From NCBI GenBank assembly GCA_976226885.1, contig OZ320317.1, positions 78,368,001-78,432,000 on the forward strand: a DNA stretch of 64,000 nt, in the 5' to 3' direction. Below, piece after piece: positions 1 through 64,000 of the stretch; positions within the stretch are counted from its first letter, which is position 1; the number at the start of each line of letters is the position of its first letter. A program made the position numbers and the translations under genes. The stretch is from Iphione sp. A-MEVVRFRX5. Lineage: Eukaryota. The notes below the pieces were generated by a model, which worked only from the letters and a program-made list of their open reading frames with translations, searched no databases and was not told the origin of the DNA.

Positions 1-3000
1 GATATTCCTAATCAGAGGTTGCTTTATCTGTGTATTGGAGTGTGGCATTCTGTAATTATTTCTGTTTCAAGGGATATTGCACATCCACAAAGTTCTCCTG
101 ATATCTCTTAGCATGATACCACTTAACACACGAATAACGATCTGAAAGTTCTTGCTAAGAGATAGTGACGCAAAACCAAGGGGGATCCTCTTTGTTTTAT
201 GAGTTATAACATTTGATAAGTCGGAATACCAGTACCCCTTTCAGAACCCTACGCCACCAGGACCTATTGACAAAACAGTTGAGGATTCCGCTGTATGCGA
301 ATGCCGAAATGGTAATCAATTAGTATTCGAAATCACACTTGGAATCATCCGTCTTGAAAAGGAAAACTTTGAAGTCACATAAGGTGGAAAAAAGAATGAT
401 TGATTTGCTGCTGATAGTAAGGAAACACTCCGGATCACTTTCTGTAGAAAATGTTTCTGGAAGGAAGTACGAGTAAAACAATAGATAGAATTGGCAGCAC
501 TCATCTGCAGTGACGAAAGAGCTTGTGTTACTGAAATGCTCCATCTAATGGAAGGGAAACACAACATAAAAGGCATGCACACCTATAACCCACACTGTCT
601 CCATCTTTCGCATACATGTAAGTTGAATACCTGGGTCAAGAAGTATTTATCAAATTAAGGAAATCAATATCCATTAAATGAGTGTGCAGTTGGATGACAT
701 TCGCGTCCTTTTGCTACATGAATTATGGCTAAAGGAGTCCATTGTGTTTCCTGATTGAAACGATGCTTTTTGCACTATTGTGATTGAGATGAAGTCAAAA
801 TATTGTAGTGAATGATGGTACGACTACATAGTGGTCAGCTCTTATGTACCCCATGTATAATTATAAGAAAGAGGGTTCCTGTGAGATTAAGTGATCCATC
901 TTTTTGAGTGTTCCTGATATTTCATGATGACCGTTGGGTAATCGCTGCTAATGCCGTATTAGCGGGTTCGTGCCAATTGACCGTGTATTAATATCAATAT
1001 CTAAGGGGCACTGCTTTATCAAATGAAGAGACACTACACACACCCTGGTCCTGTGTCGGATATTTCTTTCTCTGCTGGCAGAATCACTAGGACCTGGAAC
1101 CACTAACTGACAGACATACCCCATTTTACTCAATTTGATTGCTTTGTGTGGACAATTCAATTAATACCATGCTGCGATCACAAATATAAAAAATCACTTG
1201 GTTCCAGCCATACCTTATTTCATAGAAAACACTCCATACGAAAAGTTAGTGGAAATTCTTGTAAAGAGTGGTAAAGACTGTGTTCATCAGAAATACTTCC
1301 CACTGTGATAGCATGAACAGTTACCAGAAATGACGTAATATGAACAGGGGGATCCGTGGACAGTTTTAGCTTTCCTACCTTGACGTGAATATATACGGAC
1401 CTAATTGGGTCATCCATTTATTGGACAGTGCTATTTTGCTATAGTTATAACATGTGCTTCCCAATGATATGGAAACTGGGAGTTGCAGTGCTAAACATGA
1501 AGAAGACGCGTTCCCCGAAGCCGTTTACTCGGACGGGCTCGTACCGTCATGACCTACGATATCGCTCGGGCCAAAGGGATGCTCGCACGATTCTCTCTCC
1601 CGTGGAGAGCTTGAAAGATGGTTCACCTCATGTGCGTAATCCCTTAGAGAGATGTACAGTGTACTTCCCTCTCTTCGTTCTTGCCTGCTGTCTCCCTTGC
1701 TGGATGAACCATGTTGCTTCTAACGTTTATTTGAAGGGGCACCCAGGAATGAGAGGAGTTGGTCGCGCGGCGCCCTCTAGCAGCAAAGACCAGCAGCAGG
1801 CCACCCTGCTCACGAGACGGCCAGACAGCAGTCGTTTACAGCTCGGCCGGTAGAGGGCCCTGCCTGGTGGTGGTCGCCGGATCGTAAACGTAACCCATTA
1901 CTGAGCCTTTACCCTGCACCATGAAGCTGCTCCCCGCATGCTAGTTAGGGAATAGGACCCCTGGGAGTTGGAGGGCTGCTTCAAGGACTTGCTTGAAAGA
2001 TGTGCGGGGGAAGGAGCACGGGTGGCAGGGGCCAAATAGTTAGCTATAGCACTCTTCCTGGTAGGCAGCTGCAGACCAAACTTAGGAACCAGACCACAGG
2101 GGATCTGGACTCCATTAGACATTCCTTGCAATATGGGCGGCAACGCCTACATGGGAGGTCCTTACCGGTTAGAGGTAATAGAATCATTAAGAGGCTAAGT
2201 GTAATAATTTTCATAAAAGTGGAACATGTAGCCGCACTGGTCAAATCAAACGATAAGATGTTATATTCGTGGTTTTAGAGTAGGGCACTTGTAGTTGATG
2301 GAGGTCAGACCTCAAGTTGTCAATTAATCAAGCCATATTTCCATATTTCTTGAGAAAGAGCGATATGTCTAAGTTTGATAAGTAATGGTTATTGTTCAGT
2401 CAGTTACCGTAGTTACGAAGACTGATGTAATATACGGGCGAGGAGTGTGTTCTCCGAAGATCCGTGGAATATTCATACTCATACCAGCAGCAGATCTTTT
2501 ATCTCTACTTGTCAGAACCCAGCAATTTTTTTTTATTAATGAGAGGCAGAACCAATGGTGAATGGGAAGGCAGCGTACGTTCATATAACACGTATAAACA
2601 GGAGAAAACGTCGACATGTTGTGGAGCAAAATTCTTGTTAAAAGTCTTTCCTTTTAGCCTAAGGTTGACGTATAATGCTGCCTCGTATTAAGTATAGAGA
2701 ATAGCTTTGTCCTGCCGTCTACTTGGTCGTTAGAGTAACGACCATGGCACCTTACAAGTTATCGTAGCAGGACTGTCGACTCGCTATTGACCTCTTTATA
2801 ACGAGAGGCAATGGAGGTGTGGGTCAACTTGTTCCAGCACCTCCCTATAGACTAGCTACACCGTCAAAAACATCCAATGTACACTGCAATCTGGTTCAAT
2901 GCTGGGTAGTTACCCGCCCCTACAGGAAGCCTCTGCTTGCTGCTCACGGGACCAATGAGCTACTCAGGCCGACAGAATGGCTTCATAAACCACTCGAAAC

Positions 3001-4789
3001 CAGGCCAGGTAGGCAAAAGAGGTTGAACGAGAGGGTAGTAGCTGACTGCTGATTGGCTGTCAAATACACAGACCGGAGATGGCTGGGCCTATACATGTCT
3101 GGCGTATAACGACATGGAAGTTAGATTTAAGGGGGTCTAGGCGATCAGGGCTGCTGTAACCGCGGTTATCTAGGCGGGAGCGCAGGTGATAAACGAAAAG
3201 GGAAAGGGAAAGTTGATTGGATTCATATCGGCCTTAACGCGCAGCATGAACGCGACCATAACAACAACCACCGGCAGTTTCCGCTAGAATATTACCCGTA
3301 AACATCTTTGTATCTAGTCAGCCAACCATCCTTGAAAAGCAGTACCAGTAAAGCCGATCCGTTTATAAATGTATATACTGCGGATCGGAAATTCATTAAA
3401 GAGAAAAAAGTTTCCGACGATGTTTTCCCCTTGTATAAGATATACGAAGTGTCCTGTATTCTATTGGATTGGCGTCTGTGTGGAGCTGTAGGCTTAACAT
3501 TACTTTTTATGTACATGTAGGTACAGCCAACCAAGGCCATGTGATTAAAAGGAAAGACAGGGCGCGCGGAGGTGCAGAAGACAGGACTTAGTCCAAATCT
3601 TATGGTCCAAATCTTATAACAGGGATCTTGAACAATTGTCAGGTCAACGATTTCAAAGACTTAAAAAAGCTGGCGCACTATTGACAACTGATGAAATAAG
3701 TTCCCCTTTTTCCATGACAAGTTCCTACATCGGAGGGTCAGACATCAGCCAACCCCCACTATGTATACACTCTACGTAAGCCAGGAAGATAAAACTAAAT
3801 CTTGATTCATTAGAGGGGCGGACTACATTTTTACTGGTCCGGTGGCTCCAGTAGAGTGTATGTTCATTGCCACCCCTAACGACCAGACGTTCAGCCCGTG
3901 TAGTGACATGAATGCAGCAGTTACGGAGGGAGTGGCTCAGAGATCTCCTCTTCAAAATGATCCAGACCATTAGGGAATAATCAAGCCTACAGCAGGGGCG
4001 GTCAAGACCAGGCAGGGCAGTTCTGCTTGAGGAGAGGATTTCGGCCCCAGCGAGCAGCTCATTAAGTCCACTCCGGAAGGCAAGGCGCAGCTTGGCCCAG
4101 CCCACTTGATGGCTTAGATGGGCATGATTTATCGGAAGGAACAGCATCTGAGTATGTGCAGAAAGTGCTGCTTTCAGGTCATCGACAAACACAAAACATG
4201 GCCTCGGGCACGTCTTGGCTGCTTCATTCTGTCGACGGCCTGGATGGAATCGTCTTTATAGATGATTGAGGGCCATGCTGGTTAGAATTGGTTTTGAATT
4301 CGTTGAGCTTTCACGATTCTTTATGTGGATTCACGAGTTGAATACAGATCTCTTGAAGCTGTTGGAGGATAACTTCGAAAGAGATTAAAAGTCTTCTTGC
4401 TCGGCAAATGTGGCCGTTCCAATGTCATCATCAATCCTAATTGTAGGTGGCCATACGAAACCACATTGGTTTTCAATTTTGAAACACAATGTATAAGTTT
4501 TAAAAAAGTGAGATATCACTGTTTGAATACAACAATGTGGATTCACATCGCCCCAAAACTGTAAGAAAAGAGACAATGTTTTCTCAAAGAAGAAAAACAA
4601 ACATTTGAATTGGCTGGTTGTAAGATTTGCCTCACTGAGTCAGCGACGCCCGACCTCGTGACTAACTGGTGAGAGAAGCGCTTGCCAACACGTGGATGTA
4701 GAAGTCACTTAAACAATTTTCGTCGGAGGTCGCGCCTGTGGGCGGGTTAGCCTAAACGTTCGTTACGTCATTAATGAAGGTACACTCAC

Positions 4790-4948
4790 CCGGGGATGCC
4801 AGCCGACTCGACGTGGTATGCCAGCGTGACGTCATCACCCCAGACGTCGTACTGCCACTTCTTGAGGCCGAGGATTCCACAGAGGACGCGGCCCGTGTGG
4901 ATGCCAACGCGCATGCTCAGGTCGACGTCCGTGATCTCCCTGACGGCT
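4790..4948 (-). CDS. ADCY1: Adenylyl cyclase (ADCY1/rutabaga-like) coding exon, C1a domain C-terminal half
   Basis: 159 bp with canonical splice sites (tgtacag|A...GG|gtgagt). Translates (T)[52 protein letters not shown](G), the class III cyclase C1a signature. Phase matches the 5725-5852 exon. Confidence 0.93.
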
Positions 4949-5724
4949 CTGTACAATGACGAAAGGTAAACAGAGAGTGAGGGGCATTTATTTTACCAGC
5001 GAACGAGCAATTCTTTCCCTCCCTTTTTTATTATTGAATCGTTTGAATAGCTGGTAAATGGTTTACTAATGAACCTAATGCTGTCCTCAAATGTTCACGC
5101 GGTCTAATGTGCAATTCACCGCTAAATGGATTGCACATTCTAGAGTCTAATGGAAACCTCGGTGATGTTTTATCTTCATTGAGTGATGGACATCAATATG
5201 CCCCGTATATTTGTATATGTAGCGATGGGACCATCCACGTTGTATGTTTGGATATTGATTGCATTATACTCTGAAAAGGGTTGAAACAGAACTCTGGTTA
5301 TCATTATCATCGCCTAATCGGTTTACATTCGCATGATGACTAGGTCCTCCGGATTATCACAAAACACGAAACCTCTACACTCAGGACGATACTGATCGGC
5401 TCCGTCAGAATCTACCGGGAATGTCTGGCTTTCATACTGCACACTGCCGGAAGTTGTACTTTTATCAGCCTATAGACATATTTAGTGCGGCAGGTGTAAA
5501 TGTGGCATCTAGTAGAGATCCAGGCCGCCATAGAACAAAGTAAGAAAAATAACATAAGCCATCTCCAACTCGGCGATCCATCAGAGGCAAGTCCGTTCTG
5601 ACTAACCTGAACAAATAAGCTTCGAGGCTGCAGTTATAATATCTTTTTGCATCTAATATCCGGACGAGACAGTCCGACCGGTTTGTGCGTGTACATGTGG
5701 CCGGGCTGGCAGTGATGTACTCAC

Positions 5725-5852
5725 GTGATTGCCTCTATCATGTCGAGGCCCATCTCGACGGCGCAGTGGGCGTGGTCGGGCCTCGAGTCGGGCAGGCCGC
5801 TCACACAGTAGTAACAGTCGCCCAGAATCTTGATTCGCAAACAGTGGTTTTC
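5725..5852 (-). CDS. ADCY1: Adenylyl cyclase coding exon, C1a (second metal-binding Asp)
   Basis: 128 bp, cttccag|GAA...AC|gtgagt. Translates [42 protein letters not shown](T). Confidence 0.95.
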
Positions 5853-5924
5853 CTGGAAGCGAGACAGAGCATTGGGTGTAACCAGGAACATTTATGAACC
5901 GACCAGCCCACCTCCCTTCACATA

Positions 5925-6103
5925 CAGTGTAACCTCTCTACTATGGACAGCAAAGGGACTGACCACAAACTGTCAATAAAGAGGGTTGTCCTTAATATCA
6001 GGAGTATTTAAACATGAACATATACATTTGGTTCTGTTTCCAGTCTGTTCATAATATGAGGTGTCCTGAATAGGGGATTGTCTGTGATGAGGGGTTCGCC
6101 TTG
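5925..6103. mobile_element. Decayed Tc1/pogo-type MITE
   Basis: Starts TA|CAGTGTAACCTCTC. The right end gaggggttcgccttg|TA is a degenerate inverted copy. No coding capacity. Confidence 0.4.
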
Positions 6104-6967
6104 TATACAATATCTACCTACAACCTTACATACATACAGAGGACCCTTTCACATGCGGACAGTTGTAAACTCATGTAAATCCGTTTCGTGTTTGAGAGAT
6201 GGCTTCTTTAATGGCCTGCCCTTATTTAGGCTCTTCCTCTTTAATGGTATATATGCACAGTAGACGTACACTCTACATATGTACTTGAGTAACACGCGAA
6301 CACGACCTGCTGACGTACATTTGCTTATGTTAGGAAATTTGTGGAGATCCATACATTATTTAAAGACATGCAGTCATACATTCATAATATCTTATCTGAA
6401 ATGAAGATACTCGGGAGTAGGACAAAATATCATTTTTTTAATAACAAGGAATGGGACCTACGAGGTATATAGTCCCCCGCCTACTTTTAATCGATTGGTA
6501 CTACGGTCCCTTTCTATAAGTTTGGGATCCAATCATTCATGATTTATGACTACACAGTGGACATGACCTGAAATCATCATGTTTTTGGCTAGAACTTATA
6601 GGCCGTACCCATACTGGTTTCTTACTGTATATACTATTTATTTGTTCCCTTTTTGGTCTCATTTATGACCTCTTTGCTAACACTTTAAAGAATTCACAAA
6701 CAATGCTTAATTTCCATGTACGCCTATTTTCATAGCTGCGAGGGTGTGTTTTAGAGGTGGGTTTGGGGGACTATAGTTATCGACAGGTTTGCTACCTTTG
6801 TGGTGTATAGCAGGTAGTGTGTGTGCATTTGTACCGTATCTTCAAGTTGGGAAGGGTCCAAACCTATGTTTTTCAGCTATGATGGCATATGTTAAGTAGA
6901 ACCTATGGTTTTCTACTGAGATAATATATGATGAATATACTACATTTATACACATGCAAGCACAGCA

Positions 6968-7108
6968 ACAAAATTTACTTTTGACAGTACTTCAACGCAC
7001 TAAAACACATTACACTGCACACTTAAATGGAAATTAACACTTCCAAGGCACCACATGTGCTAATACATTCAAAGTGTTAAATACATTCTGTGTCAAAATT
7101 TAACTTGT
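6968..7108. repeat. Nested imperfect inverted repeat (possible MITE remnant) just inside the intron after the 7119 donor
   Basis: Outer arms acaaaatttacttttgaca / tgtcaaaatttaacttgt; inner arms ttaacact / agtgttaa. Confidence 0.35.
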
Positions 7109-7118
7109 GCATACTTAC

Positions 7119-7230
7119 TGTGGCGAGCTGGTCAAAGCGTCCAAATAGCTCATTTAGGATCTTCACTAGTTCTTGGGCTGTACACTGGGATGCCAAGGCA
7201 GTGAATCCAACTATATCAGCAAAGAGAATA
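7119..7230 (-). CDS. ADCY1: Adenylyl cyclase coding exon, C1a (first metal-binding Asp)
   Basis: 112 bp, gtttcag|T...ACA|gtaagt. Translates (S)[37 protein letters not shown], which from memory is closest to ADCY1-type sequences. Confidence 0.95.
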
Positions 7231-9814
7231 CTGAAACAAAACAGTGGGTTAACCTTGAAACGAGATCGAACTTATATAGAACACACAACTTCTTTACATG
7301 GGATGGCCTCTACTTGGTAAATGCAAGAACAGAGGAGGGGGCGGAGAATACAGAAACATTTGGACAACTCGAAAAAGAATACTTTCCATGTTGATAAAAT
7401 TGGAATCCTACCCGCTATGTTTCCTAAGCTGCATTATATGTCAAATGATCGTGAATGTTCTAGTGATTACTAACTATCTGGGACGCAATAGCCTCAATGC
7501 TCTGTCATTTACTTGAGGTAATTTCGATTGGTACATTTTTTAATCAGCACAGAGAGAAATGAAGCTGGTTAGCACATTTATGAACAATCATCCACCTTAG
7601 CAAGAACATGTAGTAACTGCCCACGACCAGCAGCACGAGGTTAGGGGGGGGGGGGGTACAGCCAACTCTGGCTGTAGGCGACATGCAATATTGAGCTGAC
7701 GGGTAGGCTGGGGTGGATTGGCAGGGGTGTACTGAGTCAAACCATGCTCTATAAAACCTCACAAAGTGATTGGTTGCACCATAAACGACACAGAATCGAT
7801 CAAGGATTTTGCAAAAAATATCAATTTCAGTCGTTTAACCATTGCCTCTGGTGGGACATGCGATTTGTATAGATTTCTCTGAAGGATTTACCTTGTAAGA
7901 TAAAGTAAAGATTGAGCCCGTTTTTTTCACAGGCAGCAGTTTCATCTGTGCAGTATTTCTTAGTGAGTTGTGACAGCATTTTTAACTTTCAAGTTAAAAT
8001 AGCCTTTCAATATTTACACTTTAAATGCAAAGCAGCGATCTTAAGGTGGTGGACTTGCTCTAGACAATATTGGCAATCCCTGCACAGGCCTGATAGGAAT
8101 TAGGGTTTTCAGGGACAGAAGTAGACAGCATGCGTTATTCAGGGAAACATTCGTATAGTAGTTTTAATACAATGTCAAGAAGAAAGTTATGAAAGAGCAG
8201 GAGGTTCGAAAGACCAGGACTTCAAACAAGGTAGGTAAGTATCTTAAGTCAAGGCGCTTGGAGAGCAATCCAGAATACAGAAATAAACAGGGTAAAGCCA
8301 CACCGGTGAAAGAAAAGCGTATAAATAAAGATGATGTGTTTAGGTAAGGAATATATGCGAGGCTGTTAAACAGCAATATGTTACAGTTAATTCATTTACT
8401 TCTGCTTTCCCGTATTGAATATCAATATGGTACAATCAACACATGTTACCAACATCTTAGGTACTGTAGAACGATTCCTGAATCTTCATATTAGATTGAG
8501 GTAGAGAGCTAACGTTGTAACTCTACGTTTTAACATATAAGGAACAGAAAAGGTTACATGAAGCCTACTTGACATTAATGGCTGCCAGGTAATGTATGGT
8601 AACCTAAAGAAAGTCGCTAAATTCTGGAAGGTTAAAATTTCTCATCTTGATATGGCAGGCATTTGACTCGAGTAATAAATGACAAGTCAATGGATCCAGG
8701 GTGTTATGTGGCTTCAGACAGCAACCCTAATTGAGGGATACCTCTGAGGGCCATTTCATACATGTTATCATGAATACATGCTGGGTGAAGTGGGCCTCCT
8801 GAGAACCCAACATTCTCATACTACCCTCCGGTAAGTAATAACACATCCAGTCGACGCTGGTGCATAAATCTGTGGACATCCGTGTTGACATCTCATCACC
8901 ATTTACCTTGGCAACACGCTGATCTGAACCCCATTATTGAGCCAACTACTGCACGCATTACGAGGCCTGCATGGCATTCTTAGAGAGCTTATGATTGGCC
9001 GCTATGATATAGCTGGCACGTGACCGGACTCACCTGACCTCATTCCGAGTGCTGCGAGATCGGAAGGAGATTTCAAAATTCATCTTTGAACAACGGTAAA
9101 ATATCATCTACTGACAATAATCTGATGTTGAGATACGGTATATGGAAATGAGAAATTTCATGAGCAAAGTACTGAACGCTCCCTCACTGCAACTCCATCG
9201 TAAAAGATGACTCCCACCTTTGATATTGTTCATAAACACTCAGCGCACTCCCATTCCGACATAAAAGTTTCATATGAGTCTATGCAGACTGACCATTGTT
9301 TATGTGTCCATTTCATATTTTCAAGATGAAACAACGATGGTCCCATTTAAGCAACAAACAGGGGTACAGGTACATATCTATCATAGTGAATTACTAATTG
9401 CGCATTCATAGAAAATAAGCCACATTCAGGTGTTAACGATACTCCACCCCTGGTCTTTCAGCACAGGTTATCAAGGAGGCTGACATGCCTTGAAGGAGCC
9501 ATCGCCACATAAGACACAAAGCCTCTGTTAGGCATGCCAGGACGTAAGCCTTAACACCAGTGAAGGATGAGGGTCTTGCATTTTGAAGAAAAAATCTTTA
9601 TTAATTGTCTAATGTCTTGAAAGAAAATAGTCATTATTCAATTGTCGTATAAAAGTGAAATTTCTTGTCGATATATTAAATGGTGAAAAGCATTCTTTGT
9701 ATTTTGCATTTTTTCGGCATTTTAAAGTCATATACAAAGTGAATTTTCAGGGTATGAGAAAGCAGAGCGTACTTCCACACCAGACAAAGAGACAGTAACG
9801 ACCCACAGGCCTAC

Positions 9815-9933
9815 CTGACGCTCTCGTGTCTCTGGATATAAATCTTCTGCAGCAATCCCTCATGGGGCGTGATGAGGTCGTTCTTCAATTCCATAGCAAC
9901 GTGGTGTGGCAGAACACTCAACAGGAGGCGCTC
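9815..9933 (-). CDS. ADCY1: Adenylyl cyclase coding exon, helical (coiled-coil) linker into C1a
   Basis: 119 bp, ttgctag|GAG...AG|gtaggc. Translates [39 protein letters not shown](S). Confidence 0.93.
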
Positions 9934-11530
9934 CTAGCAACAGATCAGCGAACACAGGGGGTTGGAGATTGAAATCACGAGGTTGGAAAGCGGGGTATAC
10001 AATGCGGCGAAGTCAGCTCGACACAGCAAAAGGCTCTTCAGCCTCCTTCTCTTCTTTGTCTCCCCTCCCACGTATCTCGATCCCTCTCTGCCCCTCTCTA
10101 TTTGGCGGTTGCGGCTACATATATAACTTTCTCTATCAATCACTCTCTCTCGACGTTCGACTACTCGGCTGTCTTCCAGCTCCCGCTCAACTCCATCAAT
10201 TTGTCTGTCTGTGTGCTTCTTTCTCTCGCCCTGCCCTCCCGTGTCACCGGCCCTTTCTTCTACCTACGGTCCATTTCAACCTAGAAATTTACATTAATCA
10301 CCTGCATACCTGTGCTGTTTTACATAAAAGCACTCACATGATACTGCAGTAGAAATGCTGTATGGTTGTTTAGAACGATGCACAGCAGCACATCATTATT
10401 TATGGAAGGATATTCTATGAGAAGTTTTCACTGAAGCAACAATATGTATACCCAGGAAAGTGTAACGAATAGACAGCTGGCAGTATCTAGCTTGTGTTAT
10501 GTCTTTTTAGTGTATATTAGCCACTGGGTGTAGGCGTTTCCTGCCAGTATTACATCCCCTTATCGAGAACCTCTGCCAAAAGTTGGCGTGAAAGTACGTC
10601 TCCGTTTCTCAACTCTTAACCCTTCCTATCAATGGTCCTTGCCCAGCACTGCACTGTATTCCTTCACTGAAAGGTGTCGATCAATACACTTCCTTCAGTA
10701 TTTTTTAGGCTTATTTACTTTTTTGGCTATCACAAAGCGAGTATCAACACAACGTTACAACGTAAGTTGCCAAGCAAAGAAACACACGTCCAGATTTGTA
10801 AATATAACATCAACCCTTTACTTTTATCACTGCGTACACATATTTCCCCTGCCTTCCTGCTAATCTTGCTATTACTAACACCTATATTTATTTGTTTAAC
10901 TCTCAAAGTATTCAAGGCACATCATATTCGAAACACGATAACCACGGGTTTCATCAGTTCCGTGTTTCCCTGGTCGTGAGAGGAACCGAGAGGACTAACT
11001 GTAGCTTCGGGTTCATTAAGAGCCGTCTGTACGACGAAGGTCCATCAGAGAGAGCACATGGTGATACCGTAGTTGCCGCCATGGACTTTTTGCCTTAATG
11101 TCACCCTCTATGTAGTCACAGAAGATTTCAATCCAGATCAAGCAGAAACTCCGCCTTTCTTTCGAAACCCGCCCGGTAAAAAAGAGAGTGTCTGGTCGCT
11201 GACATATTAGGTCGACTGTTCGTGAGGTGGGTTGTATATTAGCCTTTTCATAACGAGTAAATATAAGTGGAGACTTCCTTTCTGTGCCTCTGTCTACTCT
11301 ACCTTACACGTACATTTAATTCTTCTACTTTAACTCTATTTGTATTTCATTTTTCTCGCCCTATTCATTGCTTTTTTATATCCAGTAAACCTTATTCGAG
11401 TCAAAGGATCATTTTGATACGAACCTGATACAAAAGGAATTATTTGTGTAACAAATGTACATGCCAGAATCAAGAGTTTAATGAAAAAGAAGAAAGACTC
11501 AACGTAAATGGCAAAATAGCCATCTCTTAC

Positions 11531-11680
11531 CAACTTCTGGTTTTCGTCCTCCATTTCAAGACGTGCTGCGATACAATTCCGCGTGTCTGTAAAGGCTTTC
11601 CTCTGCGCATGCTCGGTGCGGTCGTGCAGATAGACACCAGCAATATTGACGGTGATGAATATAATGATGTTTGCTGTCAC
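11531..11680 (-). CDS. ADCY1: Adenylyl cyclase coding exon, TM6 and start of helical domain
   Basis: 150 bp, catccag|GTG...TTG|gtaaga. Translates VTANIIIFITVNIAGVYLHDRTEHAQRKAFTDTRNCIAARLEMEDENQKL. Lies inside listed ORF 11336..11794. Confidence 0.92.
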
Positions 11681-13293
11681 CTGGATGAAAAAAATAAACA
11701 CTTTATGTATCCTTTCAGCATTTTCTGTAACAGTTTTTATTGGAACGTAATTGTATAATAGCTGTAATGTAGGTCTGTTGTTGTGATGTATCACGCTACT
11801 ACTTGTGCATATATGCGTATGTATGGCGGTTGGTTCGGAGCAATTTTAGAACATTTTCCTTTTGGTAGTGATCGATGGTAGAATGGTTACTGTGGACTGT
11901 ATCGCAAAGTGTCAGTTACATAAGAGTTCCTTTCTGTATAACATGTTTCTCCTCCATTATGCTTCAACACAGGCAGACAAGGCCTGGTACATGTCAGTCT
12001 ACAGCTGCTGATCCAATGCTGCTGCTGGGTTCCTTCTTCAGTGCCCATTAACTGTTCCTGTGTCAGAAGTACACAAAACATTCACTTGGTAATGGTTTGT
12101 GTAATAAAAAAAAGTAAATTTTGTATGAAAGTTGAGGGTATACATATATTATACAGATCAAAATGACAGTGACCTTCCCGTCAGTACATAACCCCTTTCC
12201 TGCCAGATGTTTTAATAAAGTTCCGATAAGGCCCACAACATGTGCAACTACTGAACATTGGTAGTTAATGTCGTTTTGGTTTAGATTTTCCACAGACGTT
12301 TTAGGGGCAGACAAAAAAAATGGGTACGAAAATGCTCCGTGCAGTAAGAGAAATTTGGTGAGGTCTGGTATGAAGACTGAATGTACAATATATCAAAAAC
12401 TGACAGTTTATAGCGCTCTTCCTCTCGGTATTAAATTCCTACATTTAACAATATTAAATAAAATATTACAAGACCTACAACATGTGGATCTACTGTAGGT
12501 GAGGTAATGCAGGCAGGGTTTCTCTTCCTGGAGCAGTCTGGGAGACAGAAAAAATAGACCAAGTTGCATTTACCATGTGGGTTGTGAATGATATCCATCA
12601 ACCCATCGCCGTCTACTGTGAGGCAAGAGAAACGTGCGCCCGCAGCACAAAAATACCGGGAGGTGTTCCTTCCTGAGAGCCGGGAGGAAAAACAGGTAAA
12701 TGTCTAACGGAAGTCTGTCTTCGGGGCGTGGGTTGCGCCGTAAATGTTTGTATTCATGCGTGAGTGTGTATATGTGCGTGTGTTTGTGTGTTAAGGTGAG
12801 TGACAACGAGTGGGGTAGCATGGCTGTACTTTTTTGTGTGGAAAGTTGGTCAAGTTTGTGGGCAGTATTAGACGAACCCATGAACATGTGCCATTGCGGA
12901 GTGGAAAAAAACTTTTAACCCCGTTGATGAAGTAACTCTAGATGGGCCATTATGACCAGAGTCCGATTAACCCTGTAGATACGCTCAGTACTGTCAGATA
13001 GATTGTGAGGTCATAATATCAATTCAGTCATTCAAAATACCATATGAACTCGATGGTATAGGCTACTGCTGGCTGAGTGGAATGTAGGAGTGGTATCAGT
13101 GCTTGTCAGAGCTCCAATGTTAGGCAGACTATGCTTTCAGGATTGGTAGTCTAAGCCAAGCAGCCTTCAGTGGGATGTTATCTCAGTAGTGCAAGGGACA
13201 CTGTGGCCTCAACTACAGCACACGCAGTCTTGCCTGTGAGGTGAGGTAGCATATGGGCTCAGTTATACATACATACACGTACATGAATATGAA

Positions 13294-13341
13294 ATCGTGG
13301 TGGCTATATGGTGTGCTATATCGTGGTGGCTATATGGTGTG
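13294..13341. repeat. 22-bp near-tandem duplication
   Basis: atcgtggtggctatatggtgtg at 13294-13315 and 13320-13341. Confidence 0.85.
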
Positions 13342-14856
13342 TAAGCAGCGTTTGGGCTTAGCAGATTCGGGTAGAGCGTTGGATCAAAATTGCAAGAGAG
13401 AATGGAGGCAGGTATAGTGTTGGCTCAGTAATCTGAGGTAATGTGTGTGTGTGTGTCTGTGTGCGTGCGTGTGTGTTTGTAAGGATCTCTGTTGGCTCAG
13501 TAGATTGAGATAGTGTATGAGGTCAGTAGAATCAGGGTATAAGCTCAAAACTGTCAGAAACAATATTCCCTGAGCAGCATCAAGTCCAGATTCGAGAGTG
13601 GACCTTCCAAGGGACCTTGCATCCCTACCAGGTGAGAAAACTCAGCCGCGCCATCAGCCGACAGACATGTGGCGGTCAGGAGGGGCTTGTACCTGGCTAC
13701 CCCAAGGACCCCTGGCACCAGCACGGGCCAGGTGTGCTGTTTATTATTGCAGCTATTAGATGCTCCCGGTAGGTGCGCACGCCGCGTCACATCACTCCCA
13801 CCACGGGTTGCCTCTATAATACATGGCGGCAGACAGCTAAAATAACCCCGAGGTCCATGACCCAGATCTTCCTGACCTGTGCAAAAGGGGAAAAAACGAC
13901 TAGACAGACTACGGAGGCGTTTGGCTTGAATAGCGAATGGTTTAGCATCCTCAAGCACGAGCGTTGTTGGACAAATCTCAACGTCTGTCAACGCTTACAG
14001 ACGAGTGAGAACGATTCGTGGAAATCTATTACATATTGCAGTCACATATGGCTGTGTAGGTTTTTATTTGGTTCTCGGGCTAACTATAGATACGACACGA
14101 CACGATACTACACAATATAAATACATACATTGTATTGTGTAGTACTTCCACACATGCTCTCGGACTTCCTCCCCGAATTAGAAGAGATTTGAACGATGCT
14201 TCTGTGTAAGACTACACACAAAATACATTTATTACTCAAACTGACAAAGGTTCCGAATTGATCAAGAGTTTTCACATTGAAACTAAATTAGTTCCACGGT
14301 ACACATGTCATATGGCACATGTATACAGTGTACTCATAAAAAATCGCCCGGCATACCAAGTGACAGTATCCTGCTAAAAGCAGATATAGAATAGAGTCAT
14401 CAGTGTTGTATACCAGCTCTATCACAAGAGTAGCAAACAACAATGTGTTCATGGAGATTCCCCCCCCCCGACCTTTTCATGAAAGCTCGAGCAGGTTATG
14501 CGAGGTAGTTGGCCGATATTTGTCGAGCCAACTTTGAGGCAGTTTTATTGGCTCTGATTTGTACGTGTGTCCAGTTAGGTCGCAATGGCCTATAGGAGAT
14601 GCCGCTATTGCCTCCAGCCAGCAGAAGGCCTTTTCCTCAGCATGTGCGTAGGCGGCTGTCGTCTATTTATACTCGGGGCACGTGTGAAAGTGATGCCAGG
14701 TGAGCGCAACACGTCAAACATATGTTCACGAACGACGCGCGCCCAGTGGCAGCTGCCCACGGACCAGGCGCATACTGCGCTATGACTGCTACATTGCCCT
14801 CATATTCACACACACAGACTTATATATAAGTAGTGTAGCGATATTGAATGTAGATA

Positions 14857-15017
14857 CAGTTAAATCTCCCTTTGGAGACCACCACCTGTGGGACTAGAGA
14901 ATCGTGGTCTCTGTTGTGCTTTGGTCTCCTCTGTGACCTTTTTTTATATAGAAATGTGTTTGGTACCATCAAATCCAGTTGTCCTCTGTGATCTGGTCTT
15001 TAAGTGAGAGTCAACTG
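14857..15017. mobile_element. Tc1/mariner-pogo-type MITE
   Basis: Flanked by TA on both sides. TIRs CAGTTAAATCTC / CAGTTGACTCTC (10/12). Internal GAGACCA/TGGTCTC palindromic motifs. Confidence 0.65.
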
Positions 15018-17908
15018 TATTTAAATGTTAACCGCCATTAGAGAGCAATACAGAATCTGCTCATATACAAAATTTACCCATTAGGCTAAGTATCCATGCA
15101 TATGTGTGTCCATGGCGGTCTGTGCATGTTTCAGGGTGTATTTTTTGGAAACTTTGCCTTACAGGACTAGTGTACCCACACATACCTGTTGGTGCATGGC
15201 AGGGCATAGCTGTGTCTGGCTGTGTTTCAAAAATGGGAACTGTCTCATTTTCCACACTACATGGCCCACGTTGATCCATGTTTGTGGCATGTATTTTGGG
15301 AACATTCATTATTACAGGTGTATAAACAGGAAACCACAGTGAATTCATGCACCATGGTGTGTATACGGTAATTATCGAACTAGCAGAATTACATACTGAC
15401 ATGCCCACATATGGACACACATGCAGACATGGGCACGTGGACACCCAGCCTTAATTTAGACTTACTTTTTAGTTCATTGCAATTCAGAAACTGATTCTCT
15501 TACGGCCGAGGAAAGGGCTAATATTTGTGATATTAAAATGAATATAATAAGCCAATTGAACGGGGCTCCAAATAGTTCGTGGCAACCTGTGGCCATGTTA
15601 TTGAAATACATGTGTAGTGTACATGTACCTAGAAAATGTATTTTTCCAGAGTATACATGTGTGGCAACTTACGATGTATAGGGATAAAGAATGTCACATC
15701 TTAGAGAAAAATAGATCTAGTAGTGCTATTGTATAGAACACTAACAACACGAGTACAACGACAAAAAATAACCAACATACACGCCTATCAAATTTGGTAA
15801 GAATACAGCCGAGAATTTTCACAAATTTGACTTCACCAGTTGAGTCACATTTTTTTGTATCGATGCTGTACGCTTCTATATCAAATAGAATGTGCAAACG
15901 TGCAGCATTTGATATTGGGGCAAACAAACACTGACGGCAATCAAAAAATTTTTGTACGTGTATGCTGTGGTGAGAGAAAATGTTGTTCGAAAATCTTAAA
16001 GTAGTTAGAGTAAAATTCGAAGAAATGAGGTCAGACGGGCACAAGGAAACTCATTTCCCTCTTTTCACGGGGACTGCGTTGATGCGCTGTCAGCAGCGGT
16101 GACGGTGGTCTCAATTTGTTGAACACAAACTACGTTCTGGAAATCAAAAGTTCGACGTCAGTTCTGATTATGATTAAGACACAAGCGTGTTAGAAGCCTG
16201 AAGTATCTTTCTGTCCTCTCCCCATGTCACTGTATTTTCGGTACGTTGGACACGAGCCAATGCTACCATGAACGATTATGGTGGATGTCAGAATTCTGTC
16301 AGTGTTTTTGGTTTAGCCTTTGTCTTTTTTTACAGGTCTTGATGATTTCACCATTTTGCTGTCACTTTCTCTTCCAGTATCAAATGCCAGACAGTTTTGT
16401 TTTATGTTTCTAGAAGAAAAAACATCTAAATATGTCCTGGCACAAGCTTAGCCTATAAAATTAACGGCATGTAATATCATTTTATCCCTGTTGTGTTGTC
16501 TTCAATACATACAGTCGTGCTTTGACATGTGGGGCCCTAGTCCTCGACAGGATACAGGCGTTCTAAAGAGTGTGTACACACAGCCTTCGATGCGATTGCT
16601 GAGATATGAACACCAGGGCTCGCATCTATGCCTCTGCCCCAACCCCCCCCCCCCCCCACCCCACCCCCACCCAGGGGTGTCACAGTTCATCCAGGCTCTG
16701 CGCCCCAACACTATTGAGGGCGGGCATCAGGTGTAGACGGGTGCTGAACGGGGACTTGCCCCCCTCCAGCTGTTATGTCTGTACCCCAATGTTGAGTCGC
16801 ATAACGAAGCTTTGGTCCATGTTTGCGCCCTGGGTCCGGGCCAGAGGATGTAGAGTATAAGTCTGTCAAATTATGTGGCGCTCAGTATTTCGCAGGCGCC
16901 ATTCAGGAAAATTTAGTTTTGACCAGATAGGCGCAAAATATTCTCTTCACGGCCACTTTTTATTATACCATTTTTATTCTACTAATTTTTACAAATAAAT
17001 GTATCAGGTGCGATACCCTTGGACCATCGTCCCCCCCCCCAAAAAAAAATGAACAAAACAAAAGGTGTGCGTACCAGACAGCCATCTGTCTCTACTCGTA
17101 CAAGTATAAGCATCGAAGTATGGACGAAATCACAATACATGTAGGCTAAATATTGAATATTTCCAGAGGAGGGCTGATCCACAATGATGTGTATGGTTCT
17201 CCTGCTCATACGAATCTGAGTCACAACATTACCGGCCGTTTTTCTGCATCGATAGTAAAAAGACGTAAAAAAATAGACGTAAAGCGATACTCTGGACGTG
17301 CCCCAGCTATTCTCGGAGCCGGTAAATCGGACACAAACTACAACTCATCATGAGGGACTATTGTTATCCTGACACCACATGGAGGGGAAAAAGTGGACGG
17401 AGGTTCAATATGTTTGAACCCTCCCCCGTTGAAAGCACCCGTGGGGCATTCTGCAGAGACATAACGGGGGCTCATCAAGAAAGACGTCCTCTCACAATGT
17501 ATAATCATAGGCTTGTCTCGTTGTTAATTGATAGTCGTTTTCTTATGAGAGTAATAACACTTTAATGTGAAATTATAGACCAGTCTCTCTTCTAATGGAA
17601 CAACCCTTTCCCCCTGATATCAATAAATATAATATCCACGGCACTTCTTGTTTTGTTGAGGATAAAGTGTTTAATACATCAGTCTGGTCGAACTGCAACC
17701 CCCCACCCACCCACCCGCCCTCGCTGCTTCACTTGCCGCATGAATATCCACCATTACAGCGTATACGTGCCTACCTTCCAGAGTCGATCTTGTAACCATC
17801 CAGTCGACCCTTTAAACTAAGGATTTCCAGATGCGGCACGCCCGCCAGCTGGAGGACGTCGGAAAACTTTTCCAGGAAGCGCTGATTAGAAGGAAAGTTC
17901 CAGAAAAT

Positions 17909-18060
17909 NNNNNNNNNNNNNNNNNNNNNNNNNNNNNNNNNNNNNNNNNNNNNNNNNNNNNNNNNNNNNNNNNNNNNNNNNNNNNNNNNNNNNNNNNNNN
18001 NNNNNNNNNNNNNNNNNNNNNNNNNNNNNNNNNNNNNNNNNNNNNNNNNNNNNNNNNNNN
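17909..18060. other. Assembly gap (152 N)
   Basis: Run of N. Confidence 1.
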
Positions 18061-21000
18061 ATTATATAAAATGCTAGGAACTATTGGATTGATAATAGTT
18101 TCACCATTTAGGGCCCAGTTTCCATACCTGTGTTGGTGCTCGCGTGCATTTGTGCACGTTTTGTGTATATTTTTATTGAACAAGTGACATATATTGAAGA
18201 GTGTCAATTGAATGCACATGCGTTAGGGTATATATTGAGGTATGTTTAACGTTGTTGTTCATTGACGAACATGCCCGATAAATTAGTGCACAGATGCAAG
18301 GCTATTTCTTCCCATTTCCTCATATTTCTTACCTTTTCCTTACTCATATCCAGATTTACACACATGTACTCACATATCTATCCTTTTAGTCATTTTTGTT
18401 GTTTTTTGCAGATTTTAGAATTGAATTAGTCCCTTTGCATCATTTTCCCATTAATTTTGTCATTCTTGTGGCTTTTAGCACGAAATTCATCCTCCGTCAG
18501 TTTTTCCACCATTTTCACAATTTGCACAGCTCTTAGCATCTAAATTCATCCTTTTTTACATTTCCCATTAATTTTGGCATTTCTATGCAGCCTCACAAAA
18601 ATGTATGTTTATGCACAGGTAGGCCTTACACAGCCTCGTGGATGTCCATAGAGGTATGGGAACCAAGCACAGTACATAGGAAAAACTTTTACAACTCTCT
18701 TCCCATATCTTCAAACTTTACGTATGATATCAATAATCTGGTCCCCTCTGAGCAGCGTCATTTACACTTGTATACACTTGTATATAAAGCAGTAGTGTCT
18801 AAGAGGACATTTGAATGACACTTCACGATGAATGGCTCTAAAAATGAGTTGACCCTAGGTCCACATCTGAATCACTGGGGAGGTCCATGATGGACTTTTA
18901 CGGTGGACCGATCAGGACATCAGATGTGTCTGCCGTTATAAACCGAAGAGGGTGACCGAGGTTGTGGCGGGCAGTCGGGCAGGTGGGTGGTGAGGTGGTT
19001 AGGGGTGGTGCTGGAGGGGGGAGGGGAGGGCGTACTGCAGGCTTCATCTCACAGCTGACAGTTCAATCAATGAACCATGTCGTTACAAGCGTGAGGGCGG
19101 GGGAGGGAATCGAGCCCATGTTATCGTCGTTTGCAGGGAAGGGTTTAATCCTCCCGGAGAAAATGGCGCCCAAACAACGATCGGCCGCGCCCATCGATCG
19201 GTCCCCACTCGCCGACAATGGCGACTACGTGTCCCTCTGGTGGCAGAGCTCGGCCTAATGATTACCGCTTTCTTGGGGCATGGATGACGGAAAACATTGA
19301 GCGGTTTCCTGTAGCGGAGAGGGCAGGACTGTGGGAGTATAGGGGTTGGAGAGCGAGCCTGGAGAACATAACACTCGTCACTGTATTGAATGAATGTCTT
19401 CAACTGACTGTGAAAAATATTTTATCCGTGTTGGCAGTGTATTCTGGTGAAAGTTGTCACAGCTCTCCCTCTTTTTACGATCAATTTTCTTTTATCGTAG
19501 CGCAATTCACAAAGATCTCTTACTTGAAAAATGGTATTGTAAAGGTTTGGTCGTCTTTGTTAGCAGTTTAATTATATTACATCACTCAATATACACATGG
19601 AATTTACACAGTTCATTATTAGGCAGTACATTATGGCAATTTAAACTATAAGCCCCCCTATTTACACTTTGGAAGCAACAATTCTATGTATGCATATGAT
19701 TATGTATGTAGATATGTACGTATGCATGTTCGCCGACGGTGGTATGATCAATATCAGTTCACAGCCAAGACAGAATACAGCCGGTCAGAGGAAAGGCGTC
19801 TAGATCACCTGTGAACATATATATATGCACATTTATTCTCTTCCCTAGCTACCTAGAATTGTAACGATTAGTATTTTTCTCCAGGCACACAGCATCTAAG
19901 TCACTTTGTCTGGTATAAAATGAGCAGCAGGTATTTAGACTGTATTATGCCTACTGACTAAAATCAGTGTAATTTGCTGGAAGTGTCTGGTGATTTTCTG
20001 CGATGAATTACGAGAGATGGTACACCTTGATAAATTAGGCAGGCTGACAGTGATAAAGTGAGGCTTCCTGAGGGGCAGACATGGGAAAGAAAATTACCGT
20101 AAACACAACCAACACATTTTTCAACGATTATAATAGAAACTTATTATCATTTTCGTTACGCCTACACGCCCTGACTGTTTTTAAAGGGAGATAGGCTCAT
20201 CCTGATATATTGGCGCTCAATTCTGTATACACGTGTAGAATATCAGCAACGCTCTGCCGCTTGCTTTATTGACAGATCACGTACTTCAGCACCATTCTTA
20301 TGCTTTTACAGCTACCAATGTGATATAACAATATAAATGTCACTTTTTTGTGTGTTGCAATAAAGCCGATTGCAAGTACAGAGGATCTTTTCTATAGACA
20401 CACTGTATATGATCATACAGAAGAAAATTTTTAGTGTTATATGACAAAGTTGGTGGCATATCTCGAAGCGTGACATACATAAGGATGTGACGGCCTAGAA
20501 GTCTGTCCTGCATTCACACGCGCTTTTAAGAAGCTGCAATGAGACTTTTATCTCTACGCTGTCTTTATCCAGTACCTACATCTTCGGTGCTTCCATCTTT
20601 GTATAATATCCCCGCTTAGTCTGCTTTGTCCTCCTAAAAGCCCCACATCCTACTTATTTTCACAGCGTCAATCTGAAAAAGGAGTTTCTGTCCATGCACA
20701 TCTACTCACTTTCGGTTATAACGCTTGTAATATTCATTCGCCATCGCGATGCCTTAAGACACATGTGGCAGTGTATCAAATGCCAAATGTGACTGAGCTG
20801 TGAGGTCGGGGACTGACAACTAAGTGATGCCCTCCAGGCCTGCTCCATTGCCTGTAGCCTGACCTTCACCTGCTGCTCCTCTACTTCCACGTCCACCCGT
20901 GGCCTCCCAAGACTCTCTGCAAGGGGGCAGCAACTCCGCCGCTGCCTCCATTATCATTGCTGCCTCTGGTTCCGTGTCCTTTCACCGGGGGGCTCAAAGG

Positions 21001-22024
21001 GCTTCGGTGCCGTTCACTGACGGTTCTCATGCCTCCTGGTAGGGGGCGCTGTATGAGACCTATTTCTTCAACCAGTATTGGGTGCATTCTATCCTTCGCC
21101 ATCATCGCCTCCCCCAACAACATCTAAACAACGCCAGTCGTTTTTTTTTTTTTGGGGGGGGGGGCGAGGTGGGTGAAGGATGGCTGGCAAACCTGGTCCT
21201 ATACAATAGGGACTCGTATCATGCACATTTAAGCATCGCCTTACTGCTTGTAGAGCGAGTCGTTACTAGACCCTGGTCGAAGTGCTTTAGTTACGAGGCA
21301 CCATTTAATCTTATGAGAAGCAATATATAGTTGCTGCGAGGCTTTCATGCGTGTAAACCGAGCAACACTGCCAACTGCACTCACAGAATGCGAACATGTA
21401 TAGAGCATTCCCATCAATGAAGGTCTTAGAGACCATTCTCTATGAACTAATACTCAGGAGCACGATCAACAGATTCACTGTGTTCTCTCTTATAACCAGG
21501 ATGAATATGATCCAAGCAGAAATTCACATCTAATCGCAGCACTAAATATTACCAAATGACGTCGTTTTATTCATTTCTCAAATTGCACTGGGCGTCTGGG
21601 GCCACGTTTCTCTGGACGGCAAAAATATGCTTGTCCCAACACGAGATAAGAATGTGATTTAACCAAAATATCCGCCAAGGAAATGAGCCTTTCGATATTA
21701 ATAACTTGATAAATCGATCAGGAAGGTGAGGTGCTCGTGTGGCAGTCTAGAAAGCCTTCAGAAGTGTCTCTGTTCGGCGGGCGAGCGGCGCGGCGCGGCA
21801 GTCGGCGCTTCCGCCACCGACTTCTTCTGCCCCCCCCCCCCCCACCGCCCACTCACACGCCCGCCCGCCCGCCCGTCGATCGATAGGTCGTTTTCCGGGT
21901 TAGTGCCTCGCTGGTGTCTCATCCCTACCGATGATGGCATACAAGTGCTGGGCAGGAGAACCACAGTAGGTCGGGGGTTAATGGGACAGTCCTCTATGTG
22001 AAGCCTAGCCGCAGACCTCTCTAC

Positions 22025-22063
22025 GTGTGTGTGTATGTGTGTGTGTGTGTGCGTGTGTGTGTG
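22025..22063. repeat. (GT)n microsatellite
   Basis: Directly visible; a similar tract lies at 13442-13476. Confidence 0.9.
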
Positions 22064-25000
22064 AACGAGTATCTGGGTGTTTCTTACCGTGGAACTAAAG
22101 CCACTGAGTTTAGGTTTTTGATGTTTACATACGCGCAGGGGAACTGCATGGCACTAATATATGTCTGTACTTTGTCATCAATCGTGGGACAAATAACACT
22201 GTATTTTAATTATGCGCCCATGAAAACAGAAGTTCAAATGGCGTTCGCGTCCTAATATTTCCATTTTAAATGGGACCACAAGAAATTTATTCGATTGATA
22301 TTCCAAGAGATAGTATAAGGAATAAAAGAAACCAAAAATATTGATTTATGGATCAGGACCTCCATCATAATACATGTATCAAATCTTGAATATCAGATAG
22401 TATGGTCTGCAGATTAAAGACAACACAAAATGAAAATACCGATAATGGGCGTAACTGCTTATAGAAGGCAATAAAGTGCATTGATCTGAAACTAAAGATA
22501 AATTGTATTTATATAACAAAGTCGATATTTCTACTATCTTAATGGCAACAAATTAATTATAACCATGCACCGAAGTAAACAGTGATAGTATCTTGTCATC
22601 TAAGAGGCTGTGGGTACTATTGGACGGAGGTAGGCGAGTGAGAATGGAAGGAGAATGAGAGGAAGGCAGAGGGAGAGATGAGTAATAAAATAAGAGAGAG
22701 AGAGAGTGGTGGAGGACAGTCTGGATGGAAAAAAATGATAGATAGGGCCAGCAGAGACGCCAAATTGAGTGACAAGAAACCCAAGATAAGTGGAGGGAAA
22801 AAGATGTGAATCTGAATGAGATGGGGAGAGAACTGACGTGCTGTTTTTGACAAGGCTCACAGGAGAAGCTGCAAGAATGTGACTTGTGGCCAGTGTTTAA
22901 CTTAATGATGGTTACCTAGCCATGAAAACTATCTCCCTCGTCCACACGGCCGTGGTACTGTCAGGACCAACATGCTAAAAATCCGCAGGAGACCCCAATA
23001 TCGTTCATGTATCGTATATGCGTTTCCTACAGGCTACTTCCAAAGTGCGATATCTAGAGCCTGCTGCACTCACTTTATGAATTTTGCGTTGGGCGTACGA
23101 CTGTGAAGTTTAACGATTTATTTACTTGTGAGCCAGGGAAGCCATCACAAAAATATTTATTTCATCTGAGTGCAAAACTCGTGGAACACGATAAGTACAT
23201 TTAGGTATTTATGGCCTGGTTTTTGCACTTTTTTATTAGTACATGTATGATTAAATGAAACTACAAAGGAATTGATTAATTACTCTTGATTTTACAATCT
23301 AACAAACATTTGCAAATATCAACTGAATTCGGTTCAATCAGACAGACTGTAAACAATGGTCAAGTTATGTTATTATTTTTATTGTTTTCTTCTCAATAGC
23401 AGAAACTGAGCAACATTTTACCCTTACTGGAATAGGTTTGATGTGTGCTGCGGAAAAAATGGATTTATTTATAAGTGCTCATCATAACAATACAAATGTC
23501 TTGTTGGAGATAACCTTGGGATACCGTTCAGCCCTTACATTCTTTCAGGCAACACTAGACAGTGTGTATAATAGATGGCAAGGGTAGGGTGTCTTACAGA
23601 GACAAGGATCCAATGCAGGGAAAACAGTAATCATGGTAGAGTGCCAAAAATACAAGTACATGGAGTACAGCCATTGGGGTGGACAAAGTGTGGGGAATGA
23701 GGAACATTTACCTCGCATACCTCTCCAAGTCCAACTCCTTCTTCGACGGTTTAACTCTTTGCCTCCTGTTAATAAGTATCAAGCTAAGGACCCATATTTC
23801 ACATAAGGTTCTTATCGGGAGTATTCCAACGTGTTCGACATTATTTCAGCTATCTTAAGTCCACAGCTTAATGTTGATATGCGCTGTAGTTCTTCATTCT
23901 CATCCATATTCATACATGCCCTCCTCGTGATAAAAATAGTATTTAGACTAAAGGCGAAATCATAACAATTGGGTATGATGAAGATTTCTTGTGTTAATTG
24001 AATTTCTTAATTTGTTTTTCACGGTAAATAAATGTATTGATCAACCTTGTGAATCACTTTCCTGTAACTAAAAAATGGTATCCATTAAAACTGCTTCACA
24101 ATCTAAAACATTAAACAGTGCACGTGCGAAGCGGAAAGATGTGTTCTTGAATATGGTGCTGGTGGTAGGGGGGGTGGGAGGTACGAATCTGTGTAATTTA
24201 TAGCCAGTCAAGCTTGTGTCAAGCCCATGTTGACTCCCACCATATCTCGGGTGGCGACGGCCGGAGACCCAACCCGGAAGGATCAACCTACAATTACAAG
24301 GGCGCCAGACGGTGCTGCATCTCGACGGAGGCAGGATAAGGCCAGCGGGGAAAAGGCCATTGATTGTCCAGCCACCAACCCCACCCCCAAGACCTCCCCA
24401 GCGCACTTCCCTCTATGGCCCAGTAATGCTTGACCATTAGACATTACCATTACCCACATCTATGCATGAGTGTCGGCCGCTGGAGGAAGCATGGTCCTAC
24501 GCGTGAAGGACCCTCATTGCACGCGCTCCTTTTTACATGGGTTTTGAGTCCGCTGCAAGTCGGTGGAGTCGCACTTAACTGAACACGTACAACTGGGTAT
24601 TGATCAGGGGCCTCAGTCACGTGCTAGCTGTGGACACACTTGTCTGAGATCACTGTTCGATTCTCACAAGCAACTAATAAAGACGAGCCATATGGGGCTG
24701 AGACTGCACGGGGGAGGGAGGTCAGAGGATGAGCCCACAGATGTACTTTGCTTAGAAGCTTCCCTTTGGTTAGATGGATTTTTTTTATTCTAGTCATTTG
24801 CAGCTACTGTCCATATGCCCCAGTGAAGCACTCCTAGATTTGAAAGAGAGACTGATGCTGGTGCTCCTGGTATATCCTAAAGTACACCCTGTACTTTCCT
24901 CTAGAGGGCACTTTAATGTACTTTGTGACATAAAAGGACCATTCTGACATGGTTAGGGCGTACAGTTAGAGTAACAGCCCTATAACTGCCGCGTTGCCAA

Positions 25001-28000
25001 TGAAAGATTAATAAGAGTTAATCTCTTATTGGGCCACCATGGGCATTTTTTTACACAACGAAAGTTACATTATCATGCCGATGGTATGGGGATGATAAAA
25101 TAAAAATATATACATGTATGTGAAGTGGACGCTGTAGCTTTTATTTGTCTAATTTAAACCACAAATATGCATCGTGACTACACAGTGGTTCTTCCCTCTC
25201 TTCAACGAATCCACAAATCTACTGAAGGGCAGAATGCTACAAAAAGGAATCAAACATTTACCTTATATTCACGAAGGATGTCTAAAATGATGTTTGAAAA
25301 TAATAAACAAGTTCGCCCATTATATGGGACTGATAAGAGGTCAAAAAGAGGATGTTAATTATACAGACTGAAAAACAGTATAATGTTTCCTTTGGGTAGG
25401 GCGTACTTGATATTATAGCATTTGCATGCAACTTTAGACAGTGGGGAAATGAAGGACGGAAGGTACATTTCCAAGTATCGATGTTAAAATTCCAGATATT
25501 GGTCGGTCAATCTGCCCCCACGTCGTGAAATATTTACACACCTCCGACAGCAGGCGGAGGATGGAGAAAGCGGTTAAGAATCCGATCTCACACCAGAGGG
25601 CGCCTCGTCATAGTTGACATAGTATGTACATATCGGTTTTATCAAACTCTCCATCGACATCTCCCGATACATACTTTCATTACGGGAGGAAGGTTACCCC
25701 TGACAATCAAGTAAAAGGGGGCGAGATTCAATCGTCTCTCAGTGTTAAGAATCGTGATAAGCATCCCAAGTGGGTGTGCATGTGTACACTACCCTTTCCG
25801 TCATGATGTCAGCAAGAGACGCGCCGGGCTATGTGTCGAGGGGGGGGGGGAGCTTTAACCGAATCCCGCTATATAGTTCCTACTAAATCGAATTCGGTCA
25901 GAAGAGACTTATCTGCTCTCATTTTAGAGTGAGGCCATGTGTTTATAACCTCGCAGAGAAACTGTTCTATGCGCCTAATATATGTACATGTACATGTACA
26001 TATAATATACATTTACATGTATATAATATTAGTGTGTGTTTGTCTGTGTGTGTCAGAGCACCTCTGCACCAACCTAATTACACACAAACAGAAACGCCCA
26101 TTTAATTGATTCTCGAAGGAGACAGAGATAGTCCATAAAAAACAGTCACTACTGTACATTGTACATGTACATGTATATAAAAACCAGTGTTCTCTTGCGC
26201 AAATACCTATACAGGGTTAACTCACAGTAGCTTGAATATTGACTGAATTCACCCATGTTAGTCCTACTGTATGGCGGCTGGACACAGTAGGCTACAGGAG
26301 GTGCCTACTAGAGATCAACACAGCAGCATCTGCCTGACCTCGCCTGTCGTGCTGGTCATGTCCACGCGTGATTTCAACAAGCCACTCAGATGGAATTTCG
26401 TTGGCCCTGAGAACGCGGGTCCCTGAAGTGGGTTTTGTCCATCGGGGACCTGATTTAGACCTACATGTCAGTCTCAGTACAGGGCCACTGAGAGCAAAAA
26501 CAGCCAAAGAATATAAACAGAGATATTAATATACGAGCAAACATGAACCGGAATATCATGTCTATGTTTTGTACTAATTGTATCCCCGCCTTGGATGAAC
26601 GAGCTTAATGTGTTCTGCTCGTATTTGTCCATCAAGCAAATTGTCCTGATATAAGGTTCTGTGTGGACTTCTTTGTACATCCCTCATCTCATCCATATGA
26701 GTCCTCTTGTGCATATCGATGGATGATGACTCTGTGAATGTTATAGGCTTGCTGGCTAAAGTAACATAATTATATAGCACGGACCGTGAAGATACATTAA
26801 TGTATATGTACATGTACATATATACATGGTGGTTCATGGATGATATGAATATGAGGGCTTTTTAAATACGAAAAACTATGTACATAATATCAGATAGGAC
26901 GATCAGAAATGAATAACAGTTACACTTTCAATTCTTACAGGGTTGATTTTCTCAAACTTGAAGCTCAAAGTTATGATAATTCCTTGGGATGGTATTAACA
27001 CAAAACGTGTTATATTGTTATGTTACTTCCATAAAGATAACCGTATTCAAACACCCCTAAACTCCGCCTACAATGACAGGAGAATCTAGCGACGGAGGTA
27101 CAAAGAGTTCTTACAGTTTGGGCCAAACACAGCAGCAATACCACACGGGAAGGTGACGAGCGTCGCTCAGATCACATTCGTAGGCTTTTCTCTTGAGTCT
27201 AGAAACACCCCGAGGGGGAAACACTCCTTCACCTTTCCCCCCGCAGGCTCCCATGTAACCACCTGGTGAACCGACTTATGAGGCTATCCACAGGTAAGTA
27301 TATTGCGCTTAAGGCCTACTATAGGGCCACCTGGCGAGCTCTACAAGTCGCAGAGAGGGCCCCCTTTGTACCGGCGGGCAGGCTGCGTGTTTTTCTCTGC
27401 ACCAACCACTGCAACGTATAGCCCCGGTCGACCTGGAACAATAGCTTCCATTCTGTAAGCTGTCGCTACGTCGCTTCTGGTGTAAAAGAGAATAATTGCC
27501 GAATTCCACATGAGCATCTGTTACGGGAAACCGAGAGAGCGCTCAAGTTTTGCTTCGTAGTATGATATGAGTTGCTTTTTTTACTATGAGAAAAATGAAA
27601 TGGTTATCCCAGTCGGGCTTTTTGCTTGAGGACGAGACCTTTCAGAGTAATTGAAGATAGGAATACCTGTGGTTTATTGTTGATTCAGATCGTTCTCGCA
27701 GTGCTTGCGAATATGCTGACCTGAAAACATGTTTGACATGTGCGCCGGATGAGGCAACAGCGAAGCAGGCACCGTGCGACACTGGACAAAACAGGGAGGG
27801 CGACCGCTAAGGAGAGTGGAGGAGGTGATGAAACATGCACTTGCGTCCAAAAAACAACTTGTTTTTAGGGTGCCTTCTTCCTATCAATGCCAGGAGCTGT
27901 ATTTGTACTTTGAAATCATTACAGTTTCACTGTCGTAAAAAGGGAAATTTAAATAGGCATTTATTACTAATAAACAAGACTTTAAATCCAGGCTTGACGA

Positions 28001-31000
28001 ATAAAAGTTAATGGCGTGGGTTAAAACAGCCATAAACCAGCAGCCTTACGGACCTTATCGATTAAGGTGACTAAGGACCTTAAGAGTTCGTCTGCTAATT
28101 ACGAGAATTGTGTATAGATTAGTTCTTACCATCAAGCAACTCATTGTGTCCAGGAAATAGTACCTCCTCCATCGATGTTATCTGCCAGATAATTCTGGAT
28201 TTAATAAACCACATTTCCCCCCTTGTCCAAACTGGGACAGGTATTGCAGACAGTGGCGGTAGTGAGTTGGGTCATTCAATGTGTCGATCTTATCGTTTAG
28301 GTAGAAATGCCCAGGGCCGCGGACGTGATGGAGCGACCGACCACAGGACTTCCACAGGAAAGATGTGAGCGTGAGTCAGCAACCAACCACGCACCGAGTC
28401 AGGTCGGTCAGACCGGTAAGGTACACCGCAACCGACGTCAACACGCTGCTGTTTCCAGGCAATTGGCGCTATTATCCACAGCCCATCGCTCAGCATATTT
28501 TTTTTGTTTGAAAATACAATGCATCCACATACACGCATATATATACTCATGTATGTACGGATATATTATCATTGTAGTTGATCTGAAAAGGGGACAGGTT
28601 ACGTGCTTTATGAAAATATGCGCCTGTAAAAAAGCGATTCCACGTTCATGTATATGCCTTATGAAATAACAAAGCTTGCGTCTTGAAAAATCTTTTGTCG
28701 TTCTGTGTACATACACAGGTCTTTTTCTTCAAGTTTAGCATGTTGTTAACCTTCTTTCAATCCATGGATTTCAATCCCTCCTTCTCGTTTTCTGACTAAA
28801 ACCATTCATGAGGACCCTTACGTTACGGCCGTACCACGCTCTTTCAGAAACAGGCTATTAGTCCAACGCCTAATGTATGCCACGACATTGGCTCCTCTGA
28901 AGGTCACAGGCATATTTAAGTCAAAAAACCTCTGGTTGGGGAGGAAGGTATACCAGTGCCGCAGTCCATGGCAAGTCATACAGTTAAGGCAATATTAACG
29001 CTGGCATCCTCGAAGCGCTAGACTTTCAAATCGGTGTGCCGATCAATCATTTCTGACACCCTTTATTTGTACGAGGCGAGACGTATTAATTGGCTGCGGT
29101 ATTAACGGTTGCACTCGACTCCGAGCATGAGTCGACTCATCACGGTCTATCAAGGCGATCGGAGAAGGGAGTTTGGTCTGGGAGCAGCAGAACGGCACGG
29201 CGAGGGGGCTGCCAACGTTTTAAGGCGTTGTTAAAGCCAATTATAGCCATCAACACAGGATAAACCGACTAATTATAACAGATTCTAATCGCCCTGCCAA
29301 TTTTGAAATTTCATGTCCTTCCCTGACCCCACACTAGCTCAGTCAACATGTTGAAGGGAACCCATATGGTAAGCACTATTCCTAGATTTTGACAACTGTG
29401 AAATATGACTCTGAAGTTTCTTTATATAGATCTAGACAGGCTGTTAGCGAAGCTGGGAGGTCAAGTTGTTTCCATGCACCCGTGCCCCGTGGCTGAGTCG
29501 GAAGGCTCTCCTCCTGTAGTGTAGGAATACTGGCTGTTAACGTCGTCTTTGGGCCAATCTATCACTCCACAGGGAGGCAGGGCTCCGACGTTCAATCATT
29601 TGTCGGCATCAGGCACCTGCCAACACACCTGTGGGGCTAGCATATATAGCTGGGTGGGGAAGGTAATCCGTTAGATCGCAGCCAGGTGTGACGACCCTCT
29701 GTGTCTGAGAACATTAGACAGGTGTTTCACCATGATCTACATTGACATGACCCTGCCGACAAATGAGCGCATCGTACCGACCTGCACATGCATGTCTACC
29801 TTGCATATTTATACTCTATATAAAGGTAACGCAGACGTATGGACGGTGAATGCCGCAGTGACACTAGCAGAGCTTCAATACACCAGAGGTATAGGCTTTA
29901 GATATACTATGGTGGAAGCCGGACAAAAGCTCACGGGCAGACAGCAACAGACATAGAAACACGATATCACATCAAAGGCAGGGGGAAAAATCGGGTATAT
30001 AAGGAAAGGGGGACACCATATTCGATAAGGGTGACCATATGCACCTCGTCTTAACAAAAAGGACGGACGTCAGCACAGGACAAAGGGTTAAACATTGCCT
30101 ATCAAACCTGTGTATACATGGACATGGGTCGCCGTTAACAGCACACTCGTTCCATTATTGCGAAAACATTTTGCGGACTGTAAAAAAAACCTAGCCTGTC
30201 GATCGAAGGGGGTAATGTTACGGATTCAGCCACACCATTGATTCGTGTGTGATAATTGAGAGGTACCTTGCCGAACAGTTCCCAGCTGGTGGGAGCAGGC
30301 GTGTTGGTATTAAGGTGGTGGCCCCTGTGGTGGTCGGGCTACAAGGGTTTAGGTCGGTGAGAGCGATACGGACGAGATTACCTTCAACACCAGAACGATT
30401 CGGGTTTGAACGCAGAACGCGTGAAGGGCTGTCGTGTCGATCACCGCCTCGGCATCACCAGCAGCAAGCCAGGCCACCCGGTGCGAGTTTTTTTTTTCTC
30501 CCTATTTCTACAGTGGTGAACAGACTGGCAGGTCGACCGGCAAGGGTCTCACTGTGATGTTGCGCACATCTAAGCGTGACCTGTTGACCTCCAGGACAAG
30601 GTCAGTTTACCTTGCACAGCTTTGATCAGTGCCTTGTGCATTGTGCCCTGGCGTTCAGGTAGCAGCATCCCAACAGTCTCGCTGCATATCATACATGTAG
30701 CTCCAATGTATAGTAGGCTAAACGGAGGACAACCGGGAAAGCGGATTCTTTTTGCAGTCTATAGCTGCTGAATCCTGCGCGCGAAGTTACTATCGTAACA
30801 TCAAAGTGCCGCCGTTCGACGTAATCACAGCGAGTATTTCTCAAAGATCCACCTAAACCATTTGTGAAGAAAGAAATGAAACACTGGCTGATAAGATCGT
30901 CTTCTCTGTGGCATGCCTAAGGGAGAGAGGTCGTTTGAACCTGAGAGGTTGGCACGTCAAAACCCACTATGTCAGTTTGGAACATATGCTGTGAAGGTGT

Positions 31001-33110
31001 GGCACACTCCAGTTACAGGGCTATACCCGTGTGGTAACGCCCCTAGAAGATTCTGGAGAGGATAACTACTCCCCCCCCCCCCCCGCGCCATTCCAAATTT
31101 AGCTCACCGCTGGAGGTGAGGCCGGCTTGACCGATCATACGAGTCACCAGATTATTAGGTCTCCTTTGGAAAGGCCACGTCTGGCAAGGGTTAACGCAAG
31201 TTGTGAATGAGGTGAGCGCTGTAAAAAGTCATCACTGAACATGAAACCTACCGGGACATCTTACTAAGAGACAAGCGTGGGCGATTGCTTCATATAAGAA
31301 TCTGTACATCATGTATATGACTTGTCCTTATGGTCAGTAATAACGGACTATAATAAGTTGATATAATCGTTAGGAAACGTGCGCAAACTGTATAGAAAGG
31401 GCACTATGCTCGGCGATGAGAAAAACAAAACCTTAGTAAAGATGTTACATAGTCTTATGAGAAATGGAGACCATAGCGAAGGATGTTACCATGGCATAGA
31501 GAAGGCATGAATATACATAGCATGCCATTACAATCTTGCAGAAGCGCCATTTACCAAGGAATACATAAAGCCGCGAACGCGCATGCTCCGAGTCAGATGA
31601 GATCCACTTGCAAGCATCTTGCACTGACCTCTATCCCATCCAGCTTCTTGTTTGCGCACTTTAACAATCTTGCACTTATCATTCAATGCGTTTATTTATT
31701 TGCCTTTATTTCTTTTTTCATTTTTCCTGTCAGCTATGACACTTAAATGTATCAAATAAGTACATGTATTTATGATATCCTATGTAATTCAGCATTTTAT
31801 CGCACAAATGCTTTTAGTAACTTAATCATCTCTCTCTCTCGATCGAGAGAGCATGAGTTACAATGAAAAAAGGTAACTGTTGTGTTATATAATCAGAAAT
31901 GTTACCCTTACATATGATAAACTAATGAAGGTACGTTTTAAATAGAAGGACGGGCCGTGATCCTTCTGATTTGTTATCATGAGAAACAAACATTACGTCA
32001 TATACTAATACAGATCTTCAGGGGAATATCACATAACGTGGTGAGAAAAGAAACATGTTATGTTATGAGAAACGTAGATATTTGTATGCTGTTATATAAC
32101 ATGAAGCCATAAGTGGACAAATATACATGTAATTATGAGATGAGAAATCTTGACCAAAGTGGTATCCTACATGAGAACCTGTAGAGCCTAGCTTTGAGAA
32201 ACTAATGACCACACAAGACAAGAGGCAAATAGATATTCTTTTATCGACTGAATCCTAATCACATGTAACAATGAATCTTTCTAATTCCAATCTGTAATTT
32301 CAAATCACAATGCTCGTGATTTTCGTCCCGACACGCCCCGTTTGAAATCAAAAACCGCCTTGGCAGGGTGAAGCCATTAACGATAGAATTTCTCACCGTT
32401 TTTCGGTTAAAGGATGGGGGCTTTGTTAAGGTCTCAATCAAATGTGAGTGAATCATCATAATCTAATTCCCATTCAGTGTCGCTCTTCTTGCACAGCAAG
32501 GAGAATTCAAACCCCCTGTGTGGGCAGTCAGCGAAGTCACATTAGTTATATTTGACAGGGGTGTAGACCTCAGAGTGACCCTGAAGTAATAACACCGTCC
32601 TTCGATTCGGTGTCCTAAATCACCTCGAATGAAGTTCGTTTGATTGACGAAGGCCGGGAGGCACGGCATTGACGTACATGCCAGTGCTGAGGGCTATTAG
32701 CGGTGACATGCTGGTGTGCAAGAGCAATGGCCGCTCAGCTCGATGCTAAATGGCTCTCGGGTGGTACTGTACACGCTTCAGGTGTGGAGAGGTTTTCTAA
32801 AGGTGGGTTTTCGGGCGACTGGAGATGAGAAAACTTTGGTCCCTGACACCCGCAATCCATGAAACCTCCAAAGTGCTCGGCATGCGTGAGGTCAACTGCA
32901 AACACGCCTGTATCCACAGAAAGACTACCGCAAGGTTTCGTAGAATTCTGATCTCCATTAGAAATACAGAGGACAAACAGATATCTAGAGATTCAGCCCA
33001 ACTACGCCCACATTTGTCAGGAATATAGCAAGACGCAAATTCTGACGGGATTGGCCAATTATATACACAAACGAGACGAACGCTGGTACCTCACGTTCCA
33101 CCTCACATAT

Positions 33111-33178
33111 ACACAAACATCTGTCTATTCCAGGCAGAGATTACACACAAACATCTTTCTATTCCAGGCAGAGATTAC
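33111..33178. repeat. 34-bp tandem duplication
   Basis: acacaaacatct(g/t)tctattccaggcagagattac x2 with one mismatch. Confidence 0.9.
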
Positions 33179-35050
33179 GTAAGGATTTGGTGGCACGAGA
33201 AGAGCTCGTCTGTGACTCCCTCCTCTCTCACTCCCTCTCTCCTCTCTCTTTTCCCTGTAGATGTACATGTGTATTTTCTTTCCCCTTTCTTCCTCTCTTC
33301 GACGCCCCCCCCCTCCCTTCTCCAATCCCCTGTTGCCTCTCACCGCCTCCTCCACTCTGGTTTTACCTTGCGTGAAGCCGTAAAGGGCAAGACCAGCGCG
33401 TGGGTCTCCAGGTTGATAGAGAGGGAGGCTGGTGCCCTAGTGACCTTGTAAGTGGGCGGGGTGGTCATCACCTGCACACGTGTGTACGGATAGACTCACC
33501 TTGTTCTCCTGGTGGCCGCCTCGTCCATTACACACTACACCACACAGGCAACACGAGCCTGCACCCGCCATCATAAACCTAACGTTATGACCACGTCGAA
33601 TAGCCCACCTGAACTCGCCAAGTGCCGCGAGTGGTCCACAACTTCCTGTAAGTAGTCGACCACTGTCAGGGGGCTATAAGCTATGGCGTACACAAGAACT
33701 TTGGGCGTCCCTGTGAAACGAAATAAGGCACCAGACCCCGCGAAACGCCAGCCAGAGGATCGCCGATGTCGAATAATGGGTTTCGCTAATGTGATTTCCT
33801 TCATAATGGCATTAACCCTTGAAAACTATGTTTTATGGATTTGCCAGTTGATTATAAATTTTTCAAGACGGCTTTTTGGTCTCGTACGTTAAATCAATGT
33901 AGTATAGCTATGTAAAAGCATAATCAATGTTATTCCACTGAACTAGGGTCTCCATGGTGAAAACAAGTACATGTACATGTGCATGGAAATTGAAGCAGGC
34001 ACATTAATTTAATAGATCTATAATAACGATATTTGGGATATGTACGGACATCTACGGAACGTCAGGAGAGTGGTATTACAGGATAGGCCCGGATTCACCT
34101 GATTATAGCACTGCTAGAAGGCCTTTACGTCTCATGCCTGACTGGTCATAATGTACGCAGCACAACCATAACAAGGGGCAGAGAATTGTAGACTAAAATA
34201 ACACGAACAAATATATGCGCACACATCCATCCCCAAAAGCACACACACGAAAACCCACACACATACATACCTACATACAGGCGCACACACTTCAATGAGA
34301 TCAAAGCGAACAAAGGTCACCTGGATTGCGCCCAGGTTCCCACCTGGATCAGGTCATGCGATTTGTAAACCCCTTCTCACCTGGCCTTTCATGGGGCGTC
34401 AGAGGTGAGAGCCTACGCTTAATGCCCGCGTGTATCCGCTGACGGCTTTCCTCTAATTGGTTGCTGTGCCGAGAGGTCGGCCTTATTCACGAGAGACAGA
34501 ACCAGTGAAGATAGCTTCACCCTTCAAGCCCTCAAAGAGCAACCATCTTATGGGCGAGGCGCCGCCATCCTGGGTCTTGTAAGGACGAGAAAGTCCCTAG
34601 AGGACGTGATGGGCGTGGTATGTATTGACTGATGTATGGAGAGTGGAATACATGCACTAGTAAATAAATTGTATGAACTCACCAAAAGAAGGGGGGTCTA
34701 ATATCTGTATGTGTTCACCAATCTAAGTAGGGTGGGATACGAATATACCATGTACATGTATACATACAGGTAGTTGTTACATGTATTCACCAAAGGGGTG
34801 ACAATAGGGCAAATAAATTGTAAAGGTATGTATATATAACACATATGTTACTTAAGAAGAGGGAGGGTAGGATGGGCACTAAAATATTCATTAAAAGGAG
34901 GAGGAGGATTTTGTGGTAGGATTTAAGCTTACATTTATCTGCATGTATTAATGAAAGAGGGTGGATGGATAAACAAAATGGTATTCACACATATATTCAC
35001 CAGTGGAGAGGTAGGGGAATAAACGTATAGGGATTTACATGTTCTCCCGC

Positions 35051-35123
35051 GGAAGAAAGAAGGAAGGCTGGAAGAAAGGAAGGAAGGAAGGAAGGACGGA
35101 AGGAAAGAAGGAAGGAAAGGAAG
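35051..35123. repeat. Imperfect (GGAA)n microsatellite
   Basis: Directly visible. Confidence 0.9.
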
Positions 35124-36276
35124 ATGGGACACAGACCAGTACATGTATATAGCACAAGAAGGGCGGTGGGGTATATTTTTAGATTTAGTCATGTGAGCAC
35201 ATGTATATATATAGCAGAATCGAGACCACAAGTTAAGTATTCATCTCCGAACAGCAAACGAACCCAAAATAACCTGCCCTGACGAAAACTATTCACGAAC
35301 AATAACCTGTCTAAAAAAAGTGTGAATCATATAGAGAGAATTCACCTAAGGGATGCCAATTGAAAACAGATTTTTCAGATTTGCTGCAGAAGGCCTCGGG
35401 AGTGAAAAATACTTACAGCAAAACGATTGATGATGAGTTAATGACATGGTTAATCATGAAAGACCCCGGCAGAAAATAACCCCTATTTACTACCGACACC
35501 TGGGATTACAATGCGCACAGTAGCAGGTTTGTGCCGGCTGTGCCCGGCAGATTCTGTCAGATCGCTGGTTTCCTGTCTAATTGTTTGGGGGCGAAATGTC
35601 TGACACATTGCTCTACATTGATCCTGCCAACAAAACACCAAGCCCAGATGACAGTATTGACTGTTTTTTGCCTCCAGTGACGACGTGCTAACTGGGACAA
35701 AGTCTCTCCCCCCCTCCCTCCTGCACTTATAGAGACACATGCAGTGCTTTTAACGATGGCATCTCTGCTATCGACAAACAAATAGGAGATTAAAAATACC
35801 GTGCTTTCAGGGAACAATAATCAAAGCCGCACTATGTAAGGTTTTATGTAGGTATACGTGTAAAAATATGTTCAGCTGTTTTCGATAAGGATCCAATTTC
35901 GTTCCCCACCCTATTTTCTTCTTTATTTGACCCTCTCTCCGGCACCGTTGTATTTTATGCCCAGATAAGCCGATGCCTTTATTATAGATTTATGAGGATT
36001 TTTGTATAAAAACATTTATTTTAAAATGCATGCGGAAGAAACTCATACACATGTGGGCAGATCTTAGTAGGTGGCAGGCTGTAAAGGAAAAGAGAAAGCG
36101 CGAGCAAGAGTGAAGGGACAGATGAAGAGAAACTGAAGAAAAAAAATCCTTTTATTTTTCTTGACGTATTATGACGTCTAACTCGCCCATCGTCGAAAAC
36201 AGAAAACGCAATACATAGGAGATAATGTAGGTAATGGCATGACATGCTAACCCCTATAGTTTTACTCGTCTTGTTC

Positions 36277-36318
36277 CCTCCTCCTCCTCCTCCTCCTCCT
36301 CCTCCTCCTCCTCCTCCT
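36277..36318. repeat. (CCT)14 trinucleotide microsatellite
   Basis: 14 perfect CCT units. Confidence 0.95.
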
Positions 36319-39300
36319 TCCAGCAGGCTTAAGAGGGTTGTCACGCTTCCAGCTTTGTCGCGCACACTCCTATCTCATTTGCAGCACCTCCGTCATGAGA
36401 TGCGTTGACGTGCATTCCCTAAAACGCACAAAACAACATGACATGGCTTCCGTTTGGGTGTCGAGTTCTGTAATTCGCCTGTATGAGTCAAGTTGACAAC
36501 AGGAGTTCATGTAGTAACCAAATGGCACAGTGTGCTGTGACAACATCATGCCGTCATTTAGGAGTGGTGCGCTACCTGTCATGCAAACAGGGCATGAAAT
36601 TGTCTTTCTATATCTGATATGGTACTAAATGAATAGAGCATTACGGCGCCTCCAACAATATCTGAATTAATACACTAGGCATGTCTATGTCCTCAAAAGA
36701 CCTTCATTTGTGGAGAGGGGCTTCCTGAAATACATGCATCAAATATTCAGCTGCCTGAATCACTCATAAATCACTTATGAATATGGATCGGTTTCCTGAT
36801 AATTTTCCTGAAGTTGAGGTGCAAGGGACACACATTTCAGTCCCTGTAAAGTGTAGAAGCTATAATTATAAATAGTATCAATGCAGCATATTGGTCGGGT
36901 GGACGTTGTGGCCAGTGTGTTGAATGAAAGCAAATTTGCACCGAGGTCTCTTACTGGAGGGAGCAGGCTACCTGATAATATTTGGGGCATTATATGATGT
37001 TTAAGAACATGCTGTTTATTGCACATCTATGTTTAAAGTCATTTTCAGAAGTTTACCCAGTCTACAAGCTCATGCACACGTATATACCTTGTGTATTAGA
37101 TTTAACATGCAAGGTTGGCAACACTGTGTTGTTTAAAACGAGACGGAACCAACAAACCTAGTCCAGTAGTAAAGGGTATTTGATGGAGCTCAGCACTGGT
37201 ATGTGGGTCCGGACAAACCACTTATCCTCTCATTCCCTAGTTGGGGAACTGGAGGACTCCTGCATGAAAGGTCAACACATAGAGAGATGCCCCCGCGAGA
37301 GGATGCATGTGAGAAGACCCCAGGTCTCCCCCCTCGGAAATAACACAAAGACATGCCACCTGCTCATTGGGTTATATCTTCCAAATGCATCCACTCTCCG
37401 CAGTCGCAAAGGAAGATTGCCTTGTGTCTATAAGGGAAAAAAAGACGAAAGTAGGGGAGACTGGATGACCAACATACTTTTGATTAGACCGGGCGACTCC
37501 CCATGTTTTCTCATGGGCAACAATAAAACTGGCAGTGTAGTTGTGGTGGAAAGCTTCGCCAAGATGTAATCAGAGAAAAGCGGCGCTGTTTCCAGCCGGT
37601 CGAACCCGCCGATTCTTCCGTGGCCGATGAAGTCAATAAGACACAAAAGCACATAGCCTGCAGAGAGACACTTCCAGTGCATATTTAATCGCATGAAAAA
37701 AGGGCCGCATTTGGGTGTGTGTATGTGTATTGGTGTATGAAGTAAACAGATTACTTAACCAAGCAGACTGGGCTAGAGTGGAGCCACTCGGCACGAATAT
37801 GGTCTGACGCTGCACGAAGTGAGGAATGTCGGAGTCCTACCCTTAGAGAGGCTGCATTACGTAAGAGCACGCCCTCTGATCCAACTAGAAGCCAAATCTA
37901 CCGCTGGTGGGTGCCGTGGGGAGGCTCGAACTCCAAGGCTAGCTGGCCTCCTGCAAACTTGTATCAAGTTCCTGTCGGCAGAGCTTTGGAAAGGGGTGAA
38001 TCCAAACATCCAAACGGTAATATATATTCATGTACAACCCCCTTGCATCGGGGTATGCATTTACATGGCGCGACGGATTATAGTCGTGAGGAAAATACTG
38101 CTCCTGATAAACCTATACAATCAGGCGGTTCTATCGAGGACTCCATTGAAATACCTGTAAATATTTTAACTGTTATAAAGTTATGTGTTATCCTCGTCTA
38201 GTATTTAAAAGATACATGCATGTGGTTCCTTCTAAACATAAAATAAATACACCATATTGCTACTTTTATATCTAATCCCATTGTTTCAAATACTAATGCT
38301 CGGGTGCTGAATATCCTCGATCCTAGTGAGTTAATCCCTAATAGCACATCTCCTTGCAAATCTTTAAAACGTCATACGTTTCCAAGTTGGTACCGCCTGT
38401 GCTTGATGACTGTATTGACCCAACTATGAATCTGCCATAAGTTTGTATTCTGAAACATCTCCACAAAACTCTGAAAAATCCCTACAATCTCTACTTAGCT
38501 TCTCGGTTGCAATCTGTCTTTCTTGCGACAACCATACTGTATAAAGTTCTTTGCTAAAAGATAGATATCCCTGTGAATTGTCTATCATTAGAATCGAAAA
38601 ACGTCATAATGACTCTGTTGATACAGATCATACATATTTACTGAACGACTGCACGACTACCAGCCCCAACAGTTTCAGGTGAATATCGTTTAAGTGTTAA
38701 AGAAGGACTCTGCTTCGCATGTATGCCAGTGGATTGCTCTATTGGATGATGGTCGACGTACAATTATTAGGCATCTTTACATCCACCCATCTGACACATG
38801 AAGGTGCACATATAACCGCATCACAACACGTGGCACCATTAGAGCCCCCCAGACATTCAATTATCCAACGTATACCTTCGATCAGACAGTATTTTATATC
38901 ATTAAGACCCCGTGAATTATCCAGTGGATGGGTAAGTAATCACCATGGTAATTACCCTTCAATTCCGGCAAGTAACTCCTCGTGGGAAGTGTGATTTATT
39001 TATGAAAAATCAGTCCAACGCGACCTACCCCTGGCAGAAAATAACCATCCTAGGAGGATGGTTGTCAGGAACGATGCTCAAAAACAGTTATCGTTCAAAA
39101 CAGTGGTTCTTGCATGATCCTATGTTGGTTCTTCCTCCTCACACTGTTATGTTACGCATAAAAGATGACGGCATAATCTTATTCACGGCCTACAATATTG
39201 AGCCAGAGAACCTGACCCAAGGAAGAGGTGAAGTGATAAACGTGGTGATAATGATGGATATAAAGATGGGAGGCCAAGGCTTTGTTAGGCCCTGTATTCT

Positions 39301-42300
39301 TCATGGATAGGACCGTGGTGCCTCGTAACTCAAGCTATCTATATTCACTCCGTAAATATTGTAGAAGGATACAGGTGAAACACTTGCTTAACGTCCGACT
39401 AACACTTAGGAACAAGGAAAGCAGTTCACCACAGGCCCAATAACATTTGCGATAAGAGGAGTACACTACACGTACGAATAGAGCAGGGCATGTATAGATG
39501 TTTACATGCACAGTCGTGTCTATGTCAGACATCACATCTGTTCTATTACAAATACATCTTTCCTACAAAGTCACTCTGTGTTTAGTGACGAGACCAACTT
39601 CACTTACTCTGTGTTAGAAGACAATATACTACGAGAAACTCCTGTTAATAGAGACAAAAATGTATACATAATATTCCTAAATAATCCTTATTATGCCGTT
39701 TACATATACAGTTATTCAAATATCACGATGAGGTGTACCGAGTTTTATTCTCTCTCGTGTTTGGTTGTTCCGTTCATGATGCCAGGGGCCACTTTACGAG
39801 TAGTGGCCGCATGCTGGAGCAATTAATGATAGGCCTGAGTGGCTGCTCCAGGGGCTGTAGTGATCAAAATCCGGGGCGAGCCTCTCACACACAGGAACCC
39901 TACCCTCTCGCTGGTTGTTTATTTGGACAGAGCTCCCGTCCGAGCTGCTCACGTGTCTTGGGCGGCGATCGGAGCATCCCTGGTATTATCGCCCACTTCT
40001 GACGGTTCTGGATGCCCATCGGCCCGCTCCAGTATCACAAGAAGAGAGAGAAAGAGAGAGTGAGAGAGAGAAGAGAGAGGAACACGGAGGGGAGGATATG
40101 TGGGTTTTCCGCTGGATGTACTGAGAAGCAGCTGGCATGCAATCCTTCAAGGTCTGACTAATATAAGCAGCCTTAGGCAGGCTCAACCTGATTCATCGTA
40201 GTCCGCATACAGAAAAAAGGTTTAGGGTTTCAGCGATAAGGATTCACCACCAAGGGTTATAATATTATCACGATCACTAGAGAAAGCTGAGAAAACGGAG
40301 AAGGTCATTTCGTGGGAGGGAGTGAACTGCGGAGAATCAACTTCATAATATGTTCAAATGTGCGCCAGAATGAAAGTAATCTAAAACCCACAGGCGAAAG
40401 CTATAAAAGTAATTCAATACACGTATGTCAGTGCTCTCAAAATGGATGTCTATGGAAAAGGTGTGGGCGAAAGCTCAATTTGACAGGAGAAGAAAACGGG
40501 TCTTTTCATTGATGTCTGAGTGATAACGCCAAGTGATGTTACATGATGGGCCATTCGATCTCTTTCGTTACGCGCAGCCATTTCCCAGTGGCGGATAGCT
40601 GTAGGTGATAAGTCCCCCTCTGTAACGAATCCCTCCGCCTGCGGGGGAGGAAGGTAAGCGGGGCAGCGGGAGGGCGCGGCGCTCCACAAGATTAAGCCGG
40701 AACCCGCCGCGGTTCAATCTCCATCAAATCTGATATGAAAATATGTTAATGTATATACTTGCGTACGACGCTGCTGTCTGAAACAGGGGAGCAGAAGGAT
40801 CAGGTGCTGCCATGTAAGTGGGTTAACACAATCTTGGATTTACACAGTCTGCGTAGCCCTCATCCAATCAGGGGCTCCTGACGTACTTTCCTTGTGGGTC
40901 TGTGATAACTCTTTGTTATCCTAGCTCGACTTCATTTCGTATTGGCTCTTCTACCGTTTTGTAGCTAATTTTGAGTGGGTGAAAGCAGTATCCTACCTGA
41001 TGGAAAATGGCTTCGTCCTCAGCAACTACACTGACTACGAGAGATATTATCAAGGAAAGACAGGTGCTCGGCGACGTGCTCGCTGGATTGACTTACAGAC
41101 CTACATAACTGACTCACTGACCTAGATATGTCGACCTGCCACAAGACGAACTCCGTACAGACGGGTCAGAATACTCCTCAAATATCCATATCCTGCGAGA
41201 CTGCAAAATATTGCAGTGACCTTGCTTCACTGACATTTACCAGACAAAGAAAAAAGACTTTTGCCTACAGTCGGTAGTGAATTCTATTTCCAATTATTTA
41301 CGGGCAAGACGGTTGCGTCAACTTACAACCGTGAGGCATAAAATCTGTTCACAAGCCTCAAGCTCACTGTACCACAGTGAACTTATTAAGTAACATAAAA
41401 GAGCATGGATCTTAAAACCTAAGCTGCACGAGGTCACGCCATCTACTGAATGCCTCTCTCTCATTGTAGAGCATATAAAGAAAGCCCATTGGCCACGAGA
41501 TCATCGATGAGCTTCAAACTCACTAAAATAGGTCATGGCAAAGTTAGCTCACTTGGAGCTTGGGGCAAATGAAGATGACTCCATAATAAGGAGAGAGAGA
41601 GATAAAGGCATTGATTTTCACTTTTCGATCGCAGAAATGACTGCACCAAAGCTTATTTCTAAGCGTCCGAAAATAAAGATTTAATCATCCCCTAATGCAA
41701 CATTCTTGTGAAAAACGAAAAGATTAGATGGGTTGCATAAACGACCCAATAACTTGGCAGACGGCATCGGGAGGGGATCATTCCCAACATTAATATGAAA
41801 TATTAGCCATAATAATTAGCAGAAATATTACCTAAAGGCCAGTGTGCAGAGGGGACCGAGGCCTTTGGTAGCAGACAACCTATGACCTTCCTGTCGCACC
41901 TAAAGTGGAGGGTGATTAATGTATAATTCTGTGGCCACTACAGCGATAGCCTCAGCGACCGGCGATTGTAGGCGTACAGGAAGATAGGCCTTCGCTTGGC
42001 CAGTGGTGGAGGGGGAGGCCGATGAGGATGAATCGGTTTTGCTCCATCCCTTCTTGACCTCCTACTGCAAGGACCAATAAAGCACAGCCAACGGTTGGCT
42101 TGATAAACGGTGGGAGCATGTTTTGTCCTCAAGAGTTTTCAAGGTAGTGGGAAGGTTGGAGGAGAGGATACTCTAATCGTAAATGAAACAATTTACATGT
42201 ACAACAGAGAAGGAGAAAAAGACAAATAGATAAAGAGAGAGAAAGGTGAGCTGAGGAAGAGACAGAGCATATGATACAAAAAACGGGGAAGGAGGAAGGG

Positions 42301-43429
42301 ATGGACCAAAACATAGGTTTAGACTGACGCACATGATTTTATGGATTTGATGATTATGACTGAAGGATTTTCAGGAAACGAGAGAATAAAAAAAATCTGA
42401 CAGGCACGTCAGTCAGGATTTTAATTATCGTTGACGGTTCGTCTATAGTCCCTGCTGTCCAAGAGCCCAGAAGAGGCAGGAACAACTTCCCCTAAAACAA
42501 TTTCCCCCTTGGAATACTCGTAAGTCGAGCTGGCAGGACATATGGGGCTTGTGGAACACTGTATGTACGTGCCTGGCGGCTGTCGGGCGAACGGCAAGTG
42601 ACAGCTCAATAAACACGACCAAAGCCTAGCCGAGGTCTTGTACTCTAAAACTAACTTGACCTATGGCCGGCTTTAACTCGTACCTACTGACCATACAGTT
42701 GGTTTTATTTTCGCCGGATATTGATGCCCTCTAGAGGCAAGTGTTTTTTCTCCCTTGGGGAGACAACTGACCTGCTAACAAAAGGCCCGCAAGGGCGACA
42801 GGGGGGTGATGGAGTACTAAGTAGCCAATCGGCATTTTCTCTCGTCAGATGGTCTCAGGCGTCATGCGTCATCTAGTCATGCGGCGAACAGGAGCTGAAG
42901 AAAACCCTTCCACGGGAGCTTTACGACGCTCTATGCGAATTACATAGGACCTGCTGGGAGAAGGAAAGACAATGGCGGTGGGAGCCTGGCTATGCTGCTT
43001 CTATCGGAGGTGTGGTAAAGGCCCTCGGGCAGACACAAGGAGAAAGTGCTTTCCTCCTTAGAAGTTATTCCCGGCGCCTTAGCGGCAGTTCATTGTTGTA
43101 TTATCTGGTATTGCCGTTTTATCTAAAGCCTACAGGCAGATATTCCATCCTGCGCGCCTGTTTCCATGCACAAGCCGCTCTCTTTACTGCGGGTGTGACG
43201 GCCAACAAGGGTTAACAAGTTTGACAGTAACCTAGTGCATGCAGGTTACTCTCGTTGAGAATAACTGAAGGTAGAGCGGTTTAGGTGTATAGAATGGAGG
43301 AGACGTCAGACGGAATTGGATGGGGAACAAACATTTAAAATGTGGAGACATTTCTATCAATCACCCTTGAGCAGGAAAAAAACATAATTATAAAAATGGA
43401 GCTATAATTTGCTTCTAAAATATTGGGTG

Positions 43430-44030
43430 TTGCAAAGTCGAAATCCAATATAGGAGTGGGCGTCAGTGATATCTATTGGAGAATTACAAAAACTATACAC
43501 TGGTCTTATGGATTGACCTACTTTTCCCTTGTCATATTGCGGGCAGATTTGATCCAGCCTGAATATCTAAGGTGAACCCATGGAATCATGAAGATTATAG
43601 ATAAAGTGTTGGGTTTATATGATGCCCTCGTTGTGTTTCTTTTTATGCCATGCCAGGGTTTATTCTGTCAAGCTGGTAGCTGCGCTTGTTTCAGTGTGGT
43701 CCCTAAATAGTTAAAACAGGTTGAACTCCCGGATCCCTGCTGTCCTAGTCCGATAGGCACTCACGCACTGGCCCTATCCAGCCGCTTTGGAAACGCTTTA
43801 GACCAATCAAGATCCAAAGACAACAGTCCATGAATGGGTCATGCCTGTTTAGCGTTGGGTGAGCTAGGGCAGACGTAAGGTCTACTTGGGATTAAGGACC
43901 TGAACACGAGTTCAGTGGCACATGGAATTAAGGTACATAGTTCCAGGCTTATCTGGTAGGCAAAGAAGGGATGTATTACTAAACATATGGTAATGGTAGG
44001 GGCCCATTACTTTCTCTGATGATTGGCTTC
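43430..44030 (-). mobile_element. Heavily decayed non-LTR (CR1/L2-like) reverse transcriptase fragment
   Basis: A stop-ridden frame gives, in the expected order, KVMGPYHYHMFSN (cf. GSVLGPLLFLIFIND), LTE*TLAWH (cf. LDxxLxWxxH) and SIRPVYSF (cf. IRPxLEY). By-eye resemblance only. Confidence 0.3.
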
Positions 44031-46959
44031 TGACAAGTATGCCGCCTGTGATCTACTAGAGGACTATATATAGTTTCTGAGGACTGAGATATGTAGCCTC
44101 ATGAATATTGGGTTAATCACGTAAATCAGCTGTCAAAGGAGAAGCAGCCCGTGTGCGTGTGTGCATTCTCTTCTAGATAATGACTTTTTGTTTGTGTGTT
44201 GCATTACGACCAAACAAGTGATTCCTAAATTATGTCGCCATGAATACAAAGTAATTCCCGGGGAATACCAAAGAAAACCTTTCTAATGATCAATTGCGTC
44301 TGCTCACGTGACATTTTGCCTGGTCAATCACAGTAGGCTCCTCAAATGTGCCGGGAGTTACAACCGTACATAAACAAACGAGTTTAACATTGAATCCATT
44401 GGCACCCTTGAACATCTTTGAACATACTGCGGATTGAACTATGAGAAATTAAAAACACACAGAAACCATATACAGGGTCACAAACTAGACGTTTAGTTAT
44501 ATGTCCAGTAGGTTTTAACGTGTAGGGCTTGACAGATGACCATCTGAAACCTAGGTAGACATGCTGGAAGGAAGTATCTCGGATGTTTCACAGTAGGCAG
44601 AGCTATCTCCACAAATGCGATCGGTACATACATGTATAAAAGGCACCTTTAAGAGTATGTTATTCAATGTATGTATACTGGAATCGATCACTTACCTCCT
44701 GTCAAGCAAAGCATAGTCAAAGCATACACTCACCTGAAAAGAATCAAAAGAGCATATTGAATTCATTGTTGAACAGCAGCTACAGATGCTTTCAACATAA
44801 TTGCAGCCCTCGTGTTTCGAGCGACAGAAAACAAAGTACGTTACTCACAACAGCTCAGAATGGGGTGATATTTAACTAGCTTCTTCGTCTATGGACATTA
44901 AAACCGACCCGAAGGAAACAGCAACAGACGGTTTATAGACAGACATTCGCTAGATACATTTAAAGTAAATCCTGCTTTACATACTACACTAGTGTTTGTT
45001 GATTTGCCACGGACCGACTGCACAAATAATACATGGCATAGAATACATAGAACTAGATTTAAATTATTTGATGCATATATACATGATGTTAATGTGCCTA
45101 CACACATGTACATGTAGACACATTTCCCATATATATATATATTTATCATACCTGTCTCTATCGATAGGAATAAACGAATCATCATGATATGCGAAACACT
45201 GCATGTCAGGTGACACAAATGCGGAAGACTATTGAAAGGTAACGAGAAATACACTTTCGCTCTTTGCTCGCACTACTGCACTGATGCTTTGGCAGCTAGA
45301 TGCCTGCACCTCCACACCGTACCTCCACATATAAATAAACCCTCCGCGGGCACGTTACAGTGCACATTACAAGGTTAGGCGAGCAGAACGATTCCGCCTA
45401 CACCCAACACAGCTGTTGGGATTCACTCCAACACACCTATCAATGCGAAACTTCAAAGGTGACCCCGTCGGAGGCTTCTCTTAAAGGTATGCATTTAATG
45501 GACCAGAGGCACATGTGTGTTGAAGCATTTGAATTTGAGCGTTCACTGCCGACATCCAGGCGTCATGATGTTTGCCAAAAGGCCACCCAAGTTAGTGAAT
45601 AAATAATTCTACAGAGAGAGAAATCAGTGTATGTTTCGCATTGATATGTTGATATGTATGGAGACTTAAGCATTGTTGTGCAATGACCCGGCCACTGGCG
45701 TAGTACACAGCATAACACGGTGTAACTCAGTTCATTTCCAAAGAGACATGTACATGTATAGTGGCCCTTGGCATTCCGTGGGATAATACACTGGTCGACC
45801 CATTTTCAGCAGCCGTCAGAACTAGACGTTAGTTGGGAACGTTATTTACAGGCCACTACATGTCTGGACGTCTCTGGAGATCACTCGGCACATTCCACAT
45901 CCTAATGAGCACACGAGCATTAGCAGCAGCACAAGTATGCTGTGCTAGGGATGTTTAACATCATCTCAATTTTTTCCCCGTATTGTGCTTGGAGATGTTT
46001 TACTTCTCCTGACGTTTGAGCTCCTCTGTATGTTCAGCTCCACTTTACCCGTGCAATCCCAGGCACTCCAGAGAGTGAAAAAAATGCACAAGTGGTAGGT
46101 TGTATGAAGTACCGAATCATATCCTTTCACTACACTGCACATGAACTCTCCCAGGCTTCTCAAACCCATCATGTTTAAGCATCTGTCTACATTCGGTCCA
46201 AGCTAATAGATATGCGACCATTGCAGAAGCTTCTCGAGAGTAGGAATAGAGGGATGATGGACAGTGCCAGGTACCCAATCATGGCGGCCTTTTTACTCGG
46301 TTACATCCACGGGCTAATGGCTGTTCAAGGCGCCAGTGCCCTGCGGACGCCCAGCTTTATCTACTATATACGGACTGTCTTAGGGGTTTTATATGATTCA
46401 TGAACAGCGCAACAGCATGCAAAGCAGCTATCGTCTAGAAGCCAAGGCCAACGTAGCTGCCAGCATCTCCCCTTGCGGCATACGTCAACGATCTACGGTA
46501 TGGGAAATACTGATGTATGTCGTGCGAGTAGTTGATGTACTAATAAAGTATGTAATCTCGGACGACATTTATAGGCAGATGGTGCTGAGGTCTAGACCCG
46601 GATCTCATCTCTTATGTATCCCAGGGCTACACATGCAAGAATATGGGTGCTAAAGACTGTGATATACGTGATATAGGACCATGTATATAAGGGGATGGGC
46701 GGTGAAGTCTAGGATGTATAATTATATACGATGCCATTGGATCATGGGACGTGTACAAACATCTGATATGTATAAACATGTATTTTATTATACAGTTATA
46801 TGTTCAAGACTCTCGTTCTATTTCAACCAACTAAGATTATCAGACTACATCAGTTGCATATGGTGCCTGTCCAGTTCTCAAAACAGAAATATTTCGAGCA
46901 CCAGCATAATCTGTGCAATTACAAAATTAAATCCTGAATCATCCATTAAATTTATCCAA

Positions 46960-47345
46960 AACAGTATAGGATCATTCTAGCTATGAGAACACTGAATTAG
47001 GTATGCAGAGAACTCATCCAGCTGTACCTGCACAACGCCTTCCTCACAAAATTGATACCAGATGAGGCTACGAAGATATTGGAATTATCGTTTGAGAAGA
47101 ACAAGAACCACACATCACCAAAATAATAAACATGGCCTCTGTCTGTCTTTCATGCTACAAGTGTCCATACAACACTTCCGGGACTATGTCAATAATTACA
47201 AGAAGATGGACCCGAAATGGACAAATACACGCATCCAGAGAAATATTATGTGCCCCCAAACCACAAGTTTCAAGAAACCAGTGGTTAAAGTTGTGAACGA
47301 AGCAGCAAACGGAATTATTTCTACTCAACACAAGTGTTAAACAAT
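46960..47345 (+). mobile_element. Decayed 3' end of a CR1/L2-like LINE ORF2
   Basis: Fragments ELGMQRTHP (cf. LEYxxQxWxP) and HKFQE...RNYFYSTQVLN (cf. RxNFFSxRVVNxWN) with stops and frameshifts. Confidence 0.35.
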
Positions 47346-48427
47346 AAACAAAAGCTATTCAAAGGGATAACATAAGAACTTACTTTAGGATAAATAGTTA
47401 ATATGGCAACATGCAAGAAGTCAGGATTGTATAGTCTGACGAAAGCCAATGCGCATCTGTTCTGAAGACGGCGAAACAAGCACCAACCAGCAGCAAATCA
47501 GCCTAAATGTCACCGGTGACTGGTGACAGGGCCGGTATGCATTGACGTTCGACACGGGATGTGCCGAGCCCGGAGAGGTAGGTGCCTATTTTATGGCCAG
47601 CTGTCATCTGCGAGTGTGAGCGAAGGCAGGACTAACACCTAGCGTGAGAGGCAGTCATCAGAGGCAGCCATCACACCCGATTAAAGACAGCTGACACTTG
47701 ATATAAGCTACCATCTCCCGGCTTAAGGCTACTTAACACGGATCACGGAGCAAGGCGTACCACCAAAGATTTGCCTTGGCCACGACCGACTCTCCGTGTT
47801 TGTGTATAATGTTCTTGGCACACTTGCACAGGCGGCTCGTCTTGCTTGAGGCCTACAGTTCGAAATACTTGCGTTTGACCCATACTGATCTCTAATACAC
47901 TTAATGGTTGTAGGGGGGGAACATATAGGAATGAAGTCCCTGTACTCCCCAAAGCCAGGAACCCACTGTTGATGAATTCACGCACGTCGCGCCGACCCTC
48001 CCTCATGAATAGTTGAATATGTCTTTTCTTCATCACTCATGGCGGGGATATTCACGGTGCTTACTGACTGCCTTATCCCGCCGCCATCTATTGATCGAAC
48101 ATTGACTTCTTTTATGTTGTCTATCTGCTTAATGTACCATATAAAAAGGGGGATGGATTCCCAGTATGGAGAAAAAGGGGGGTTTCTAGTGGGTACTGGA
48201 TAAGCACGGTACAGACATAATGGGTAAAGACTAAGTAAAACCTCGCCCTCCGGACAATAGATGACCTGTCGTACAATGTAGAGGGATTTAAAGCCTTTTT
48301 TGTCAATAAACTTTAGGCATATTTTTATAAATGGATGCTCCATAAATAACCTCCTGCAAAAAACCTAGCCGAGCAAAAGCAGTTCGTGTCACAATAGAGG
48401 GCTATTTCTACGATCTTCATCTTTCAT

Positions 48428-48591
48428 GTGACCAGATCACAGGGGAGACCAAACTGAGACAGAGACCAAGGGTTAATGGAACCAGAGAAGAGAAATTCTG
48501 CATATTCTTAATGCTATATAATGCGATCAAACTATAGAGAACCCTAAAGTTGGCTAGTCCCAAGTCTCGTCTCATACACGGGTCTCAACTG
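48428..48591. mobile_element. Partial inverted copy of the 14857-15017 MITE family
   Basis: gaccagatcacaggggagaccaaa is the reverse complement of the tttggtctcctctgtga / ctgtgatctggtc motifs at ~14920-14998. Ends ggtctcaactg|TA. Confidence 0.5.
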
Positions 48592-49236
48592 TATTTTCCT
48601 GAAAGGAATATCCTCACTACTTAGTTTTAATAACATATTTACGTTTCTACTTGTGCTGTAGCTTTTATCTTGTCTGTCCCGTATTAATACGCTACAGGCC
48701 CCTCCCATTGCTAAGGGCGTCAAACGACAGGATATTCGCCGTGCGCGAAAAGCAGCCAGAGTAATAACTTAGCTTCCGAGGGCAGCGCTTGGTGAAAGCA
48801 GATTAAATATCTGATCTCAAAATTCATTTCGTATTGATTCACGGAGAGGAAACTGTTCATTTACTTCATGAATGCATAAGTGCGCCAAGTCCGCATGCGC
48901 CGGAGGATAGTATTGAATATCTAAATCCTTTTAGATTTCACCAGTGGATTTTTGCTTCCCGAGATGTCTTCTCGATAATTGCACCATGGTTTATCCTTAT
49001 AGATTCATCAAGGACGTATCAACGAATACATAGGACAGGGGACTCAGGGTTCATACTGGTGCTGTGTCAGAACTGCCCGAGTACACCTCTAAATTTGTTT
49101 TTAAATTTGATTAAAGAGCACCAACAGAACTATTCACATTATTGAGAAAAATCCATGCATCGCTATCCTTTTCCGAAAGAAGGCCACGATAACCATAATT
49201 ATATGCATGGTGTTCTCAGCTTCCACGAATCTGGCT

Positions 49237-49242
49237 GGTGTT
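49237..49242. repeat. Left 6-bp target-site duplication GGTGTT
   Basis: Identical to 57974-57979. A 6-bp TSD is typical of Polinton retroviral-type integrases. Confidence 0.95.
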
Positions 49243-49515
49243 AGTAGTATAAAACTGCCGGTTCTGGCTCACTTTTGTTTACATTCTCCAATGCTATTTC
49301 AATGGAAAAAAGTTACCCACCTTGGTTACCCACCTTGACCTCTTTTCCAGGGAATCCCCCCCCCCTCCCCCACTGAATGACATCAGCATACACATATTGC
49401 ACCATGATAACGCAACTCCATTAGGGAATCCCCTACATGGGGAATCCCGACTGATGACATCAGCATTGATCTGTCATAGTGGTGGTCAATGATAAGAAGT
49501 ATGAGTCTGTAATCA
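49243..49515 (+). repeat. Left terminal inverted repeat
   Basis: Manual alignment with the reverse complement of 57702-57973 gives 3 substitutions plus one homopolymer indel over the first 263 bp, then 2 further mismatches in the last 10 bp. Contains an internal 13-bp tandem repeat, gttacccaccttg x2 (49312-49337). Confidence 0.96.
49350..49462. promoter_or_regulatory. Cluster of 3 NF-kB-like sites and 2 TGACATCA (ATF/Jun-type) sites in the left TIR
   Basis: GGGAATCCCC at 49350-49359 and 49424-49433, GGGGAATCCC at 49439-49448; TGACATCA at 49378-49385 and 49455-49462. Mirrored in the right TIR. Confidence 0.55.
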
Positions 49516-49532
49516 TACTTTTCCTATTTATA
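49498..49532 (-). promoter_or_regulatory. TATAAATAG box plus initiator pointing outward through the left TIR
   Basis: TATAAATAG at 49532-49524. TCATACT (YYANWYY) has its A at 49502, 30 nt downstream. Confidence 0.45.
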
Positions 49533-49634
49533 TATTGATATGAGGTTGTTCGTTTCATGTGTAGTGACACATTACTGACGATGCTTACCACGTGAAGGTC
49601 ACCTCATGTCAAGCATCTCCTAGCTAATCATCTG

Positions 49635-49760
49635 TACAGAGTGGGTCCACCTAATGTTTCCCCCTCTCATCACCTTAAACCTATACAGAGTGGTCCCACC
49701 TAATGTTTCCCTCTTACTACCTTAAATCTACACAGAGTAGGTCCAATGTATCCCCCCCCC
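49635..49760. repeat. Three ~48-bp tandem units containing TACAGAGTGGGTCCACCTAATGTTTCCCC; fourth copy at 50533-50562
   Basis: Copies start at ~49635, 49684 and 49731 (degenerate), with a near-perfect dispersed copy at 50533. Confidence 0.85.
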
Positions 49761-49874
49761 CCTCCCCTCTCACCCCATCTATGATATTCAAGAGTAGAGA
49801 AGTGTGAAGTGGTTTCTGGAATGTTGGATATTATTCTATGACAACAATGTCATGGGGTTAATTTGACATTACAT

Positions 49875-49878
<4 letters not shown>

Positions 49879-49912
<34 letters not shown>
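49879..49912. repeat. T34 homopolymer (A34 on the coding strand)
   Basis: Directly visible. Confidence 0.95.
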
Positions 49913-49916
<4 letters not shown>

Positions 49917-49977
49917 ATTTCTGCATCCTTGTCATGGATGGTAGATTTTTATCTATGACTATCGTGATTCATAGATG

Positions 49978-50330
49978 AAGTGGTTTACGGCTAAATTAAT
50001 AGCACTCCAGGGACCAGGATGGTGATGACAGTTGATAACAGACCACAGTTGCTGCTGCAATTAGTAACCACCTTAGTTTTCATGTGTGAAATGATTATTA
50101 AAGTGGTTTACGGCTAAATTAATAGCACGCCAGTGACCAGGATGATGAGAATGACAAGTGATAACTAATCACAGCTTTCTACTGTAATCAGTAAACACCT
50201 TAGTTTTCAGAAATGTAATGAACTATGCACGAATGGTTTACGGCTAAATCAATAGCCCGCCAGGGACCAGGATGATGATGACTGGTGATACTAGAGCAAA
50301 GCTTTCTACTGCAAGTTGTGATCAACTTGT
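49978..50330. repeat. Tandem array of three ~123-130-bp units (candidate structured ncRNAs)
   Basis: The conserved block TGGTTTACGGCTAAAT(T/C)AATAGC..CCAG.GACCAGGATG starts at 49981, 50104 and 50234. Units 1 and 2 end ACCTTAGTTTTCA. Confidence 0.85.
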
Positions 50331-50682
50331 TTGACACTACAAAAGTGTACTGTAAATGAGATGAAAGTTATCAAGGTAGTTTCACAGATAATTTCTCATG
50401 CATCCTTTTAGCTAGGATTTCTTGATCCACTGCATGTATTTAACTAATGGATCCATGTGACATAAATGTGATGTATATTTTAGTTATATGTACAAATGGG
50501 TTTATCTATATCTCCTCCTTATGTATTATATATACAGAGTGGGTCCACCTAATGTTTCCCCCTCACCTACTATATATATATACAGAACCAGTGTATCTTA
50601 TAATTCTTTCTATTCAAAGTGGCTCAGAGTGCTACCCATCCCCCTACCCCCCCCCCCCCCCCAACTTTACCAATTGACTTAG

Positions 50683-51759
50683 CTATGATACATCTTTCAG
50701 TTCAGATTTCCTGATCCACTGGTTAAACTTGTTGGGCCAATAGAGCCATTTCACATAGACCATTTTGTTTTGTCCTTGACCCTTCTCTTTGATTATCTTT
50801 TCCACTTTCCAAAGATCATTAGATTGTACTTTTTGAAGTTCCTGTTGATAAAATGTTCCAGTGATTTCCTCATCATAGAAATCGCTCAATCTATAGACTG
50901 GTAGACCTTTCCGTCGAAAACGCTCAGATACTTTGAATATTTCACCAGACCATCTTTCATCATATTCTCTGCTAAAAGGATGTCGTAGGTGAGTTATTCT
51001 AACATAATCCCCAACCTGAAATTTAAATCTTTGAAATTTTTTATGAGATAGATATGGCCAATACTGCTTCCACCATAAAGAGGTTTCATTTTGTTTAGTT
51101 ACATCTATGGGAGCCATACCAAGACTTCTATGATATGTGTTGTTATAACTCTGGGCTACTTCTTTAAGAATATCAATATAATGATATGTTTGTTTAAATG
51201 TGAAATAACGATATATCTTAGATTTGATAGTCTTAATAACTCTTTCTGCATAATTGGCCTTCACCTCATTCTGTGTCATAAAATGATGGATCCCATACTT
51301 TTTTAATAGTGCCTGGACTACTCTGGCTTTGAATTCTTGCCCTTTATCTGTACGGATATATTTGGGCTGTCTACCTTCAGATAATACACTATCAAAAGCT
51401 TTTGCCACTTCTGGTCCTGATTTTGTTTTGAGTGGCCTTAACCACAGATATCGAGAAAATATGTCAATGATTATGAGAATATATTTAAAACCTCTGTTAT
51501 ACTTAGACAAACGAGAGAAATCAGCCAGATCTGCATCCCATTGATCATCAATACCTGCAACCACAACCTTGCTACGAGGAAACCTCCTATTGATAGATTT
51601 GTGAAGAGTGTAAGGTTCCTGTTTGGCTAGCCAGTCTTGAATTTCTTGAAAACTGTAATTCTTACCTTCAGCATTGGCTGCTTTGTATAGTTTTGCTGGA
51701 GAGCTGAAGCTTGCAGGATGCTTTGGATTATAATATATTGACGATAAATCACGATCCAT
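50683..51759 (-). CDS. Polinton retroviral-like (rve, DDE) integrase with C-terminal chromodomain, 358 aa
   Basis: N-terminal YYNPKHPASFSS; catalytic WDADLAD, IDIFSRY, IRTDKGQEF and ANYAERVIKTIK; chromodomain WKVEKIIKEK...VYVKWLYWPNKFNQWI. ORF intact. Confidence 0.95.
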   Translation of the reverse strand: MDRDLSSIYYNPKHPASFSSPAKLYKAANAEGKNYSFQEIQDWLAKQEPYTLHKSINRRFPRSKVVVAGIDDQWDADLADFSRLSKYNRGFKYILIIIDIFSRYLWLRPLKTKSGPEVAKAFDSVLSEGRQPKYIRTDKGQEFKARVVQALLKKYGIHHFMTQNEVKANYAERVIKTIKSKIYRYFTFKQTYHYIDILKEVAQSYNNTYHRSLGMAPIDVTKQNETSLWWKQYWPYLSHKKFQRFKFQVGDYVRITHLRHPFSREYDERWSGEIFKVSERFRRKGLPVYRLSDFYDEEITGTFYQQELQKVQSNDLWKVEKIIKEKGQGQNKMVYVKWLYWPNKFNQWIRKSELKDVS

Positions 51760-51779
51760 CTCAGTCAGTGTTCAAGTGA

Positions 51780-51815
51780 AGACTGCATGCCAAACAAAAT
51801 TCAAGTCTATTTATA
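51780..51815 (-). promoter_or_regulatory. Candidate integrase core promoter overlapping the ATPase stop codon
   Basis: TATAAATAG (51815-51807) encodes Tyr-Lys-stop. GCAGTC has its A at 51784, 31 nt downstream; ATG at 51759. Confidence 0.55.
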
Positions 51816-53555
51816 CTCAGAAATTTCATCATCATCCTCATCCTCTTCATTATCATCTTCCTCTTCATTATCTTCTTCACTCTGGTCCTTCTCTTCATCA
51901 TTTTCTTCCTCTGAGTCATCAGTATCTGAATCTTCTTCAAACAGGTTTTGGAATCTAGATTTATACATTCCAACAGCTTTTCTGATAGCTCTGGACTCCT
52001 CCCATCCTTTATCCATGAGCTCATCAGCTCTATTTAGGATGTCATTTGTAGTTTTATTCCTTCTCAGATCTATAGCTTGCTTCAGAAATCTTCTGTAGAT
52101 CTTGAAGAATTGTCTCTGTTCTTTGCCCTCCTCAGCACTGTCTCGGGCTTCATCCCACATCCAGACCAATGATGCATTACCTGCATCATCTTGATCAGAT
52201 GTTCCATTCCAGTCATCTTCTATATGAAGATTTGGCAATGCCTCTATTTTAACCCTTTTTGGTTGGTTTTCCAGATCACATTTTCGAATGTGTCTATGGA
52301 GGTCAAACAAACTTCCATAGACCACTCCACATTCATCACAGGGGTAGAACTGATGTTCCTTTCCCTTTGATGTGTCCAAAACTTGTGCATGTTCCATGGT
52401 TCTTCCTGAATTTATTTCACTGTTCTGAGCGATGTGTACTCCTTGGGTGCTTGTGTGAGACTGAATAGTTGTAGAGATACCAGTGTCTTTTATACCATTT
52501 GCCAGAGCGGATTGAGGGTTTGATAACAGCCTATCTCTGGGGAGCATATTGGGTTTGTTTATGACTACTAGGTGGCCATAAGGAACAGATACTGCTGCTT
52601 CATACTTATGTAACATGTAATTTGGATCTCGGGGAAACATTTGTCTAGCTATGATATGGATCTCTTGTTTATCTGCAGGCATGTCAAACAAGATCAGGTA
52701 GTGGGAGTTACGTCTTATGGTTTTTGTACCTGGGCTGAAAAAATTTTGCATCATACAGATAACTGACAGATTCCTGTGATGACTACCCCTAGTGTATAAG
52801 TGAGTAATCCTTGGATCTTTCCCAGCTTCTGTCATCAAATCATCCAAAATCAGAAGATTATTCATTTTAGGATCAAAATATTTCTCATCTTCTAGATCAT
52901 GTGGTAGGTCTTTCACAAATTCGATGCCTTTCATAGAAGCATACAAGGGCTGCCATTGAGTATAGCACCATACCACCCTATGAGGGTATGGATAAATCCA
53001 GGCAGATAAATGTTGAAGTAAATTCCGCATCCAAGTGGTCTTCCCACTTTGCGTAGGCCCAGCAACAACCATCGTAAATGGGTGTCTGAAAGTTACCTGC
53101 TGATCTGAGCTTATTGGCTTTAGTGCTGGAGCAATTGCAGGTAGTAGGGTAGCAGTTGTTGGCATGGGTGGTAGTGGGACAGTGGGTACAGTGGTTGGTG
53201 ATGGTCGGGCAGCAGCCACAGTGGGCAGTAGTGGGGCAGTGGCTGCAGCGGGCGGTGGTGGGCCAGCTGCTGTAGCGGGTGGCGGTGGGCCAGCGGGCGG
53301 CGGCGGACCAGCGGCCGCAGCGGGCGGCGGCAGGGTAGCAACTGCAGCGGGTGTTGGTAGGGCAGTGGCCGCAGCCACAACTGGTGCTGGGTAAGCAGAG
53401 GCCTCAGGGGGTGGCATTGGGGTGCCAGTCATGACACATGGTGGCACATCATTCATAACAAAAGGCATACAGTGATATTTTGCCACATGACGATTCAGAT
53501 CATGTCTTCTACTGAAACCTGTTCCACAATCATCACAAAAGTAATTCTTACCCAT
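51807..53555 (-). CDS. Multidomain protein: C2H2 finger, Pro/Ala-rich linker, A32/FtsK-HerA-like Polinton packaging ATPase, C2HC finger, helical domain, acidic tail; 582 aa
   Basis: Walker A AGPTQSGKT, Walker B LLILDD, RGSHHRNLSV and MMQN. Fingers CDDC..H..H and CDEC..H...C. PKRVK NLS-like motif; D/E-rich C-terminus. Confidence 0.92.
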   Translation of the reverse strand: MGKNYFCDDCGTGFSRRHDLNRHVAKYHCMPFVMNDVPPCVMTGTPMPPPEASAYPAPVVAAATALPTPAAVATLPPPAAAAGPPPPAGPPPPATAAGPPPPAAATAPLLPTVAAARPSPTTVPTVPLPPMPTTATLLPAIAPALKPISSDQQVTFRHPFTMVVAGPTQSGKTTWMRNLLQHLSAWIYPYPHRVVWCYTQWQPLYASMKGIEFVKDLPHDLEDEKYFDPKMNNLLILDDLMTEAGKDPRITHLYTRGSHHRNLSVICMMQNFFSPGTKTIRRNSHYLILFDMPADKQEIHIIARQMFPRDPNYMLHKYEAAVSVPYGHLVVINKPNMLPRDRLLSNPQSALANGIKDTGISTTIQSHTSTQGVHIAQNSEINSGRTMEHAQVLDTSKGKEHQFYPCDECGVVYGSLFDLHRHIRKCDLENQPKRVKIEALPNLHIEDDWNGTSDQDDAGNASLVWMWDEARDSAEEGKEQRQFFKIYRRFLKQAIDLRRNKTTNDILNRADELMDKGWEESRAIRKAVGMYKSRFQNLFEEDSDTDDSEEENDEEKDQSEEDNEEEDDNEEDEDDDEISEYK

Positions 53556-53579
53556 GTTGACTGGTTAGCTCCTCAATGA

Positions 53580-53615
53580 CAAATGAGCTACAATCAGATT
53601 TGTAAACTATTTATA
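53580..53615 (-). promoter_or_regulatory. Candidate ATPase-gene core promoter overlapping the pPolB stop codon
   Basis: TATAAATAG (53615-53607) encodes Tyr-Lys-stop. TCATTT initiator has its A at 53584, 31 nt downstream; ATG at 53555. Confidence 0.55.
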
Positions 53616-56600
53616 GATTTTGTAATGGCCATATGCTAATGTATCACACCCATTGGTTAGAATGTATCTCTTGTCATCATAGGGTGACAGACTCCTTTTG
53701 TTCAGAGCAATAGTGTAGAGCTGGTGTTGATAACTCCTAATCTGTATCATACTATTTAGCTGTGGCTCTTGATGAAATAGAGTGTTTCTGTAATCTTCAT
53801 GAGTGATGACATTCTCAACTACACATTTGCTTATGCCTTTAGCAGTTTTCTTTTCTATGTTACCATAGAGTAGGCTGTACATTTTAGATCGTAGGCCCAC
53901 AAATTCTGATGGGGGAACCCCAGCACATTCATCCTTCATTTTACCAAGAACTTTCTTATTGCACACACTATACAGTGGGTGGTCAATTGGATAGTCAGAT
54001 GTATCAAAATGGTCAAAGTCATCATGCATGTCTTTGTAAATGTCTTCAGTCTGTACTTCATAGCAAAGGCTGTCAGTGTCAGTAAATAACAGCTTAGCCT
54101 TGTTTCCATATTTTGCTTTCATATATGAATAATGGAAACCATACATGAGAGTTTTGGAGAGATCTAAAATGCTGAAACCTACATAGATTGGCCGATTGAG
54201 TTTCAGCTTTGCCTTCCTTAAGTGAACAGCAGCTAAATCTTCATTAAATATTCTGAATGCATAGAAAGTTGCTTTAGATGATAACTTCCTCACTTTCTTC
54301 TCAGAGTTAACTAGTTTTACATCTATCCTCTTACGTAGATTCTCCATGGTTTTGCCAAAAACACTGTTGTTCATGAGTTTAAAGAAGTCTTTTTCAAACT
54401 CATTTTTGGCATGTTTACGCTTTTCTGTGTTGAAATCAATGTATGGTTTCAACCACTGGCTCTGTTTGAAAGCTAGTACACGGTGGACTTTGCTCAGAAC
54501 CATTCCAAGAGAAACATATTGCTTTAGGTTCCTGTAGTGAAGAATATATCTGGATTTAGGTAATAGGTTTGGTAACAATTTTTCAGCAGTGGCACCTCCC
54601 ATATTCAAGCTTTGGCAGTATGGAGATAACATCTCCTGAGTGATGGTTTTTAACTCAGGTGCTAAGGGGTAATCACTGTGTGAATCATGAAGATGTTCGG
54701 GATACTCCAAGTCCACCTCTAAGATATAACCTTCTTCGTTATCATCTGCTACTTCATTAACATCCAGTGGGTTAACCCAACGAAAGTCATGTGTGGGCAA
54801 TGCCTGAGACATTGCCCAACCATACAGGTTGTTAGCATCCAAATATGCAATATATTTCGAAGGTGTAGAAGGGTCATAATCAGCTAAGTAGGGATTATTA
54901 GCTTTCGAATATCTATTGCTTATAGTTGATATACCACCCCGCAATCCTTTCTCTATGAAAAGATGCATGTCCACATCAGTTAGGAGTTCCAACTTTTGAC
55001 CTGTCATTTTAAGACAGGCCTGCCAAGCAAGACCAGGAGATGTGTAGAAATGTGCTGGGTCTAGTTCATAATAATTCAAACAAATTTCCCTAAAGTGTTC
55101 AAAAACATCAGCCAGCAGGAGGACATCTGTGGCCATGTAGAGGTCATGGTATTCACCAAATGATTGGATGTCAAAGGCATCCCATACTTGTTGGGCATGT
55201 TTATAGTCATCTATAGTGACATTTTGTCCAGTCAAACTGTTATAAAATGACTCAGCAGTTGGAAGCCTTGTTTCTTGGAAGACAGCTGGACCAGTAACGT
55301 AATCATAGGGATAGATGCCCTTTCTGACCAAGAGCTCAATTTCTGTAAAATGCTGTTTAAGATGACAGAACTGTGCTAGGCCTTCTTTAGCCAAATTTGC
55401 TGCTAGTTTGTCTAAAGAGGTTGACAGAAACTGGAAGGAATCTATGAAATCCATAGAACCCATGGAAAAAGATACATACTTTTCCATATTGTTTGGAATG
55501 CATTTGATTTCTTTGTTCACTTTCCCAATAGCCTGCATGATGATGTGTGAGTCATATCCCCTGAGGTTATGAAAAATCACAGGAATTCTACCCTGTAACC
55601 TAAAGTTTACATTGCAGTTGTTATGAGCAGCACCACGGAACCTTCCTGTAATATGGCAGTGGTCCCTAACCCTGTCATCCCCAAGGATCTCATGACAGAT
55701 ATGGCAATGTCTAGCCTGATTGAAAGCCCTGAACTCTTCAACTGTCATTTGAAGTGGTTTGGGATTTTTATAGATCAAATCAATTCTCTCTTGTTCTTTG
55801 AGCATGTGTTCTATGAACTTGTCCGCAACATCAGGGCCTCGGTACACTACAAGATCTCTGGATAGGTCATCATTCAACCCAACCACTTTGTATGCAAAGC
55901 CAGATGGAATGTGTTGCACCAGTTTGTGGGTGTAAGACTGAGATGGATCTGGGATACATGTATGTACCTTGGCTGCAAAGCACTCGAAGTCAGCGTAAAT
56001 CACAAAAGGGACCTTCAGCTGCTTAGACACATCCTTAAAAAATAGCCATTTGTCTTTTTCAGTTGGGAGTTCAATTCTCTGGGGACCATGGATCTTACAA
56101 TAGGGAAGGTGGTCATGTAGTAAAGACTCTTTTGTGAAGCCATGCAAACAGTATGGACAAAAGAAGTGACGATGTGTGTTCGACTTTTGATCATTGAGCA
56201 GGCGATTCAAGTCCTTAATCCAACAATAATGTTGTTTCCTACCATCAGACAGAATTAATAAATTGATGTGTTTGTCAAATCTCTCCTGAGTGACATGAAT
56301 GGGTAGGATCACACCATGCTCATATCCAAAAACATTTATGGAAATTTTGTTTTGTTTTTCAAATCGAGGGACATCAGTCACTTTCAGGGGATAGTTAAGC
56401 CCTGTCATATCAACTGTATCCATATATTCAATGTACTTGCTAACCCGGTTATGATTCTTTTTAACTGGATAAAGAGCTGCCAAGACCGACCAGAGAAAAC
56501 ACTTTTTGTCTCTGTTCTGTACATTGACAATAGCATGTTTAGTCCTCAGTTTAATAGGCAAAGGAATGTAACTAGACCCTTTCAATGGCTGATAGTGAGC

Positions 56601-56831
56601 CATGTGCACTCTCAGCTGTATAACATGATTTAATTTCCAATTGCTTCCCTGCCTCTGGTACTCACTAAAGGATTCATGTATTTTCTTAACTGATTCCTGG
56701 AAACCTTCATTTATATCCTCTGGCTTTAGTGCAATCTGACATTTCCCTCGAAAATGTGGCTCAGCAGTTTCTACTCCATCTTTTTTTTTCTTTTTGAAAT
56801 TGCACTTGAACAGACAAGTACCATTTGACAC
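53607..56831 (-). CDS. Protein-primed family B DNA polymerase (pPolB), main body
   Basis: ExoI YADFE, ExoII FHNLRGYD, ExoIII YMATDV; Pol motifs YLDANNLYG, KLMNNSVFGK, FTDTDS. Inserted endonuclease VII-like domain (CHIC...DHCH...RGAAHNNCN). OTU-like NRDKKCFLWS...HYCWIK. Lacks its own ATG; the true N-terminus is in the adjacent frame. Confidence 0.96.
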   Translation of the reverse strand: MSNGTCLFKCNFKKKKKDGVETAEPHFRGKCQIALKPEDINEGFQESVKKIHESFSEYQRQGSNWKLNHVIQLRVHMAHYQPLKGSSYIPLPIKLRTKHAIVNVQNRDKKCFLWSVLAALYPVKKNHNRVSKYIEYMDTVDMTGLNYPLKVTDVPRFEKQNKISINVFGYEHGVILPIHVTQERFDKHINLLILSDGRKQHYCWIKDLNRLLNDQKSNTHRHFFCPYCLHGFTKESLLHDHLPYCKIHGPQRIELPTEKDKWLFFKDVSKQLKVPFVIYADFECFAAKVHTCIPDPSQSYTHKLVQHIPSGFAYKVVGLNDDLSRDLVVYRGPDVADKFIEHMLKEQERIDLIYKNPKPLQMTVEEFRAFNQARHCHICHEILGDDRVRDHCHITGRFRGAAHNNCNVNFRLQGRIPVIFHNLRGYDSHIIMQAIGKVNKEIKCIPNNMEKYVSFSMGSMDFIDSFQFLSTSLDKLAANLAKEGLAQFCHLKQHFTEIELLVRKGIYPYDYVTGPAVFQETRLPTAESFYNSLTGQNVTIDDYKHAQQVWDAFDIQSFGEYHDLYMATDVLLLADVFEHFREICLNYYELDPAHFYTSPGLAWQACLKMTGQKLELLTDVDMHLFIEKGLRGGISTISNRYSKANNPYLADYDPSTPSKYIAYLDANNLYGWAMSQALPTHDFRWVNPLDVNEVADDNEEGYILEVDLEYPEHLHDSHSDYPLAPELKTITQEMLSPYCQSLNMGGATAEKLLPNLLPKSRYILHYRNLKQYVSLGMVLSKVHRVLAFKQSQWLKPYIDFNTEKRKHAKNEFEKDFFKLMNNSVFGKTMENLRKRIDVKLVNSEKKVRKLSSKATFYAFRIFNEDLAAVHLRKAKLKLNRPIYVGFSILDLSKTLMYGFHYSYMKAKYGNKAKLLFTDTDSLCYEVQTEDIYKDMHDDFDHFDTSDYPIDHPLYSVCNKKVLGKMKDECAGVPPSEFVGLRSKMYSLLYGNIEKKTAKGISKCVVENVITHEDYRNTLFHQEPQLNSMIQIRSYQHQLYTIALNKRSLSPYDDKRYILTNGCDTLAYGHYKIYK

Positions 56832-57243
56832 TACCCTTCTGAACTTCTTGTTTTAATCTCCCTATTACTTTCTGCTGCTTTTTACCTAAAAAGACCATGG
56901 GGTCTTTTTCTGCCCCTGCCTTCATAGTTGCAGTCTTTAAGGAATTCTTAACAGCCCCCTCCTCAAAAAATGTATCACAATCAGTCCCACGACCAGTCTG
57001 TTGATGTGCTTCAACATTCTCCCTACTTCTAGTATTTGCCTTTTTTCCATCAGTTGTATTATCATGTTGTGGATTTTCATGAATTTTCCTGTGTCGGTTC
57101 AATACATCCTTCCTCTGGAATTCTTTATTGCAATTCACACACTTGTACATCTTTCCATTCCCATGGCTGAGCCTCATATGACGACTAAGACCTGACCTAT
57201 GGTTAAAAGTCTTTTTACAGTGACCACATTCAAAGTTTGCCAT
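56761..57243 (-). CDS. N-terminal part of pPolB (two C2H2 fingers plus start of the terminal-protein region), separated from the body by a 1-nt frameshift in A9 at 56781-56789
   Basis: MANFECGHCKKTF...HMRLSH and YKCVNCNKEF...HRKIH. It ends VKWYLSVQVQFQKEKK, which joins DGVETAEPHFRGK if the run is A8, giving a 1211-aa fusion. Likely start ATG at 57243. Confidence 0.85.
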   Translation of the reverse strand: MANFECGHCKKTFNHRSGLSRHMRLSHGNGKMYKCVNCNKEFQRKDVLNRHRKIHENPQHDNTTDGKKANTRSRENVEAHQQTGRGTDCDTFFEEGAVKNSLKTATMKAGAEKDPMVFLGKKQQKVIGRLKQEVQKGSVKWYLSVQVQFQKEKKRWSRNC

Positions 57244-57440
57244 GATATAATATACCAATGAAAAGCCTCTGTGAAAATGCAACTCACTTACCTAGGGAGA
57301 TGTGCCTTGTTCAGCCCAACAGCAACTACTAAGGTAGACTGCTAGAAGATATCTCCTTAAATATATATTGCACCACCTTTTGTCATCTTCATAACTGTAG
57401 GCTTGACTATCCCCCTTCCCCTCTGTAACAAATGGGTCAT

Positions 57441-57684
57441 GTTTATCTGGCCATAACTGTGGTTCTATTTATAGTACATACTCATGCCTACTACCATCGC
57501 AAAGCTCTCGCCGAGAGCTTTTGAATGGTGTATAGAACATGTACCTAGCGTTATTCAGTCCCCCTCGCCATCTGTTAACACTGTGTTGGGTTTATCTGGT
57601 TATATCAGTTGTTCTATTTACAGTACACACTCATGCCCACTACCATTGCGACGCTCTCGTCGAGAGCTTTCCGATGGTGTATAG
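57441..57684 (-). promoter_or_regulatory. Two 95-bp direct repeats, each with a hairpin and a TATA-like box, upstream of pPolB
   Basis: Copies at 57441-57535 and 57590-57684. Palindromes AAAGCTCTC-gcc-GAGAGCTTT and GCTCTC-gtc-GAGAGC, each flanked by ACCAT/ATGGT. TATAAATAG at 57473-57465; TGTAAATAG in copy 2. Confidence 0.7.
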
Positions 57685-57701
57685 CACTTATCTCTAGGTT
57701 G

Positions 57702-57973
57702 TGATTACACGCTCATACTTCTTATCATTGACCACCACTGTGACAGATCAATGCTGATGTCATCAGTCGGGATTCCCCATGCAGGGGATTCCCTAATGGA
57801 GTTGCGTTATCATGGTGCAATATGTGTATGCTGATGTCATTCAGTGGGGGAGGGGGGGGGATTCCCTGGAAAAGAGGTCAAGGTGGGTAACCAAGGTGGG
57901 TAACTTTTCTCCATTGAAATAGCATTGGAGAATGTAAACAAAAGTGAGCCAGAACCGGCAGTTTTATACTACT
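57702..57973 (-). repeat. Right terminal inverted repeat
   Basis: Reverse complement of 49243-49515. kB-like sites at 57769-57778, 57784-57793 and 57857-57866. Confidence 0.96.
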
Positions 57974-57979
57974 GGTGTT
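57974..57979. repeat. Right 6-bp target-site duplication GGTGTT
   Basis: Identical to 49237-49242. Confidence 0.95.
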
Positions 57980-60900
57980 ATTTTCAGACTAAAATGTATG
58001 ATCTCTAATTGTGTAATGCATTAGTCGTGCGAGGCCCAACCCGATCCGTACAGTTGTACACAGGATCTGAATCAGGAATGACTCACTAGGGAGAACTACC
58101 AATATGCCGTGCTCAGAACAACGCAGTAGAAGAAGCTCAGAACAACTAAGTAGATGAAGCATCATGGAGCGAGCAACATTGAGCTGCACACAGTCAGCGA
58201 CCAGTAATGGCAGTGTCATATATTAATACAGACACAGTGCATATAGTCCCCCGAGTTGTTTTGTTAGAGTATTTAAGGTCTATTAAGGAATACATCTTCA
58301 ACGTGTGGTGGCAATTGTAGCGTACACTTGATAAATAAACACCAGGGTGATGTAGCTTCTAGCATCTGGAAACGGGGGAGATTCATGAGATTCTCGTTAG
58401 GGATAAAATAAGGGCACAACAGCTGGCCAAACAACGTTTTTGCATGTGTTTTCGAAGGGGTGGCGCATGGCTATACATAGACGGCGGAATGGGTACAGGG
58501 AATGTGACTTCTTTTGCAAATGAGAGTATTGTTCAAGACACTTTCTTCTGAAGTAGCCATCCTATGCGCACCCGACTTATGAGGAAAACAATTCCACAAA
58601 AAAAACACATTAAAACACATGATACCTACTAGAACCTATCCTTATTATGCTCACAACACCTCTAATGTTATTGTAGACGTTTAAGTAAGTCGAAGATCTA
58701 CCATATTTCCCGAAGGTTTTGGCTGTATTACAAGACCCACCCACGAGTTTATTGGAGACTGACAGGGAACATGTCAGTTCTCTATGGCACGTGTACATAT
58801 ATATGTATTTAATTATACACAATGTTCCGTTGTACGGAACGATTTCCCATAGATATTCCATCTGTCGGCGTTCCACCTTGTTGCACAATTGTTTACCTTG
58901 TCCACGAGTTTTGCCTAACAGGTGAAATTCGCTTGGTTGCTTTAGTGAAAGGAACGAAGTAAGGGGAGCGAGCGTATTCCTCATCTCCAGGTATGCAGTA
59001 TACTTGCAAACGGAGAGCTCACCTGCACAAGCAGGTAAGTTGTCCTCCTCTTCGTGACATCATGCCACGTTGGAGCAGCAAAAAGAAACGAAGATAGGAG
59101 CCTCTGTTTCAAATACCAAGACAGGGAAGAGGCACTTTGTACCGTTATTTTTGTAACAGAATCGTGTATTTTTTTTCGTAGGGAGCATGCGCTGACGCAC
59201 AGTAATTTCAATCGCGATTCATCTGCCTTTGTATGCTCGTTTTGCAAACGTGTGCTCACTACCTGGCGATCCCTGAGATTGCTTGTGGATGTATTACATG
59301 TATACCATTGCATACCATTGCATGCCTTTCTGGAAATGACCTTTGACTTGACCGCTCCCTTGCCTGCTTCAAGGAGGTTCTCCTATCTCTCCATGTTACA
59401 ATCTTAAGTCATCCTTGTCTCTTTTTCACGCCTGCACTCTCATTTACTCCTCCTCCAGGGACTGATAGGAAGGGGTGCCGACATACTGTGTTGATTGCCT
59501 CGATATGTTCACCATTTAATCACCAATGCACCATTCTCCGTCACCATGGAGTTCTCTTTTATTTATAGGGGGCCATTTTGGCTAGTGGCGCAGACCCGAT
59601 CGATTTTACGGTAGACGTGTATAGGAGTTACATCCGCGTACAAACATGCCTACTCGGGACTGCCAACCAACAACCTACATCCCCTCTTCCTACCTACAAC
59701 ATCCATACACATCCTCTTACCACAGGGGCACACACACACCAGCACGCACGCACGCACGTACGCACGCACAGATGCTATCGCATACAGTGTTTTGGGGCGG
59801 TGCACATCAAGGTGAGCAGGTCGGAACGGATCAAATGGGGCTTCCGCTTATTCACAGGCCGACAATCACAGCACTGTAAGCCGACGTGCCTGATTCTCGG
59901 TGCTTTGTGTGCAGCAGGAACGCGCACGGCCCTGTATAACTACCCCAGGCTCTGCCATCAACGTGCAGACTACCTGTGCGTCCAATCTCTCTACTTTCCA
60001 TAAATGATATAAAATGGCGAGATTAAAAAAAATAAGAAAACACATAAATGACTGGGCTTCAGACGAAAAGTGTTCCCCGTTGGTACTTTTACGAGAACCC
60101 GGACTCGGGTCAAAATCGCTGGAGAATGTTTGTCGACACGAAAAACACATTTCAAAGAGGGTTTTGGCCGCTGATATATTCATGGGACGTTGTCTAGAGC
60201 CTGGCAGCTGCTTGCGTGATGCGACCAAGGAGCTGGCACAGGCCCACGGCTGGGCGGACCCGGGGAAGCTCTGGAGACAGATGGAGGGACGGTGGGAAGT
60301 GCTGGAGGCGGCCGCGCTACCAGCGATACGGTTCACCGATTATAGCAGGAGCTAGGCGGACCCTGGATCTGCAGGTGTACCTGCACTGAATTGCCGGCCT
60401 CCCTTTCCATCAAGCTCGCAGTGTACTCCGACTCAGCGGTGATTACTCGGTCAATTCCATCTAATAGTATTATTTAAGCATCCTCTATAGGTGGGATCAA
60501 TGACTATAATTAGATAGTTCTTCTGTATGTAACCATTTAAGTCTGTTTATTTAGGTGGACGCACATATAAATAGACTACAGGTAAGATTACTCGGAAGTT
60601 TACTCGGAAACCAACATCTCTCAGGACTGCATTCTATACACGTATTCAGATATACCGAAAAGACAAACCATCAGTACGAATATACATGTATACCTATATG
60701 TAGTCACTCCTTCGAACTGACCTATATAGATGGACTCCAACAACACGTATTCGTTCTGACAGACAGGTACCACTATGCGAAGAAGGATTACCATGTTTCT
60801 CTGCTGTAAATAGCTCCATCCATTGCCATTAGGCAATCTCAATCTGTGCGCTCGGAACTTTGCTGGTCGTGCCAGCAACAACAATCGCTGACCCTCGTCT

Positions 60901-63900
60901 TGTCGCTGAACTTGATGTAGCCAGCCAACGACTGCAGACCCCATCGCAACTCGCCAGACGTAAACCCGTCCGAGTAAATTAAATTTCTCCGACCCCAAAG
61001 CCTTCCAAGACTGCCGCAAATGCCTCTAGTTATTGGAACGTTCTGTCTGGGGCGAGCAGATCATGCACGGTGGCGGCCACTGGCGGCCAACTCACCCCGC
61101 GGCCGTCCGGCTTAGGGGGCTGATATACGGTCTTATCTATGGCAATCCTCGCGGCAAAGGCCTGCTCCAATGTAATCAAGGGTCACACCTGCAAATTACT
61201 GATAAAAAAGTGAATAAGCCTCTTAGTAAATGGAACCAGAGTATTCCACATTTTTTCTATGTGGTTGAAAATATTGAGGATGGTCACGCTCACTTTCGTA
61301 CTGTTTTGCTTTGCGGACAATAAAATTACCTTCCTTTTTAAACTTTTTCATAAACTGTTCTACATATATGATACACACTTTTCCTACTTACCTCAAGATA
61401 GACCAATTATCTGTTTTATATGAGCATACCGCCAAGACGTTATTGATTATTACCGCATTTTGGATTTACGTCGATGTAACGCCACAAAAATGGTCGAATA
61501 TATGCCGGTTCCTCCCATTACGCACGGATTGGTATCTAGAAGTACATGCACATTTATTCATAACGGTTCGATAGGGCTAGAAGGCAAGGCCATGTGGTGA
61601 GCCTGGACGTGCGAAAAGTCATTCCAGCTCTCTTGACTGTATACGTTGCAAGTCCATCTACACAAGAAGGCGCGAGCTCTGTGTATTACAGGCCGATGTT
61701 GCCTTTTCCTTGGGGATCTTTGCAGGGTTAGCATTCTGTTGGACCTCTAGGCAGCTTTCCCCGGCTGTGTCTGCCCTCGGCGGCATACATCACCTGCGAG
61801 ATACGACCTATCAGAAAGCAGTGGATAGAAGAGACCACGCGGGGGCAAGCATTGATGGGGATAAGCAAGGCCCGAGGGATAAGCTCCATTCAATGAGGCG
61901 GGAAAGGTCGGCAGCATAATCTACGCAGCAGGCTAAGTCTGTTTTATGACTCTACTCCAGCATACTTACCCATGCGCCAAACACCTGCTAAGTCTACGCA
62001 TCCCCTTTATATATATTTATCATACCTGCCGGGATGAGTGTCTTATAGGAAGGGTAGTGGAGTCAGCCAGTTGCTTCACTATTTTAAAAAAACAACGCTG
62101 CTTTTCTCCTATCTGAAGAATCAACAGTGGCTCTGTATCCCTCCCCCGGGGCAGGCGGGGAAAGCCTAGAAGGAGTTAATAAATGGCGCTTTCGGTCTTG
62201 TCAGCAGCCCATTGATGGTGTCATATTACCATTGCAACTCGTTATCTTCTCCCCTCCATGCCTCTTAGCACGTCGGGGTACAGTTAACGTGGATATTTCG
62301 ACGTCGGTCGAGGGGGATGAAAAAGGCGAAAGTAGTATATAGAATTGGGTATCTAGACACGGCATTCCTGCCTGGTTCGTATAGATTATACCGATAAACC
62401 AACTGCACCCCACAACCACTCCTGTGCTGACCTATGGCGACCACTGCTATCATATGGCATCCTCACAATCTGCACATAAAATGTGTATATGTATACATGT
62501 AAACGAAAAATATATATAAGTAACCTCCATTCCGATACATCATGGTTATAATGAATGCTGTTCAAATAGTGAAAAAGTCAGGTGGAAAGGTCATTGAATT
62601 TATGTTAGGTCTCATAGGTCTCAATAAGAAGGATTTGTATGTATGTACATCTATTTATCCATTTTGGGTAGAACTAGTTGCAATTAAGGGACGAAAACCA
62701 GCAACATTCTCCACCAGGTATATCTTTGTATATATTGTTACATGCCAGTCACACAGACTATATCGTACGATGTAGTAAAAAACGATGTAGTAATTAATTA
62801 AGTGAAGTTGAATTGACTTGTAAACCAGTGGTGTAGAGAGGACCTGCAAGGCAGGAAGATCTAGTAGCGTTGTACTCTCTCAAGTGACATTGTAGATATA
62901 AAAAATGGACTAACGGTCCCTGTTATGAAGTCGCCCTAGCGGAAGGCCTTCACTTTTAGCTACAAATGTCTTCTCCATAAATCTCTCCCTTATCAGATAC
63001 CAGAAAAAAACGGATTGTGGTTCGGCGGCTTATATTCCATTTCCATAAGCAGGCGGTATCGTGTTTCTAGCGAATAAGCCATGGAAAGGGAAAAAAACTT
63101 TCCCAAGCAGACAGGGGAAAAATGACTAAGTCATACAAACGCGTGTTTGCACTAAACAGACTCGGTAGGACCAGTTACTCCCAGGATGAAGGATATCAAG
63201 TGGCCACACTGGCTGGTACGGGCGGCTGGGCTGGCGGGCTGGTGGTCGTGGTTTGGTTGGATGGGGGGGGGGGCAGTAGATGCACCGCTGGGGCCGCTTG
63301 GTTGAAGTGGGTGGCTGGGTGGGAGGGCGAGGCGGTGGGTGATTCTGTAGGAGCCCCCATATTGATTAGCGAGCACAGATGGCACCTTGTAGCAGCCGAG
63401 CATCGCCTGCCGATGGATCAATGCCTATTGGGCAGCGGAGGGGGGGGGGGCGGTGTGCCGTGCCATTCAGGGGTGGGTCCACGCCTAGAGGTGGGTTGGC
63501 CGCGGCCAGCTTGTTGTTATAAACTCGTTTTTGACATGTATCAACAGCAGAAACAGCAGTATTCAGGCCAGGCAAAATAGGCTGCGGCAGGCGAGCAATA
63601 CGGCTGGTCGCTTCTTTGGTGTCTGTACGTGAAGTTTTCATGATGTTACATTCAAACAGACAGACACCAATTCAACCACAACAGGCCGTGCGCTAGGACG
63701 GCCTCCATGTCTGCCTACCACTAAACCATGCCAGCTAGAAGTGATGGACGGTCTGCTACTACTGTTATCACTATGGGGACAACGACTGGGTGTAAGGGTT
63801 CTTCTTTCGCCCAGTAATACACTCTGGCGACGAACGACTTTGTTGCCACAAGTTGCTGAATGTAGAACAATGTATTCAGATCGTGGTCCTCCAGGGCTGA

Positions 63901-64000
63901 ACGACTCTCCCGGGGGTTCCAGGCGAGGGAGACTGACCTCGATTGTGAGACCTTACTCACGCAAAGGCCGCTGACCTCTGGCCTAGCGTGACAGGCGCTG

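Follow-up and report, generated by a model that had tools for sequence, protein, structure and literature searches.

The packaging ATPase of a Polinton is usually treated as one module with the capsid, kept or lost jointly with it. A small element in the genome of Iphione sp. carries the ATPase and no capsid gene, and this raises the question of what the motor is for. A capsid-less lineage with a selected motor means that Polinton particles exist and are being pirated, or else that the motor does some unrecognised work in the cell. Either answer would be new, and the same genome holds young copies of both small and capsid-encoding families in which to look for it. In what follows, the window is the whole 64-kb stretch of DNA that was analysed.

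Structure of the element

The element occupies positions 49243-57973 of the window (8,731 bp) and is flanked on each side by the 6-bp target site duplication (TSD) GGTGTT. Its terminal inverted repeats (TIRs) are 97.8% identical over 273 bp, with five mismatches and one gap column. All three genes are on the minus strand, in the order pPolB (the protein-primed DNA polymerase B), ATPase and integrase, separated by gaps of 51 and 47 bp. The features are listed below; those without a strand are marked as such.

49237..49242, no strand: left TSD, GGTGTT (from the sequence)
49243..49515, no strand: TIR, 273 bp, beginning AGTAGT (from the sequence)
49627..50564, no strand: subterminal non-coding region with ~49-bp repeats, a poly-T run and a ~127-bp repeat present 2.6 times
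50683..51759, minus: open frame of 358 aa for an RVE integrase with chromodomain (Pfam rve at E 1.2e-13; Chromo under the cut-off)
51808..51815, minus: putative TATAAATA box that overlaps the ATPase stop, 56 nt upstream of the integrase start
51807..53555, minus: A32/FtsK-HerA packaging-type ATPase, 582 aa, open (Pfam Pox_A32 and zf-C2H2)
53608..53615, minus: putative TATAAATA box, 60 nt upstream of the ATPase start
53607..57243, minus: pPolB, Beta class by sequence, with two N-terminal C2H2 fingers
57410..57697, no strand: a pair of 149-bp repeats with a hairpin inside each and a putative TATAAATA box in one
57702..57973, no strand: TIR, second end (from the sequence)
57974..57979, no strand: right TSD, GGTGTT (from the sequence)

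Between the left TIR and the integrase (49516-50682) the longest stop-to-stop frame is 77 aa, which leaves no room for a capsid-module gene, and the region 57283-57701 holds one 66-aa ATG ORF. An earlier note, made from the letters of this DNA, had described an intact TSD, TIRs about 98% identical, intact integrase and ATPase frames, gaps of 47-51 bp and no sizeable further ORF, and on each of these points the measurements agree. It had also placed the same TATA box before each gene. The sequence TATAAATAG is indeed common to the three genes, and its distance upstream of the start is 56 nt for the integrase and 60 nt for the ATPase; for pPolB, however, it is 230 nt, and the box is not conserved across all subfamilies. 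An Rfam search of the element matched no family, and no tRNA was found in the window.

The upstream TIR differs from the upstream TIR of a sister copy at two positions and from its own partner at five, so TIR identity is no clean clock. The left flank of the element is single-copy in the assembly, and thus there is no empty site to compare.

Copies, families and age

The searched genome comprises 1.18 Gb in 89 contigs. Searches with the integrase, polymerase and ATPase agreed in the loci that they hit and in how the hits fell into tiers, and the counts are lower bounds. At least 37 three-gene copies could be analysed as whole elements, 13 in family A, to which the window copy belongs, and 24 in family B; three decayed A-type loci without paired ends were excluded. 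The two families are ~75% identical at the protein level. Copies of the same structure sit at different sites: a 6-bp TSD was found in 32 of the 37, and all 32 are different. All three frames are open in 16 copies (5/13 in family A, 11/24 in family B). Copies are 7.7-11.0 kb long, except for one palindromic copy of 6.0 kb and one that was incompletely retrieved. An exact genome search with the terminal 25 bp gave 36 ends, the paired ones 7.7-9.9 kb apart.

The closest sister of the window copy is 98.7% identical to it, and several family-A copies are 99.3-99.7% identical. Such near-identity indicates recent insertion. The lineage is old and has still transposed recently; it is not a one-off deletion. 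The simplest reading of the sequences would be that capsid loss came before families A and B diverged and that the motor was kept from then on.

The polymerase

The exonuclease and polymerase motifs that the earlier note had seen are present in the pPolB translation and are kept in 33-36 of the 37 copies. The gene is not one open frame in the window copy, however. A frame change at a homopolymer run near 56780-56790 of the assembled copy splits it into a 160-aa zinc-finger ORF and a 1,081-codon frame, so the earlier note's description of this copy as complete needs qualifying. In sister copies pPolB is a single open frame of ~1,210 aa. The window copy would depend on the enzyme of a sister copy.

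Programmed frameshifting was considered and rejected, as the frame changes in this interval in just 2 of 12 scorable family-A copies, the window copy included.

The polymerase is homologous to those of capsid-encoding elements. The PF03175 profile does not match a full-length copy of the lineage's pPolB, while the polymerase of the resident capsid-encoding family C scores 1.8e-47. Local identity to the polymerases of families D-F is ~25%, and family C is unmatched. On these comparisons the enzyme is assigned to the Beta class of Starrett, which (PMC8502044) comprises polymerases that are not of the PF03175 type and are less than 30% identical to it. For the N-terminal OTU-like domain of that class, what was counted is a short cysteine motif, present in 34 of the 37 pPolB copies.

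Between the window's subfamily and subfamily A2, dS is 1.3-1.6 for pPolB and 0.20-0.29 for integrase and ATPase. This difference indicates that the window's subfamily has exchanged its polymerase.

Absence of the capsid module

Polinton hallmarks found in the element are a protein-primed polymerase B, an RVE integrase, TIRs with a 6-bp TSD and an A32/FtsK-like ATPase. A double jelly-roll major capsid gene is absent from 37/37 copies; the check for group-2 capsids used one unverified sequence. For a penton gene and for an adenain-like maturation protease there is neither room nor a match in the elements.

Evidence for these absences was provided by a six-frame search with profiles of capsid, penton, protease and two accessory genes, built from capsid-encoding loci. 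None of these profiles had a match in any of the 37 elements. The same profiles recovered decayed capsid and penton in both of two chimeric controls (X1 and X2, described below), and the protease profile detects proteases in foreign loci. Another 33 stretches, lying beside unpaired or lone ends or representing partial copies, gave no capsid, penton or protease match, and three of them matched an accessory-gene profile. When 1,693 pooled ORFs of other Polinton loci were compared with the elements, one zinc finger alone matched outside the three genes.

The suggestion in the earlier note of a streamlined lineage, as opposed to a random deletion, is thus borne out by 37 copies in two families with distinct TSDs, by the lack of any capsid remnant and by the purifying selection described in the next section. 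The cases that it had named as contrary (an element present only once, sister copies that share the TIRs but carry a capsid gene, an assembly collapse) were absent on test.

The ATPase: fold and selection

The ATPase consists of a C2H2 finger, a Pro/Ala linker, the A32/FtsK-HerA ATPase domain, a second finger, a helical domain and an acidic tail. In the AlphaFold model the domain has a pLDDT of ~90. The best match of the model is the packaging NTPase B204 of STIV2 (Foldseek E 2.8e-7; VIA: Z 15.2, rmsd 3.2, 178 aligned), and among viral models it is matched by A32/IVa2 proteins. Other FtsK/HerA translocases come within 1-2 Z units of the B204 match, so the predicted fold by itself does not single out packaging. 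The C-terminal helical domain had no usable match in Atlas.

Walker A is kept in 36 of the 37 ATPase copies, Walker B in 35 and the arginine finger in 34. Pairwise dN/dS of the ATPase domain is 0.03-0.23 where measurable (10 sequences); for family A against family B the ratio is 0.04-0.07, at a dS of 2.3-4.6 or at saturation. For integrase and polymerase, dN/dS between subfamilies is 0.06-0.20. These ratios indicate that all three genes are under purifying selection.

Relatives in other genomes

Trees were built for each gene from subsets of the matches, by a quick IQ-TREE run for the ATPase and by FastTree for the integrase and polymerase. In all three, families A and B fall in one clade with proteins of other assemblies (support 100). 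Within the polymerase tree A and B group separately, each with different foreign proteins, a pattern compatible with host jumps as well as with an old split. Among named relatives, the next are mostly mollusc proteins, with pPolB 56-63% identical. Proteins with the same succession of finger, ATPase, finger, helical and acidic parts occur in Mytilus, Pecten and Mya, and two such mollusc gene models continue into integrase sequence, which suggests the same gene order as in the window element. In IMG/VR no relative of the ATPase was found, and those of the integrase and polymerase are only distant (at most 52%).

The ATPase architecture also occurs in L232, a cassette with capsid and protease, and the capsid cassettes L131-L133 encode finger-ATPases with a different C-terminus. 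Thus the architecture is an inheritance from capsid-encoding ancestors and no satellite innovation. L131-L133, which come from other samples, contain the closest capsid-linked ATPases: they share 51-54% identity in the ATPase domain and fall in a 21-row clade (SH-aLRT 90 in the quick tree). Two foreign contigs, L147 and L231, hold TIR-bounded elements with this ATPase and without polymerase, integrase or capsid gene. The order pPolB-ATPase-integrase is itself the first part of many capsid-encoding relatives, which points to a lineage that began by gene loss.

Capsid-encoding Polintons in the same genome

In the same genome, young Polinton families that encode a capsid are abundant, so a potential helper is present. 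There are 97 scored capsid matches, mostly without an internal stop. The family C capsid (432 aa) is predicted to be a double jelly roll, with PBCV-1 VP54 as the best match of the model (E 1e-16).

On sequence identity the resident capsid families are not the parents of the small elements: identity is 40-50% for the integrase and ~30-43% for the ATPase, and the polymerase is ~25% identical or unmatched except in one family, where it reaches 39-47%. The two kinds of element have nevertheless exchanged DNA. Two chimeras, X1 (8.2 kb, TSD CCCTGT) and X2 (7.2 kb, TSD CCAAAA), join a B-type ATPase to family C DNA. In both the ATPase is intact, capsid and penton are broken, and pPolB and integrase are missing; one also retains an intact PC4-like gene. 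The two ATPase domains are separated by 16 synonymous and 4 non-synonymous changes, a ratio of 0.07, and in the decayed capsid region X1 and X2 are 91.6% identical. A duplicated gene in elements of 2.5-2.8 kb that have A-type ends resembles a virion-module gene of family F, the one between penton and capsid, with 50% identity over 56 aligned residues.

A ~201-bp array is found at loci of small family B, of the X chimeras and of family C. It showed no sign of being a genome-wide satellite among 40 scored of 257 candidates, not all of them assigned. A coding repeat was ruled out, as the period varies from 201 to 213 bp.

Some points weigh against the satellite reading given below. Family A, the window's own, lacks the array that links B to family C. 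Recombination with helpers is a sign that both resided in one nucleus, not of packaging. Finally, the ATPase genes of X1 and X2 might have differed slightly, and been under selection, before each chimera captured its own.

What the motor may be for

The reading preferred here, with confidence near the midpoint of the scale, is that the lineage is a self-replicating satellite that loads its own DNA into the capsids of resident full-size Polintons. Polinton pPolB copies excised linear DNA from the terminal repeats, and the RVE integrase inserts DNA. In the same way, pPolB would replicate the excised linear element from its terminal repeats and the integrase would insert the copy, a step that the fresh 6-bp TSDs fit. 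The ATPase would dock on a capsid borrowed from a full-size Polinton, its zinc fingers might bias packaging toward the element's own DNA, and in such particles the element could pass from cell to cell or from host to host. Of the two mechanisms that the earlier note had named, a transposon that lost its virion genes and a satellite with its own motor, the balance leans to the satellite because the ATPase is selected and because chimeras that keep it exist. That elements without enzymes of their own retain the motor is most easily explained if it benefits the DNA that encodes it, for instance by packaging in borrowed capsids. The fit to resident capsids is not assured, since the ATPase of the small elements is only ~30-43% identical to the resident ones.

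Somewhat less probable, though well within reach, is a pure self-synthesising transposon that never enters a particle and re-uses the ATPase inside the cell, for instance in a DNA-translocating role that aids the replication of the linear intermediate or its handling. That capsid-less Polintons can be pure transposons is accepted (PMC4405056), and the FtsK/HerA fold includes translocases that do not package. The lineage encodes both polymerase and integrase itself, and among the families sampled in this genome none is a close capsid-bearing parent; selection on the ATPase is compatible with any essential role. Yet nine elements without a capsid gene had also lost ATPase and protease, according to Krupovic 2014, so the motor is not required for transposition as such; X1 and X2 retain a selected ATPase with no polymerase to assist; and the ATPase domain shows no sign of having diverged from packaging relatives in the L131-L133 cassettes. 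An unlikely variant ties the lineage, as satellite or partner segment, to a cognate virus that is absent here in integrated form or was not sampled; the capsid would come from an exogenous or unfound relative with a zinc-finger ATPase of the same type and not from the resident families C-G. The variant would agree with the origin of the nearest capsid-linked ATPases in other samples and with the distance of the resident ones, and the genome searches scored best candidates only; but the chimeras and the ~201-bp array link the lineage to family C of this genome, and no cognate capsid-bearing element was seen among 151 ATPase and 77 pPolB matches, with 10 outlier loci examined. The gene order, as in the first part of capsid-encoding relatives, is also what an internal deletion of a full Polinton could leave. 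A one-off event of this kind, or an assembly artefact, has a negligible chance given 37 copies spread over many contigs, 32 of them with TSDs that all differ, synonymous divergence between A and B near saturation, exact termini paired at 7.7-9.9 kb, and no capsid gene in 20 stretches beside unpaired or lone termini or stray matches.

If the small elements do borrow capsids, a selected motor that works on capsids supplied in trans would indirectly prove the production of virions by animal Polintons. Such virions have never been observed in animals, according to PMC8097293, PMC10748475 and 10.64898/2026.06.19.733378. More tentatively than for the packaging itself, the elements might be grouped as satellites of animal Polintons, comprising three-gene capsid pirates in several marine-invertebrate genomes and smaller motor-only elements.

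Comparison with known systems

The lineage shares pPolB, RVE integrase, A32-like ATPase, AGTAG- termini, TIRs and a 6-bp TSD with Polintons/Mavericks (Polintoviricetes, adintoviruses) of the Beta type, and its integrase and ATPase are related to those of group-1 capsid-encoding Polintons. It differs from capsid-encoding Polintons in having no capsid, penton or protease, in having exactly three genes, and in a length of mostly 7.7-11 kb as against 15-20 kb. Screens restricted to elements of 10 kb or more with a capsid gene, as described in PMC11131425, would miss such elements.

Capsid-less Polintons are already known. Those in PMC4405056 and PMC4028283 (Table S1) have lost the capsid and kept pPolB and integrase, as in the lineage; the rule described there is that ATPase and capsid are lost together, whereas the lineage keeps the ATPase. 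Two entries of that table, P_Pd1.1 (Platynereis, 10,777 bp) and P_Gi1.2 (Glomus, 11,019 bp), are scored as lacking capsid, penton and protease and having the ATPase. They are single entries, listed without comment in the part available and likened to the lineage by presence pattern alone; single members of the lineage may thus already be catalogued. A literature search found no description of a three-gene ATPase-keeping Polinton lineage or of an animal Polinton satellite, and in the literature found, as far as its accessible text goes, a lineage of this kind with a selected ATPase appears undescribed.

Phage satellites (SaPIs/PICIs) have their own replication and integration genes, no capsid and a helper's particle, and on the satellite reading the lineage is alike. 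SaPIs encode their own packaging specificity subunit. They and the PICIs differ from the lineage in genes and hosts, and the lineage retains the whole motor. Transpovirons, as described in PMC11161782, are helper-dependent, as the lineage would be if it is a satellite, but they have a polymerase-helicase fusion and are parasites of giant viruses.

Exchange of the polymerase gene

Judged by sequence, the polymerase of the window element's subfamily is a module swapped between three-gene lineages. When this subfamily is compared with subfamily A2, dS is 1.3-1.6 for the polymerase (window 53607-57243) and 0.2-0.3 for the integrase and ATPase. The element also carries subterminal repeats.

Window 57410-57697, pair of 149-bp repeats, each containing a hairpin

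On the + strand, the first repeat folds better than shuffled sequences (z -2.9); on the - strand, it is not clearly better (z -1.8).

Chimeric elements

An ATPase of the type of capsid-less family B is also found within DNA of family C, a capsid-encoding family of the same genome.

L083+L084:5160-13359 and L085+L086:6064-13222 (coordinates within opened loci), X1 and X2, two chimeric elements with TIRs and TSD at their ends
L055+L056+L128:6017-21938, family C element, 15.9 kb, TSD GCTACT
L053:2490-3680, L128 (family C end), X1 and X2, diverged ~201-bp tandem array

In X1 and X2 the B-type zinc-finger ATPase is intact and under selection, and the capsid and penton genes of the surrounding family C DNA are broken. 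Neither chimera contains a polymerase or an integrase. Their bodies are alike but their TIRs differ. The ~201-bp array is common to families B and C, in opposite orientation.

Family C carries a gene with a PC4 domain, and its polymerase is of the Alpha class; a protease profile search of its 15.9-kb element gave no protease. Capsid families D/E (L059-L068) have additional genes. Going by motifs only, these look like genes for leucine-rich membrane proteins and for an apoptosis-inhibitor domain.

L065:3397-6096, ORF of 899 aa with a signal peptide, similar to an envelope glycoprotein

Relatives on unplaced contigs and in foreign DNA

L147:1-4221 and L231:3163-8546, TIR-bounded elements of 4.2 and 5.4 kb in foreign DNA
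L077-L082 (small contigs C34, C54, C58), AT-rich Polinton-like elements on unplaced contigs 16-31 kb long

Both foreign elements encode an ATPase of the window element's zinc-finger type and lack genes for polymerase, integrase and capsid. A set of 28 loci (L231-L258) filed under bacterial genome assemblies contains Polinton genes, in many cases together with capsid cassettes; this is probably host DNA carried into bacterial bins. The AT-rich elements, with a related polymerase and a distant ATPase, may come from another organism or be extrachromosomal.

Derivatives and small elements

Two derivatives, L094 (6.0 kb) and L215, are palindromic, both arms repeating integrase and ATPase sequence. 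L094 has 2.4-kb TIRs of 99.9% identity and a TSD. Family-A ends bound smaller elements.

L032:933-3465, L222:7002-9706 and L043:314-3092, elements of 2.5-2.8 kb

The open ORF of L032 and L222 is a tandem pair of gene copies with a basic tail. The duplicated gene resembles the one that family F, a capsid-encoding family, has between its penton and capsid genes.
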